Positions 1-64,000 of a stretch of DNA of 64,000 nt are shown here, piece after piece. The stretch covers positions 3,424,001 to 3,488,000 of the forward strand of contig CBDDIJ010000003.1 in assembly GCA_965228855.1 (NCBI GenBank), read 5' to 3'. This DNA comes from Candidatus Obscuribacterales bacterium (lineage in GTDB: Bacteria > Cyanobacteriota > Vampirovibrionia > Obscuribacterales > Obscuribacteraceae). The position numbers and the translations under genes were made by a program. The notes beneath the pieces are model-generated. The model searched no databases, was not told the origin of the DNA, and was given only the letters and a program-made list of their open reading frames with translations. Numbering within the stretch: position 1 is the stretch's first letter; each line of letters starts with the position of its first letter.

Positions 1-1760
1 GCCAGTTCAACCTGACGGCATTGGGAACAGTCACCATCGCAACGAATATAAAATCAGCGACGAGCATTCTGGTCGACACCACTAGTGGTGCAGGCGATAT
101 TCTTCTAACAAAGCGACTCGGTGGGTCAAACTTACAGCAGCTCGATCTAAGATCCGGCGCCGGCGACATCACGGGAGGAACAGCAACAGCCCTCAATGCG
201 TTCATATCAACCACCGCTGGCGATGTTGGAACAGTCGGCAATCCGCTCGATCTCGAAGTGAGATACCTCACGGTTAACTCCGGCGGTTCCGCGCACATTT
301 CAAATGCGAGCAAAAATTCACAGCTCGGCATCAGCAGCTCGTCAGGTGATTTCGTTTACGAAAACAAAGGCAGCGTTGCCTTGGATGACGTGTCAACCAC
401 AGATGGCGCGATTCAAATTACCGCAAAGGGTCAGCTCGATGTTCTCGGTGATCTGTTGGCGAATTCAAATGGAGCCGCGGGTACTGCTACAATCACGCTC
501 CAGTCGATTCCGAACAAGCAACGCGGTGTTCGTATTGACGATGGCAGCATGGTTGAAACATCCGGCGTGGGCGGTGGCGACGTCAAAATTTTTGTCGGTA
601 AAAAGGAGCCGGCATGGACAACATCCCTGCCGGATGGTGCCAACGGTAATTTGGTCGTCACCACATCCGGTGGCGGTCAGGTATTCGTGAATGCAGATAC
701 GGTTGAAGCCGCTGGTCCGGTATTTTTGAATGCCATCGGCAAAAATGTGTACATCTCAGGTGCTAGCGCACGAAACAAAGTCACGATAGGTGTCGGAGCC
801 GTCATTACAGCGGACCCGCCTGTCACGGAAACGACCTCTTTAGATGTACTGAGGTCATTGGAACCTGCGAAAGTTTCATCGACATCAGCTTCTATTGAAA
901 ACGAGCCGAGATTCACAGCATCGACGACACTGCCGCTTGAAACAGCGACATCTCAGGCTCTGGGTGTCGGGCTGAGCCCGAATTACTTGAACACTTCGCT
1001 TCTGAATCAAAGCACGAACGGTTCGGTTGCTATCGCATTGAACGGGGACGGTATGGAACTCGCGCGTTCGAATTCGCAAGGAGCGACCAGTTCGGTTCTA
1101 ACCACCGACTCGTTTAGAAACTCCGTTCTGGAGACCCCTTCTGTGTCAGCGGCACCGGAAGAGACTCAGTTCCTCGGTAGTACTGGTGACCGTTACAAGA
1201 ATGTCGACGCTGTTCTTCACTACGATGCGACGACCAAACACGTTATGGTTGAAAACAGCAACAAACTATTTGCGCCCGTAGTTGATACCACAGTAAACAC
1301 GCCAAACGGAACCGTTTCAATCGCGAAGAATTCACTGGTACTAGTAATGGTGCAACCAAATTCAGTGTCAGTCTTCGATCTGCATGATGAACACAAAGGA
1401 GCCGTGCGGATCTCCGAGGGAACGCATTCATTCACTTTACACCCTGGGCAACAAGCTACCATAACCAAATCTTCGGCAACGGAATTCCATGCAATAAATC
1501 CATCTGAACATTTCGGCTACCGGCACATGAGTCGAAGGGCGTTCGGAGATGCTTCATTCTTGTTCTCATCTGACGTTTCAATCCCGAGCATGATCTCAGC
1601 GACTAAACCGTTGAAGAGCCTGCTTAAATCAAACCACAACGTAGAACGAAGGATCGCAAATCAAATGGTAAAAACGGCAGCTGTTCTTACCGCCATAGAT
1701 AAGTCGACTACGCCTTATGACACCATGCCGCATCCGCGATTAATGGTCTGCAACAAGTAG
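1..1760 (+). CDS. Large Gly/Ser/Thr-rich filamentous-haemagglutinin-like secreted protein, C-terminal part (5' partial), ending in a beta-rich FecR-like domain
   Basis: Frame is open from position 3 (QFNLTALGTVT...). Beta-helix-like G/S/T/N-rich repeats up to ITADPP, then a Ser/Thr linker and a ~170 aa globular C-terminal domain. Confidence 0.65.
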   Translation, partial: QFNLTALGTVTIATNIKSATSILVDTTSGAGDILLTKRLGGSNLQQLDLRSGAGDITGGTATALNAFISTTAGDVGTVGNPLDLEVRYLTVNSGGSAHISNASKNSQLGISSSSGDFVYENKGSVALDDVSTTDGAIQITAKGQLDVLGDLLANSNGAAGTATITLQSIPNKQRGVRIDDGSMVETSGVGGGDVKIFVGKKEPAWTTSLPDGANGNLVVTTSGGGQVFVNADTVEAAGPVFLNAIGKNVYISGASARNKVTIGVGAVITADPPVTETTSLDVLRSLEPAKVSSTSASIENEPRFTASTTLPLETATSQALGVGLSPNYLNTSLLNQSTNGSVAIALNGDGMELARSNSQGATSSVLTTDSFRNSVLETPSVSAAPEETQFLGSTGDRYKNVDAVLHYDATTKHVMVENSNKLFAPVVDTTVNTPNGTVSIAKNSLVLVMVQPNSVSVFDLHDEHKGAVRISEGTHSFTLHPGQQATITKSSATEFHAINPSEHFGYRHMSRRAFGDASFLFSSDVSIPSMISATKPLKSLLKSNHNVERRIANQMVKTAAVLTAIDKSTTPYDTMPHPRLMVCNK

Positions 1761-1822
1761 CAAAACTATTTGCGAGAACTTAAAGACAGCAAAAATCGAA
1801 CGTTGCTGTTCCAACCACTCGG

Positions 1823-3484
1823 TTATTGTGGAACTGTACTTGTGACTCCAGCGATGCTTTCAGCTCGCGATTTGAACTGAATCCTTTGATCGTTCTGTCC
1901 CATGTAATACATGAGGTCAGCGTTTCTCTGTAGATATGGCATCAGCGAAATCGAGTTCGGTCCATAGTACTCTTCAGCGAGTCGAAGCGCTTCTTTCAGC
2001 ACGGGCTGAGCCTCATCGTACTTCTTCTCCATTACCAGAACATTGCCGAGAGCGAATGAAAGTCTGGCCTCACTGCCGTTTCTAGAGGGTTCTTTCTTCC
2101 AGAAATCGAGAGCTTTTCTATAGAGGGCCTCGGCTTCTTCATACTTTTTCTCTTTGATCAAACACTTCGCAAGTTTATCCATTCGCGGAAAAATCTTGCC
2201 GTAATCATCAGGCAAAACGCGCTCGGTGTGCTCAAGCGCATAGCGATACATGTTCTCAGCCTCGCTATCCTCATTCTTGTCCAAACAGATCGTACCGATG
2301 CTATCGAAGCTGTTTGCCAGCGACAAATGTTCTTTGCCGAGCACAGTTTCCTTGATATCTAGCGCTGCCTTGTATAAGCGATCGGCCATCTCGTAGTCTT
2401 TCTTTGCGCTAAACTGATTGCCGAGGGCGTCACAAGTAATTGCCCACTCAATGATAGGATCTCGCATGGACGGAGCGGCTTGTCCAGCCCATCCAGTGAG
2501 CGGCTGACCCTTCTTCAAAGTAACCGGGCCTTGAGCGCGGTTTCGACTTTCATCAATCCGGCCTTCCACAAAGTTCAGAAGCTGATCCGCTAAAGGCGCG
2601 GCTTTTGATGCAGTTCCATTTTCCAAGTAAAAACTGATCAAGTGACCAAGCGAAGGAATTATTTTTCCACTCTCGTCATCAATCGCACCTTCCTTGACAC
2701 GGAGCGCCTCTTCCAGCAACGGCTCAGCTTCTCCGAAGCGACCGCGAATGGTGTAGAGGCGAGCAAGCTCGTCGAGACTTCTGGCATATCGAAGGTCCTT
2801 GTCGCCAAAGACAACACCTTTTGTAATCGCTTGCTTCAAAGTACGCTCAGCGACTCCATATCGACCACTATCAATAGCTTCGGAGCCCGCTTTGTGCAGC
2901 GCAGCCCAACCATTATCGGGAAGCGCTTTGGCAGCATCCGCAGATTTAGCTATGCCCGTGGCAGCAGGTTTTACAGTTAACGCTTCAGGCTTTGATATTA
3001 CAGCCGCAGGTGTCGCAACGGTGCTGGCAGTAGTAGATCCCAACCTTGCAGGAGAGGAAACCGGTGTCCGGCTTGGAGCAACTGGAATTTGACCGGATGA
3101 TGAACGTTGGACCAAAGGCTGATTCTGCAGCGCTGGAACCGTACCCGGTCCCGGAGCCTGAGTTTGCATACCGACTGCACCGATGGGAGCAACCGGCTGG
3201 CGGCGAACCTCGGGCGCGGTTTGAACTACTTGCTGCCTCACGGTCGACGGCAGGCTTTGTTGTTGAGCTTGAGTCGCAGGTACCGGAATAATCAACTCAT
3301 CCGGCACGTCGAGCGGCAGTGTCTGCGGGATTGCAGGAGGAGCAGACTGATTGCTTGCTCCGGGCATCGGCACGTCCGCTTTCGCGGCGCCGGACAATCC
3401 TAGAAACAGGGTCAGGGCAAGAGGGATTAGGTTTCTGCCTGCAGGTACGAGAGGGTATATAAAAGACGTATATTGTGCTTTCAT
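1823..3484 (-). CDS. Secreted tetratricopeptide repeat protein (kinesin-light-chain-type TPR) with Pro/Gln-rich N-terminus
   Basis: Signal-peptide-like N-terminus. Repeats such as SLDELARLYTIRGRFGEAEPLLEEALRVKE and YEEAEALYRKAL. Confidence 0.8.
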   Translation of the reverse strand: MKAQYTSFIYPLVPAGRNLIPLALTLFLGLSGAAKADVPMPGASNQSAPPAIPQTLPLDVPDELIIPVPATQAQQQSLPSTVRQQVVQTAPEVRRQPVAPIGAVGMQTQAPGPGTVPALQNQPLVQRSSSGQIPVAPSRTPVSSPARLGSTTASTVATPAAVISKPEALTVKPAATGIAKSADAAKALPDNGWAALHKAGSEAIDSGRYGVAERTLKQAITKGVVFGDKDLRYARSLDELARLYTIRGRFGEAEPLLEEALRVKEGAIDDESGKIIPSLGHLISFYLENGTASKAAPLADQLLNFVEGRIDESRNRAQGPVTLKKGQPLTGWAGQAAPSMRDPIIEWAITCDALGNQFSAKKDYEMADRLYKAALDIKETVLGKEHLSLANSFDSIGTICLDKNEDSEAENMYRYALEHTERVLPDDYGKIFPRMDKLAKCLIKEKKYEEAEALYRKALDFWKKEPSRNGSEARLSFALGNVLVMEKKYDEAQPVLKEALRLAEEYYGPNSISLMPYLQRNADLMYYMGQNDQRIQFKSRAESIAGVTSTVPQ

Positions 3485-3621
3485 GAGATCGCTCGGCTGG
3501 TTTCAAAGGTTATTCTAATCAAAAGATCAGAAAAGTGCCTTAGCGTTATAACAGAAACCGACGTTCCGAAAGCTTTCAGTTACTCGTGATCACAAGCTGC
3601 TGAACAATGCCGAACATCTTC

Positions 3622-4239
3622 TCACAGCCGTCTAAACGAGCCATTCGCTATAGCGTTGAAGAACGCTTGCTCGTGGCTCCGGATCTCCGCGTAAGTGCCC
3701 TCGAGCCACATGTAACCACAGCCATTATGTGTCGGTGCCGTAGCCATCACCATGAGCGCCTCCCGTTTGCTCGGGGCGCCATTCGAGCCGATGAATTTCA
3801 ACTTGGCAACAAGCCTGGTAGTGCCGCCGATGGTGCGCATCTCCCATTTGCACTTATCCATATCCATGACGCTGCCTTCACGACAAAGCGCGCCACCATA
3901 TACGAAGCACTGACAAAGTGCACCATATACGAGACCATCATCGGGCCCACCCTCTTCGCCGTGAATATTTAGCAGTCTCGAAGGTTCAGCCTCGGAAAAG
4001 GTCTCCGAAAAGATGCGTTCCATCTCCTCTATATCGTCGTCCATCAGGGCTTCTGATGCCTGCTCGTAACAGATACGCACGTTGGAATTTGGCAGTTTGA
4101 ACTCGAGATAGTTAAATTCTTGCTGCTGCGGCGTCGCTTTCACCGGAGCAAAGCCGGCTGGAATAGTCATGCTTTCGATGCCACCATGATTGGTGATGGT
4201 CGATTCGCTCACTGCGGTGCCTCCCGATTTTTCGAACAT
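3622..4239 (-). CDS. Hypothetical acidic protein; possible partner or immunity protein of the upstream protease-domain protein
   Basis: 205 aa ORF with AGGAGA RBS, 107 bp downstream of and co-oriented with 4347-7913. Confidence 0.6.
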   Translation of the reverse strand: MFEKSGGTAVSESTITNHGGIESMTIPAGFAPVKATPQQQEFNYLEFKLPNSNVRICYEQASEALMDDDIEEMERIFSETFSEAEPSRLLNIHGEEGGPDDGLVYGALCQCFVYGGALCREGSVMDMDKCKWEMRTIGGTTRLVAKLKFIGSNGAPSKREALMVMATAPTHNGCGYMWLEGTYAEIRSHEQAFFNAIANGSFRRL

Positions 4240-4346
4240 GGATTCATCTCCTAATTATGATGTTAAAACCGGTTTCTTTCAAAGTCTTTGCGCACATTTA
4301 TACGAAAGACATTTCCAGGACGTTTTCGGAGCCGGACCGTGACCAT

Positions 4347-7300
4347 CTAACTGATCTTAAGAATTCCGTTTAAATACTTGCGTCTTCTTGCAGTATCGCT
4401 GTCGATTGCTTCAGTCATCTCCTCCTGAGCATCGCGGAAAGCCTGCAGTTTTTCTTGTTCCTCTTGTTCGAGTTGACGCTTGGCGCGCATATTGCGTATG
4501 AGCTGGTCGTCATTGCCGGAGCAGCTAAACTCGCAGCAGCCACCATCACATCCACCGCCGAAGCCGCGGAACAAACGAGGGAATAATCGAGGGAAGAAAC
4601 GTCCCGGTCGCCAGCGGCCGCCGCCGCCTCCCCAGCCACCGCCATCATATCCACCCGGGCTCGGGCCGATCGGTTGATCTTTGCACTCCGGCAGATCGAT
4701 GTCCGGGTTGTAGCGCATTCTGGTGCGTTGCACGTTCCAACTAGCCAGGTCAGTCACGGTACCATTGACGCGGCGTCCATTGTCACCGTGCTGCATACTG
4801 GCAACAAGCTTCCATTCGTTGCCATGTTTTTCGAGGGCACCAAGATACATGTGACCAGGCATCAAGCAGACGTAGCCGCCCTTCGTCAGAAGTTCTTGCT
4901 TCATGCTCGCACTAGTCATAGCGGATTCGCCCGTGACTTTCCAGGTATCGCCGGTGATTTTCTTCATTGCATGGTTCATAGCAGGTGCTGTGCCACCACT
5001 CGCGCCGCGATCGGTTCTACGACCATCAGCGGAAAGGTATGCCGCAACGCTGGTGAGAATTTCGGAGACGGGACTGCGTTGTGTATTGCCGCAGTTTTCA
5101 ATCGTCCAGTTGCCGCCTTGATTGGTGAACTTCAGCAAGTGTTGCGGTGGAGTCCACTGCTTGCCTTCCAGGTCTGTGTACTTGCCGGTGAGCGACAGTT
5201 CTGACAACATAGAAGCCATTTTGTCCGGATACTGAATGATACCGCAGTAGACACCACTGATCATCCAGCAGCATCCCCAGTTGCCCTGGTCATTTGCTTT
5301 CACCGGAGCAGCCATTGCGAACGCCATGTTCTCTACCAACTTGGCGCGCGTCTTCAAATCGTACTGAGCGTTCGGTGCGTTTGCATCGAGCATCTTCGCC
5401 ATGTGGTCGTATGCTTTCGAGATCTTCTGATCCCATTCTTCCATCGATTTATTCTGGTCCAGACCGCCTGCAACTTGCGCTTCAACACGCTCTTTGCCAC
5501 GTTTCTCAAAACGATCGAGAATAATCTGGAAACGTTTCTTCTGCGCCTCATCCAGATGTGACTCCATGAGTTCGGTCAGCCGCTCGCGCGCTTCTTCGAC
5601 GCTATCGGAAAATCCGCCTTCTGCGCCGCGATCACCGACTTTAGCAATCTTGTCTTTGCCCTGGCTGTCGATGTAGTTGTAGGTTCCGTTGTCGTTCAAC
5701 CTGACGTTATGACGAGCTGTAACTTTTCCATCAGGACTGACTTTCGCCCAAGAATTACTCCACTGACCGTTCTCAGGTACACGCCGGTATTCGTCAACGA
5801 CCTTCTGTCCGTTCTCCGTCGGCTTCGAGTCGACGTATCCGATTGCCTCACCGCTAGCATCCCGAGAGAACGTGCGCATGTGCCCCTTAGGACTTACGAC
5901 TCTAGCGAGATAGTCCTTACCGTTTATCGTTTCATACGACTGCCAGGAGCCATCCGCGGTGCTGGATATTTTCTGACCGTCGGTATCGGTATAGAACACT
6001 GCACCATCTGCGGTAGCACGCATATCCTTGCCGGCAATGAGTCGGGTTTCGCCCGTTTTTCTGGTTTCATTGACAGAAACGAGCTTGTTGCCGTCCCAGT
6101 TGAATGTTCTAGTGACACCACCGTCTTTAGAGGTAGTTCTAACAACCTGTCCGGCGGAGTTTACTTCTGACATCGAACCATCGGCGTTCTTCACGACACA
6201 CGAACCGTCGAGATTGATCGAATGGACGGCACCATTTCCATCGGTGATTTGCGTCATGCCGTTGACCAGGGTTTCGATTTTTTGAATCGGTTTATGTCCA
6301 GCTTTATCAGGCATGTACATATTGGACATTGTGTCGAGCGAATATTTCACTTGCTCGCCGTTCGCCAGCGTTTCAGTAATCTGGGTAGCTTGACCGCCAA
6401 GCTGTCTCTGAATATCGAGCTTGGTGCCATTTTGACGCTCCAGCGCAAGCAAGTTGCGATTCATATCAAAGATAGCGCGAGAACCTTGTCCGTTGTCCTG
6501 GAGCATGTATTGCGAACCGTCCAGTTTGAAAACGGTCCACAGCCCATCCGTGTTTCGTCCGTGAACGGCGCCTTCCTTATATGCGTAGGTACCATCCTTG
6601 CCAACAGCGATTTCGCCGGTCCAGTGGTCCTGAGATATTACATTCCCATTAGCATCGGTAACCGAATATTTCCATTGATTGGTGTTGCCCTCGCGCTCGT
6701 ATGTGTGAACGCGTCCATTTTCAGCGCTACCAATCTGGGCACGCGTCACCTGTCCGGTCTCAGGACTGTACTGAATTCCATGTACTCTTAAACCGTTTAC
6801 GTCCTTCAGCTCGGTAAACCGGCCTTCTTTATCGAATTGGAAAGAAGAGCCATTAGGATTTTGATTAAGCTCCAAGCCACCACCGGTGATGGTGTGCTTG
6901 ATGTTGTCGGCGGTAGTCCACGTGATATTTCCATTGTCGGCAACTTCGATACTGGAGCGTTCTTGCGCAGGATTTTGATTGGAAACCCACTTGTCTCCGG
7001 TCTTGACCCAGGATACAGACTTTCCATCAGCGCTCAATTCATTGACTTGAGTGAGTTCGCCTTTTTCTCTCACGCACTCGACGCGAGACTGATCCGGTCG
7101 AGTGACTTGTTGTACAGAATTATCGTCGTTGAACGAAACACGCGCGCCCGATTGAATAGTACGTTCGATTTGAATGCTGCCGTCAGCTTTCTCTGCGCGC
7201 CACTTTCCTTCGTTGTCTAATTGAAAAGATAAAACTCCGTCCTTAGTGAATTGGATGTCACCAGGAAGTTCAGCACGTAGACCACCGATCTCCGCGAACC

Positions 7301-7913
7301 ATTTTTTGCTTTCCGGATCTCTGGAAAAAACCGTCTTCGTCGGCAGCCCATCAACTCCCTTCTCGATGGTCTCGATGCGGTTGAGCTGACCATTTTCGTG
7401 CTTGAAGTTTCTGACTTTACCATCAGGATATTTGATCGTTTCAATGTCACCGGTTTCAGGATTCTTATTGATCGACCAGTTGTTCGCTTCAGTGCCGGAA
7501 TCAGTCGTTACGATGCGGCCCTTGCCGTCGGTAATTTGAAGGGGAGAAGTCCTTTCAGAGTCATGTATACCGAAGCCGGGTGTGAGCTTGTCGGCAGTAT
7601 TATTGCGGTAATCGAGAGTAAAGAAGATCGGCTCTTCACCGATATCGTTTATATTGATCGGAGCGGTGTCACTGGGAGTAGTGGCATCGCCTCGAGCTTC
7701 GGGTTTGGGATAAGTTTGCTGTGCATTTGCATCGCCGGCGGTCTGCCCTTCTAAAGACAGTGACTGAAGCGGTACTGACGCAGCTGTGCTCAGATCGCTT
7801 TTGGTATCAACCTGAGTCGCTGGCGTAGATTCAAACGCGTACCGTGAAGAATCCGATTTACGACCGGAATCGCTGGGCGTTGGCGTGGTGTTTTCTAAGG
7901 TAGGAGACCCCAT
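4347..7913 (-). CDS. Large YD/RHS-like repeat protein with C-terminal papain-like cysteine peptidase domain
   Basis: Repeats like YPDGKVRNFKHENGQL and SKDGGVTRTFNWDGNKL. C-terminal DQGNWGCCW and PGHMYL motifs. ATG at 7913 preferred over the ORF-track start at 7988. Confidence 0.6.
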   Translation of the reverse strand: MGSPTLENTTPTPSDSGRKSDSSRYAFESTPATQVDTKSDLSTAASVPLQSLSLEGQTAGDANAQQTYPKPEARGDATTPSDTAPININDIGEEPIFFTLDYRNNTADKLTPGFGIHDSERTSPLQITDGKGRIVTTDSGTEANNWSINKNPETGDIETIKYPDGKVRNFKHENGQLNRIETIEKGVDGLPTKTVFSRDPESKKWFAEIGGLRAELPGDIQFTKDGVLSFQLDNEGKWRAEKADGSIQIERTIQSGARVSFNDDNSVQQVTRPDQSRVECVREKGELTQVNELSADGKSVSWVKTGDKWVSNQNPAQERSSIEVADNGNITWTTADNIKHTITGGGLELNQNPNGSSFQFDKEGRFTELKDVNGLRVHGIQYSPETGQVTRAQIGSAENGRVHTYEREGNTNQWKYSVTDANGNVISQDHWTGEIAVGKDGTYAYKEGAVHGRNTDGLWTVFKLDGSQYMLQDNGQGSRAIFDMNRNLLALERQNGTKLDIQRQLGGQATQITETLANGEQVKYSLDTMSNMYMPDKAGHKPIQKIETLVNGMTQITDGNGAVHSINLDGSCVVKNADGSMSEVNSAGQVVRTTSKDGGVTRTFNWDGNKLVSVNETRKTGETRLIAGKDMRATADGAVFYTDTDGQKISSTADGSWQSYETINGKDYLARVVSPKGHMRTFSRDASGEAIGYVDSKPTENGQKVVDEYRRVPENGQWSNSWAKVSPDGKVTARHNVRLNDNGTYNYIDSQGKDKIAKVGDRGAEGGFSDSVEEARERLTELMESHLDEAQKKRFQIILDRFEKRGKERVEAQVAGGLDQNKSMEEWDQKISKAYDHMAKMLDANAPNAQYDLKTRAKLVENMAFAMAAPVKANDQGNWGCCWMISGVYCGIIQYPDKMASMLSELSLTGKYTDLEGKQWTPPQHLLKFTNQGGNWTIENCGNTQRSPVSEILTSVAAYLSADGRRTDRGASGGTAPAMNHAMKKITGDTWKVTGESAMTSASMKQELLTKGGYVCLMPGHMYLGALEKHGNEWKLVASMQHGDNGRRVNGTVTDLASWNVQRTRMRYNPDIDLPECKDQPIGPSPGGYDGGGWGGGGGRWRPGRFFPRLFPRLFRGFGGGCDGGCCEFSCSGNDDQLIRNMRAKRQLEQEEQEKLQAFRDAQEEMTEAIDSDTARRRKYLNGILKIS

Positions 7914-8242
7914 GAGCACATATCCATCTAGTTGAGGGTGAAGAAAGAAGAAACTGGTCAGCACGAACCCGAGCGGTCGCGGGACCACTAGCCACCCGGC
8001 GTTCCGGGCGAAATAGTAAGCGGGGTTTGATGCATTTCAGGTTACAGACCGTTTGTGATTTTTTAGTGCTAAAAAGCCTTTGATATTGAGGTTTTTGCGG
8101 TTTCTCCCACCCTCTTCATGGGTGAATTACGAAACAAAAATCACGAACGAAAGCCTAATGCAACACAGATCTCCACAGTTTTTGCAAACCGCATTACCAA
8201 TATCAAAAGTTTCCAAGCCTCGACCCCAATGATGAATGCGAC

Positions 8243-9400
8243 TTGATACAAAGGAGTGTCGACTTTACAACAAAAAAGCGGTTCCCCTTGCCCTGGACGG
8301 ACAGTTTCCGTTTTTATCGATGCTTTATACTGTCTCCAGTGAAACATCAAACGTTGAAGGGTCTACTCTCCATTTTGCTCTCTGCCGCGACACTTTCGTT
8401 AACGGCAGAGGTTGCCTCATCCGCTATCAAAGAAAAGCATCCTGGAATGGTGCTCATCCGCGGTGGCACTTTCACCATGGGCGGTATCGGGAAAGATGCG
8501 AGAGCCGATGAGTTTCCGAAGCACAAAGTTTTGGTCAACAGTTTCTGGATCGACGAAACGGAAGTGACCAATGCACAATTCAAAAAGTTCGTCGATGAAA
8601 CAAGCTACGTGACCACCGCTGAGCGAAAAATCTCCTGGGAGCAAATCAAAAAGGATCTGCCACCCAATACGCCGCGTCCCAAAGACGAGGATTTAGAGCC
8701 AGGATCACTGGTGTTCAAAAAACCGGAAAAGCCCATTGCCGACGCCAGAAATTATTCGCAGTGGTGGAGCTGGACAAAAGGCGCTGATTGGAAACATCCT
8801 TACGGACCCGATAGTTCTATAAAAGGAATCAGTGACCATCCTGTCGTGCAAGTTTCCTTCGAGGACGCCAGCAAGTACGCAGAGTGGGCAGGGAAGCGGC
8901 TGCCGACGGAAGCTGAATGGGAGTACGCTGCGCGTGGCGGTGAGGAAGAAAAGGAATTCGTGTGGGGCGACTCTCCAATCGACAAGCATAGATGCAACGT
9001 TTGGCAGGGCCGCTTTCCGACTGTCAATACAAAGGATGACGGATACGAAGCGACGAATCCTGTAAGAGCCTTCAAGCCCAATGGATATAAACTGTTCGGA
9101 ATGGCAGGCAATGTTTGGGAATGGTGCGCAGATCGCTACCATCCGTCGTATTACGAAGACGTGCTAAAGGCAAACGAAGACGGCGCACCTGCCAACAATC
9201 CAACCGGCCCGGTCAACGGTTTTGATCCTCGCCATCCTAATGCGCAAGATGTGCGCGTGCAGCGCGGTGGATCATTCTTGTGCAACGCCAGTTACTGCAG
9301 CAGCTACAGACCCAGCGCACGCATGAGCTCCACACCAGACTCTTCATCCTGTCACGTGGGATTTCGCTGCGTCAAAGACGTGACCTCCCCACATCCGTAG
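8243..9400 (+). CDS. Formylglycine-generating enzyme (SUMF1/FGE-sulfatase family)
   Basis: F-x-MG, EVTNAQF, RLPTEAEWEYAARGG, GNVWEW and RGGSFLCNASYCSSYRPSAR with both catalytic Cys, ending in GFRC. True start probably later (GTG ~8339) with a signal peptide. Confidence 0.9.
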   Translation: MIQRSVDFTTKKRFPLPWTDSFRFYRCFILSPVKHQTLKGLLSILLSAATLSLTAEVASSAIKEKHPGMVLIRGGTFTMGGIGKDARADEFPKHKVLVNSFWIDETEVTNAQFKKFVDETSYVTTAERKISWEQIKKDLPPNTPRPKDEDLEPGSLVFKKPEKPIADARNYSQWWSWTKGADWKHPYGPDSSIKGISDHPVVQVSFEDASKYAEWAGKRLPTEAEWEYAARGGEEEKEFVWGDSPIDKHRCNVWQGRFPTVNTKDDGYEATNPVRAFKPNGYKLFGMAGNVWEWCADRYHPSYYEDVLKANEDGAPANNPTGPVNGFDPRHPNAQDVRVQRGGSFLCNASYCSSYRPSARMSSTPDSSSCHVGFRCVKDVTSPHP

Positions 9401-9443
9401 ATGACCCATCGATGGATGAGCTTTCCACTTTGTTTGGTTGAGT

Positions 9444-12400
9444 CTACTCAACGATGACGTGATCGCTTCCGCTCCGTCCAAAAGTCTCGGTCATATACAT
9501 TTCCTCGACTTTTGTCGGGGGTACGATGTAGTCACCAGGAGTAGTGGCGCGAACCAGATACGTGTAGTCGTATTTGCCTGCGAAAAGCAGTGATTGAAAC
9601 GCTTCTGCCTGATGATCGCGTAAGTTCTGGTGTTCAAACCATGTCGACGGCCACCACCAGATAAACGACTCGAAAGTCGGAAGGATCTTACCGCGCGACC
9701 GCGGTCCGCCGGACGGTTTCGTGCTGGTCGCATTAGGCGGAACTTGCGTCCTACTTCCGGAAAGGTCCGGATTGAGGGGTTCCGTTCCAGCGGCAAGCGG
9801 GTCCATCATAGCCACATGATATCGTGCTCCCGGTGTGGAGAACTTTAGCTTCACGCGCACAGTTGAGCCACTCTTGAAGTGCCAGACCCCATCAGCATCT
9901 TTCTTAACTTCATCAGGGTCATCAACAGCCTCATATGTACGCTCGACCGAGAAGCCGTAATCGGCCGGTTTCAGAACAAGGTTCTTCGGAGCATAGTCCA
10001 AACCAATTCTGTAATAGAGGCGCCCCGGTCCCACTTTGTTTATTACAACCTCGCTGTCGTCGCGTTTAGCGAGGAAGCTCATCGGAAGTTCGAGAGTTTT
10101 TGTCTCAGTCGTTCTTCCGGCAAACTTCTGCAGTCCTACCAATGTGTCACCAAGCCATTCCTGGCTTTCGAAATTTGGCGTTTGATTTTCATATGTATTG
10201 AAGTATCTATCGAGCGCCTGCAGTATGTAACCGTTTTCTTGTGTTCCTTCCCACGTACCGTTTTTACGATGCGCCAGAAGTCCCTTCACCATCTTCGGTA
10301 TCAACTCGCTCTTGGGCTGATCTTCCATAAGCGCCTCGAGAACAATCGCATCGGTTCTTCTCGGAGAGTAGAAGATGCAATATCCCCAGCCACCATATCC
10401 ACCGTCGTTTGCGGATGCCGTCGAGGCTGTTTCCTTGATGCTCGCATCGAATAATTTGCGAATCATCGCAATCTCGTTAGCAGAGTCACTGTCATGTGAG
10501 ATGACCGGTAGCAACCAACCAGCTGTTTCCAGCGAGAGATCAGAGGAAATCTTTTCGCTCGACAGTTTCGCAAGCGGAACCGGTGGATCAAACGGAGGCT
10601 TATTATCCTTCGAGTTGGTCTGCGGTTTCAACGCTCGATGAATCAAGCGTCGTGCAGCAGAAGCGTCGCTGTCCTTCATACGGTAGCGAACGTTCAAAGC
10701 ACGTGCTTCGATGCTTATTTTCGTACGCTCGCTATACTCTTTCGGAATGTGTTGCGCGATGTTCTTCAAGTAGTTTCTGCTCTTGGTTAAAACTTCCGCG
10801 TCGACTTTGAAGTCTTTCTCGCTGGCAAGACTCAGAGCTTGAGCCACTTGAATCGAGACATAGGGCCAGCGAGTCTGCTCGCCCAACTTCCAGAGACCAA
10901 AACTACCGTCTGAATTTTGACGCTTAACAAGTTCGGCGATGTCCTTGTTAACGAAGTCTTTGAACTCAGTTAGCGCGGCGCCGTCTAGCTTACCGAATGA
11001 AACCAGCACGTCCTGCAACGAGAGCATCGCGATCATGCGAGACGAAAGTTGTTCTGAGCAGCCAAAGCTGTAGTGCTTTAAGTAGAAATATGCATCAGTG
11101 AGAGCCTGAACAGCGGTGCTGCTCGTCGAGATGGATAAACCACCGACTTGCTCATAGACATCTTTGGGTCTGTCGAGCTTTTGCAGTATCGCGCCTTTAT
11201 CGATTTGTCCGTAAGCGGCAAATGATTCCTTGGTGGCAGGCACCAATATTGGTATCGAGAAGTCTGCGGCATCAGTGGCTGAGCCGGAAACAGCCGCGAC
11301 CTGGAAGTTAGCCTTGCCCTCATCTATGGTGGCAACTGGGAAGCGTACTTCAACTCTATCGTTCGCGGGAACCTCAACGATCTTGCCAGCGAATTCCGTT
11401 GTCTTCGAGACGGAGGTCGGCTGGGACGTTTTGTCGGTCGTGGAGTTCGACGACGCGTCGGAACTTGAATTCGGGCCGGAAGACGAGTCCGAGCTGGATG
11501 TCGAATTTGACTCGGTATCGCCGGGCTCTTCTTCAACAGTGCTCTTCGGCGTCTTCTCATAGTCGCGCGTCGCGGACACGTTTGTTAGCTTTGCATTATC
11601 CGCGCGAATAACGACTTCGACTTTCAGAGGCTTGTCAGTCTGGTTCTGTAGCACTACCGGCAGTTCACATCTATCACCGAAGTGCAGGAAGCGAGGCGCC
11701 GATGGTTTCACCATGAGTGGCAGACGAGCGGTTACGTTAGACTCAGTAGAACCGAACGCGTCGTCACCGGAGACTGCGGCGGCCATGATTCTGTAGCGAG
11801 TCAGGCTGTCCGGCAGATGCAGTTTTGCTTGCGCCTTGCCGTTCTCATCAGTCGTGATGAAGGGGACGTAGAGAGCCAGGGCGTTGAAATTCGAGCGAAC
11901 ATTGATCGGTGTATTGTCATCCATCGGAGCGGACCCCGGAGCCATCGCAGCCTCGGCACGCATAGATTTGCCCATTGCAAGACCCGCGTCAGCGCTCTGC
12001 GCTTCCACCTGGAACAGGTTCGCTTCTCGGGATGCGGCGAGCCCGGCGTTAAATTTCCACCCGTTCCGAGCACTCGATTTCATCAGGACAGGCGCTGCTG
12101 CTGGCATGGCGCCGCCCACTTGCCTGCGCTCGTTCTCGTCCTGCATCTGTTCCTGAGCAGGTTTAATCACATACTGCCTGAAGTAAGCGTTCTCGACAGA
12201 GCTCTGAGCTTCAGGATAGAACACATCCATCGGGTCTGGCCAATTGTAGCCGGCTAGGGCGAGAATCGATTCATCAACGACGACCAGTGTGACTTGACCA
12301 TCCTTGACCGGCTTTCCTTCCGCGTTTTTCAGATCAATATCAATAGTGGTATCACCACCAGGTGAGATCTCGGTCTGAGCAGCATTGGCTTTTAGAGATA

Positions 12401-15400
12401 AGGTGCGCGCTCGTGGCGGCACTTTCAGTTCAATGTTTCCAGCCGCAAAAGCAGAGTTCTTGCCGGCTACGTACATCTCCACAGTGAGGTTTGGATAATA
12501 GTCTTTGATAATCGGTATCTTCACCGTTTTCGAAGACGAATCCATGTCTAGAGGAAGTGTGGATACGATCGAATCGCGACGCACAGTGACCAATCCGTGA
12601 GCGGGATAGAACGGCGAAGAAACCAGAATCTCGGCAGTATCACCTGGTTGATATTCTTTCTTATCTGGAATGACTATCAGGTTTTCCAGCTGCGCTTTTC
12701 TCGCTTCAGCGGGAGTGTCGCCCTCTATCCAGGTGGAAACTTTTGTAAGGTTGCGTCTGTTTTTGCCATCGAATACGGTGGCAACCACATAGTGCTGCCC
12801 TCCTTGTTTAGGCATCAGGTTTATCAGCTGAGGGTGATCGCTGGAGGAAATATTCTGGCGAGTGACCTCAACCTCCTTGCCATCTTTGTCAATGCGAACC
12901 AGTTTCAAAACAGCCTTACTGCCGGTTCTCACCTTGCCATCAAGGTCCGTCGCAATTACGCGCAGATCAACGGCTTCACCTTTGCGGTAAAACCATCTGC
13001 CCGGCTTGACGCCGATATAGGTGTCGGAAGGATGTACGAGAACGGACACTTTGTCGGACCAGCTCTGACGATTTACATCGACGACCGTCGCCTCGCAGCT
13101 AGCCGACATAGGGAGCGGTTCCTTAAAACTGTCGAATTTCAGCTCTACTGTGTTGACGCCGGCTCCATCGGTTTTACCATTGACGATTTTGGTTTCCTGC
13201 GGCGCCATGCCGCCCGGCGGGAAGATACCGCGGCCGATACCACCGCGATGATAATCCATCATGGGCCTTGCCCAAAACGGACTGCCGTGACCAAAAGAAA
13301 ACTCACTCCATCCTGGCGGTGCATACTGGGTCTGCGATGCCGCAATCGACCAATTGATAGGCGCATCAGTCAAGGCGCCCCCAGCATAATACTGAGTTTT
13401 CGCAGTCAACGAAGTGGTATCACCAAGAAGCATCGAAGTTCCAAGCGAGGATGAAACCTTCATCTCGAATTCCGGACGGCGAAACTCCTGTATCTTCAAC
13501 TCAACATAGGCGGTCTGCGTGCCTGAATTAAAGTAACTGCTCATTGTCGTTGGTTGTTCGGTAGGGGAGAATTTGAAGCTGCCCTCGGACTTCGCTGTGA
13601 TTTGCAAATTCGCGTTTCCAAGGTTTATCTTCTCCGGAATCTTGGTTTCAAAAGTAAACGCACCAGTGGCGTCAACCTTCGCATCTCCCTTCACAAGCTC
13701 GGTTCCATCATATCCATTTATCTGATAGGAAACAGAATCAACGTGAGACGGCACCAACTGCAGTGCATCATTTTGAGTGAAACGCAAACCTCTGGTCCAA
13801 CCACGAACAGTGACAGTTTCACCAGGTTTATACAACTGCCGATCGGTGACGGTATACCACTTAAGCTCAGGCGGACGCTGGTTGTATGACCAACCAGAAT
13901 GGTATTGCGATGCAGGCACGAAAGCGACATCGTCGCCTTTTTTCGCCATAAGCAAAATTGATTTTTCCCAGTTGTCCGAGATGGGCAACTTTGCTAAGCC
14001 GCTCGCATCGCTTACGGCGGTGTTTTTACTCTCGAGAACCGAGAGCTCTGCACCTGCTACTGGAGAGCCATCAGCCAGAGTCGTCACAAGACCAACCATG
14101 TTGCGTCCCTTGAACGCATCAACACCAAGCTTCGTTACCTGAACCCAGGAGTTGAACTGTTGGTTGTAGTTTTTGGGAGCTCCGACAGTTTCACCACGCA
14201 AGACAAACTGCCCAAGACCGTTCTTTAAATACGGACTGAGGTCGAAGTCGAATTGAACATCCTCATCTCCTACCTTAAACGTTTTGGAACCGACTTGGGT
14301 TCCAACTGAAAAATCTCGGTTGTAATGGTTACCGGAAAACGTCTTCCAATCTGAAGGTGAGACTTTGAAAACAGTGACCTTCACTTGGGGCACGGCTTGC
14401 GCATACATCGTCACCACCGGTTTTTGACCGAACGGGATGGTGTTCATCGCATCCATCTGACGCAGTTGCGTATTGAGCGCACCGGTTGTGAAACTACCGA
14501 CGACATCTCGGCCGAGAGTCTGACCGAAGGTGTCGACCATCTCTTTATCAAAGGTCACCGTGTATTTTGTGAACGGCTTCAATCTTCCGCGAAGCCAGAC
14601 TTGCGCACCGCCGACTTGCCACTCCGCATCTTTGACTTCAGGAGTAATCTTGATCATCTTCTCGTCGAATTTGCCCTTCGAATTATCGATTGGGTTCGAG
14701 AAAAGAAATGCTCGATATGCCCAGCGCTCAGCCGACACACCTGGCTCCGGAGATCGGACCAGTTTGAACGCACCATGAATTGAGACCGTGAAATCCTGCG
14801 ACTTCGCCGTTTTCAATGGTCCTTCCGCAGACGGAATTCCAGCTGGGAATGAAACCTTGACGGACGTTCCCAGAGGAAGCGGATTGGCAGCCTGGAAGGC
14901 TAGCCACTGATTCTTCGGCAGATTGCTCACGAGAGACTTGCGAGTCGGATCCTTCTCGACTGTCTCATCATCGACTTTTCGCACATCAAAAGTCTGATTG
15001 CCGGCCGACACCTTTATCATTTTGAAAACAGCATCGCGATCAATGTCTTGATCGAAGATTGCCACCATTATTGGTGACTGTATTTGAGGTCCGCCCTGCG
15101 GGTAGAAATTTTTCACGGTGACAGTCGGCGTCGTCATCGTCCACGACATCGGTTTCTCAGCTTTGGAACCGGTGGTGGATTGCGTTCCGGCAGGAACGGT
15201 AATTGTGTACTCGGTAGACTTTGGAAAACGCCCACGCTCAGGTTCAAACAGAACAGTTTGAGTTCCGGCCCACTTATATTTACCGGCAGGCTGCGGTTTC
15301 ATCTGCACGGCGGGAATCGTGTCAAAAGCGCCAACCTCTGAGATCGGCACCATCGGCTGCGAAAAGGTCATCGCATATTGAGTCACTTCGTCGACCACAC

Positions 15401-15857
15401 CGCTATGGCTGACGCGCATGACAGAAAGCGGCGTTTTCGATTCATCGACCACCGGCTTCTCACGCGGCGTCGTATCTTTCGGAGGGAACGTTTCAAGAGT
15501 TTGAATACCGGGGATCTTCGGCTTGACCAGCGAATCCTCAGGAATTACAAAAGCCTTCTTATCAACTTTTTGCAGGGGCGATAAACGGTTTAAAAGATCC
15601 AAAACGCGCTTTGCCGGCAGATCCTCCGCTGGTGCGGACGGAACGCTCTCACCCTTTTCGATAGGTGTCTGACTTTCCTTTACGGAAAACGATAATTCGG
15701 TCTTGGGCTCATCGGCATCCGCAGATTTTTCCCCAGTGTCGGCTGCCAGCGCTTGCATATGCTGCATTGGAATCACGTTAAACAGCATCAAGGTGATCGC
15801 AAGGTAAGAGCAGATGAAGTTGGAAAGTTTTTTGTCCCTGTACATGCGTCGACGCAT
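9444..15857 (-). CDS. Bacterial alpha-2-macroglobulin (MG2/A2M domains, Ig-like N-terminus)
   Basis: TDRQLYKPGETV, PDKKEYQPGD, VVDESILAL, LPDSLTRYRIMA, thioester-type GCSEQ and C-terminal VEEMYMTETFGRS. ATG at 15857 follows a GGAGG RBS. Confidence 0.9.
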   Translation of the reverse strand: MRRRMYRDKKLSNFICSYLAITLMLFNVIPMQHMQALAADTGEKSADADEPKTELSFSVKESQTPIEKGESVPSAPAEDLPAKRVLDLLNRLSPLQKVDKKAFVIPEDSLVKPKIPGIQTLETFPPKDTTPREKPVVDESKTPLSVMRVSHSGVVDEVTQYAMTFSQPMVPISEVGAFDTIPAVQMKPQPAGKYKWAGTQTVLFEPERGRFPKSTEYTITVPAGTQSTTGSKAEKPMSWTMTTPTVTVKNFYPQGGPQIQSPIMVAIFDQDIDRDAVFKMIKVSAGNQTFDVRKVDDETVEKDPTRKSLVSNLPKNQWLAFQAANPLPLGTSVKVSFPAGIPSAEGPLKTAKSQDFTVSIHGAFKLVRSPEPGVSAERWAYRAFLFSNPIDNSKGKFDEKMIKITPEVKDAEWQVGGAQVWLRGRLKPFTKYTVTFDKEMVDTFGQTLGRDVVGSFTTGALNTQLRQMDAMNTIPFGQKPVVTMYAQAVPQVKVTVFKVSPSDWKTFSGNHYNRDFSVGTQVGSKTFKVGDEDVQFDFDLSPYLKNGLGQFVLRGETVGAPKNYNQQFNSWVQVTKLGVDAFKGRNMVGLVTTLADGSPVAGAELSVLESKNTAVSDASGLAKLPISDNWEKSILLMAKKGDDVAFVPASQYHSGWSYNQRPPELKWYTVTDRQLYKPGETVTVRGWTRGLRFTQNDALQLVPSHVDSVSYQINGYDGTELVKGDAKVDATGAFTFETKIPEKINLGNANLQITAKSEGSFKFSPTEQPTTMSSYFNSGTQTAYVELKIQEFRRPEFEMKVSSSLGTSMLLGDTTSLTAKTQYYAGGALTDAPINWSIAASQTQYAPPGWSEFSFGHGSPFWARPMMDYHRGGIGRGIFPPGGMAPQETKIVNGKTDGAGVNTVELKFDSFKEPLPMSASCEATVVDVNRQSWSDKVSVLVHPSDTYIGVKPGRWFYRKGEAVDLRVIATDLDGKVRTGSKAVLKLVRIDKDGKEVEVTRQNISSSDHPQLINLMPKQGGQHYVVATVFDGKNRRNLTKVSTWIEGDTPAEARKAQLENLIVIPDKKEYQPGDTAEILVSSPFYPAHGLVTVRRDSIVSTLPLDMDSSSKTVKIPIIKDYYPNLTVEMYVAGKNSAFAAGNIELKVPPRARTLSLKANAAQTEISPGGDTTIDIDLKNAEGKPVKDGQVTLVVVDESILALAGYNWPDPMDVFYPEAQSSVENAYFRQYVIKPAQEQMQDENERRQVGGAMPAAAPVLMKSSARNGWKFNAGLAASREANLFQVEAQSADAGLAMGKSMRAEAAMAPGSAPMDDNTPINVRSNFNALALYVPFITTDENGKAQAKLHLPDSLTRYRIMAAAVSGDDAFGSTESNVTARLPLMVKPSAPRFLHFGDRCELPVVLQNQTDKPLKVEVVIRADNAKLTNVSATRDYEKTPKSTVEEEPGDTESNSTSSSDSSSGPNSSSDASSNSTTDKTSQPTSVSKTTEFAGKIVEVPANDRVEVRFPVATIDEGKANFQVAAVSGSATDAADFSIPILVPATKESFAAYGQIDKGAILQKLDRPKDVYEQVGGLSISTSSTAVQALTDAYFYLKHYSFGCSEQLSSRMIAMLSLQDVLVSFGKLDGAALTEFKDFVNKDIAELVKRQNSDGSFGLWKLGEQTRWPYVSIQVAQALSLASEKDFKVDAEVLTKSRNYLKNIAQHIPKEYSERTKISIEARALNVRYRMKDSDASAARRLIHRALKPQTNSKDNKPPFDPPVPLAKLSSEKISSDLSLETAGWLLPVISHDSDSANEIAMIRKLFDASIKETASTASANDGGYGGWGYCIFYSPRRTDAIVLEALMEDQPKSELIPKMVKGLLAHRKNGTWEGTQENGYILQALDRYFNTYENQTPNFESQEWLGDTLVGLQKFAGRTTETKTLELPMSFLAKRDDSEVVINKVGPGRLYYRIGLDYAPKNLVLKPADYGFSVERTYEAVDDPDEVKKDADGVWHFKSGSTVRVKLKFSTPGARYHVAMMDPLAAGTEPLNPDLSGSRTQVPPNATSTKPSGGPRSRGKILPTFESFIWWWPSTWFEHQNLRDHQAEAFQSLLFAGKYDYTYLVRATTPGDYIVPPTKVEEMYMTETFGRSGSDHVIVE

Positions 15858-16129
15858 GGCGCCTCCCCCGATAAGTTCCTTCAACGGTGCATTGTAAACC
15901 CCTTGACCAGTGAAACTGCCCATTGTTTCCCGCAACAAGCAATTCCAGGAAAAACCCCAGGTGTCTGCACAGGTAAGGGATAGAGCCATTGAGCGCTTGA
16001 CAATAACCCAAAAGCAGTCCGAGATCCGAGAAATTCCCGAAGCGCGAAGCGGCTAAGTGAAAGTTCCCTAGACCTCAGTTTTACTTGTCCTGAACACTCT
16101 CACATGGTACCGTTTTGGTCCCGGAATGA

Positions 16130-17293
16130 GTGCTTACTGCCATGGACCGCAAAGCGGACACCGTAGAGGAAAAAGAAGTCCCCGTCGACGCGAATATTTT
16201 CCCTTTGGACCGATACAAACCTCTAAAGGAAATCGGTACTGGAGCAGAAGGCTTGGTATTTCTTTGCCGCGACAGGCTACTCAAGAAGAAAGTCGCGATA
16301 AAGTGTTTGAAAACCCTGACGCCGGAACATTTTGTCAGCCTCCAGCGCGAAGCTAAAGCAACCGGTCATCTTCAACATCCCAACATTGTAACTGTTCTAG
16401 ACTTTGGTGCGGTGAATGGTCTAGCACCATATATGGTTCTAGACTATGTGCGCGGAACAACCATAGAGCAGATTATCAAAGAGACCGGTCCCTTGAATAC
16501 GGATGCAGCTGTAGCTGTGATAAAGCAGACAGCAAGCGGATTAGCACATGCTCATCACAAAGGAATTTTTCATAGAGATATTAAGAGTTCCAACATTCTC
16601 GTGGTCGACCGCTCTCAAGACGACACTGGTAGCCAGAATCTTAAAGTCAAAATTGTTGATTTCGGTTTAGCGACTGCTAAACACTTGAATCAGGAACCGA
16701 CCATTCTGCATGGACGAACAATCGTCGGTACCCCCAACTACATGCCGCCGGACCAGGCGCTCGGCTACACATACGACGAGCGCAGTGAGATGTATTCCCT
16801 TGGATGCGTTTTCTTCGAAGCACTCACCGGAGTGCCACCATTTCAAGGCGATAATGCTTTGGCAACGATAAACATGCACGCCAATTTGCCAACGCCTTCA
16901 TTGAGAGATCGCAACAGTAGCCGACGATATTCAGCCGCTCTCGAAGCAATTGTGGCTAAGTGCTTGAACAAGGAGCGCGATCAAAGGTTTCAAACAATGG
17001 AAGAGCTGCTTGAAGCGCTTAACGGTTTGAATACACGAACAGTGATGACCCAGGAAATAATCAAACCAGTGCTTGTCACCACAGGCGGTTTCATGCTACC
17101 TAGCAATTCGAATATCAAAGACCCAGGTCTTGGACCGGAGGGCAAGAGGCCGCGAGAGAGTTATGCTCAAACATTCCTCGGAATCTTTATCGCTCTCTTT
17201 ATAGTTGCACTCGCGACCTTCGCAATCAACCAGATGATGAAACCCTCGGAAATCGGCAAACGCACAAAGCTCGAATCGATTTCGACCTTCTAA
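16130..17293 (+). CDS. Hanks-type Ser/Thr protein kinase with C-terminal TM helix
   Basis: IGTGAEG, VAIK, HRDIKSSN, DFG, GTPNYMPPDQ. Hydrophobic segment near the C-terminus. Confidence 0.9.
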   Translation: MLTAMDRKADTVEEKEVPVDANIFPLDRYKPLKEIGTGAEGLVFLCRDRLLKKKVAIKCLKTLTPEHFVSLQREAKATGHLQHPNIVTVLDFGAVNGLAPYMVLDYVRGTTIEQIIKETGPLNTDAAVAVIKQTASGLAHAHHKGIFHRDIKSSNILVVDRSQDDTGSQNLKVKIVDFGLATAKHLNQEPTILHGRTIVGTPNYMPPDQALGYTYDERSEMYSLGCVFFEALTGVPPFQGDNALATINMHANLPTPSLRDRNSSRRYSAALEAIVAKCLNKERDQRFQTMEELLEALNGLNTRTVMTQEIIKPVLVTTGGFMLPSNSNIKDPGLGPEGKRPRESYAQTFLGIFIALFIVALATFAINQMMKPSEIGKRTKLESISTF

Positions 17294-17340
17294 CTAACTT
17301 CAGGCGTAACCGGCGTGAAATCCGGGTTTCAGCCTTGAAA

Positions 17341-17811
17341 TCACTGACGGCAAATTATTTGGGAAGAAACCGCTCGAGCCTGAAGTCCCTTTTGCAACAC
17401 CGACACACTTTTCTCCGGGTCACAACTTGTCCCACACGTAAAGCAGTCCCAAAAGACCTTCTGCACTTCAGGATACGTATGGAGACTCGCATGGCTCTCA
17501 GCGAGAACGACGACCACTGTCACTCCCTGTGGTTCAAACTTTTGAGCACAAACATTTAGTACCGTCGCACCGGTAGCTTCAGCAGCCGAGCCGGCCAGTT
17601 CTCGGAGCGCGTCCATATCATTTAATAGATTGGGACTGCAATCGTTCAAGGTCAGCAAGAGATGTCGTCCACTCGCTTCATGCGGACCAGGCTGTTCAGT
17701 CTGAGCTTCTGATTGTGATTGCGCCGTCGTATTGATCACCAACACACCGATTTCGAAATGAGACCTGCGAAAACCAAGCTGGAAGCAGTATACCGCGGCA
17801 TTTACACCCAC
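17341..17811 (-). CDS. speD: S-adenosylmethionine decarboxylase proenzyme
   Basis: GRHLLLTLNDC and FEPQGVTVVVVLAESHASLHTYPE (self-cleavage ES-H motif), DCFTCG. Start position uncertain. Confidence 0.88.
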   Translation of the reverse strand: MGVNAAVYCFQLGFRRSHFEIGVLVINTTAQSQSEAQTEQPGPHEASGRHLLLTLNDCSPNLLNDMDALRELAGSAAEATGATVLNVCAQKFEPQGVTVVVVLAESHASLHTYPEVQKVFWDCFTCGTSCDPEKSVSVLQKGLQARAVSSQIICRQ

Positions 17812-18186
17812 TCAGGGAGCCAGCGTGAAAAAAATAACATTATCAGTAGCAAGCTCGGAGAAGAAACTCATATCCGTCACAATTTAATCTTTCAGACTCC
17901 CGAATCGCCGGTCGGCGAAAGGATTGGGCGGCTGCGGCGCAGGTCCTTCAACAGGATTGCAAAGCCGAAATGCAAAACAGAGGTGGAAATTCCAGAAATG
18001 CCAAAGGTCTGCGAACTGAAAAGAGTTTGAAAGAGTTGCCTTGATAAGTTGGAAGTAGCTGGAGCGGCGGAAGTGAAGCCTTAGAGGTGAGGCACAGCTT
18101 TTTCGAACACGAGACGCCTTCTATTCATACGTGAACGATTTCGCTGCCTTCAGCACCAATTTAATTTAGAGAGTGGAGGTTGACCT

Positions 18187-18393
18187 ATGTACGCAAAATC
18201 TAAGGAACTGAAAAGAAGGATTCCGGTCCGTTATCAGTGCCAGGACTGTGAGGCATTCTTCACAGCTAAGGCGAGCGCTCAGCATTGCCCATCTTGCTCT
18301 TCGCGGGAGCGGGGCAATCTCATCATTCTGCATATGGAAAATGACATCGAGACCACTGAATGGCTCGAACTCATAGATTTTTCCGCAGGCTGA
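18187..18393 (+). CDS. Small zinc-ribbon protein
   Basis: YQCQDC...HCPSC motif. Strong GGAGG RBS. Confidence 0.65.
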   Translation: MYAKSKELKRRIPVRYQCQDCEAFFTAKASAQHCPSCSSRERGNLIILHMENDIETTEWLELIDFSAG

Positions 18394-18533
18394 TAGCCTG
18401 AGACAGCTCGCTACATGTCAGGGCGCATTGTTTGAATTCACACCATGCGATTCCCCAGGCGATGCCCCTGACAGTAGCCCTCTTGTGCACTTAAGGTTTA
18501 AACTTGAAATGAACCTTACGGCACGATAGTACG

Positions 18534-19193
18534 ATGAAGATATTGCTTATCGAAGATGACGACCTGGTGGCGGACTCGCTTGCTCGTGCATTGCGGGGTA
18601 GTGGCTATGTCGTCGATTGCGTTGGCAATGGAACGCATGCAGAGACTGCGGTCAAAACCGAGCCATATGACGCAGTTATCCTCGATCTCGGACTGCCCGA
18701 GATGGACGGGCTTGAGTTTTTGAAACGAATTCGCGCAAAAAAAATCGGAGTTCCGGTTCTCATTCTCACGGCAAGAGATAGCTACGAAGAGCGAATCGAA
18801 GGGCTCGATTGCGGCGCAAACGATTATGTGACAAAACCTTTTCACCTTGGAGAACTGGAGGCCCGCGTCCGGGCGTTGCTCCGGCTGAGCGTTTCCAACG
18901 CCACCAGCGTCAGTGTGGGTGAGCTGACCTTCGATACTGTTCGCAGAGTACTGCGAAAAGGCGATGAGCTCATCGAGCTGTCCCCCCGCGAATATGCGGT
19001 TCTCGAGATTTTAATTCATAACATCGGTTCGCTCGTCACGAAACAAAAAATGGCCTCTCTGCTAAGCGACTGGGATGCAAGTGTGACATTCAACGCAATC
19101 GATATCATCGTACACCGATTGCGGAAGAAGCTCGAACCGTATGGTTTGAAACTGCAAACAATTCGGGGGCTAGGTTTCCTTGTCGAGCCGTAA
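18534..19193 (+). CDS. OmpR-family response regulator (TctD/QseB-like)
   Basis: MKILLIEDD, LDLGLP phospho-acceptor, DYVTKPF, winged-helix IRGLGF. Confidence 0.92.
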   Translation: MKILLIEDDDLVADSLARALRGSGYVVDCVGNGTHAETAVKTEPYDAVILDLGLPEMDGLEFLKRIRAKKIGVPVLILTARDSYEERIEGLDCGANDYVTKPFHLGELEARVRALLRLSVSNATSVSVGELTFDTVRRVLRKGDELIELSPREYAVLEILIHNIGSLVTKQKMASLLSDWDASVTFNAIDIIVHRLRKKLEPYGLKLQTIRGLGFLVEP

Positions 19194-20577
19194 AGCGCAT
19201 AGAGGCTCAATTCGCAAGACATTGCTTCTCTGGTTACTCATACCACTTGTATGCTTGTGCTCGCTATCAGCATTCGTGGCTTATCGACTCGCAGAGAAAT
19301 TTGCAAATGAATCTTACGATCGACTCCTTTTGAAATCGGCTGAATCCATCGCCAGCAGGCTAGGAAGGAATGAGGCCGGGGTTGTCGTTGTAGACTTGCC
19401 ACGCGCAGCACAGGCAATCCTTCGACACAATCTAAAAGACGAATTCTATTACCAAATCGCCGACAGCTATGGTCACCGATTGACCGGCGACGCAATTCTT
19501 CCACTTCCTCAAGATGTTTCGGACGCCGGGCCGCGTTTCAAATACACAGTAATAGATGGTCAGCAAATTCGCACCTGCCGAATCTCTGTTGCGGTCAGCC
19601 CCAGTGACGACATCATCTGGGTGCAGGTTGCCGAAAGTTTGAACAATCGCCGCCGCTTTTTGGAGCAAATTTTCTTGAGCATTTTGGCACCGCAGTTGAT
19701 GCTCGTACTATTGGCGAGCCTCTCCGTCTGGCTTGGCGTCAAGCACGGTCTTGACCCGCTTGAGAGACTCGGGAAGTTGCTTAAATCAAGAGGTGAACTA
19801 GATCTATCCCCCGTAGAAATTGGTGAAACCCCAGCGGAATTAGAGCCGGTTTCCACGGCTTTGAATAAACTTTTTGCAAACGCAAACAATCACATTCACT
19901 TGCAACGACAATTTATCGGCAACGCCGCTCACCAGCTCAGAACACCGGTCACCGCGTTGAAAACATATGTCGATTACGCAGAAAGAATCAAAGACACCGA
20001 AAAGGACACACTCGACACTGTATTGAAACAAATGTCGGAAGCTTCGAGCCGCGTGGCTCACATGGTCAACCGTTTATTGAGCCTTGCGCGCTCGGAAGAA
20101 CACGATCGCAAGGACATCGAGAACATGGACTTGACCGAAGCAGTAAACGACGCGGCTTCAAACGTTGTACACGAAGCGCTCAGCCGTGGAGTCAACATGG
20201 AATTCGACCTTCCCGAGACACCAGTGATGGTGCGCGCAGATCGAGGAGACGTCGTCGAAATGTTGACGAACCTTTTCGACAACGCCATTCGATATACCGC
20301 GCCGAAAGGCTTTGTGGAAGTTAAAATCGAGCAAGGTGAGCAAATTACGCTCACCGTTGCTGATAACGGTCCTGGAATCGCCGATTCCGAAAAAGAAAAA
20401 GTTTTTCAACGCTTCTACAGAATCCCTGGAACCAACGGTTCCGGATGCGGACTGGGTTTGTCCATTGTGGGCGAAGTAGCAAGTACTAACGATGCAAACG
20501 TAGACGTACTGGACCGTCCCGACGGTGGCACTATTTTCCGTGTCATTTTTCCCGCGGTCGCAAATTACGTGGATTAG
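19180..20577 (+). CDS. Sensor histidine kinase (TctE/QseC-like)
   Basis: Two TM helices, H-box AAHQLRTP, NLFDNAIRY, DNGPGI, GCGLGLSIV. Overlaps the regulator stop. Confidence 0.92.
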   Translation: MSSRKAHRGSIRKTLLLWLLIPLVCLCSLSAFVAYRLAEKFANESYDRLLLKSAESIASRLGRNEAGVVVVDLPRAAQAILRHNLKDEFYYQIADSYGHRLTGDAILPLPQDVSDAGPRFKYTVIDGQQIRTCRISVAVSPSDDIIWVQVAESLNNRRRFLEQIFLSILAPQLMLVLLASLSVWLGVKHGLDPLERLGKLLKSRGELDLSPVEIGETPAELEPVSTALNKLFANANNHIHLQRQFIGNAAHQLRTPVTALKTYVDYAERIKDTEKDTLDTVLKQMSEASSRVAHMVNRLLSLARSEEHDRKDIENMDLTEAVNDAASNVVHEALSRGVNMEFDLPETPVMVRADRGDVVEMLTNLFDNAIRYTAPKGFVEVKIEQGEQITLTVADNGPGIADSEKEKVFQRFYRIPGTNGSGCGLGLSIVGEVASTNDANVDVLDRPDGGTIFRVIFPAVANYVD

Positions 20578-20678
20578 CTTGCCACCTGCTTTACGGTTGA
20601 TAGCGCAGACAGTGCCGGAAATCTTGGTGAAATTTTCCGGAGCTACAATGTGTATAGACAACAAGTAAAACCGAGGCA

Positions 20679-20903
20679 TTGAAGGCATTGCGAAAGGCTG
20701 CCAGTCGCATCGAAATCCAGGTAACGAATTCCGCGAAACTAATTCTGTTTTCGGTCATGAGCTTGATAGTGGCTCAGGTGATTGGATTTGCAGTGTACGA
20801 GCACTGGCGCGACGGCGTTGCGGGCACTTTTGTCGGAACAATTGGCTACCTGACCTTACAACTTTTAACGTGGATGAGATATGGAAACCGCAAAGATGAA
20901 TAG
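20679..20903 (+). CDS. Small membrane protein, hypothetical
   Basis: Two hydrophobic segments, GAGG RBS, overlaps the next gene. Confidence 0.45.
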   Translation: MKALRKAASRIEIQVTNSAKLILFSVMSLIVAQVIGFAVYEHWRDGVAGTFVGTIGYLTLQLLTWMRYGNRKDE

Positions 20904-21228
20904 GATATCCGCAACCGTTGAAGATTTCGTGAGGAAGCATATTCGCTCAGTATGGCAACTCGAATTGCTTCTACTCATAAAATCAAGCAAGAAACCGCTA
21001 AATCTCAGCGAGATTGCGAACGCTTTATACCTGACGGACGAAATCGTATCGAGCGGTTTAAAAGATTTCGAAAGGTACGGGCTGGTCGGTCCGTCTTACA
21101 TTGAGCCGCATTCTTATGTATTTGCACCACGAACTCCTCAGCTCCGCGAGGCGGTGGAACAAACAGGAAAGGCTTATGGCGAGCGCCGCGTTGCTATTAT
21201 CAATCTGATTTTTTCGACTGCGAATTGA
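20896..21228 (+). CDS. Conserved hypothetical protein with winged-helix-like fold
   Basis: FVRKHIRSVWQLELLLL...LSEIANALYL pattern. ATG at 20896 overlaps the end of the upstream gene. Confidence 0.6.
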   Translation: MNRISATVEDFVRKHIRSVWQLELLLLIKSSKKPLNLSEIANALYLTDEIVSSGLKDFERYGLVGPSYIEPHSYVFAPRTPQLREAVEQTGKAYGERRVAIINLIFSTAN

Positions 21229-21273
21229 AACGACTTTTCAGTTTCAACTTCTGAATGCCAGAGCATTACCCCG

Positions 21274-21882
21274 TCAATCAAGCTTATTAATCCAATCAAC
21301 ACAAATCTCAATTGCCCGATCTTCGGACTTCGGCTGAAATGAATGATCACCGGGAATCACTTCTGATGTGAGCGGAGCGCGAATGACTTTCTGCACCTCC
21401 GCTAGCCTATCGAGTGGACAGAGCTTGTCCTTATCACCCGTGATGAAAAGCATCGGCACTCGGATATTTTCCAGGTGCGTCCAATCGCGTGGTTTTGATT
21501 TCGGGGACATGCCAACAAGTGGCATTCCATAGAAAGCCAACGCCTTGATATCATCCCGCTCGGCTGCGACGTAGGAACCAACCCGGGCCCCAAATGACTT
21601 TCCAATTAGAATTGGCTTTCCGAACTGTTTCATGAATTCAATAGCATGCACGAGTTCGGGCTTTTCGTTCTTTCCGCCGGCTGACGGTGCCGGCTTCTTT
21701 CCTATATAGCTAAAATTGTAGCGGAGTACTATAAAACCCAGATCCGCCAGTCGCGATGCCGTTTTCTCAAGTATTGCCGCATCCATTCCGCGTCCGGCAC
21801 CATGGCTGATGATTACCGGTCCACGCTCGTTGGCACCGGATATGATACCGTCCAGTTCAAAAGGCACTATCGCTTTAGTCAT
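21274..21882 (-). CDS. Alpha/beta hydrolase (KANL3/Tex30-like)
   Basis: HGAG, GKSFG nucleophile elbow, GDKD and GDHSF catalytic residues. Confidence 0.82.
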   Translation of the reverse strand: MTKAIVPFELDGIISGANERGPVIISHGAGRGMDAAILEKTASRLADLGFIVLRYNFSYIGKKPAPSAGGKNEKPELVHAIEFMKQFGKPILIGKSFGARVGSYVAAERDDIKALAFYGMPLVGMSPKSKPRDWTHLENIRVPMLFITGDKDKLCPLDRLAEVQKVIRAPLTSEVIPGDHSFQPKSEDRAIEICVDWINKLD

Positions 21883-22699
21883 TGAACGGCGAAGGAGCTC
21901 CCTCGATTTTTATTGACTCGGGATTGACTCCCCAGGAACGCAGCGTTTCTCTTTCGTCTTTACCGGACTCGCACTTCTTGTACTTTGCCGGAACACCTTT
22001 TACGACACGATCGCACTCAGGCCAAGTCATATGACGAGTTACCACTCCGCGAACCAGACTTAGATAAGTTTTCTTTCCACCCTTTGCCGCACTGGAGCCC
22101 TTCTTCGCAGAGCCTTTTGCCGAGCCGTTCTTACCGCTCGACGAGGTCATTTCATCTTCAGGCGGAAGCTCGCTCAAGTCCACAAAATATCCATCCAGCG
22201 GACCCACGTAAAGTCGGTCAGGTTTCTTCGTCGCAAATGAAACAGCAATTTGATCGCAACGTTCATTCCCCGGATATCCGGAGTGACCGCGCACATACTT
22301 CCATTTGATGGTAGCCGGTTTGACTCGGGCTACCTGACGGACAAGCTCTTCCCATAAATCACGATTGGCGACATCTTTGCCCTCTGCACTCTTCCAGCCG
22401 CGAGAACGCCACCCGAAAACCCACTTCGTGATTCCATTGATCAAATACTGTGAATCTGTATACAGAATAATATCGCCCTGAGGCTCTTCCAGAATCGCAA
22501 GGGCGCGAAGAGCCGCCACCATCTCCATGCGATTATTAGTTGTCTGAGGATTGCCGTCACCGAGTTCATGCACGGTTCCATTCGGTAAAACCACGACGGA
22601 CCCCCAACCTCCAGGTCCCGGATTACCGGTGCACGCACCGTCTGTAAAAATCAAAATATAGCTGGGATCGTATTTCATAAAGTCTCCGAAGAGAGTCAT
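21875..22699 (-). CDS. rnhA: Ribonuclease HI with C-terminal hybrid-binding (Cauli_VI-like) domain
   Basis: FTDGACTGNPGPGGWG, TTNNRMEM, YTDSQY, VRGHSGYPGNERCD. C-terminal TWPECDRVVKGVPAKYKK. Confidence 0.92.
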   Translation of the reverse strand: MTLFGDFMKYDPSYILIFTDGACTGNPGPGGWGSVVVLPNGTVHELGDGNPQTTNNRMEMVAALRALAILEEPQGDIILYTDSQYLINGITKWVFGWRSRGWKSAEGKDVANRDLWEELVRQVARVKPATIKWKYVRGHSGYPGNERCDQIAVSFATKKPDRLYVGPLDGYFVDLSELPPEDEMTSSSGKNGSAKGSAKKGSSAAKGGKKTYLSLVRGVVTRHMTWPECDRVVKGVPAKYKKCESGKDERETLRSWGVNPESIKIEGAPSPFND

Positions 22700-22705
22700 T
22701 ATAGA

Positions 22706-25078
22706 TTAGATCCCATCTCGAATACTGTCGGTCCACATATGTTCATCGTCTAATGTTTCGTAAACCATTTCACCGAAACCGCTGATTCCAGTGCGTCTTT
22801 CAACGATCAATTGACAATAAGGCAGACCCTTTCTGGCACGTTCTGCGTAAAACTCTTTTGCCATCGTTTTCTTGATAGGCGTATCCCTCACGTCAATCAT
22901 CTTTAGACTCTTAACACCGGAGAGATGCATGAGGTCATCGAAAGTTAGTGGAGCATATCGAAGAGCAAGCCTTTCCGGATTCAGCTTGGCTAACTCTCGT
23001 ATACATGATGAATCACAGGGCAAGTGCGAGATACAGATGGTTTTCAAATTTTTCATTTTAGCTATACGATGCACACCCTTCATCGAAAGCCCGGTCTCAG
23101 TCATGCTCAAGCGCTCGAGGTTAGTCATCCTTTCGATAGTATCCAGACTCTTATCTGTCAGCTTTTTGCATCGGTCGAGAGAGAGAAATTTGAGATTACT
23201 CATCGAGGCGAGATTAGCGATGCCGTCATCAGTGATTCCGTCGTTACGGATGAACAGCTCGGTCAATTGAGGCATAGTCGCGAGAATCGCAAGATGTTTG
23301 TCTTCCAGCCGTGGATTCTCGAAGAGACGAAGCGCCTGGAGTGTCGATAGTTGCGCGAGACTCTCTAGATGGCGACCCGACAACTCCAAACTGATGATCG
23401 CAAACGCCACCACCCCTAGTGGTCTCAATTTCAACAATCCGCCAGGAGATATATACCCCTGATCAAACCAGAGACGCTTCGAATCATTCGGATCCTTTGC
23501 ACGAAACAGCTCATCGAGCGCGTCATCGTTGACCTCACCCATATTGAATGTCCAGTGATTGCCGTCAAATTCGTTAATTTGAAATTTAGTTTCAAGCAAA
23601 GTATTTTGCAGGGTTGCCGGACTTGAAGAACTTTCCAGTACCTTCTGATCGACAGTCTTTCCGTTTCTTACGGCATGTTCAGGATTGGGATTGGACAGAA
23701 ATAAACCGAGCGCACAGAGAAGAATAAAACCTACGACAGCACCGATTGCAGCGACATCAGATTTCTCCTTGCTTCTGGCCTCAACAGTCCCATGCGAAGA
23801 CTCAATGGTCTTCGTGCGCATCGCTTGGTGCAGGGCGGATGAGTAATCACCGGCATCCGAGCTTGTCTCGAAGGCTTGCTCTTCGACGGCACCGCTTCGC
23901 AAATCGCGCAAAAGATTTTCCAGATCGTTTTTAACTTCTCCCATACTTTGATAACGATCTTCGGGTTCTTTCGCCAGGCATTTTTCGAGAATTTGATCCA
24001 GTTTCTCAGGATAATGCTTGTCCGAAACCACTTCCGAGAGTCGGGGAATTGGCGCGTTAACGTGTGACGAAACAATTTCCATTACGGTTTCGCCAGAATA
24101 AATTTGCCTCCCGGTGAGAAGCTCGAACAATATACAACCCAGTGAATAAACTTCCGAGCGCCTGTCGAAACTAATTCCCCGCATCTGGTCCGGAGACATG
24201 TAGGCGGGAGTTCCAATGATGCTGGTTCCTTCCAAAATCGTCGGTGTAGTCGTTTCAAACTTAACGCGCGCGACGCCGAAATCCACCAGCTTTGCCGACA
24301 ATCTACCGTTGGATTCCACAACCAGCATGTTGCTCGGTTTCAGATCTCGATGAAATATCTCCTTGGCATGCGAGTATGAGAGGGCATCGCAAACAGAGGA
24401 AATGATCTGCACGATAGGCTCAAGTTCAAGCATCTCATGCCGTTGTACGAACGTTGCCAGATCCTCGCCCCTGATATTCTCCAGCACCATATACGGTATC
24501 CCCGCCGGGGTGGCACCGAAGTCCAGAATTTTGACGATATTTGGATGAGTCAGCTTGGAAATTGCGCGAGCTTCCTGCTGAAATCCGAGCAGTTGCTCAG
24601 CCGACAAATGATGCAAGGTTTTGACAGCCACATAGGTGCCAAGAAGTCTGTCTATGCAAAGGTAAACAGCACCTGAGGCACCGCGTCCGAGTTCACGAAT
24701 AGGTTTGAACCTTTCGATGGGAAAAGAACTCTCAGGCAAATCAAGTCCTTCGAGTTCTTCGCCATGAATTTCAGGACCACTGTCGAACGCCGGAACCTCG
24801 GCACTGGTTCTGGTCACGGCGACATCGACGACGTCCGGAGTCTCACACCGGCATGAATCAGACCGAAAAACGAATTGAGTGAGCGAGCCATCGCGCCCCG
24901 TGCTTACGCGCTTTCGGCATTTACGACAAACTTGAAACCGATGACTATCGGAATCACCAATTGAAGTTTCCGCGGTCTTCAAGGATGCACAATTGCACAC
25001 AAATATCCACTGCGTAAGTGACCCGGATGCGCCTCCGGGTTTAGGCTGCTTGCAATTCGGACAAATTTCGTCGGTCAC
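22706..25078 (-). CDS. Receptor-like Ser/Thr kinase: tandem Cys-rich N-terminal module, kinase, TM, leucine-rich repeats
   Basis: LGRGASG, HRDLKPSN, DFG, GTPAYMSPDQ, TM helix, LRRs (LKFLSLDRCKKLTDKSL). Confidence 0.9.
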   Translation of the reverse strand: MTDEICPNCKQPKPGGASGSLTQWIFVCNCASLKTAETSIGDSDSHRFQVCRKCRKRVSTGRDGSLTQFVFRSDSCRCETPDVVDVAVTRTSAEVPAFDSGPEIHGEELEGLDLPESSFPIERFKPIRELGRGASGAVYLCIDRLLGTYVAVKTLHHLSAEQLLGFQQEARAISKLTHPNIVKILDFGATPAGIPYMVLENIRGEDLATFVQRHEMLELEPIVQIISSVCDALSYSHAKEIFHRDLKPSNMLVVESNGRLSAKLVDFGVARVKFETTTPTILEGTSIIGTPAYMSPDQMRGISFDRRSEVYSLGCILFELLTGRQIYSGETVMEIVSSHVNAPIPRLSEVVSDKHYPEKLDQILEKCLAKEPEDRYQSMGEVKNDLENLLRDLRSGAVEEQAFETSSDAGDYSSALHQAMRTKTIESSHGTVEARSKEKSDVAAIGAVVGFILLCALGLFLSNPNPEHAVRNGKTVDQKVLESSSSPATLQNTLLETKFQINEFDGNHWTFNMGEVNDDALDELFRAKDPNDSKRLWFDQGYISPGGLLKLRPLGVVAFAIISLELSGRHLESLAQLSTLQALRLFENPRLEDKHLAILATMPQLTELFIRNDGITDDGIANLASMSNLKFLSLDRCKKLTDKSLDTIERMTNLERLSMTETGLSMKGVHRIAKMKNLKTICISHLPCDSSCIRELAKLNPERLALRYAPLTFDDLMHLSGVKSLKMIDVRDTPIKKTMAKEFYAERARKGLPYCQLIVERRTGISGFGEMVYETLDDEHMWTDSIRDGI

Positions 25079-25098
25079 ATCAGCTCCCGTGTCGGTCG

Positions 25099-25989
25099 TT
25101 AGTCAGCGCTCGCACAGCAGCTCTCTATTGCCACTATAACCTCGTCTTCCGATTGTATGTGCGGTCCATGCTCACAATCATCCAGGAGAATGAGTTTGGA
25201 TGCACCAATGTGCTTTGCGAGGTTTTCTGAATTCCCGACCGGCATTAACCGATCGGTGCGACCGGCCAGTATAGTGGTCGGCCGTTTTATTTTTGAGAGA
25301 TATGAAACTCCGTCAAAACCGCGAAAGGCATGCGAGTGACCAAGCAATGCGGCCGGTCGAGTCGGAGTTTCCTTCGACGCTTCGTATATAGCTTTGAACG
25401 CCGGTTGGCAACGCTCGAACGCCTCAGCTGAGTACATCAGCTTCCAGGTGTACATGTAAATGTCCCAGAGAGTTTTCCCTTCCGGATTGGCCAGAGCCGT
25501 CGACATTGCCTTATCAGGTTTAACATAGAGAGAACCACCTGCGGTACCACTCATCAGAAACAAGGACTTAACCATCTCCTGGTGGTCGTACGCATATTGC
25601 AATGCGATGCAGCTTCCCATACTATATCCGAGCAGGTGATGAGAATCGATTCCGAACATATTAATGACTTCGAACAGGTCATCGGCCATCGCCTTGATAG
25701 AATACTCTTCAGCTTGCTTCGGAAGAAAACTCAAGCCAGTACCGCGATTGTCATAAGTAACCACGCAGAAATTCTTGGCTAGTTTTTCGACGAACGATTC
25801 CGGCCAGATACGGAGACTTCCGCCGTAGCCCATCACGAGAACAAGAGTGTCTCCGGAAGTGCTTGTGAATGTTTTTCTGGCGAAAATTCCGCTGGCGGTT
25901 TTCTCTTCGATAATTGACGGCGCGATGCTTTGTGTCATTGATTGGTTCCATGTGAAGCATCCAACATTATAGATTAGCGACCATATCAC
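25099..25989 (-). CDS. Alpha/beta fold hydrolase
   Basis: DNRGTGLS, GYSMG, GRTDRL, EHGPH. Start may be ~25938. Confidence 0.85.
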   Translation of the reverse strand: MIWSLIYNVGCFTWNQSMTQSIAPSIIEEKTASGIFARKTFTSTSGDTLVLVMGYGGSLRIWPESFVEKLAKNFCVVTYDNRGTGLSFLPKQAEEYSIKAMADDLFEVINMFGIDSHHLLGYSMGSCIALQYAYDHQEMVKSLFLMSGTAGGSLYVKPDKAMSTALANPEGKTLWDIYMYTWKLMYSAEAFERCQPAFKAIYEASKETPTRPAALLGHSHAFRGFDGVSYLSKIKRPTTILAGRTDRLMPVGNSENLAKHIGASKLILLDDCEHGPHIQSEDEVIVAIESCCASAD

Positions 25990-26363
25990 TCTGGCTGAAC
26001 GCCCAAAACTATTAAGGTAGCTACGTCAATTTAAGCATGGGCGCCGGATCTGCCTCGAATGTACGGATAAAAATACGATTCAGTCAGCTCCATTGGCAGC
26101 TTCAACTGCTGCTGGCATTATGGTGTCCATGGGCGCGGATCATGGCAGAATCGGCATCGCCGCAACTCTACCGCAATCAGGTCGCGCCCCTCAAGGTAAG
26201 CCAAAAGCTATGGTTCGACTCCATAAACTTCGAAGGCAGCTGAAAAGCAACGAACGATGAGCCTTGCAGAACGCTCAAGCTAGCGGTCTCCGCTCATCGT
26301 TCGAGCCCGAGAAAATATCGCTCGCATTTTGGCTGGATAAAACCAATATGAAGCCTTCAGGAG

Positions 26364-27155
26364 GTGATTGTCGTGGACAAGGTTATGGTTCTTTCTCTTT
26401 TGCTTGCAATTGTTATAGTCGCCGCAGCGGTGAAGTCAGTGCTCAAGCTGTTTACGAAGGTTCTCGTTTATGAAAACGAAAGAGCCTTGCTCTATCGCGA
26501 CGGTAAGTTCGTGAAGACCCTTGAGCCCGGAAAATATTGGTTGTGGAACAGAAACATCCTGATCAAACGTATGGACATTCGGGCACAGTGGTTGCACGTC
26601 GCCTCGCAGGAATTGCTTACGTCAGACAACATGCAAGTCAAAATCAGCCTCGCAGTGCAGTACAGAGTGCTGGACGTATACACCGCCCTGGAGCTGGTTG
26701 AGAACCACTACGCGACACTATATACGATGGCACAGCTAGCCCTTCGCGAAGCAGTTGCACCAATGAAGCTCGACGAGCTGATGATCGCAAGAGATGCGGT
26801 TGCAGAAACTCTATCAAAAGCGCTCACGCCCAAAGCGGCAGAATTCGGAGTAGAGGTGATTTTGGTCGGTGTTCGAGACATAATGCTGCCTGGTGAAGTA
26901 AAGAAGATCATGTCGCAGGTTGTAAAGGCACAGATGGAATCAAAAGCAGCTTTGGAAAAAGCTCGCGGCGAAACCGCTGCATTGCGTTCTCTGGCGAACG
27001 CAGCCCGCATGCTCGAATCAACGCCTGGTTTGATGCAGTTGAGACTGATGCAGTCTCTCAATGAATCTACAGGCAACACGATTGTCTTCGGTGCTACTTC
27101 GAACGGATTGCTTCTGCCGAGCAATCCGAGGAAAACAGACCCAGCGTCGGAGTAG
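26364..27155 (+). CDS. SPFH/Band-7 slipin-family membrane protein
   Basis: N-terminal TM, LEPGKYW, QELLTSDN, VRDIMLPGE, ARGETAALRSLANAARML. AGGAGG RBS suggests GTG at 26373. Confidence 0.88.
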   Translation: MIVVDKVMVLSLLLAIVIVAAAVKSVLKLFTKVLVYENERALLYRDGKFVKTLEPGKYWLWNRNILIKRMDIRAQWLHVASQELLTSDNMQVKISLAVQYRVLDVYTALELVENHYATLYTMAQLALREAVAPMKLDELMIARDAVAETLSKALTPKAAEFGVEVILVGVRDIMLPGEVKKIMSQVVKAQMESKAALEKARGETAALRSLANAARMLESTPGLMQLRLMQSLNESTGNTIVFGATSNGLLLPSNPRKTDPASE

Positions 27156-27176
27156 TGATTGAACGGCTATTGCAAG

Positions 27177-27212
27177 CGGAAACCCGTACTGCTGAGGTGG
27201 TGCGGGTTTCCG
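27177..27212 (+). other. Strong hairpin after slipin stop (terminator or part of a structured RNA)
   Basis: CGGAAACCCG.../...CGGGTTTCCG perfect 10-bp stem extended by G-U pairs. U-tract is weak. Confidence 0.5.
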
Positions 27213-27320
27213 TTCGTCAGACGGGCGTTGCCAGTATGTTTTAATATTGTTTGAAACAGCCGTGAGTGGCGATTCGAGTCGAACCAACGACTTCAGGACG
27301 GATATCGAACCCAGGGAATC

Positions 27321-29906
27321 ATGTCAATCTCCGAAAAGAAATCCACACTTGATACAGGAAAAAACGAAGCGACCGGCGGATTTGTCAGGGTGCGCGGAGC
27401 ACAGCAAAATAACTTGCGCGGCATAGACGTCGACATGCCGCGAAACTCCTTTGTGGTATTCACAGGCGTGTCTGGCTCCGGCAAGTCGTCGCTCGCGTTC
27501 GGCACCATCTATGCTGAAGCTCAGCGTCGCTATTTCGACTCGATAGCTCCATACGCACGTAGACTGATTGCTCAACTGCCAGCACCTCACGTGCACGAAA
27601 TTCAAGGGCTACCACCGGCGGTGGCGCTGAAACAGCGTCGCGCAGAGCCGACCGCTCGCTCGTCCGTGGGAACGTTGACGACATTATCGAACTCGCTGCG
27701 CATGCTCTTCTCCCGAGCCGGAGACTATCCGGACGACGCGAAAGAACGACTAGACTCTGATGCTTTCTCACCTAACACTTTGACGGGCGCCTGCAGCGCA
27801 TGTCACGGTATTGGAATTCTGCACACGGTTTCAGAAGAATCGCTCGTTCCCGACCCGAATTTGACTATACGAGAGCGAGCTGTTGCTGCATGGCCCGGTG
27901 CATGGCAAGGGAAAAACTATCGCGATATTCTCTCGGTCCTTGGATACGATGTCGACAAACCATGGAAAGACCTCCCGAAGAAAGATCGGCAATGGATTTT
28001 ATTCACGGAGGAAAAACCGGTGGTCACCGTTCACGCAGAACGCGAAGCCCATCGAATTCAGCGTCCCTACAAAGGGACCTACATGAGCGCTGCCAGCTAT
28101 GTTCGCCACACATTCAGCACCACCAACAGTGCAACTTTGCGAAAGCGCGTGGCACAATTCATGGACAAGTCATTATGCGCAGTTTGCGATGGAAGACGCT
28201 TGAAACCGGAATCGCTCGCGGTAAAATTCGCCGGTTACGACATATCGCAATTGTCCCAGATGCCACTTGCGGAGGTGTCTCGCACTCTAAAAAACCATTT
28301 GGACGAACTAGAATCCGATTCACCAAGGACTGAGAAACAGAAATCCGCGAAGAGCAAAACTTCACCGAATCCTGGTGACACAAAAGAAGTTGCCGTGACT
28401 ATCGCTCGCGACTTAATAGACCGAATCGGTTTGCTCACGGAATTGGGATTGGATTATTTGGCAATGGATCGCGCAACTCCGACCCTGTCAGCCGGTGAGT
28501 TGCAGCGTTTGAGACTAACGACCCAATTGCGTTCAGGTTTATTCGGTGTCGTTTACGTCCTCGATGAACCGTCGGCCGGCCTGCATCCTGCCGACGCAGA
28601 TGCGCTCTTCAAGATGCTTCTGCAATTGAAGGAAGCTGGTAACTCGTTGTTCGTCGTCGAACACGAGATGGACATTGTTCGTCAAGCGGATTGGGTCGTC
28701 GATATCGGACCGGAAGCGGGCGATGGCGGTGGACACCTGCTTTACAGCGGACCAGTCAACGGTTTGTCTAAAGTCGAAGCCTCGTCCACGAGAAAGTTTC
28801 TCTTCTCTTCGGACGAGGTTGGGAAACGGTCCCCGCGCAAAGCAGACGTCTCACTTAAGCTGCGAGGCATCAATCGACACAATTTGAAAGACCTTGATGT
28901 TGAGTTTCCGCTTGGCGTACTAACTGTTGTAACGGGCGTTTCAGGCTCTGGGAAATCCACACTGGTCAGTCAAGTTCTGGCAGATGTGGTGACTAGCGGC
29001 TTGGGGGCAAAATCGACGCTTGATGAAAGTGACGATGAATCAGACGATGATGAGACGGATGAAGATGTCGAATTTGTCGACATGCGAAAACAGGTTCATG
29101 CCATCGACGGACTGGAAAACATTCGCCGCCTTGTGTGCGTCGACCAGAAACCTATAGGTAGAACTCCGAGATCAAATCTCGCAACATACACAGGTCTGTT
29201 CGACCACATAAGAAAAGCATTTGCCACCACTAGCGATGCCAAAGCGAAGAAGTTCAATGCTGGCCGGTTTTCATTCAACGTCACCGGCGGTCGCTGTACT
29301 ACTTGCGAGGGCGAGGGTTTCGTTTCTGTAGAACTGCTTTTTCTGCCGAGCGTTTACACGCCCTGCTCGGCTTGCGGGGGAACCAGATATAACGAGGAAA
29401 CGCTAGCGATTAAATATCGTGGAGTAAACATCGCCGAGGTTCTGGACATGACGGTTGACTCCGCCAGCGAGTTTTTCACGGAACTGCCGGCGGTGGCACG
29501 GGCGCTAAATACCCTTCGCGACGTGGGGCTCGGTTATCTTCACCTCGGTCAGCCGGCAACGGAATTGTCCGGCGGAGAAGCGCAACGCATCAAGCTTGCG
29601 ACGGAACTCCAGCGAATCCAATCCGGCAACACTCTCTATCTGTTGGACGAACCGACGACCGGTTTGCACCCAGCCGATACACAACGCCTTATGAAGCAAC
29701 TTCATGCTCTCGTTGACAGCGGTAATACAGTGATAGTTGTCGAACATGACATGGATGTCGTCTGCAATGCCGACTGGATCATTGATCTTGGACCGGGTGC
29801 AGGAAACGACGGAGGACAGGTCGTAGCCAGTGGAACGCCGGAGACCGTGGCAAAAGCTCGGGACAGTCGCACCGCACCATATTTGAAACGTAGACTGGGG
29901 AATTAA
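27321..29906 (+). CDS. uvrA: UvrA-family excinuclease ATPase, short class II (UvrA2/DrrC-like)
   Basis: Two GVSGSGKS Walker A motifs, [16 protein letters not shown] signatures, CxxC zinc fingers. 861 aa, lacking the UvrB-binding insertion. Confidence 0.88.
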
Positions 29907-29963
29907 ACTAAGAACGGCATATAACCTACGTTTCGTCAGTCAGGAACTATTCTTTTGGTTTAC

Positions 29964-32324
29964 TCACCTGGCTTTTGGCGCTTTCGGTTTATCCTCTTTA
30001 GCTGGTTTAGCTTCTTTTGCCTTTCTGGGCTCTTTGGTCTCGGACGCGACTTTGGAGGAACTCTTGTCGTCATCCTCGTTCAAATTGTCAAACGACAACC
30101 GCACTTTCCATTCATCGTTTATGACAAGACGAGCATCGTATGTACCGGAGCCGTCCTTCTTTTTGAATCCCTTGATAGTTTTCGTCGACTTGTGCTTTAC
30201 CAGTTCTTTCATCTGCGAGTCAGTCAAGGTCTTTCCATAACACTCGCGCCAGATACTGAAAGTGCATCCTTCTCGCCATCGACTGCAACCCGCGCCCTTA
30301 GGCGTTTGACGAACATCTCCGCCCTTGCATTGCGGACAGCTCCCGAAACTGGGATAGTTCGAATTACTTTCCGGTTTCTTCCCATTCTTGTCGGGCACAT
30401 AAGGCATCGCCGGTAATTTTGCTGTGCTTGACGTTACAGCCGGCAAAATTCTACGGACAAACTCGGCGATATCACCTTCGAATTGATCGAGATTCAACTT
30501 TCCATCCTGCATATCTGCAAGCCGTTGCTCCCAGGAGGCAGTCAAAGCAATGTCCTTCAAATCGTTGTGGACATGCGCAATTAGCGCCCGGCCCTTCTCC
30601 GTCGGCACCAGATATTTTTTCTTTCGCTCAACATAACCAGTGCGCAAAAGCCGTTCAATAATTGCCGCGCGAGTCGCAGGCGTTCCCAACCCCTTCTGTT
30701 TCATGTAAACTGCAAGGTCTTCGTCATCGAGCTCCTGACCAGCGTTTTTCATGGCGCGCAATAACGTGCCGTCGTCGTATGGTTTCGGAGGGCTGGTCTT
30801 ACCCTTTTTCAGCTCCTCTTTGCGCTTCGGAACATTTTGTCCTTTATCGAGCGCAGGCAATTGTTGCCAATCCTCGGAATCGTCCTTGTCTTTCTTCTCG
30901 CCATCACCGTCGGCGTCCGCGTCTTTACCCTTCTTAGGTTTACTCTTCGCCTTTTCCTTTTCCAGCGCTCTTGGATCAACTTTCGTCCAACCCATATCTT
31001 TGATGATAAAACCGCGCGCACGAAAGTTGTGTTCGCCAATCGAAATTATTGCGGTGGTTTCATCGCGAACTTCAGGCGGCAAAAAGATGCTCAAGAACCG
31101 CGTGGCGACAAGCTGATAGATGTTGCGCTGTCGCTCTTGCAAATTAGCAGGCACATCGCCATATGTCGGGATAATCGCATGGTGATCGGTCAACTTCGCA
31201 TCATCGACATACGCTTTGCTCAAACGCGGACGAATGAGAGAAGCAGTAATTTTTCCAGGGACGATTCCTTCTTCAGCAAAGGCATCTCGGGCAGCCTGGC
31301 TAGTGACGGATTGCTTCAAAACCGCAGACAAAACTCGAGGCAACTCCTGGACCATGTCGGTGGAGATGTGGCGAGATTCAGTTCTCGGATACGAAATCAA
31401 CTTGTGCTCTTCGTACAGATTCTGCGCTATATCAAGAGTCTCTTGCGCAGTGTATCCGAAACGTTTGTTCGCATCACGTTGCAGCGTCAGCAAATCATAG
31501 AGCGCTGGCGGTTTCGTCTTCTTCTCAACGGTTTCAACTGATAAAACCGTTCCGGCCGGTTGCGGTTTTATCGCATCAAAAATCGCTTTGGCTTCCGCCT
31601 CGGTCTTTAATCGAGTCTGAGGTTCCTTGCCTGGCGTGATGTATCGAGCCATGAAACCAGGTTCGAATGTCGCGACAATTTCAAAAAATTCGTTCGTTTT
31701 AAAATTGTCTATTGCGATTTGGCGATCGACAATCAGTGCCAGTGTTGGCGTTTGTACTCGACCTATGGTGCAAAGCTGTTTGTTTATCGAGGTATATGCC
31801 CGCGTAAAATTCAGGCCCACGACCCAATCGGCTTGCGCCCGTGCTGATGCGGCATGTGCAAGATTATCGAACTCGTCGGACGATTTCAGTTTTTTCAACC
31901 CGTCGCGAATGGCATCGGCAGTTAGAGAACTGATCCAGAGTCGTTCTACCGGCTTGGCACTACCGCTCAACTTGTAAATCAAACGGAAGATGTGCTCGCC
32001 CTCTCTCCCCGCGTCTGTCGCGCAGATAATCGAGCTGGTCTTGGAATCGACGAAAAATTTCTTGATTACATTGAACTGCTTTATCGTCTTATCGACGATC
32101 TTATATTTCCACTGTTCTGGAATCATAGGCAGTTGCGCAATTCGCCACGGCCCGCCCCAAGCCGGGTTCATCTCTTCCGGTTCCGCCAGTGATACCAGAT
32201 GACCGAACGCGTACGTGACGACGTAATCATTGCCTTCGTAATAGCCGTCTTTGCGACTGTTCGCCCCGACAACGGCAGCGATGTCTTTTGCAACAGAAGG
32301 TTTTTCGGCAAGAACAACTTTCAT
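29964..32324 (-). CDS. topB: DNA topoisomerase III (type IA)
   Basis: AEKPSVA Toprim, ATDAGREGE, GRVQTPTL, catalytic ISYPRT, GLGTPATRA, C-terminal zinc ribbon. Confidence 0.93.
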   Translation of the reverse strand: MKVVLAEKPSVAKDIAAVVGANSRKDGYYEGNDYVVTYAFGHLVSLAEPEEMNPAWGGPWRIAQLPMIPEQWKYKIVDKTIKQFNVIKKFFVDSKTSSIICATDAGREGEHIFRLIYKLSGSAKPVERLWISSLTADAIRDGLKKLKSSDEFDNLAHAASARAQADWVVGLNFTRAYTSINKQLCTIGRVQTPTLALIVDRQIAIDNFKTNEFFEIVATFEPGFMARYITPGKEPQTRLKTEAEAKAIFDAIKPQPAGTVLSVETVEKKTKPPALYDLLTLQRDANKRFGYTAQETLDIAQNLYEEHKLISYPRTESRHISTDMVQELPRVLSAVLKQSVTSQAARDAFAEEGIVPGKITASLIRPRLSKAYVDDAKLTDHHAIIPTYGDVPANLQERQRNIYQLVATRFLSIFLPPEVRDETTAIISIGEHNFRARGFIIKDMGWTKVDPRALEKEKAKSKPKKGKDADADGDGEKKDKDDSEDWQQLPALDKGQNVPKRKEELKKGKTSPPKPYDDGTLLRAMKNAGQELDDEDLAVYMKQKGLGTPATRAAIIERLLRTGYVERKKKYLVPTEKGRALIAHVHNDLKDIALTASWEQRLADMQDGKLNLDQFEGDIAEFVRRILPAVTSSTAKLPAMPYVPDKNGKKPESNSNYPSFGSCPQCKGGDVRQTPKGAGCSRWREGCTFSIWRECYGKTLTDSQMKELVKHKSTKTIKGFKKKDGSGTYDARLVINDEWKVRLSFDNLNEDDDKSSSKVASETKEPRKAKEAKPAKEDKPKAPKAR

Positions 32325-32506
32325 GCGAATACATCCAATACTCTTACAGTTGGCTATTTTTGCCGATCTTGGACAAAAAATAAAGACTTGCCGGATCTAC
32401 CTTTTATCCATATACAGATGTGCGGTAATGCGATAGTTTTGCAAGGACTTTGATTAGTAAATTCTCGGTTTTCTTAAACCGGTCTTAACCATGACGCCCG
32501 ACAATA

Positions 32507-32935
32507 ATGGCGTGTGGTCAGTTCGGTTACACGATCGAGGTTTTGAACATCATGAGTGACGCTGGTATTCCAGTTAATTTGATTACTCACTACCCGCCCC
32601 CTATGCTCTTACCTAAGCAGCTTGCCTCCAACATAGCGTGCATAACGCCTCGCTTAGTTGAACAGTTCAATGACCGGACGGATGAGTCGAGCGCCGAAGA
32701 AATGATGTCTTTGCGCTGCGACAACCTTCGTCTGACAGAAGAGTTGGAGCGTGCTCGCATGCATCCAATGTTCGACCCATCTCACGATCGCGTCAACGTC
32801 GATCACAGGTTGTGGCTGCGGCAACAAAATGATCTTCGCAGCTTGCAAGATTACAAAACACGCTATTACGTGTGCGCATTCATTATGCTGTTGATCGTGG
32901 TTCGATTCTGTTTGCACTTCATCGCCCACATTTGA
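32507..32935 (+). CDS. Hypothetical protein with C-terminal TM anchor
   Basis: 142 aa ORF filling the intergenic gap. Hydrophobic C-terminus. Confidence 0.45.
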   Translation: MACGQFGYTIEVLNIMSDAGIPVNLITHYPPPMLLPKQLASNIACITPRLVEQFNDRTDESSAEEMMSLRCDNLRLTEELERARMHPMFDPSHDRVNVDHRLWLRQQNDLRSLQDYKTRYYVCAFIMLLIVVRFCLHFIAHI

Positions 32936-32936
32936 G

Positions 32937-33725
32937 TTAAAAACCGGATGTAGATGCTGGATGCATTTCGGTATGATAGCCCATCGGGAAGCCCTCCGGA
33001 TGTTCGTCTACCCAATGTCCCTTTGTTCGCATCCGATCTTCATCCAGCCAAACTTTGCGATTGATGTCGGCGTACCCGTCAGGAAATTGCTCCTGTTGCA
33101 CATTCTTGACCCAGAGGTTTCTGATCGGTAGACGTTCGTAATACGAACCGACTTCCCCGGATTGGCTCTGCTCAGGCATTCCGAGAAACTCGTCACGTCC
33201 CCACGCATCAGGCATGACCGAACCGTGCCCTGTCGTCAATCCAACATTGCGTTCTCCACGAATGCCATTATTGATCCGATGAGCTTCTGTAAAAAACATA
33301 TATGGGGGCAGTTGTCCGCCACGTGACTCATCTCCGTAAATCAGCTCGGCGTCAGCACCTGCATTGAGGACAAAGCTGTCTATCCGAGTTGGCGGCAGTC
33401 CATTTCGCATACCGCTCACTTGAGGCACGTAACTGAGAGTGGTGGCACCGGTCGGACGAAGAGCGACACGCTGTTGATTGGTAAAGCGCGAGCGGTTTCC
33501 GCCCATTGCAGTGTTCGAGAGCGACTGCGCAAACCGTTTTCCAGAGGAGGCTTTAAAACTTTGCGCGTCTGCCGGTTGAACCGCCAGCGATACCATCATG
33601 GTCAGAAGAACGATGGCAGCTCCCGGAGCGAAGCGAAGAATCTCTCTCATAATAATAACCTCGAGTGAGGACGAGTTGAAACAAAGCAAAGACAGTTCTT
33701 TTGCCTTTTGTCGACGTTGTTTCAA
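32937..33725 (-). CDS. Secreted hypothetical protein
   Basis: Signal-peptide-like segment ending in ADA-Q after probable ATG ~33650. Confidence 0.6.
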   Translation of the reverse strand: MKQRRQKAKELSLLCFNSSSLEVIIMREILRFAPGAAIVLLTMMVSLAVQPADAQSFKASSGKRFAQSLSNTAMGGNRSRFTNQQRVALRPTGATTLSYVPQVSGMRNGLPPTRIDSFVLNAGADAELIYGDESRGGQLPPYMFFTEAHRINNGIRGERNVGLTTGHGSVMPDAWGRDEFLGMPEQSQSGEVGSYYERLPIRNLWVKNVQQEQFPDGYADINRKVWLDEDRMRTKGHWVDEHPEGFPMGYHTEMHPASTSGF

Positions 33726-33844
33726 ACTCGTTTAGCTAGTAAAAGTGTGAAAGTGTATACGAGCCGTTAACACCTAGACTATAGGCAGGCTTTGAGAGCT
33801 AATGGTGAAACTCAAATGCACAAAATCTGCACAATCGCGAAGTA

Positions 33845-34339
33845 TCAAGCCTTCGCTCTATTAGCCTCAACCATCTCTCGCATCCGGGGATGGTCACCCT
33901 CAATCGTCTTGATCCAACCTTCAAATTCAGGTACAGGCTCACCAACACGGAAGAGGAAATAATAGACACTCATTTCGCCGAGGAAACTAAACCGCTTTCT
34001 GATGTCCGCGACCAGCTCTTCATAAGTTTTTTTCGAGCGCAAATAATTCTGAAAACCACCGTGGGCTTTGTCCATTGCAAGAATAGTCCTTGCGTTTTTG
34101 ATCGTCGCAACGATTTTCTTTTTACTGTGCATGACATTAGGCTCAGTCATTAGCCTCTCTATATCAGCGTCTTCGAAACTCGAAATTGTTTCGACGTCGA
34201 AATCCTTGAAAGCCTTTTTGTAATACTCCCATCTGTTATCAATCTGCGCCCAACTGACACCAGCCTGAAAAACAGCTTGAGTTATTACCTCTAAATAGTC
34301 ATTCAATCGAGTAGGCGTAATTTGCTCAGGAATTGCCAT
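33845..34339 (-). CDS. DNA-3-methyladenine glycosylase I-like protein
   Basis: VFQAGVSWAQI, AFKDFD, KIVATIKNA, KRFSFLG typical of the Tag family. Canonical N-terminal Cys/His zinc ligands are absent. Confidence 0.8.
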   Translation of the reverse strand: MAIPEQITPTRLNDYLEVITQAVFQAGVSWAQIDNRWEYYKKAFKDFDVETISSFEDADIERLMTEPNVMHSKKKIVATIKNARTILAMDKAHGGFQNYLRSKKTYEELVADIRKRFSFLGEMSVYYFLFRVGEPVPEFEGWIKTIEGDHPRMREMVEANRAKA

Positions 34340-34476
34340 GCGCGTCCTTTGTTTAATAACCCATCGCCTAAAAGAATAGCACTGACGGCTGTCACGATTG
34401 CCGCCAGGAACACATAGGGTTATCCCTATGCGTTTTCTGGGGCAGCGCTCGTCGCTCTGCGCGTCAGTGAGGAGCT

Positions 34477-36882
34477 ATGCTGAGCCTAATCCTATCCAAT
34501 TTGACGGAGCGAATGCGTATGGCGCCGGATGACAAAAACTCCCTGACTACTCGCGAGCGGCTTGAATTCATGCTGGACAACGATTGTCCCGGCTCAACCG
34601 ACCATGGAAAGACGGGACCTACATCAGCGAATGGTTTAATTGAAACGCCTTCACAGAGGCGAGCATTTCTTGCGGGCGTCGCCTTCAGCGGTTTATTGGC
34701 GAGCAGCATCCTGCTTACCCATTATATTGATGGCAGATTGCAGCCTTCCGCAACAGAAGGCAGCTCCGCGTCGACTCGAAGGGTTGACGCCGTTGCGGCG
34801 ACTGGAACAGCCGGTACAACAGTGCCGGCTGTTTTGGCCGCATCTTCCATATCCCCCGCTCATAGTCCACTTACGAGTACACCGCCGCCTTCACATCCAG
34901 ACCCCCTGCCCGGTACGGGTCCGGCGCCCTCCAGTTTCATCTCTGACTCAGTACCACCACCTGTGCCACCATCTGAAAGCAAACCGCTATCAAAAATTTC
35001 CGGTTTGAGTACATCACGTTCAGTAATCACAGGCGTCGCAGATCCCCAGACCCTGACCGCGTCCTACTACTGGACCTTTACACTGAAAAACACCACGCGC
35101 TCCCAGCAAGAAGCGCAGATGAAAATTTCATTGCCTGACGGCGCCGTCGTTTCCCGCGCCACTCTGTGGATAAACGGCAAGGCACAAGAAGCTGCGTTCA
35201 ATTCGACAGAGACAGTAGAACAGGCTTACGACTGGATCGTAACCATGCATCGCGATCCCTTACTTATAAAACAAATAGATTCAAAACATATAAATGTGAA
35301 GGCATCACCAGTGATGCCCAATAAGGAAATGAAGATTCGAATTGGCATGACGGTTCCGATGACCGCGGCAGCTGACGGCTCAACACAGATGAAGTTTCCG
35401 CAAATCAGCGAAGCTAATCTGGACACCTCATGCGTCCAAAACATCCACATAACTTCGGACACGCCTATTTCTGGGAACAACACGCACCTGACCGCGACGC
35501 CGCACAAAGCCGGCTATTTACTGAAAGGAAACCTGACGACAGAAGACTTGAGCACTCTGCAAGTAACGATGGCAAGAAATTCGCAGCTGACACGCTTCGC
35601 TACAAGGGCGACGCATTCGTTTCCTCCGACCTTCATCATTGGTGAACTAAAACCGGACAATCAGGGTCTGAACAAGCTGATACTCAGCAAGGAAGAACTG
35701 AAACCGGATTGCCCTGTCCTGAACGATGACGATGCTGCATTTCGCCTGTCGTATCTTTGGGCAAAAGAAGAGATCGATCGCTTGATTCAAGACGGCGACC
35801 GGTATCAGGCCGTGGAGCTGGCAACCGTTTATCGAGTAGTCTCACCGGTTTCAGGCGCCGTTGTTTTAGAAAGGAACAGTGATTACGAATACAACGGCTT
35901 GGATCGGAATTTGTATCGTTCAATGTCTTACAGCAGACGGATGGCACCACAACAAATGCTCGAAGGAGAAGCCCAGGGTAGTGCAGGAGGTGCAGGAGGT
36001 GCAGGTGGTGCAGGTGGTTCGCCATTCGCTTACGATAAGACACCTCGGCCCTCTGCCGCACCTCAATCCGCGCCATCTCCTGACGCTTCGAAATCGAGTT
36101 CCTATCGAGCTACCGATGATCTATCAGCTGTCAGTGAGTCTTCGAAATTGTGGGCAACTGACTCTGTACATACGAAGCGTCGCTCTCAAACACATGCCGA
36201 AGCTAAGCAGCCGGGTCAGAGCAACGTTGTTGTATCACGCGCGGGCGCGGGTGCAACTGCACCTGCACGCAAAGCCGAACACGAACAGAGAGCATTATCC
36301 GCGGCATCAATGCCCGCGCCTTCGCCGATGATGGAAGCGAATAAAGCAACCACAAGCACCGAAAGAGATACCAACTTCAATTACTCGACCTCTCACGATG
36401 AGGAAAGCCAACGCGCTGCGACGGGAACGCTTCGGCTGAAAGCACCGACGCCAGGAAGGCTGGAGGCGGAACCAGTGAAGCCCGAGGTAGCCAGCGCGGA
36501 AACACCGTCTGACCGCCTGGTGAAACTTGCAGGACCTGTTGCAAATTGGCTGCAGCACAGCAGCGCCTTACGGGAAAACACCACGTTGGCAACAACGCTT
36601 CTCCTGGCATGTATCGGGCTGACCTTTGCGGGCGGTCTGGGACTATTGATAGTGGCAGCAATGCGCGGTTGCTTAAAACAACGAGGTGCTATGCAGCTTG
36701 CAGCTGCAGGAATTACCTGGCTATTTCTGGCAGCATGGTGGCCGTTATTCAGCCAGGTGACTTTTGTAGTATTCGGTTTAGCCTTCTTAGCGCAAATAAC
36801 GTGGAATAAAGCGAAACATCTAACTGTCGGAGGTCGAAGACTGGATGCACCGTCCGCGGTGCAACACCTGCGGACAAGATAG
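34477..36882 (+). CDS. VIT (vault/inter-alpha-trypsin) domain membrane protein
   Basis: WTFTLKNTTRSQQEAQMKISLPDGAVVSRATLWINGKAQEA, RDPLLI, VVSPVSGAVVLE. Low-complexity linker and C-terminal TM helices. Confidence 0.78.
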   Translation: MLSLILSNLTERMRMAPDDKNSLTTRERLEFMLDNDCPGSTDHGKTGPTSANGLIETPSQRRAFLAGVAFSGLLASSILLTHYIDGRLQPSATEGSSASTRRVDAVAATGTAGTTVPAVLAASSISPAHSPLTSTPPPSHPDPLPGTGPAPSSFISDSVPPPVPPSESKPLSKISGLSTSRSVITGVADPQTLTASYYWTFTLKNTTRSQQEAQMKISLPDGAVVSRATLWINGKAQEAAFNSTETVEQAYDWIVTMHRDPLLIKQIDSKHINVKASPVMPNKEMKIRIGMTVPMTAAADGSTQMKFPQISEANLDTSCVQNIHITSDTPISGNNTHLTATPHKAGYLLKGNLTTEDLSTLQVTMARNSQLTRFATRATHSFPPTFIIGELKPDNQGLNKLILSKEELKPDCPVLNDDDAAFRLSYLWAKEEIDRLIQDGDRYQAVELATVYRVVSPVSGAVVLERNSDYEYNGLDRNLYRSMSYSRRMAPQQMLEGEAQGSAGGAGGAGGAGGSPFAYDKTPRPSAAPQSAPSPDASKSSSYRATDDLSAVSESSKLWATDSVHTKRRSQTHAEAKQPGQSNVVVSRAGAGATAPARKAEHEQRALSAASMPAPSPMMEANKATTSTERDTNFNYSTSHDEESQRAATGTLRLKAPTPGRLEAEPVKPEVASAETPSDRLVKLAGPVANWLQHSSALRENTTLATTLLLACIGLTFAGGLGLLIVAAMRGCLKQRGAMQLAAAGITWLFLAAWWPLFSQVTFVVFGLAFLAQITWNKAKHLTVGGRRLDAPSAVQHLRTR

Positions 36883-36892
36883 TAGCCTTCTA

Positions 36893-39148
36893 TCAATCAC
36901 CGCTCTCGAGCGGTTCGAGCGATTCCATCACTTCCGAGCCGGCATCGGAATCGCCCTGCAAACGAACCCCCGGATGTTCCTTTTTAAACCGAAGACGCGC
37001 GATTTTGCTGATTCCCGGACAACCGGTAAGCACGACGAATCGAAGTTTCTGACACTTCGAGAGCTTTGCCAGGCCGGCATCGGTGATGCGTGGATTTTGA
37101 GCCAGCCAGAGAGTGTTTAGCTTGGGCAATGTAACAAGCATTTCCAGATTTTCGTCGGTGAGATCCAAATTGCCTAAACGCAAATGGGCCAAGTTTCTAA
37201 ATTTCACCACATACGGTATCACTGAGTTGTCTAGTTTTGTCCCTGTGAGATCAAGAAAAGATAGTTGCTGCAAAGGAACTAAGCGAGCGATGTCGGAAAC
37301 TTTAATATTTCTCGCATTGTAAAGACTGAGCAGCGACAATTTCGTCAGTTTCGAGATAGACTCAATTGAACCATCGGGCACAGTCATCACGTTGAGGTTA
37401 AGTCCCTGCAACGCAGGTAATGTAGTGAGTTCACGCATACCGGCAGCAGTTATCTTTGACTCAATGCAGATTCGTAAAACTGCGAGCGTCTTCAACTCCG
37501 ATATGACCTTCAAACCCTCGTCGGTAAGTCCGGTTGACTTAATCGAAATCTCCTTCACCCCGCGCCCGCGAAGGGAATCAAAGCCGGTTCCCGTCACGAA
37601 ATCAGTCAGGCTGACGTTGATGTGTGATAGATCTTTCTCTTTCAGAAGCTGCTTGAAGTCTTCGTCTTTCAAATTCGGTCCGGAAGTCCAGCCGATATTT
37701 CCAGTGCCATCCAGTCCCTCGTACCAGGTGTCGGATTCTAAAGTATCGATAGCGTCGCCCAACTTGGGCTCCTCGTAAGCTCTTGGCTTAGTGGCGGTGT
37801 CAACGGTCTCACTATTCTTTTGCTCCCCTCGAAAAATGAATGCACCAGCCGCGGTGCAGACTAAGAGAATTACAATTGCTGCTATGGCTAGCTGCTTGCC
37901 TCCGTACGCAGACGCAGTCGCCGTCGAACCAAGCACTTCGGAGGTCTCTTCAATTTGATTGTTGAAAAACTGCGTTGACTCCAAATTGCCGACTTCAATC
38001 AAAGCTTGTTTGAGGTCAGCAAAGTTTTGAAATCGGTCAGCCGGAGATTTTTCCAGACACGTTGCAATTACGTCATCGATCGCCTCTGAAAACACGTTTG
38101 AGTCCAGAAATTCGCTCAATGCCGGCGGAGGCGTATGCGCATGCATCGACAAAATCTCGAGCGCAGTGGGAGCCTCGAACGGCAACCTCCCGGTCAAGAC
38201 TTCGAACATTACGCAGCCAAAAGAATAAATTTCCGACCGCTCGTCAAAAGCCAAACCTTTTACCTGGTCGGGACTCATATAGGCTGGAGAACCGGCTGCA
38301 GAATTGTCCTGCTGGTCAGCCTCCTGGCGAAGCACGCCCACACCGAAATCTATTAGCCAGGGCCGCAATTCACCTGTGGAGGTGCCACCAACTATGATAT
38401 TAGTCGGTTTAACATCGCGGTGAAAAAGGTTGCGCTTATGCGCGTAGTTCAAAGCATCGCATAGCTGAACAAAGATCGGCAATGCCTCGTCGATGTCGAT
38501 TGAGCCTCGTTGAACAAGCAATTCGTCCAAACTGTGACCGTCAACAAATTCGATGACCATGTAAGGGAAGTTACCGTCGCTGACGCCGAAGTCAAAAACC
38601 TTGGCGATGTTTGGATGCTCGAATTGGCTTGTCGCCTTTGCTTCGCGTTGAAATGCTATCAGCTGTTCGCTCGTCAAATTATTTAAAACCTTAACAGCTA
38701 CTTTCTTTTTCAGCAGGCGATCCCGGCACAGATACACGGTTCCACTGGCTCCCATGCCAATCCGGCGCAACGGTTGATATCGTTCAACAGGGAAACTGCT
38801 CTTATCGACCGCTATTTCTGTCAGTTGATCGGATGCATCTTCTTTTTCACTTTCGCCCTGAAGAGGCACATCGAGAGTGGCTTGATCTGAAGACGCAATC
38901 CATGATGGCTTGTCACAAGCACAGATGTCCGCCCGAAAGATCCACTGGGTAAGCGTACCCGCTCTTCCGATTTCACTTCGCTTGCCGCAGTGAGCGCAAA
39001 TGTTGATTGGAGAAGCAAGGGTCTTATCAGACTCAGGGCGATTGCAATGGCAAACCTTAATCCACTGAGTCAGACTCCCAGAGCCTTTCTTCTCGAGTGG
39101 CATGTGACACTTAGGACAATTTTTTATCTCTTCTAAATCGCTGGTCAT
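36893..39148 (-). CDS. Receptor-like Ser/Thr kinase: tandem Cys-rich N-terminal module, kinase, TM, leucine-rich repeats
   Basis: IGMGASG, HRDVKPTN, DFG, GSPAYMSPDQ, TM, LRRs. Paralog of 22706-25078. Confidence 0.9.
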   Translation of the reverse strand: MTSDLEEIKNCPKCHMPLEKKGSGSLTQWIKVCHCNRPESDKTLASPINICAHCGKRSEIGRAGTLTQWIFRADICACDKPSWIASSDQATLDVPLQGESEKEDASDQLTEIAVDKSSFPVERYQPLRRIGMGASGTVYLCRDRLLKKKVAVKVLNNLTSEQLIAFQREAKATSQFEHPNIAKVFDFGVSDGNFPYMVIEFVDGHSLDELLVQRGSIDIDEALPIFVQLCDALNYAHKRNLFHRDVKPTNIIVGGTSTGELRPWLIDFGVGVLRQEADQQDNSAAGSPAYMSPDQVKGLAFDERSEIYSFGCVMFEVLTGRLPFEAPTALEILSMHAHTPPPALSEFLDSNVFSEAIDDVIATCLEKSPADRFQNFADLKQALIEVGNLESTQFFNNQIEETSEVLGSTATASAYGGKQLAIAAIVILLVCTAAGAFIFRGEQKNSETVDTATKPRAYEEPKLGDAIDTLESDTWYEGLDGTGNIGWTSGPNLKDEDFKQLLKEKDLSHINVSLTDFVTGTGFDSLRGRGVKEISIKSTGLTDEGLKVISELKTLAVLRICIESKITAAGMRELTTLPALQGLNLNVMTVPDGSIESISKLTKLSLLSLYNARNIKVSDIARLVPLQQLSFLDLTGTKLDNSVIPYVVKFRNLAHLRLGNLDLTDENLEMLVTLPKLNTLWLAQNPRITDAGLAKLSKCQKLRFVVLTGCPGISKIARLRFKKEHPGVRLQGDSDAGSEVMESLEPLESGD

Positions 39149-39243
39149 GGTGTGTAAAATCGCCGATCCAATGGAATATACCCGTTGCGGCGACCCGGTG
39201 CGCTGGTGTTATTATTGAAACGTATAGAACCCGGGCAGAATCG

Positions 39244-39921
39244 ATGGTCGCAGTTTCCGAAAAGCAAAGCGAACAGCTTCAAAAAGGAAAGAAACGGTGG
39301 CTCTGGCTGTTGCTTCTTCCCATCCTGCCGCTCTGCGCCATGGTGCTCATCTATCTGGAAGTCGAAAGTCATCAGGGCTCCATTTACGAAAGTCGCAATG
39401 TCGAGAGTGTTCCTCAAATGCCTGCAGCGATTGTGTTTGGAGCTGGGATAAATTCGCGTGAGTTTCACGACCGAGTTAGAACGGCAGTGTCGCTTTACAA
39501 GTCAGGAAAAGTTGCCAAACTTCTCATGACCGGCGACAACCGCCATATGAATTACAACGAGCCAATCGCTATGAAAAAGGCGGCGGTTTCACTGGGAGTG
39601 CCCGAGCAAGACATCACCTGTGATTTTGCTGGGTTCCGCACCTACGATAGCATCTACAGAGCGCGCGATATTTTTGGGCTTCGGCAAGCCATTCTGGTTA
39701 CGCAGCGTTATCATCTACCTCGGGCAATTTTTCTGGCTCAAAGCCTTGGGCTGGAGGTAGTAGGCGTAGACGCCGCGGTTCGCTCGTACGGAGCCTGGCA
39801 AAAATGGTACGACCTGCGCGAGATTGCAGCGGCCGAAGCGGCCTGGCTAGACGTAATGACCCAGCGGAAACCAAAATTTCTCGGCAAAAAGGAACCTTTA
39901 TTTCCAGAAGCAGAGGGGTAA
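39244..39921 (+). CDS. sanA: SanA/YdcF (DUF218) family membrane protein
   Basis: AAIVFGAG, LLMTGDN, YNEP, DFAGFRTYDS, VTQRYHLPRA, LREIAA, PKFLG. Confidence 0.82.
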   Translation: MVAVSEKQSEQLQKGKKRWLWLLLLPILPLCAMVLIYLEVESHQGSIYESRNVESVPQMPAAIVFGAGINSREFHDRVRTAVSLYKSGKVAKLLMTGDNRHMNYNEPIAMKKAAVSLGVPEQDITCDFAGFRTYDSIYRARDIFGLRQAILVTQRYHLPRAIFLAQSLGLEVVGVDAAVRSYGAWQKWYDLREIAAAEAAWLDVMTQRKPKFLGKKEPLFPEAEG

Positions 39922-39927
39922 CCCAGC

Positions 39928-41547
39928 TCAGTTATTGAAGATCGCGAAAGACGGCGCCATTCCCTTCGCCAATTCTTTCGCAGCCTGGGCAGCTGATACG
40001 ACGACACCGACCTCTTCGCATGTATGTGGAATCGATGCAGCCCCGATTGAAACTACAGCGGAGTTCTCAGGCCAACCGGGCAGCAAAGGCGTGGAAGTCA
40101 GAGCAGACCAGAGCATCGCACCAAACTTCTTCAAAGCCCACGGATCAGCCGTCGAAACCAGGAGAGCAAAATCGCTTCCGTTGATGTATGCAGCACAGTC
40201 TGCTGCTGGGAGAACAGCGGTAATTCGCTGACCGATCGCCTGCAGCGCCTCTGGAGGAAGAGGCATAGACTGATTGTTTTGCTTCAGGGTGACTTCGCAG
40301 ATTAAGAAGGAAAAGCCGGTCTTGTTTTTCTCAAAGCGGTTGAATTCTTTCATCAGGAAAAACAGGAACGAATCGAAAAGCATCAAGCCCGTTCTTGAGT
40401 CCATTAGTCGAGCGTACACCGCATTGATCATATTAGGATCAAACGTAACCGGCGCCGGCAGAGGCATTCTGGGTGTGGTCGGCTCAGGTGGCAGTCGCTG
40501 TTCGCTGAGTGGTGCACCGGATGTAGTATCAGGAGCCGGAGGCTGATTACCAAATATGCCGCTCATATCAAAATTTACTTTCTTGACGTCGCCGGCATTG
40601 TCACTGCCTTGATAGACAGGATCGACATTGGGCACTTCTTGGGGCGCAGGCGGCACGGGTTGCTGATACTGCGCCATTTGTCCGGACACTTGCTGAAATG
40701 GTGTGACTTGTTGCGACTCCGCCATCTGCTGCGCGACGGTCTGCGATGGTTGCTGCCCTTGCGCGCGCATGGAGGCGTTAAATTCGGCAGAATCGAAACC
40801 CGCCAGCTTAGGAGGCATCAAAATCTTGGAATTCTGAGGGTCCACACCAGAAGGCTGAAAAGGCGCCTGCCGCCCAGAGGCGCTCTGCTCTGAGAATCCT
40901 TGATGCGGAATTGAGCCGCTTCTCTCCTGGGCCGCTTGGTTTGCAGCTCCCTGCGGGTTCCAAGCCGGTGTCTGCTGAGAAATAGAAGGATCACCGAAGC
41001 CCTTGGAGGGAATACCGCCGCCAAATCCAGCGGGTTGACTGGGTACGCGATTATGTGTGGTGGAGCCGCCTGGTGCACCACCAAACCCCATTGATGCAGC
41101 TGGAATTTGCTGTGAGCTGGCGTAGTTACTTTCGTCCTGGTAACCGTCGTACTGTTCGACCTCACCAGACTGCTCGTATTCCGGAACGTATGGAGCCTGG
41201 TAGCCACTGGACTGGTTGTCAGCGTTGGCGATGGAATCGTAAGCCGATTCGGTCTTGATTTTGTTCTGGATCATCATCACATCCGCGCTATCACGCGTCC
41301 AGACGACTTTAGAACTGGGTCCGCCGTCCCCTCTGATAAACGTCCATTTCGGAGTGGCATTGCCCGACTGCTGAACCTTGATCACGAACAGATAACGATT
41401 GTTCTCGAACGGCATCTCAATTGGCTTGCCATGCTTTTTACATTCGGCCAGAGCGTACCTCAAGTCTTCAGTGGTCGGAACCGAACTCATTTTGGACAGT
41501 TTGTGAGACTTTGGCGTACCGCCGCTGAACGAACCTTGCAAGGCCAT
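39928..41547 (-). CDS. Protein with Q/P-rich linker and C-terminal degenerate GGDEF-like domain
   Basis: DSRTGL...EFNRFEK, YINGSDFALL in place of GGDEF, VSIGAAS...AAQAAKELAK. Confidence 0.7.
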   Translation of the reverse strand: MALQGSFSGGTPKSHKLSKMSSVPTTEDLRYALAECKKHGKPIEMPFENNRYLFVIKVQQSGNATPKWTFIRGDGGPSSKVVWTRDSADVMMIQNKIKTESAYDSIANADNQSSGYQAPYVPEYEQSGEVEQYDGYQDESNYASSQQIPAASMGFGGAPGGSTTHNRVPSQPAGFGGGIPSKGFGDPSISQQTPAWNPQGAANQAAQERSGSIPHQGFSEQSASGRQAPFQPSGVDPQNSKILMPPKLAGFDSAEFNASMRAQGQQPSQTVAQQMAESQQVTPFQQVSGQMAQYQQPVPPAPQEVPNVDPVYQGSDNAGDVKKVNFDMSGIFGNQPPAPDTTSGAPLSEQRLPPEPTTPRMPLPAPVTFDPNMINAVYARLMDSRTGLMLFDSFLFFLMKEFNRFEKNKTGFSFLICEVTLKQNNQSMPLPPEALQAIGQRITAVLPAADCAAYINGSDFALLVSTADPWALKKFGAMLWSALTSTPLLPGWPENSAVVSIGAASIPHTCEEVGVVVSAAQAAKELAKGMAPSFAIFNN

Positions 41548-41830
41548 TTGCTTCTAAACTCCTGACGGGGGGCTGGGTGACGAAGATTCACCCGAGCGAA
41601 TACGGTCCTCGAGACTCCGACAGACTGGAGCATCAGAGTATTTGATCTTATCATTCCCCTCTGAGCGCTACCAAAACCCTGGCAGCACTGAGTTACAAAG
41701 TCGCACAGACTGGTGCCTTTTACCTGCTCGTCAGCATTTTGTTTCGAAAACTGGACGGGGACGGAAGGCGTGGGTCAAAAAAAATAGCTTTCGTTTAAAC
41801 GTCTTTTCTTAAAATGTTTCGGAATCTGGT

Positions 41831-43408
41831 CTATTTCGCAACGGAGCGACCATCCATCGCCGTTAACAGGTCTGGACTTTGAAGCAAACGCAAGGGCTGT
41901 TCTTGAATTTCAAGTTGAACAATGTCCTGACCGTCGGAAACGCCGAGTTCCTGAAATTTGCGGGCCGTAACAAGCACTCTTGTCTCCATTGAGCCAACAG
42001 CCTTGTTGTAGGCGTCGACAGACTTGTCGAGTCCTTTGCGAATCTCAGAGAAGTGTCCGGCCATAATACGAATTCGCTCGTATAAAGTCTTTCCGAGCTG
42101 ACTTATTGCCTGGGCATTTTCGGCCAGCTTCTCTTGCTTCCAGCCATAGGCGACGGCGCGGAGTAATCCGATAAGCGTGGTAGGCGTCGCCAAGATGACT
42201 CGTTGCTCCACGCCGACCTCGATTAGCGATGGATCCTGCTCCAGAGCAGCACTAAAGAAGGTTTCACCCGGTAAAAACAGTACGACGAATTCGGGCGAGC
42301 AGCCAAACTGCTCCCAGTACGCCTTACTCGAAAGTTTCGTCAGATGAGTACGAATTTGTCGGGCATGGTCTTTGAGACAGGCGATGCGGGTTTCGTCGTC
42401 GCGAGCCTCGAGCGCATCGAGATAGGCTTGCAATGGCGCTTTGGAATCAACAATTACGGTTTTTTGTCCAGGAAGGCGAACCAACAAATCGGGGCGAATC
42501 ACCGAATCCTCGGTCGTGATTGTCTTCTGCTCATAAAAGTCACAATGTTCGAGCATGCCTGCCATTTCGACAACTCGCTTCAGTTGAATCTCGCCCCAAC
42601 GTCCTCTCACAGTTGGAGCCCGGAGGGCGCGAACTAAATTTTGCGTTTCCTGCTGCAGGTTAGTCTGACCATTCGCCAGTGCACCAATTTGCTCCTTAAG
42701 CCCGGAGTAAGCGTTTATCCGTTCCTTCTCCAGATCCTGTATCTTCGTGTCGACGCTCAACAACGACTCCTTTAATGGCTTGACGAGTTCGTCGATAGAT
42801 TTTTGTCTTAGCTCGAGGTCGGTTTTCGCTCCCTCTTGGAACTTCTCCAGATGAGTCTTAGCCAGGTCTAAAAACGCCTGATTGTTAGACTTTAAAGCCT
42901 GGGAAGAGAGAGCTTGAAATGAATCAGTCAGTTGCTTCTGCGCTTGATCGATAAGCTTCAACTTCTCCTCGGCGGCTTGTCGTTCTTTCTCTCGAGCAGT
43001 TTCCAGAATCGATATTTGTTGTTTTAAAGCAACGACCTCTTGCGAAAACGAAGTTACCTTTTCATCGCGAAGGCGCACGTCCTGCTGGAGTTGATCGATT
43101 TTCGAATTGCGCTCTTCGGACGCAGCAAGCCGCATTTGCAATTGTGATACCAGCGAATTCCTTTCCTGCAATTGTTCGTAGTTGAGTGTATTTTGATTCT
43201 TAAGTTCATCGTACGAGCGCGAGGTTTGCGACTTAAGTTCCTCGATACTTCTATCTCGCTCTTCGAGTCGCGACTTAAGCGTTGCTTGCTCTGTTTTAAA
43301 CGCACTAAGATTACGTTCCAATTCGGCAGCCGACCTGCTACGAAAAATCAGCCAGGCAATCAGCGCTCCAACAGCGATACCGACAATTAAGCATGCAACT
43401 AATTCCAT
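41831..43408 (-). CDS. rmuC: DNA recombination protein RmuC
   Basis: N-terminal TM and coiled coil, [40 protein letters not shown]. Confidence 0.93.
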
Positions 43409-43435
43409 CTTTATTCTTTCACCAATTCGCTAGAG

Positions 43436-46400
43436 CTAAGCTGACATCTGGAATCCGTTTTTCGTCGTGACGGACGACTCGAACTGTCCTCTGCCAGCTT
43501 CAACAATCTGGCAAAAGAAACTAATCAGTTTCATCTGGGTTAAGGAGGTACAGGGCGTCTGTAGAAGGTCCGGACTTCCAACAACAAATGCCAGGGTCTT
43601 CGCTCTGGATATTGCCACATTCAGGCGACTTCTGCTGAACAGAAAATCCAGCCCTCTTGCAGAACCGCTTCCCTCGCTAGCACACATCGATAGTATCACG
43701 ACTGGTGCCTCCTGTCCCTGGAACTTATCTATAGACGCAACGCGCGCACCCGGAATCCGAGAGGCTATCTTTCGGACCTGCATGTTATATGGACTGACTA
43801 TAAGAATGTCTTTCATGGACAATACATTAATTGCTCCCGTCTTATCAGAAACACAGCAACGCAGAAGAGTATTAACCAGTTCTTCGATTGCATCGACCTC
43901 TTCATCGCTGGCCTGGCTGTTGCCACGATGCGGAACCGGACACCAAACGATTCCCGCTCGCTTCTGGAATCCGGAATTCAGCTGACCAGGCGGAATGAGC
44001 ACCTGATTAGAATTCTCTTCGTGCGCGACTAAACGAGAGTCATAGATTGCTGAGGATATAACCTCACAGATATCAGGATGCATTCGGCGGGTGACAGATA
44101 GAAAAATTCCCATGCTATCGGATATGGTGGCACTATCCTGTAGAAGATACTCAAGACAGGATAATCCACTATCTCCAGGATGAGAGCCCTCCGTGGGCTG
44201 CTCGAGCTGCATCTGATCGCCAAGCAACACAAGATTTCCCGTGCTTGGGCTCATTGCGGCTACGTTCGCGAGACAAACCTGTCCGGCTTCATCAACAAAG
44301 AGATAATCAACCATTCGAATAGCAGCATCCGAGCTAAACAACCAGGCGGTACCAGCAATCAAATTAAACGAATCCGGCTCTTCGTCTTTGAAAAATTTTC
44401 CTGATCCGCGTATGCGACGAACACCCGGCATATACGTTTGAGGTCCAGAGTCGGCTCCCGAAGGCGCAATCTTGGCGCCCCTCAGCGGAACGCCCTCTTC
44501 ACGAGCAACTTCGGCCACCTTTTCCAACAAATTGTCTATCGCTTTGTGAGAATTTGAAGTGATTCCGACGCGCTTTCCCTGACGCAACAATTCGACAATA
44601 GTATGGCTTGCAGTGTAAGTTTTGCCAGTTCCGGGCGGTCCCTGAATAGATAAGCAGGTCTCTTGCATACGACTTACAGCACTGACTACGGATTTCACAT
44701 CTCTAGCGTCTGCAATTGCGATCCCAACGGCCCGACCTTTGATGTTAGGTTCTTCCCGAAAGAGGAGGTCAGACAAACACTGCGGAATCCTTTGTCCCTG
44801 AGCCCAGGCGGATACCACCCGAAATATGGAACTCGCTATTATTTTGCTATCTACGAATTCATCCGGGATCAAAGAAATTTCTTCCGGAGGAACTGGTTTG
44901 CTTTTCCCCAGTAAGATCACAACGCGCCCCTTCCGGCGATCGAGAGAGGCTATGCGCGTGCTTTCCGCATTATGCGCGAACAGAACGGAGTCACCTTCTT
45001 TCATCTTTGTGTCTTGACTTGGATCAAACGAATACTCATAGCCGAACGAACGATTTATTTTAACCGGCGGATTTCTTACCCACGTCAGCTTTCCGAGACA
45101 ATCCAGATCGTCGTACAACTCATTGTCGGTCAGACTCATCCTCTCAAACCGACGCCACCACATCGGCTTATATTCACGGCGATGAAATTCAAGCAGACCG
45201 GCAAGCAGCTGTTGAACGCGCTTAGTCTCAAGATCAGCGATTTGCTCAGACGCTTTCATTAAATCAGCGGCAAGTGCGCCTGCAGGCATCAGATCGCGCA
45301 CCACAGGCGATGCCTCGATCTGAGGTCCAGAGAACTCGATACGATTCTCCTTCTGGCGGGCACGAAGCCATACCGCCAGTTGCTGCGTAGAGACACAATC
45401 CAACTCGTTGTAGTCGCGAATCTCTTTTAGAATTGGCGATTCTTGCCAGGTCAGGCCATCCTGGCATTCGATCCATCGCTCGTAGAAAACAACCGAATCA
45501 GTAGCTTTTGCTACAGTGCCACTTCGTTTGCCTCTATAGAGATGTTCTACATACTTAATCGAGTAAGACGGCTCTCCTACGCGCAGCCCCTGACGGACGA
45601 CTTGGAACAGGTCGACGAAAACCCTGTGCCTGAGGAGTTCGTCGACCTCTTCCATCCTCGTTGAATGACGACCCGCTAGTCGTCTAACAGCAGATACTTC
45701 GTAAGCCGCATAGTGATAGATATGCATTCCTGGGTCATGGCGCCAGCGCTCGTAGACCCAGTCTATGAAATTCTCGAAAGCTATCTTTTCTTCAGCTCGA
45801 TCGTGTGCCCACCAATCTTTAAATTCAATTGAATCACCGAGTTCGTAAACCACTCCCCAGAGATATTCCAACCCGCCTGACATATGAGGATATCCTTCCA
45901 TGTCAAAGTAGACGTCATTGAATGAAGGTGGCGGCAGCATTGCGAGCCCCTTGCCCGGAATTACAGGGAGCACTTCAAATGTAGTTTCACCGGCCATCTT
46001 CGAACGATTTTGAGCTCTGGCCTGTTGCTGGAGAGTATCGAACGTCTCTCGCGTCATTTTCGGAATCGATGAGGACTCGGAATTTGCGAGTTGAGTCAGA
46101 GTGTTAATTCCGGCATTCAGTAAGCGGTCGATCTGACTCTGCCGAATATTAGCGACTCGTGAGAGATGGTCTCTGTCTTCCAGAAATTTTTCCGAAACAG
46201 TCTTCCAACGGCTATGGGAACTAACAGTCCAGTCTTCTGGTGGATGGTCTTTTGAAAAACGTCCCTGAAACTCGAGGAATGAGTTCTTGAGGCGGAGATA
46301 GAGGTGATGATATTCGTGAGTACGAAATTCTTTTTGCGCGAAATCACCAAGCACCACTCTAACTGACCCTGGTAGTCGCCCTTGAATGCACTCAAGCATT

Positions 46401-46861
46401 TCTGCATAACAGCAGAGCTGGATAATGAAATGGGGTTTTGCCTTCTTCGAGAGTTTCGTGTCCCAGACTTCGTAGTGGAAATCTCCAAGCTCAGACGCAC
46501 CATCCACTTTGATGAGGAAATCGGAAAAGCCTGCAAACTCATCGGCTTGAAGAAATCCCTGATAGATGACCTCTCGGCCGTCCCGCATAGCTGCAATTGT
46601 TTCCAGTCGAGCAGATTCGCTTTTACTATGAATTTCCGCAATGTCGTAACCTTCTTTCCGTAATTGTGTGAGAAACGCTAACTCATGCGTGTTTCCGTGC
46701 TTGGCGAGAATCTCAAGACTCTCGTCACGCTCATCAGGCTTGACTTCATCCGGGTATTCAACAGAATATCGCTCCATCCAAGAGTCGAACTGTGAGTCCA
46801 TGAATGTAACGAGGTCGGACGGCGAATAAACCAGCGGACCGTCTGCTTTCATCCTGCGCAT
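43436..46861 (-). CDS. TM0106-family RecB-like nuclease fused to RNase H-like domain and SF1 (DNA2/NAM7/UPF1-like) helicase
   Basis: SPSDL, DFL...YEVWDTK...QLCCY nuclease motifs; YFDMEG/YHYAAYE/YNELDC RNase H-like; QGPPGTGKT, VDEAGQ, GDQMQL, FQGQE, RLNVAISRAK. AGGAG RBS. Confidence 0.9.
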   Translation of the reverse strand: MRRMKADGPLVYSPSDLVTFMDSQFDSWMERYSVEYPDEVKPDERDESLEILAKHGNTHELAFLTQLRKEGYDIAEIHSKSESARLETIAAMRDGREVIYQGFLQADEFAGFSDFLIKVDGASELGDFHYEVWDTKLSKKAKPHFIIQLCCYAEMLECIQGRLPGSVRVVLGDFAQKEFRTHEYHHLYLRLKNSFLEFQGRFSKDHPPEDWTVSSHSRWKTVSEKFLEDRDHLSRVANIRQSQIDRLLNAGINTLTQLANSESSSIPKMTRETFDTLQQQARAQNRSKMAGETTFEVLPVIPGKGLAMLPPPSFNDVYFDMEGYPHMSGGLEYLWGVVYELGDSIEFKDWWAHDRAEEKIAFENFIDWVYERWRHDPGMHIYHYAAYEVSAVRRLAGRHSTRMEEVDELLRHRVFVDLFQVVRQGLRVGEPSYSIKYVEHLYRGKRSGTVAKATDSVVFYERWIECQDGLTWQESPILKEIRDYNELDCVSTQQLAVWLRARQKENRIEFSGPQIEASPVVRDLMPAGALAADLMKASEQIADLETKRVQQLLAGLLEFHRREYKPMWWRRFERMSLTDNELYDDLDCLGKLTWVRNPPVKINRSFGYEYSFDPSQDTKMKEGDSVLFAHNAESTRIASLDRRKGRVVILLGKSKPVPPEEISLIPDEFVDSKIIASSIFRVVSAWAQGQRIPQCLSDLLFREEPNIKGRAVGIAIADARDVKSVVSAVSRMQETCLSIQGPPGTGKTYTASHTIVELLRQGKRVGITSNSHKAIDNLLEKVAEVAREEGVPLRGAKIAPSGADSGPQTYMPGVRRIRGSGKFFKDEEPDSFNLIAGTAWLFSSDAAIRMVDYLFVDEAGQVCLANVAAMSPSTGNLVLLGDQMQLEQPTEGSHPGDSGLSCLEYLLQDSATISDSMGIFLSVTRRMHPDICEVISSAIYDSRLVAHEENSNQVLIPPGQLNSGFQKRAGIVWCPVPHRGNSQASDEEVDAIEELVNTLLRCCVSDKTGAINVLSMKDILIVSPYNMQVRKIASRIPGARVASIDKFQGQEAPVVILSMCASEGSGSARGLDFLFSRSRLNVAISRAKTLAFVVGSPDLLQTPCTSLTQMKLISFFCQIVEAGRGQFESSVTTKNGFQMSA

Positions 46862-46889
46862 GACTATGTATCTCCTGCTTACAAATACC

Positions 46890-46921
46890 AGCCTACGAAA
46901 TCAAGCTGCGAAATATCTGCA
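46890..46921 (-). promoter_or_regulatory. Putative WYL-activator site and promoter of the nuclease-helicase/rmuC operon (TCGCAG-N10-TAGGCT)
   Basis: Minus strand reads TCGCAG cttgatttcg TAGGCT, then AGGAG RBS and ATG at 46861. Left part of a palindrome interrupted by the intron. Confidence 0.6.
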
Positions 46922-48960
46922 GTGTCGACACGAGGTCGATTAAATGAATAGATTTAATAATCTCAGAGCACCTCCTTGCTCTGTCTCCACGTAAAAGACT
47001 CAATGAGTTCGCCCGCGTCGCAAGTAAGTGATGAACGCGATCAATAGAAGGGCACGAAAGGTCCGAAACTCTTAGCCACAATAGAGTGAAGAAGGACCGA
47101 GGGGAGACCGGCATGGTCAGGTGTGCACGAAGCACGAACACGAATCATCTTAAGTTCCGTCATTTTCGAAATGGTGAAAGTGGCTGTATGCACCATGCCC
47201 AAAAGGGAAGCGGGTTGGCTGATTGGTTTGCAGAGCAATCAGCAGGGAGGCTACACTCCCGCCGGAATACAGATGGGACCTAAACCGGTCGTTAGTCATT
47301 TAGTCGGAACGTGGTAAACCTCATGGGCTCTTGCTTTTGTTCAAGCGAGCAACCAACGCGTAAGCTGCGGCTCATTGCCTAGGAGGTAACGGATTCTGGA
47401 AAAAGCGAACGGTTCGCTGTAATGGCGGACACAGGGCAATACCCACGCTGAAAGGCGGCTGACTTCCAGAACGTGTCCCGCGAAATTACAATGAGAGGAA
47501 TTCGAACAACCGTGAAAGATGGAACCACACTTGGTATCGGAGCGGATGGAAAGCCTTTAGATTGGAGTCTCATGCCATGGGATTCAATTGACAAGTCTAT
47601 CAGAAAACTGAGACAGCGTATATTTCGTGCCATACGCGAAGGTCGACTGAATCAGGCGCGAAGCCTGATGAAACTGATGCTTCGCAGTTACTTGAACCTG
47701 CTGGATTCTGTGCGCAGAGCTACGCAAAAGAACAAAGGCAAAAAAACCGCTGGAGTCGACGGCGTAACAGCTCTAACATCGAAAGCAAGATGGAAGTTGA
47801 CCAGACAGATGGTAATGCAGACACCATGGACGGTGAAACCGACCAGACGTATTTACATACCGAAGTCAGGGAAACCCGGACAAAAACGTCCGTTATCAAT
47901 TCCCGCCCTGCGAGATCGGGTAGCACAGGCGATGATGAAGAACGCACTGGAACCCTGCTGGGAAGCTCGATTTGAGTCAACCAGCTACGGTTTTCGCCCT
48001 GGAAGAAGTCTCCACGATGCCGTTAGGCATTGCTGGGAATTATTCAAGGCGAATACGAAACGTCCGTGGATTTTAGACGCGGATATCCGTAGCGCGTTCG
48101 ACAAAATCTCACATGAACATATCCTACAAGAGCTCGGACCGGTTCCGGGACGAGATCTAATTAGGCAATGGCTCAAGGCAGGTTACATGGAGGCGGAAGT
48201 CTTTCACACCACGGACAGTGGCACACCTCAAGGAGGCATCATATCCCCGTTGCTTTTGAACATCGCCCTGCACGGCATGCAAAAAGCGCTGGGGAGCGCG
48301 TACGGATATGTCCGATACTCAGATGACCTCATTGTATGTGCACGAACCCGAGATGAGATCGAAGCTGCTAAAACGCGTATCCAAGAGTGGCTGAAGCCGC
48401 GCGGATTGGAATTGCACCCAGAGAAGACAAGAATTGTGCACATTGAGCAAGCACAAGCAAGCGACAGCGGAAGAGGTTATACGATACCTCAACCCCAAAC
48501 TTCGAGGATGGGCGAACCACTATCGACGAGCAGTAAGCAAAGAAGTCTTCGCGTACGTGTCTCACCAAGTTTGGCAGATGCTCTGGAGATGGTGCCTTAG
48601 AAGGCATCGGAAAAGAGCAAATACTGGGTGCGTAACAAATACTTTGGCTCTCCGAAAACGAAGAGCTGGAGATTTCAAGCGCACACCGATGACGGCGCCC
48701 TTTATCTTTATGACGTTAGCTCGACAGGAATCGAGCGACACATTAAGGTGCGAGGCGACGCCAGCCCGGACATTCCAGATCTGCGAGACTACTGGCATGC
48801 ACGTATCGAAGAATGTCGAACGTATTACCGCTCGCCGAAACAAGTAACAGTAAAAGCCCTGCTAAACGCTGGGTTGGATGCGCGAGCCGAATGATGGGAA
48901 AACTATCACGTTCGGTTCTAAGAGGGGCTGGGTGCGGTGACGCACCCATGCCTACTCGAC
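46922..48960 (+). mobile_element. Group II intron, class CL / subgroup IIB, degenerate
   Basis: 5' end GTGTCGACACG. Domain I closed by GATTAAATGA (46938-47) pairing with TCATTTAGTC (47296-305). EBS1 TGCAGA (47229-34) in the loop of an 8-bp stem pairs with IBS1 TCTGCA (46916-21). DII/DIII-type GGAACGTGGTAA...GAAAAAGCGAA. DV GAGCCGAATGATGGGAAAACTATCACGTTCGGTTC (48884-918) and DVI ending CCTACTCGAC. Confidence 0.92.
47473..48894 (+). pseudogene. ltrA: Group II intron reverse transcriptase/maturase, disrupted
   Basis: RT0-6 motifs (TAGVDG, RPLSIP, SYGFRPGRS, DADIRSAFDKISH, GTPQGGIISPLL, YSDD, HPEKT). RT7 is missing. Domain X (LNPKLRGWANHY) continues in another frame from ~48443 and switches frame again at ~48609. 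No HNH endonuclease domain. Confidence 0.85.
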
Positions 48961-49033
48961 GTCGTGCGAACGAAAGATTAAAACTGCGTTTAATGACGGT
49001 GTAACTAGCTCCCGATCATGTAGTTTAAGGACC

Positions 49034-50005
49034 ATGAGTACCAAACTAGAGCGAGTTCTGGCAATTGACGCGGAAATCTGTCGTGGCGGATTTCCCGGAG
49101 TTCAGCACCTGTGCCAGAAATTTGAGATTTCCGAGCGAACACTCCACGACGACATTCGCTACCTGAAAGACCGCCTGGCCAGAGAAATAGTTTTCGACCA
49201 CACAAAAGGCGGATACTTCAACAGCACTCCAGATAAGCGTTTGCCGTCCTTTGAATTGTCCAGCGGTGAAATCTTTGCCCTGACACTTGGAAAGGAGATG
49301 CTATCTATATATACAGGTACATCCTTTGAGGCCACTCTTCGCTCCGCACTGGAAAAAATTTCTGAGCGCCTGCCGGAAAAGGTCAATGTCGACCCGGAAG
49401 AAATTAAATCGGTAATCCGATTTCGAGCCAGCGCAATCGTTCCCTTGAGCGCGAAGCTGTTTAGTGAAATGAATAAGGCATGCGATCTGGAGCAACAGAT
49501 CGACTTGACTTATTTTGCGGCAAGCAAAGGCGAAACCACCTCGCGCATAATTAATCCTTACTGCGTGTTGCACGACCGCGGCACCTGGTATGTGGTGGCA
49601 TACTGCAATTCGCGTAAAGCGCTTCGCATGTTTGCGCTGCATCGTATTAAGGACTACAAGATTCTCGACACAAACTTCGAGCCAATGCCGACTGAGGAAC
49701 TCACAGCATGGATTGATGCGGCATTCCAGATCGAGCATGGCGAGCGTACCTACCAGGTGATCATCAAGTTCGCTGCGCACTCGGCAAGATATATTAGAGA
49801 ACGGTCCTGGCATCCGCAGCAAGAGCTTGAGGATTTTGAAGACGGCAGTTGCAAGTTGTCTTTCCCAGCGGCAAGCCTGGACGAAGTTTTTCGCTGGCTG
49901 GCGCCATATGGTTCCGACGCTATTGTGATGGAGCCGCCGGAACTTCGGAAGCTGGTGATCGATGCGGCTAAGGAAACGCTCGAACAATACAACGTCTCCG
50001 TTTAA
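49034..50005 (+). CDS. HTH-WYL-WCX transcriptional regulator (PafB/PafC/DriD-like)
   Basis: N-terminal wHTH (FEISERTLHDDIRYL), WYL motif (INPY...WYVVAYC...RMFALHRI), WCX (WHPQQ...WLAPYGSDAIVMEPPELR). Confidence 0.92.
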   Translation: MSTKLERVLAIDAEICRGGFPGVQHLCQKFEISERTLHDDIRYLKDRLAREIVFDHTKGGYFNSTPDKRLPSFELSSGEIFALTLGKEMLSIYTGTSFEATLRSALEKISERLPEKVNVDPEEIKSVIRFRASAIVPLSAKLFSEMNKACDLEQQIDLTYFAASKGETTSRIINPYCVLHDRGTWYVVAYCNSRKALRMFALHRIKDYKILDTNFEPMPTEELTAWIDAAFQIEHGERTYQVIIKFAAHSARYIRERSWHPQQELEDFEDGSCKLSFPAASLDEVFRWLAPYGSDAIVMEPPELRKLVIDAAKETLEQYNVSV

Positions 50006-50067
50006 ACCATTATATTGATGCGGTTGACATCAACTATTTAGCAGAAAAAACTTTTTCGAACGATTTT

Positions 50068-50105
50068 CACGACTGCGAATATTTCGCAGTCGTGTTTTGT
50101 AAGCT
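50068..50105 (+). promoter_or_regulatory. Perfect 12-bp palindrome plus putative -10 element (putative WYL operator/promoter)
   Basis: CACGACTGCGAA-TAT-TTCGCAGTCGTG, with TCGCAG-N10-TAAGCT pointing to the small ORF at 50206. Confidence 0.6.
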
Positions 50106-50205
50106 GTTTATACAAGGTCGGAAATGCACTGAAGGATTGCAAGGACGGTGGATTGCTGACTGAGACCTGAAGACCGTTGCTGATGATAGAAAGGGATTGG
50201 GACCG

Positions 50206-50454
50206 ATGTTTCTAACGCCAGAGCAATTGCAACTAATACAAGATGCACTCGAATATTCGTGTACTGCTTTGTCGGACGAATTCGAGCAGAACAAACACAG
50301 CCGTGAAGCTGACGAAATTCAGCGCTCCGTTTTGGTATACGGCAAACTGCGAAAGTACAACAAGCTTTTAAACGACATTCGAAAGAGCCTGCCTGCACCC
50401 CCTACGATTCGGGAGAACAATGTTCTTGTTCTCGCCGCTAGCAGAGGGAGGTAG
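50206..50454 (+). CDS. Small helical hypothetical protein
   Basis: 82 aa from ATG 50206 (ORF track starts 50197). Purine-rich upstream region. Confidence 0.55.
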   Translation: MFLTPEQLQLIQDALEYSCTALSDEFEQNKHSREADEIQRSVLVYGKLRKYNKLLNDIRKSLPAPPTIRENNVLVLAASRGR

Positions 50455-50512
50455 TATCGACTAATCTCAACCACGCAATGACAGTCTAATTATCACGAAT
50501 CCGAGAAGTGTT

Positions 50513-50824
50513 ATGAGCCTTCCCGGATTCGTCTTTTTGCATGGAGCATGGCTTATAAAAAAGACTTTTCCACTCGCCCTTCCTAAAAATCGCCTCTCGA
50601 ATATAGAACAAGCATGTCAAAAACTTCTAACTAGAATGGACGCTCCCATGACAGCTCTTGCAAACACTCTCGAACGCATCGCTCTTAATCTAGAGCAGGA
50701 GCAAGTGTTTACTGAAATCATCTTCGATGAGTATGAGTATCTTCTGGAACTTGCAAACGATGTTTACATCGCATCGCTGGAAACCCATCTGGAAACAATG
50801 GAAAACATTCGCCCGATCCACTAG
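50513..50824 (+). CDS. Small acidic hypothetical protein
   Basis: ORF ends adjacent to the convergent gene. Start could be ATG 50636 or 50648. Confidence 0.4.
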   Translation: MSLPGFVFLHGAWLIKKTFPLALPKNRLSNIEQACQKLLTRMDAPMTALANTLERIALNLEQEQVFTEIIFDEYEYLLELANDVYIASLETHLETMENIRPIH

Positions 50825-51418
50825 TTACTGGTTTAAAAAGAAATCGCCTGTTACAGGATCGCGCGTCAAGTTTTCCCAGGCGGCCACCTCATGAAAGCGA
50901 ATTGGAATTGGCCCCGTCAAGCCTGGTATGCGGATATTCGTCCACGAGATTGAAACCAGGGGATGAATAGCGACATCGACTTTTAAATCGAGAAGATAAA
51001 CACATGGGCTATCCTTGCCTTCGGGCAAAACCCTCGCAGGAATCGTTTTCGGTGCGCGAAAAATTTCAATCTGCTTCGTTTTGGTCGATTCGATTGTCAT
51101 CGACAGTTCGGTTTCATTCACATCGATGCCGCCAATCGCATTCAGTTGTTGCCACTTAGAAGACTCGGATGTGACACTAGCCAGGGCTTCACTGAAAGAC
51201 TCGCTTCGGGCCAGTCTTCTCACTTCATTGGTCACGATCGATTTGCCCATCCCGTAGCGAACTGGAATGATCGCCATATTGAGAAGAGGTAGTACGACAC
51301 AACCAAACAGAATAAACAGTGCGGCACCAAATTCGGTGACTTGTGCCGCACCATATTCAGTTCTGCGGAATCGGGATCGTTTCACTATACCACTCGTTTT
51401 ACACCACCACTGTTTCAT
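50825..51418 (-). CDS. TadE-like pseudopilin
   Basis: Basic leader followed by GAAQVTEFGAALFILFG prepilin-like motif. Overlaps the upstream gene by 4 bp. Confidence 0.6.
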   Translation of the reverse strand: MKQWWCKTSGIVKRSRFRRTEYGAAQVTEFGAALFILFGCVVLPLLNMAIIPVRYGMGKSIVTNEVRRLARSESFSEALASVTSESSKWQQLNAIGGIDVNETELSMTIESTKTKQIEIFRAPKTIPARVLPEGKDSPCVYLLDLKVDVAIHPLVSISWTNIRIPGLTGPIPIRFHEVAAWENLTRDPVTGDFFLNQ

Positions 51419-52344
51419 TTAGCTGGAGGCAGAGCGCCGTTCGTACAGGCGGTACTCAGGCTCCTGGTTCCCGTCTCGACACCATTGACCACCTTGCTCT
51501 TCATTTTGACGGACATTAGCACTTGAACGCACGATGGCATTAACATGCTACTACCAATGGCATCATTTCCATTTTCCAGAATCGACACCGATGGTTTGAA
51601 ATGTTTTTCCGACACTAATCGCATAGGGGCAGCGCTTTCATTCACAGCCATAGGCAACGGAGACAACAGAAAGTCCAGGTCGTCGTCCGGAGCAGGCAAC
51701 TTTAACGACTTCCCTGCGACATAGAAATCGAAATCTTTGCCTCGTTTCAAGAATGAATGAGCCTGATCGTGTGCAATAAGTTCCGGCACTACATGCGGTG
51801 CTTGAACATTTGACTCCATGTTGTCCAAACTGCCTAGCTTGAAATCGAGAATCACGGGCTTATCAACGGCAGCATCAAACAACTCCACCTCACGACCAAG
51901 CGACGTTGTTTTCCCCTTCACTAGCTTTCGCATATCGGTGACAGTAGCGTTTACCAGCCGTTGCCGTTCATCTCCTACAATACGCGCGCCCTCTCGAGTT
52001 TGCTCCACATACTGCGCCGCCAGCTTCTCGTAGTCTCTAAAATGCGGGTTATTTAGGGTGACGTCATGCATGCGTCGCGCGGTAAAAACAAGCTCACGAG
52101 AGTCGCCTATCAAATTGTTGAGCCGCCCTACGTTATCATTCTCATTCAACTTTTGGGCAGCAATGAGTGCAACCTTCTCTCCTGAATCCTGCAACCGTTG
52201 ATTCGAAAAGAAGACAAGCTGAAACCAAAATGCAATTCCGGTTAGCACGAGAATCAGGCAGCCGATGGCTACGCACAAAAACAGCATGTTACCGCGCTCT
52301 TGTCGCAACTTTTCTCCAATCGCTATCTTTCTACTTTGACCCAA
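51415..52344 (-). CDS. TadG/Flp-pilus-assembly-like pseudopilin
   Basis: RQERG|NMLFLCVAIGCLILVL class III-like leader, then RLQDSGEKVALIAA helix. Confidence 0.55.
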   Translation of the reverse strand: MGQSRKIAIGEKLRQERGNMLFLCVAIGCLILVLTGIAFWFQLVFFSNQRLQDSGEKVALIAAQKLNENDNVGRLNNLIGDSRELVFTARRMHDVTLNNPHFRDYEKLAAQYVEQTREGARIVGDERQRLVNATVTDMRKLVKGKTTSLGREVELFDAAVDKPVILDFKLGSLDNMESNVQAPHVVPELIAHDQAHSFLKRGKDFDFYVAGKSLKLPAPDDDLDFLLSPLPMAVNESAAPMRLVSEKHFKPSVSILENGNDAIGSSMLMPSCVQVLMSVKMKSKVVNGVETGTRSLSTACTNGALPPAK

Positions 52345-52348
52345 AACA

Positions 52349-53326
52349 TCAGTTAGTCGCTGCAGAATCAGGATTGACCATCAAACTTGATTCGTCGACG
52401 GCTTCGAAATCGTTCCCAGTTAAGGCTTTCAATGCGTTTAAATCATCGTCGTTCCAACGCGGGTCTGAAGCTCCAGTGACATACCAGTTGGAACCACCGT
52501 CGCAGTAAAACATTCCGTATTCCTTGAGCGCGTTCAAAATCGCTTTGTTAGTGGTTGAGAAGCTGGAAGTATTGAAACTCGCCTTGAGTCTGAATCGAGC
52601 ACCGAATGGAGGTGCGCCTGCAGTTTGCGTTCCGGCCAGGTGACGAGCTGGCCAGATGTAACCATTCATCATTCGCCCGGTGAATCTCAGAGCGTGATGG
52701 ATGGTACCAGACGCCGCTTCATCGTAGTTAACCAGCAGAGGAAAAATAGGAAGACCGGCTGCATCTGCAGATGTCCATGTGTTAGGGCGCAAAGAGTTTG
52801 AATCCAGATGAAAGATCGCCCCCGAACCGGCAAAGTATTTACTCCCTTTATTGCGAGTGTAATAAAGCTCATACAGAGTCTTGGAAGGCGGATGAATCAT
52901 TAGGACATGTCGGTCTCCGCCGTTCTTCTTTATATTCCAATTATTGCCCTCTATCTTTAGCTTTTTCGACACCGGGTACGGACCGGCGTCACTTTCGTCT
53001 TCGTAGTCGAACGAGACGTTGTAAAACCTGAGCGCTCTCTTCGCATCTTGCACTACATTGTAGGGAATCCCGTACTCTAGAGGACTTCCCCAGTCCGGAT
53101 GAAAATGTGACGTCGGAGTCAACGCATTAACCCAGTCAGAGGAGTTTGCATGAACCGGCAACCCGTCGATTTTTGTGTTCCAAACCGCGTTAGCTGGAAA
53201 GATCTGCACTCCGGCCACAGTCTGCTGGGCGCTTGCAGACAGGGGTGGAGCGATAATGCAAAGCGAAGCAATAAATGAAGCTGGTAAAAGTAGCGCAAGA
53301 GACTTGAGATGTTTGAGTCTAAACAT
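52349..53326 (-). CDS. Secreted conserved hypothetical protein
   Basis: AGGAGG RBS before ATG 53326. Signal peptide ASA-Q. FPANAVWNT...GDRH...SADAAGLP...HALRF motifs. Confidence 0.7.
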   Translation of the reverse strand: MFRLKHLKSLALLLPASFIASLCIIAPPLSASAQQTVAGVQIFPANAVWNTKIDGLPVHANSSDWVNALTPTSHFHPDWGSPLEYGIPYNVVQDAKRALRFYNVSFDYEDESDAGPYPVSKKLKIEGNNWNIKKNGGDRHVLMIHPPSKTLYELYYTRNKGSKYFAGSGAIFHLDSNSLRPNTWTSADAAGLPIFPLLVNYDEAASGTIHHALRFTGRMMNGYIWPARHLAGTQTAGAPPFGARFRLKASFNTSSFSTTNKAILNALKEYGMFYCDGGSNWYVTGASDPRWNDDDLNALKALTGNDFEAVDESSLMVNPDSAATN

Positions 53327-53647
53327 GCACGACCTCCTGAAGAGAGGTAGGTAAGTATGGCAACCCGGTGAATCCGGCATGTATCTAGTACGTAGTAAGT
53401 TCTAAAGTTAGGCTATTCGATCACGCTATCATTGCTTTCGAAACACTGTCAAGCTTGAGCCCTATATGCAAACCTATACAACTGTTGAGGTTCTCCAACG
53501 CTTAACTTAGGAAACTCCTTGAGCCACCGTCGATGCGGGACTCTTAGAGAGACAAGCAGCGAGAGACACTTTCTCCTCTACTGGGCACAATCCAAGTAAC
53601 AGCGAGAACTCTTCCACCTAAAACCGACAAGCGCGACTCCATATCTC

Positions 53648-54298
53648 ATGCGACTTAGTAGTAAAAAAACAACAGCCCTCTCACTTGCTCTGAGTTCGCT
53701 GCTGCTGCAATCATCCGGATTGGATCAATCATCAACTCTTCAACGGCGAGAACGAAAGCCCCTGCCACCACAACTGGTGGATTACGCACAATACGACGAT
53801 GTGGTCGTACTCCACTGCGAAGAACAACCAGGTTACTTAAAATTCGACGGCGTTCAACTAAAACCGGTTGTCCGCGTTCGCGTCAACGTCCGCGTCAACA
53901 CCAGGGAAAACCGCTGGGCGCCCGAGCAAAAATATGAAGAACTCTGGTTCAAGGAGGGAACTCCCATCGGAAGCAAGGTTTTAACGTCCTCGCCAATCAA
54001 GGAGCGACATGAAGTTGGCATCTTTTTGAAAGATGGCAGCGATATTTTAAATGACGGCGAAATAGCCGCATGCGCAAGCGTGCTTGTGAGACTGCGTCTG
54101 GAAGCCAATCTCAATAAGAATCAAATTCTGACAGTACGAATTCCGTCGACCATTTTCGAGAGATTGAAGCTCGAACTGCAAAAACAAAATTTTGTTTCGT
54201 ACAGAGAAAATAGTTTGACTATCAGAACTCTCATCCCCATCCCGCTTGAGAGCGAGTTCGGCAAACGAGAAGTCATGTCGTTTATGCCGCGCGACTAG
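53648..54298 (+). CDS. Hypothetical protein, probably exported
   Basis: 216 aa ORF with hydrophobic N-terminus. Confidence 0.55.
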   Translation: MRLSSKKTTALSLALSSLLLQSSGLDQSSTLQRRERKPLPPQLVDYAQYDDVVVLHCEEQPGYLKFDGVQLKPVVRVRVNVRVNTRENRWAPEQKYEELWFKEGTPIGSKVLTSSPIKERHEVGIFLKDGSDILNDGEIAACASVLVRLRLEANLNKNQILTVRIPSTIFERLKLELQKQNFVSYRENSLTIRTLIPIPLESEFGKREVMSFMPRD

Positions 54299-54357
54299 TT
54301 TCGAGAAAGGCACAGATTTTTACTTCGTACTAGAATCGAATTAGTGCAGGAAATTCG

Positions 54358-55440
54358 ATGTTGAAAGAACGTGTCCTATTCTCGGTTTTGCTCGGTCTGT
54401 CATTGCTCGCTTTGCAGACGTTCATCTTGCCGCAAACTTGTTTGTCACAATTGTTGCCCGGCGGAAAAACCGTTTTCGCCCTCCCTGAAGCAGATGCGCA
54501 AGTCAGCCGCTTTGGCGAAGAGGCCAAGCACCACACTCTAGAAGTCGGCGATGCAACCTTTGAAATTTGCCAGAAGGAAGGCAAGTTGAGCGTTTCACAA
54601 AACAACATTGACGACTACGTACGCGATGCCGCACGTGCAGTCATGGCCTACTACGGCGAATTCCCTGTAAAGAAGACAATCGTGGTAATCGAGCCTACCG
54701 ATGAATACGGCGTGGGATTTGCAACGTCTACGTTTGAAGACGATGGCGGACACGGGTTGATCGAAATTGAAATCGGACGAGGCGCAACCTGCAAGCAATT
54801 GCGCACGAGCTGGACGTTAACCCACGAAATGATGCACCTTGCCTTCCCGATAATGGGAAGACGCCATCGCTGGCTTGCCGAAGGTATTGCCACTTATGTG
54901 GAACCAATTGGCCGCATGCGCATCGGCAAACTTTCAAATGAGGACGTCTGGAAAGATCTGGCGGATAACTTGCACAAAGGCTTACCGTCTGGTATCGACG
55001 ACGGCGGTTTAAACCAGGTCCAAGGTCGACGGCGTCTTTACTGGGGTGGTGCACTTTACTGCCTGGTCGCCGACGTCTCGATTCGCAAACAAACCCGAAA
55101 TCGAATGGGTCTGGAAGAGGCCTTGCGTGCAGTCGCCGATATGGGCGGAACCGCCGCTTCCGATTGGGACGCCGAAAAATCTTTACGCGTAGCTGACGGC
55201 GCAATAGGTGCCAGGGTCCTTCAAGATCTTTATGACGAGATGGCCGAATCTCCAGGCAGCGTAGACATTCCGGAGTTGCTGACCCAACTAGGAGTGGAAC
55301 AGTCAGGGGAAACGATGTTTATCAATGAAGAAGCGCCCCTTGCGCCGATTCGTAGAGCAATTGAAAGAGGCACAGCGACGAGTCTTTCACAATCGTTTCA
55401 TGACGCCACCACAGACGGTACCGCACCTTCGGTAAACTAG
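54358..55440 (+). CDS. Secreted gluzincin-type zinc metallopeptidase (M1/M61-like)
   Basis: THEMMH...WLAEGIATY (HExxH plus downstream E), YWGGAL, signal peptide. Confidence 0.75.
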   Translation: MLKERVLFSVLLGLSLLALQTFILPQTCLSQLLPGGKTVFALPEADAQVSRFGEEAKHHTLEVGDATFEICQKEGKLSVSQNNIDDYVRDAARAVMAYYGEFPVKKTIVVIEPTDEYGVGFATSTFEDDGGHGLIEIEIGRGATCKQLRTSWTLTHEMMHLAFPIMGRRHRWLAEGIATYVEPIGRMRIGKLSNEDVWKDLADNLHKGLPSGIDDGGLNQVQGRRRLYWGGALYCLVADVSIRKQTRNRMGLEEALRAVADMGGTAASDWDAEKSLRVADGAIGARVLQDLYDEMAESPGSVDIPELLTQLGVEQSGETMFINEEAPLAPIRRAIERGTATSLSQSFHDATTDGTAPSVN

Positions 55441-55486
55441 GACGCATCCCCGTTCAGTCCTCCAGCAACCAGACGGGGTTGGGTGT

Positions 55487-57592
55487 TTATTTCTTATCTT
55501 CTTTGGTGGCCACATGATAGAGCACATAAGCCATCGTCGCGAAGAAACCTACTCCGAGTAGCTGATAGCCACTCTCGCCGATTGCATTGGCAATCGCATG
55601 CTCAGCGCTGATACTCTGCATTGCCTTGTAGATTTCCGGAGGAATGGAAACAAGAGCTATTATGACACCGGCCAGCGCCCCGCCGGCAACGAGACCTGTG
55701 GCGAACAAACTTCCGTTGCCCAGATCGTCCTCTGCGGTTTCGATTTCGTGGTCCGCAGTTTTCTTCCCAACGCTCTTAATTCGCAAATCAACAAATTTGC
55801 GAATCACCCCTCCAATGAAAATCGGCAATGTAGTGGACAAAGGAAGGTAAGCTCCGACTGCGAAATTCAAAGCATTGACTCCGCACAACTCCATAGTCAC
55901 AGCAAGGAAGACGCCGCAAAGTACAAAGTTCCAATCAAGGTTCAACGACAGCATTCCTTTGATCAATGTCGCCATTAAAGTTCCCTGGGGTGCGGGAAAC
56001 TTGTCGCTGCCAATGGCGTGCTGGATGCCAGCCGCTATCATGTCCGGCGAAGGCGTATCAAGCAGCTTCACGGTCAAACCAATCACCAGGGAAGCCACCA
56101 CTGCACCAATGAACAAGCATATTTGCTGATACTTCGGAGTGGCGCCCACTATAAAACCGGTTTTCAAATCTTGCGACGTCGCGCCACCATTGGCGGCGGC
56201 TATGCAGACGATACCACCGACAACGAGCACCATAGGCTCATAGAGGTTGCCGGTAAGACCAAAGCCGATAAAGACGAGTGAAGTAGCCATCAATGTCGCA
56301 ATCGTCATTCCCGAGATCGGATTGCTGCTGGAACCTATAATTCCAACGATGCGACTTGAAACAGTTACGAAGAAGAAACCGAATACTACAACGAGTAAAC
56401 CGATAAGAACCTTTTGCAAAAGGTTGTCGCCCGGAATCTGCGGCAACGCTACCATTAGAATCACTAATATAGTTGAACCGATGAGAACGGTTTTGGCGTC
56501 TAAGTCGTTCTCAGTTCTCAACTTTGCGCCGCCGCCTCCGACTCCCTTGAATGAGCCCAGGCTGTCGCGGAAGGATGAAACAATCGTTGGAATTGTTTTC
56601 AACAATGTCATAAAACCACCGGCAGCTACAGCACCAGCGCCAATTTGACGAACATAGGCGCGATAAACCGCGTCGGCGGTGTTCGCGAAGGTATGAGTAG
56701 CCGGATCCCAACCGGACGTGCCACCAGCAGTAGTGACACTGGCGAGATAGCCAAGCTTCACGAGCTGTTCAGCGATTCGATCCGGTGATACAAGACCGGC
56801 AAGCAACGGTATGAGCCCGAGCCAGGAGAGAACGCCACCTGCGACGAGACACCCGGCAATCTTGAAACCAACAATGTAACCGACACCTAGATACTCGGGA
56901 GTGAATTCACCACTTAAGGTAGCCGACGGCAAGAACTTATTTGTCTGTTTCGTGACATATGTCGGAGCCTCGGCGATTACATGAAAGACGTTCCGCAATA
57001 ATGCATAAACCATCGCAAATCCAAGGCCCTGATAAGCGGTCTTGGCGAACTCGCCGCCTTTGTCTCCTGCGATTAGCACCGAACCACATGCGGTCCCTTC
57101 CGGATAAGGCAGCTTACCATGCTCTTTTACAATCAGAGAGCGACGCAGCGGAATCATCATGAGCGTGCCGAGCACACCACCTAGTGCCGCCAGTAAGAAG
57201 ATCGTCCAGTAGTTGAAGAACGGCGCGCCAACACTCTCTCCGTTGGTTGCCATTGACAAAAACAAAAATCCGGTAAGAGTAAAGACCACTCCGGAGGCAA
57301 TCGATTCGCCGGCCGAAGCAGTTGTTTGAATGATATTGTTCTCGAGAATGGTGGTGTTCATGAACTTTCGACCGAGCGAAATGGCAAGCACCGCCACTGG
57401 TATCGAAGCAGATACGGTTAACCCAGCCTTGAGCGCCAGGTAGACAGATGCGGCTCCGAATAAAATTCCAAAGATGCATCCCAGAACAATCGCACGCGGC
57501 GTGAACTCCTTCATCACCGCTTCAGACGCGATGTATGGCTTGAAGTCAAGGACTTCGTCTTGCGGATTAGTACTGTCAACCTGCATAGTCAC
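55487..57592 (-). CDS. OPT-family oligopeptide transporter
   Basis: [53 protein letters not shown]. Many TM helices. Confidence 0.92.
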
Positions 57593-57643
57593 GCCTCTTC
57601 AAAAAACTTGCATGACTACTGTACACTACCTAAACTTTCAGAG

Positions 57644-58168
57644 TTACGGATGGAAAGAGTTCAAGAAGCGGTTTGCATCGGCATTCTTAGGGTCCTGCGT
57701 TGTCACTTCCACGTAGTACAAGCCGACTTTGTTGACGTAGAATCTGTCAAGAACAAGTGCTTTCCCTACCTGCGCTTGAAACTGAAGACCCTGGCCGTTC
57801 TCAACAGGAAACGCTCCGTTGAATTGAAAATTCGCAGGCATCTTCATTTGCGCAAATTGTTGCTGATTAGCCTGAATTACACGTTGAGCAAAAGACGTAA
57901 CTACTTTCTCGTCGGTCAATCCTTGCTGCTGATCCTTTTCGAAATCCCGTTTCAAAATTCCAACTCGAAACGACAGCTTTTGCTCGGGCTTTTGCGCCAG
58001 ATACATCACCATCCCCTGGTCCTCAACTTGTTTGATTGGCTCCGGCATTTCGAAGGAAACGGTTGCACCGTCAATAGACATTTTCTTCCAGCCGTCGGTA
58101 CTGCATCCCGCAATAAGAGCGGCACTGCAAAGGACGAAACTTAACGGCAGGATTGTGTTCTTTCTCAT
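57644..58168 (-). CDS. Lipoprotein (PsbP/DcrB-like fold possible)
   Basis: Lipobox IAGC. C-terminal ANRFLNSF. Confidence 0.65.
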   Translation of the reverse strand: MRKNTILPLSFVLCSAALIAGCSTDGWKKMSIDGATVSFEMPEPIKQVEDQGMVMYLAQKPEQKLSFRVGILKRDFEKDQQQGLTDEKVVTSFAQRVIQANQQQFAQMKMPANFQFNGAFPVENGQGLQFQAQVGKALVLDRFYVNKVGLYYVEVTTQDPKNADANRFLNSFHP

Positions 58169-58179
58169 TTTCTGTCCTC

Positions 58180-58779
58180 TTAGTGCGACGATTTATCTAC
58201 GAAGAATTCCACGGGTCCCCTGAGTTTTGGAATTTTCACAAGCTCATACGGCTGGGTCATTGCCTCAGCTGCCTTGGTTCCAGGCAGAGGGCTATTAATC
58301 TTGTAAAAAACTTTGGCACCAAGCGCGGTGCGATAGACTTGCAGAATTTCAACACTATAACCCTCGCTCGGTTTCTGTCCGGCAAATACACCGAGTACGG
58401 TTTCCTTTTCGAAATCGACAATCGGAGAAGTCTTCTCCACGCCTTTTACTCTGTGACGCGTTAGAAGTCGCTCCCAGATACTTTTCTGGTTTACCAGCAC
58501 CGTGTCGAAAGATACGATCCCGCTGCGGCTTCCACTTTCCAGTTTCTCGAAGTTTATGGACGGCAAAGCTTTTTTCAGGGGAGCTGGTTTAGCCGCCGGC
58601 ATAGCAACCGGAACCATACGAGGCAGCGGTTTCTTCGATGAGACTTTGCTTTTCTTCTCCGAACGAGCATCGACAGAGGCGACCGGCAAAGTAGCGCAAG
58701 CCACGGTCCAACACATAAGGACTCCAACAAAACAGAAATTTCCGAACTGACTAAATCGCATATTTTGACCCCGCGGCAA
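58180..58779 (-). CDS. PrcB C-terminal domain family protein
   Basis: VDFEKETVLGVFAGQKPSEGYSVEI...AMTQPYELVKIPK. Confidence 0.75.
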   Translation of the reverse strand: MPRGQNMRFSQFGNFCFVGVLMCWTVACATLPVASVDARSEKKSKVSSKKPLPRMVPVAMPAAKPAPLKKALPSINFEKLESGSRSGIVSFDTVLVNQKSIWERLLTRHRVKGVEKTSPIVDFEKETVLGVFAGQKPSEGYSVEILQVYRTALGAKVFYKINSPLPGTKAAEAMTQPYELVKIPKLRGPVEFFVDKSSH

Positions 58780-58972
58780 AGGCCTGAACAGTCATTATAA
58801 ATTGTTGTGCTGACAAGAGCGACTGCCATTTCTTCAGCCTTTTAATCGAAATGTTTCATATATAATACGTACGCTTCTAATGGGCTATATGGGGTATGTA
58901 AATAACGAGTCGGCAGCCCACTTTAGAAAATTCATGCTGTCATCGCTGTAATCCCGCAATAGAGTTGATTTT

Positions 58973-60436
58973 ATGACTTACGAACAATGCCAAGTTTGCG
59001 GCAAAATCAAGGGTATCGAATGCAATGGTCACGATAACCCGAACACAAGCAAGTCGCGTCTCGACGCCATCCGCGCGGCGAACCCGGCACAACGCTCGAT
59101 TGTGACCGAAAAACCTTCACCGGGCTTGAGCCTCAAAGAACAGCTAGACGCAATCCCCTCGCCCGGCGGCGAAGGCGGAGGCGCACCAGCCGCCAGTGCC
59201 GGAAGTGGATTGGGTCTGAAGAAACAACCTGACCCTACCGCAAACATTCTCGGACGTAAGACGAATGCTGGTAATGACGACATTAAAAACCAACTAGACT
59301 CGATACCGACACCAGGCGCGGGGGGAGCGCCGAAAGCCGCGCCCGGCGGCGGTGGCATCGACCTGTCGGCACTGGACGCTATTCCGACGCCTGGCGCCGG
59401 TGGCGCCAAACCGGCTCCGGCTCCTGCGCCGCGACCAGATCCGGCCCCGCGCCCGGCAGCAGGAGGATTCAATCCGGCAGACCTGGACTCCATTCCAACT
59501 CCCGGTTCTGCGCCTAAACACCCCCCGCAGCAAGCGCAACCGCCGGCTGCAGCTGCAGGCGGATTTGATTTATCAGCCCTCGATGCCATACCGACACCCG
59601 GTTCCGGCGGTAGCGCCAAACCCAGTCTATCAGCCAGACCAGCACCAGCCGCCAATCCAGCGGCCGCAGGCGGTTTTGACCCATCGGCTCTCGATTCGAT
59701 CCCAACACCTGGCGCTGGCGGCTCAGGTCAGATGCCTGAGCCTGGCGGCGGCGGCTCCGGTGCATATGACCTTTCCGCCCTGGAAGCCATACCGACACCT
59801 GGAAACAAACCGGGTGGAGGCGCCCCCTCCCGTCCAACGGGTGAGACACCTCAGTGGATGCGTAATTTCGAGCAACATCAAACCGCGATTTCAACGACCC
59901 AATACGGCGGTGAACAACCGGGGGGCTTTGGCGGCAACAGCTATGGTGCTGGTGGCGGCTACAACGAACCGGCGCCCATGTCCTATGGTTCAAGTCGCGG
60001 CGGCGAGTCTGCTCCACCGCAGGGGAGCATGTACAACATGATTATCATGCTAGTGGTGATCATCTGTATCGCTCTATTCGGTTACATAATGATTGCCAAA
60101 CCAGCTCCGGTCGATTTGCCGTCGGACGGCAGCACTCCTGCGTCCACAGCTCCAACCAGCTCGCCGGCACCGGTCGCGTCACCATCAGTACAAACACCGC
60201 CACCGGTTCAGACCCCAAATCCTTACACAACTCCGGTCCCCGGCTCTCCGCAGGGCATGCCGATGCAGCCCACACCAGTCCCGGGCTCACCACAAGGGAT
60301 GCAGCCCCAGGGCACCACAATTGACCCCAATACAATGCAACAACAAATGCAGCAAGTCCCACAGGGAATTAATCCGGTGCCTGTCCAACAGGGCAACAAC
60401 CCCGTCATTCCGGTTCAACAGGGAAATAACCCCTGA
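58973..60436 (+). CDS. Pro/Gly-rich single-pass membrane protein with LD(A/S)IPTPG repeats
   Basis: N-terminal CxxC-x6-C-x2-H, seven L(D/E)(A/S)IP(T/S)PG repeats, one TM helix, P/Q-rich C-terminus. Confidence 0.75.
   Translation: MTYEQCQVCGKIKGIECNGHDNPNTSKSRLDAIRAANPAQRSIVTEKPSPGLSLKEQLDAIPSPGGEGGGAPAASAGSGLGLKKQPDPTANILGRKTNAGNDDIKNQLDSIPTPGAGGAPKAAPGGGGIDLSALDAIPTPGAGGAKPAPAPAPRPDPAPRPAAGGFNPADLDSIPTPGSAPKHPPQQAQPPAAAAGGFDLSALDAIPTPGSGGSAKPSLSARPAPAANPAAAGGFDPSALDSIPTPGAGGSGQMPEPGGGGSGAYDLSALEAIPTPGNKPGGGAPSRPTGETPQWMRNFEQHQTAISTTQYGGEQPGGFGGNSYGAGGGYNEPAPMSYGSSRGGESAPPQGSMYNMIIMLVVIICIALFGYIMIAKPAPVDLPSDGSTPASTAPTSSPAPVASPSVQTPPPVQTPNPYTTPVPGSPQGMPMQPTPVPGSPQGMQPQGTTIDPNTMQQQMQQVPQGINPVPVQQGNNPVIPVQQGNNP
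59140..59805 (+). repeat. Dispersed coding repeat, 7 copies encoding L(D/E)(A/S)IP(T/S)PG
   Basis: Visible in the translation. DNA copies differ mainly at synonymous sites. Confidence 0.8.
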
Positions 60437-60745
60437 TAGAACCACATGCGGTATCGCACGAAACCCCAATATCACTACTGCCAAACGCACTAACCTCACG
60501 GAGTTGAGTGTGAGAATTACGTGTTGCGCACTTCGTTACAATGATCCGTTTTGAAAACAGAATGGATCACAGTTCTCAAATCGCTTGTCACACAAACGTT
60601 TTCAGGTTCGCCACCCACCCTGCGATCATCTTGACGCCATTTCGAACTGGGGTTAAGTTACAGACACAGCAAGCGTTTTCAAATTTCCACAAAAACAACC
60701 GCCACGAAGTGTTTCAGCAACTTCTGCCGGTGTCTTTCTGCGTGC

Positions 60746-61708
60746 TTGAGACTGAGGACAACATCAATGTTAAATGACGACACCATTCAAATCCCGCTCA
60801 GAGAACCGGTATTCAGCCTGGCGCTCCTTGCGATGGAGCCAGCGAATCGATTAAGTGCAGCTGCGACGATATCAGTTTATCCAAACAAAGAGTCAAAAGA
60901 GCACGTATCCAATGTCGTACAGAAATCATCGATAGTGTTAAGCGAACTGAAAGAGCAAGAACGCAAGCGGTTTTTCACAAATCTCGAATATTGCAATTTG
61001 AGCGAGGTAGAAACCGTCTATTGCAAGCGTGCCCAATCGATTTTGAATGTTTCAGCGACAAGGAACAGCGCCGCATTTTTCGACCCCTTCTGGGCTTGCC
61101 AGACCGTCGCTCGAGATATCAGCCAGGTTATAGACTCTGTGGTTATCGATCTTTATCAGGGCAACGTTGTCACCACAGGTGGTGACAGGGTCGATCAGGA
61201 AGCATTCGGAATTCCTCTCACAAACGCGTATTTAACTGTGAAGGCTTATCCCGACGAGGATGCACCAAACAGGTACAATCTCTTCACAGAAGGCATGAGC
61301 CGATTCGGATTGCCGGAACTAACACTTCCGAATTGCTCCACGAATCTACTTAACGACGGTGCTTACTTGCTTAGAGCTGTAGCGCAATTTCTGTGGGCAA
61401 AGCTCGAGCGCATTCATCCGGAGCAACCATTTCTTGAGCTGAGCAAGGAATTTGTCATACCAACAGAGTTTTGTGAGTATGGCAACCCAAACTTCCATGC
61501 GATTAAAGGACCGTCTATACCATTATCCCTTGAGGTTATTAGCGACGAGCATGAGACCATTCTTCTTTTGAAACAGCCGAGCCATTACGACGACTTCTAC
61601 GACTGGTTTCTAAGTGTCAACGAGGAAATTTTGGAACTCAGACTAAATATTCAACAGTTGCAGAACTCCGAGAACAGGCTTGCTATAACAGCAGATATCG
61701 CCGCTTAA
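60746..61708 (+). CDS. Hypothetical protein with TxGMxxFGLPEL motif (DUF4261/SUFU-like)
   Basis: FTEGMSRFGLPELTL motif. Probable ATG at 60767. Confidence 0.55.
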   Translation: MRLRTTSMLNDDTIQIPLREPVFSLALLAMEPANRLSAAATISVYPNKESKEHVSNVVQKSSIVLSELKEQERKRFFTNLEYCNLSEVETVYCKRAQSILNVSATRNSAAFFDPFWACQTVARDISQVIDSVVIDLYQGNVVTTGGDRVDQEAFGIPLTNAYLTVKAYPDEDAPNRYNLFTEGMSRFGLPELTLPNCSTNLLNDGAYLLRAVAQFLWAKLERIHPEQPFLELSKEFVIPTEFCEYGNPNFHAIKGPSIPLSLEVISDEHETILLLKQPSHYDDFYDWFLSVNEEILELRLNIQQLQNSENRLAITADIAA

Positions 61709-61794
61709 ACTTGCAGAGTTGCCAAGAAAGCCTGACGAGCCAAAGTCTCATAGAATAGAGAGTTATGGGCTTCCAACTGCTCTTGAGGTAACCA

Positions 61795-62196
61795 ATGTCT
61801 GACGACGGAATTCAGAAGCAACCGGCGCAACTCCAGGTTGAGATGGCATTATCGCGCACGATTCTTGCGTCAGATCGAACACTGCTTGCCTGGATCAGAA
61901 CGTCTCTCTCGCTATTCGGTTTTGGTTTCACCCTTGCAAAATTCATTCACGGCTACATCTCCAGTGGTGCCATGCGCGGTATCAACCCGGATACAACGAG
62001 AAACATCGGAGTGGCAATGATCGTGCTTGGTTTCTGCGGATTGATAGGCGGAATCTGGGAGCACTATAAAACGGTCAAGCAGCTCGAGATGCCGGCGCGA
62101 ATTTCGGTTGCATCTCCAGCGCTGTTTATGGCAGGCGCTCTTTCTCTAATCGGGCTTTACCTCGTGTACGACCTTATGACTGAGTCGATAAAATGA
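61795..62196 (+). CDS. DUF202 (YidH-family) inner membrane protein
   Basis: LASDRTLLAWIRTSLSLFGFGF motif. Three TM helices. Confidence 0.85.
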   Translation: MSDDGIQKQPAQLQVEMALSRTILASDRTLLAWIRTSLSLFGFGFTLAKFIHGYISSGAMRGINPDTTRNIGVAMIVLGFCGLIGGIWEHYKTVKQLEMPARISVASPALFMAGALSLIGLYLVYDLMTESIK

Positions 62197-62984
62197 AAAC
62201 AACTTTTCGCGTATTCTCGTTTACAGCGCTAATTGGCGCACTGATTCTGGCTTCAACGATGACACTCGAGGCAAACTCACAAGACATGAAATCAAATCCG
62301 AAGGACAGTTCCTCTTGCATGGAAAGACACGGTCATGATGACGGAAGCTCTAACCATGAGCATCAACATAAAAAACATTCATCATCGAAACACATGCACA
62401 AGCGCTTCGATGATGCGGAAAAGTGGGCGCAAAAATTTGACGATCCTAAGCGCGACGAATGGCAGAAACCTGACCAAGTCGTCGAGGCGCTGGCACTGCC
62501 GGAGGGCTCTGTTTTAGCAGATATCGGGGCCGGCACAGGATACTTCACCGTGCGACTGGCGAAACGCTATCCAAGTTCAAAAATAATCGCCGTCGATATA
62601 GAACCGGATATGGTGGCATACGTAAGCAATCGTGCAAAAGCGGCAGGGTTGAAAAACGTCGATACATGCCTGACATTTGCAGACAAGCCGGTCACATTGC
62701 CGGAGAAAGCCGATGTGATATTCATAGCAGACACCTATCACCACATCCCGAATCGCGATAAGTACTTTTCACAACTCAGACAGTTCCTCAAGCCGGACGG
62801 AGAACTCGTAATCATCGATTTCAAACTCGAATCGCCGGAAGGTCCGCCTATCGAACACCGCATTCGACCTCAAGACGTCAAGGACGAACTCAAGGAGGCA
62901 GGCTTCGAGCAAAAGAAGTCCATCGAAATTCTGCCTTACCAGTACTTCCTGGTGTTTACACTTATGGATAAAATCGGCAAATAA
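62193..62984 (+). CDS. Class I SAM-dependent methyltransferase with signal peptide and His-rich segment
   Basis: RDEWQKP, ADIGAGTGYF, AVDIE, DTYHHI, LKPDG, LPYQY. Overlaps the DUF202 stop by 4 bp. Confidence 0.85.
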   Translation: MKTTFRVFSFTALIGALILASTMTLEANSQDMKSNPKDSSSCMERHGHDDGSSNHEHQHKKHSSSKHMHKRFDDAEKWAQKFDDPKRDEWQKPDQVVEALALPEGSVLADIGAGTGYFTVRLAKRYPSSKIIAVDIEPDMVAYVSNRAKAAGLKNVDTCLTFADKPVTLPEKADVIFIADTYHHIPNRDKYFSQLRQFLKPDGELVIIDFKLESPEGPPIEHRIRPQDVKDELKEAGFEQKKSIEILPYQYFLVFTLMDKIGK

Positions 62985-63270
62985 AGTAAAGCCTCCAGAG
63001 ATGCTTAGAATATAAACTGGTAATGAACGAGGGACTGGGTTAAACGTCTACCTTCCTGCAGACGCGGGAGGTTTTGACGTAATTTGACCTCTGCACGGGC
63101 GCGGGAAGGTTCAGACAAACCAGGAACTCCGCGCAGGCGCGCGATTTTCAGGTTTAATCCGGACTACGTAATTTCCCCACTGACTTTCGATATTGCGGCG
63201 CTTATGATTCAATCCTGCTCGATTTCCACCGAACAAACCGCCGGAAATCACGTTACTCTCGCTCTCAAAA

Positions 63271-64000
63271 ATGGTGTCAAAAATGGACGAACTTTTCCAA
63301 GCAAATTCAGATACTAAGCTCGCTACTCCATATTCACGCAATGAAGTTACGCTCAACGCCCTGCGCAGCGATGCCATCGAAGACCTCATCAAGAAGGGTG
63401 TCGAGTCCTCGTCCTCCAGCACCGCGCGCAGTACTGCGCAAGGTCTTGAAGTAAACACCACAGATAACAAGACTCATCAGCAAAGCAAAATGGTCGTGTC
63501 TGGCTCGGGGGAATTCGAGGCCGGCTTCCATGGTTTCCACACAGATGATCAGTGGAAAGGCAATTTCACAATCAAATCGACTGAAAATGGCAAGACGTCC
63601 ACCGAAAAGGCAACTTTCGATTACAGTGGCTCGATGTGGGACAACATCATGGGTCGCACAGACAAGGCGAACGTGACGGTGCAACGCACCGGTCTCGATG
63701 GCAAACCTATTCAGACTTACGTTCCTGCAATCTCAGAGGAAGTGATTAAGAACGGCTCCTACGTCATGGACCCTAACGGGCAGCCACTCCGCCATGCAAG
63801 AGAGGCCGGCAGCTCGACGAATTGCCAACTCGATATGTCTAACTCCCGAGGCGGCAACTACGATTGCAACTATTTGATCAAAGACTCGCGTCTCGGCAAA
63901 GACATCAGCTACAACGAAACCCGCAAAGAGTGGGCCAGCGGAAGTCACGAATTCAGAGCTGTGCTCAGAGATAGACAAGGTACAGTGCTCGGCATCGTAA
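63271..64000 (+). CDS. Hypothetical protein, 3' partial (not in ORF track)
   Basis: Frame from ATG 63271 (MVSKMDELFQANSDTKL...) stays open to the window end. Confidence 0.6.
   Translation, partial: MVSKMDELFQANSDTKLATPYSRNEVTLNALRSDAIEDLIKKGVESSSSSTARSTAQGLEVNTTDNKTHQQSKMVVSGSGEFEAGFHGFHTDDQWKGNFTIKSTENGKTSTEKATFDYSGSMWDNIMGRTDKANVTVQRTGLDGKPIQTYVPAISEEVIKNGSYVMDPNGQPLRHAREAGSSTNCQLDMSNSRGGNYDCNYLIKDSRLGKDISYNETRKEWASGSHEFRAVLRDRQGTVLGIV

Follow-up and report, generated by a model that had tools for sequence, protein, structure and literature searches.

A conserved palindrome beside a WYL-domain gene suggests a DriD-like regulon in a non-photosynthetic cyanobacterial lineage

Known WYL-domain regulators and the present locus

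The PafBC motif consists of a half-site placed 10 nt before a TAnnnT hexamer, and the same geometry occurs at the locus described here. In contrast to the one gene and full palindrome of our locus, PafBC is a heterodimer with a non-palindromic site, and binds only with RNA polymerase (PMC13004042). In DriD of Caulobacter crescentus (PMC13004042, PMC10853764, PMC9186387), promoters comprise a 15-bp core, followed by 11 nt and a -10-like hexamer, as we read the methods of PMC13004042, and the protein activates its divergent neighbour rather than its own gene (PMC13004042). DdaA of Moraxellaceae/Acinetobacter is an activating WYL protein whose palindrome, CGWCA-N5-TGWCG, spans 15 bp; PMC12392091 and PMC13010146 describe induction of CRISPR-cas and restriction-modification (R-M) systems, as predicted here, together with control of recA, ssb and uvrA, and DdaA is reported there to replace the SOS response. 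SiwR (PMC10693628) resembles the predicted arrangement: it is homodimeric and acts via a palindrome on a neighbour transcribed divergently. BrxR and CapW share the domain family and the linkage to defence systems, but are local repressors, whereas the promoters found here lack a -35 element and are scattered over the genome.

We consider it likely, from sequence comparison and analogy, that the wHTH-WYL-WCX protein encoded next to the palindrome STGCR-N7-YGCAS uses it as its operator, and that this protein acts like Caulobacter DriD as an ssDNA-responsive homodimeric activator. By analogy with DriD and DdaA, the protein would form a homodimer and bind ssDNA from damage or invading DNA; the dimer would dock on the palindrome at the -35 position and bring the housekeeping RNA polymerase to -10-only promoters. 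The preliminary description of the locus had taken PafBC as its model for the promoter geometry. A WYL activator remains the right precedent, but DriD and DdaA are closer, given the full palindrome over the -35 position and a promoter geometry equal to that of Caulobacter DriD promoters. The regulon had also been called undescribed, which is accurate for the motif and lineage, on which literature searches found nothing, but not for the type of switch, which is already known from other bacteria. DriD/DdaA-type activation would be extended, with a new motif, to the Obscuribacterales, a non-photosynthetic cyanobacterial lineage.

Two predicted operators flank the WYL gene

The window, the whole 64-kb stretch of DNA analysed, contains the gene of the predicted activator (323 aa; 49034..50005, plus strand) between two palindromes that are real and conserved. 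Re-reading the sequence bore out that copy 2 (50068..50094, plus strand; core 50073-50089) is perfect, with 12-bp arms around TAT, and that a TCGCAG half-site lies exactly 10 nt from each of two -10-like hexamers: TAGGCT (46890..46895, minus strand), facing the TM0106 gene, and TAAGCT (50100..50105, plus strand) beside copy 2. Copy 1, when joined across a group II intron, matches the reverse complement of copy 2 at 20/22 positions. It had been thought to appear only without the intron, but its 17-bp core CTGCAGATATTTCGCAG (46906..46922, minus strand), which is conserved upstream of orthologs, is intact in situ because the first G of the intron stands in for the one that was lost; the -10 likewise survives the insertion, and the displacement affects only the outer arm, which is not conserved. 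A directional search of the window gave two exact matches to the palindrome and one with a single mismatch, against 0.08 expected by chance, the third match being within a coding region and lacking a -10.

The core and -10 of copy 2 are kept downstream of the WYL gene in 11 loci, counting the present one. Its perfect hairpin also passes a terminator scan, and an EBS1-like loop of the intron matches copy 1, so the palindromes could be read as merely the terminator of the WYL gene and the target site of the intron. This reading is scarcely credible, as core, spacing and -10 are conserved while the 12-bp perfect arms are not conserved in relatives, and dozens of intron-less promoters carry the motif; copy 2 possibly doubles as a terminator in this species.

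Two further elements lie upstream of the WYL gene. A conserved A/T tract, ATTAAA (48977..48982, plus strand; TTTAAT on the target strand), which in the intron-less allele precedes the operator by 15 nt, may be UP-element-like, and the 5' end of the intron provides a similar tract at 46939-46944. The sequence TAGTTT (49021..49026, plus strand), 7 nt before the WYL ATG and present in 7/12 sequences compared, is a candidate -10 for a promoter belonging to the WYL gene itself.

The motif is conserved in related genomes

As the preliminary description had anticipated, a family of uncultured cyanobacterial relatives has kept the motif with its fixed spacing of 10 nt, both beside WYL orthologs and genome-wide. 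Across 61 genomes, STGCR-N7-YGCAS followed after 10 nt by TAnnnT gave 101 matches versus 7 for the reversed control, counts that overstate significance because the genomes share kinship. Ninety-four of the matches fall in the 23 genomes that encode a WYL ortholog (E<1e-40), 21 of which are motif-positive, and seven of the other 38 genomes carry one match each. No exact match was found in G019 and G039, where the orthologs are more distant. Searched alone, the palindrome gave 83 matches versus one for the control; 54 of these had an exact TAnnnT 10 nt away on the same side, and tandem boxes are among the 29 without it. Any other -10 offset accounted for at most 2/75 sites, in a set that was partly pre-selected.

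The box lies upstream of the WYL gene in 19/22 ortholog loci. The best match to TTGACA reached at most three of six positions at 97/97 sites, a result partly forced by the overlap of the search window with the palindrome, and the box promoters are without a usable -35. For 22 of the 94 sites the target is unknown, absent or unexamined. Some relatives have tandem WYL/HTH genes, whereas a single WYL gene is present here, and since some genomes have WYL or HTH paralogs that may share the box, not all targets can be assigned to one protein.

The WYL protein resembles DriD

Pfam and NCBIfam searches resolved the protein, encoded by a single gene, as HTH_11 (weak, below the cut-off), WYL and WCX. 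Among 12 aligned orthologs, WY185-186, R194, R198 and R204 are kept in 11-12; Y160, R171, W185, Y186, R198 and R204 are invariant and R194 nearly so. We infer that these aromatic and arginine residues are equivalent to the ligand residues of DriD and PafBC. The order wHTH, WYL and WCX is common to DriD and this protein; a helical linker like that of DriD may be present too, a low-confidence predicted model placing three helices (77-93, 99-111 and 121-127) between wHTH and WYL, with pLDDT near or below 50.

The sites are alike too: a 4-N7-4 pseudo-palindrome with an A/T-rich centre and conserved G2/C14, its 15-bp core over the -35 position and 11 nt before the -10 (here TGCG-N7-CGCA plus 11 nt), placed in a divergent promoter that points towards the neighbour, with nuclease and small-protein targets (predicted ones here). 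The core, however, is CGAC-N7-GTCG in DriD and TGCR-N7-YGCA here, which departs from the strict DriD-ortholog motif. By eye, R37/T38 of DriD correspond to R35/T36 here, but its second base-reading residue, R41, corresponds to D39. Identity is ~18%, the predicted targets are mostly defence genes, and recA is not among them.

In Foldseek searches with the predicted model, DriD ranked first (E 9e-16), by about four orders of E-value. VIA-align scored DriD level with BrxR and CapW, both of them repressors (Z 13-15), and sequence matches lean slightly to PafBC; the protein alone therefore does not show activation. That tie would also suit a BrxR/CapW-type repressor sitting on the palindrome and released by ssDNA, as would the targets, which are largely defence systems, a class repressed by BrxR and CapW according to PMC13010146, and the four more distant ortholog loci at which the -10 is directed towards the WYL gene. 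We nonetheless regard repression as improbable: with no -35 at 97/97 sites, a repressor would have little basal promoter to act on, the distance to the -10 is fixed and equal to that of DriD, and Foldseek favours DriD. Nor is the operator superimposed on a full promoter serving a neighbouring defence operon, the arrangement expected for BrxR/CapW.

Predicted targets and a probable separation from LexA

The preliminary description had the WYL activator inducing nucleases and small effectors through its own motif. Comparison between genomes supports this for the helicase-nuclease and for one small ORF. The predicted target on the minus strand (43436..46861; TIGR03491, AAA_11/12) encodes a 1141-aa TM0106-family RecB-like nuclease/RNase_H_2/SF1 helicase, on which a literature search found nothing relevant; in 10/22 ortholog loci the gene is divergent from the WYL gene, as read from N-terminal sequence. 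It is followed after a gap of 27 bp, as first described, by rmuC (525 aa; 41831..43408, minus strand; PF02646), which is likely co-transcribed with it in the present genome. The proposed operon is present here, but among the loci examined rmuC follows TM0106 in this species only (in L121, not in L122 or L123); in two other genera, rmuC comes after a box. An 82-aa protein (50206..50454, plus strand), conserved behind the box, is the second predicted target of the flanking operators; it has 20 small relatives at E<=0.001 and no Pfam, PDB or convincing Atlas match. The second small ORF, a 58-aa acidic protein (50648..50824, plus strand), probably falls outside the regulon. Its earlier start at 50513 is probably too early, as homologs in L003 and L005 begin at the same Met as the 58-aa form; no homolog was found in L007, L008 or L012.

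Elsewhere in this genome, targets are predicted at C3:31019 (type II R-M locus), C3:1744037 (a second Dam-like methylase), C5:1379029 (hicAB-like pair in which hicA is broken), C2:1316685 (173-aa CxC/CxxC protein) and C5:206073 (cluster of unknown ORFs). Family-wide, the predicted regulon includes the TM0106 helicase-nuclease (12/94 box sites), the 82-aa protein (10/94), a hairpin RNA candidate (13/94), restriction-modification, CRISPR-cas, Wadjet and AbiE. The operator may serve as a guide to uncharacterized defence candidates, among them the helicase-nuclease, the 82-aa protein and the RNA.

The E. coli SOS box is CTGT-N8-ACAG. The resemblance of our palindrome to it, and the presence of LexA in 23/24 other family genomes searched, raise the alternative that LexA or an unlinked regulator binds the palindrome and that the WYL gene is a mere neighbour. 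This is very unlikely, given that box counts follow the WYL ortholog and not LexA, that the upstream regions of recA and lexA contain no box match, and that the classic SOS genes have a palindrome of their own, CATA[C/T]-N4-[A/G]TATG, found before lexA and Ku-, ssb-, dnaE2-, imuA- and xseA-like genes (names read by eye). The predicted WYL regulon is likely a defence and DNA-processing arm beside LexA/SOS that also drives the candidate hairpin RNA. Repair genes would stay with LexA and defence genes would go to the WYL regulon, unlike in DdaA: LexA persists here and has its own box, and those core repair genes are missing from the WYL regulon.

A hairpin RNA candidate and mobile elements at the operator

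Most of the novelty lies in the hairpin RNA candidate and in the intron that appears to home into operators, neither of which was found in print by weak keyword searches. Of 23 RNA copies, a count that leaves out a match in a coding region of G026, 19 sit behind a WYL-box promoter. Comparison with Rfam gave no match at E<=1 (12 loci), a tRNA search found none (14 loci), and the RNA did not fit HDV-like, hammerhead, twister, pistol, SRP or Y RNA consensuses by eye. Searches with the RNA model gave nothing at E<0.26 in the present genome, no hairpin RNA in G007, and three matches in two of 151 genomes of the phylum, one in a coding region and the others both on a single terminator-like hairpin. 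Base pairing between the leader and the 5' arm of the RNA beat at least 190 of 200 shuffles in only 10/23 copies, so that a conformational switch in the leader is only a lead.

Somewhat short of even odds, we suggest that the ssDNA-sensing WYL activator runs a dedicated anti-invader regulon with the undescribed, multi-copy hairpin RNA as its most frequent target (inducible by damage via WYL in 19/23 copies and via LexA in one more), and that mobile elements exploit the operator, the intron by homing into it with the core spared and an IS200/IS605-like element by carrying an operator-promoter in its left end. If so, expression of the latter element would be tied to ssDNA availability. In viral-contig scans, the RNA pattern was not found, and five operator-promoter matches, with no WYL gene in the flanks read, were treated as chance.

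The group II intron (46922..48960, plus strand; Rfam Intron_gpII at its 3' end), the RT frame of which is broken, is inserted at TCTGCA/G at the operator edge and appears to home into these operators. A hairpin loop, TGCAGA (47229..47234, plus strand), is complementary to operator bases 46916-46921, and we infer an EBS1 role from knowledge of group II introns. No operator-like 3' flanks were seen in related introns from G004 or from five other genera, and a metagenome scan for operator-plus-intron junctions gave only two chance matches, in coding regions. The present genome has one copy of the intron, and an intron-less allele was found in G007. Assembled contigs of run X1 contain the joint of 46921 to 48961, together with an intron copy that has ~113+1 extra bases.

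Conservation of the palindrome beside WYL orthologues

The minus strand of the locus carries rmuC and the TM0106 nuclease-helicase gene (43436..46861), and the plus strand a group II intron, the wHTH-WYL-WCX gene (49034..50005) and two small ORFs, as read from genes and domains in the window. WYL proteins 84–100% identical to this one occur in records named Candidatus Obscuribacterales/Obscuribacter, which places the window in that lineage. The preliminary description placed two palindromes with associated promoters around the WYL gene, and all of their coordinates were confirmed on the sequence. It presented copy 1 as a 22-mer that appears only after intron removal; the palindrome itself stands, but the 22-mer takes in outer arms. 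The conserved unit is a 17-bp core (STGCR-N7-YGCAS, the box), which is whole in the window with the intron present because the first intron base is G.

The proposed conservation beside WYL genes was borne out, with a core (≤1 mismatch) 5′ of the gene in 19 of 22 orthologous loci (E<1e-40, window locus left out). A TAnnnT hexamer exactly 10 nt from the core faces the divergent neighbour at 13 of these 19 loci, and at four others faces the WYL gene instead. A second box with the same spacing lies 3′ of the WYL gene and ahead of the small ORF (50206..50454; 82 aa) in 11 loci, including the window's.

Scanning of 61 genomes, as proposed, gave 101 core-N10-TAnnnT matches versus 7 with the reversed pattern. 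The 23 orthologue-bearing genomes held 94 matches and 21 were positive, whilst the other 38 (without an orthologue at E<1e-40) yielded a single match in each of seven. Searched without the −10, the directional palindrome gave 83 sites versus one in the control; 54 of the 83 had an exact TAnnnT 10 nt away on the same side, against a chance expectation of ~1 in 64. Inspection of 20 of the 29 exceptions revealed one-base −10 variants (e.g. AATAAT), tandem boxes and chance-looking sites. A weight matrix whose training set left out this species found eight intergenic sites at 16–44 bits, versus a reversed-genome best of 14.8 bits. We conclude that the regulon is real.

Two minus-strand ORFs at 50825-52344 have pilin/TadE-like N-termini by eye (Pfam gave no match), and the pair recurs 3′ of the WYL locus within the genus, probably as synteny only.

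Predicted regulon members

Predicted targets were assigned to the 94 box-N10-TAnnnT sites in orthologue-bearing genomes: a hairpin RNA candidate (13 sites), TM0106 (12), the small ORF (10), WYL/HTH genes (8), R-M or methylase genes (6), cas operons (5), IS200/IS605-like ends (4), AbiE, AddAB-like, SbcCD-like (first gene read by eye) and rmuC (2 each), and Wadjet, AIPR, DruF-like, BrxD-like, hicAB-like and SNase/HNH (1 each). These classes leave out 22 sites, some of which have no target. The suggested pairing of rmuC with TM0106 held in part: rmuC follows TM0106 at locus L121, but not at L122 or L123, and lies independently behind a box in two relatives (G013 and G016). According to PMC12392091 and PMC13010146, DdaA activates CRISPR-cas and R-M, both also among the predicted box-linked targets here, and, unlike here, recA, ssb and uvrA.

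A conserved protein of 173–186 aa, which bears CxC and CxxC motifs but matches no Pfam family, is encoded behind WYL boxes that stand singly or in tandem and have −10 variants of the AATAAT type (this genome, C2:1316036-1316746; L156, L160, L161, L163, L165). At L020, in a neighbouring family, the WYL orthologue and a Cas9-like gene (PF21069) point away from each other across a box with one mismatch. At C5:1378274-1378900 of this genome, a WYL box precedes an apparently frameshifted hicA-like sequence and a hicB-like ORF (by eye).

Relationship to DriD and other WYL regulators

As described in PMC13004042, the DriD site (ATACGAC-N7-GTCGTAT) covers the −35 position with constant spacing to the −10, polymerase is recruited through contacts with beta and alpha-CTD, and the divergent neighbour, not driD itself, is activated. 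Our reading of promoter oligos in its methods gives a 15-bp core, 11 nt and a −10-like hexamer; on this oligo-based reading, the box core has an equal span and an equal 11 nt to the −10. At all 97 of 97 box sites, the match to TTGACA never exceeded 3/6. According to PMC10853764, DriD R37 reads G2 and C14, and R41 reads the G opposite C4. The box retains G2 and C14 and the WYL orthologues have an invariant R35-T36, whereas acidic residues predominate at position 39 and a purine occupies motif position 4; the match to DriD positions was drawn by eye. The comparison also took in SiwR (PMC10693628) and the first DriD paper (PMC9186387).

Foldseek with the WYL model placed DriD top (E 9e-16), ahead of PafBC and, lower still, BrxR/CapW (E ~1e-11), but VIA-align tied DriD with BrxR and CapW and sequence profiles placed PafBC first, so the case for the WYL protein as a predicted activator rests on promoter geometry and analogy. 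The regulon is probably controlled by an activator of DriD/DdaA type whose motif is new. Literature searches, at the level of listings and abstract openings, gave nothing on this system, whether for WYL genes in Melainabacteria, for WYL together with TM0106 and RmuC, for TM0106 by itself, for Obscuribacterales and Vampirovibrionia, for WYL and small RNA, or for introns and operators.

At L076, L078, L092, L101 and L180, a full-length WYL gene stands in tandem with a shorter HTH-WYL paralogue, each with its own box; a heterodimer or a cascade is possible.

Separation from LexA

LexA is present, and was rejected as the factor acting on the WYL box, since this box is absent from the recA and lexA upstream regions and SOS-type genes carry a separate palindrome, CATA[C/T]-N4-[A/G]TATG. 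The latter has six exact intergenic matches, five of which adjoin Ku-, ssb-, dnaE2-, imuA- and xseA-like genes (names read from sequence, without family search). There is no match near the recA start; lexA is preceded by a one-mismatch site, kept in 4/4 relatives read. This palindrome is likely the LexA box of the lineage; in this genome it stands ahead of SOS-type genes at C2:2361157, C3:1935723, C3:2158136, C3:2168665, C5:1386569 and C5:843433.

A multi-copy hairpin RNA candidate

Twelve box promoters have no sense ORF but a common element, in which GGCTACAG is followed by a long GC hairpin, by CGCTG-AGCC, and then by GTRYTGG and a tail of A/T. The candidate has a core of ~70 nt, and its copies lie at L124, L130, L133, L126, L131, L134, L135, L145-L153, L125, L127, L128, L132, L175 and L176. 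A covariance model gave 24 matches in 12 of 107 genomes of the order, 23 after removal of one coding match, and no copy in the window's genome. A search of 12 loci against Rfam gave no match over a copy (E≤1), and a tRNA search of 14 loci was likewise negative. Two-sided changes occur at 12/20 pairs, exceeding shuffled and slid controls, in an alignment fitted to the same structure.

We infer that the element is transcribed as a hairpin RNA; alternatively, it may be a DNA element spreading along with its promoter. Box-N10-TAnnnT (box ≤2 mismatches) precedes 19 of the 23 copies, with leaders of 23–152 nt, including 6 of the 10 known only through the model. Promoters ahead of the putative RNA are of WYL-box, LexA-like or plain kinds: one copy has a TTGACA/TATAAA promoter with a LexA-like box within the spacer, and two, in genomes without a WYL orthologue, have plain sigma-70-type promoters. 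One copy adjoins an intron remnant.

Intron and mobile elements at the operator

The intron spans 46922-48960; the site is uninterrupted in a relative (G007), and the 46921>48961 joint was seen in sequencing run X1. An intron loop, TGCAGA (47229-47234), is complementary to six operator bases 5′ of the insertion point. Another relative, G003, carries a remnant at the same site and a second remnant with an operator-like 3′ flank. In a single metagenome contig of X1, the sequence joined to the intron 3′ end looks like the flank of the C2:1316730 box, which has a TCTGCA too. The flanks of more distant introns differ from the operator. It is a reasonable inference, from thin sampling, that the intron homes into operators. 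The window copy is shorter than the X1 copy by about 113+1 bases, and its RT frame is broken.

The group II intron (46922-48960 in the window; also L194 and L177:7950-8310) has an EBS1-like loop that matches the operator, and its 5′ end brings an ATTAAA tract to within 1 nt of the former place of the displaced native tract. Four left ends in the relative G005 (L181:5600-5904, L182, L183, L184) hold the WYL operator and −10; they comprise TTAC and then a hairpin, with contigs ending just 3′, and we take them to belong to an IS200/IS605-like family.
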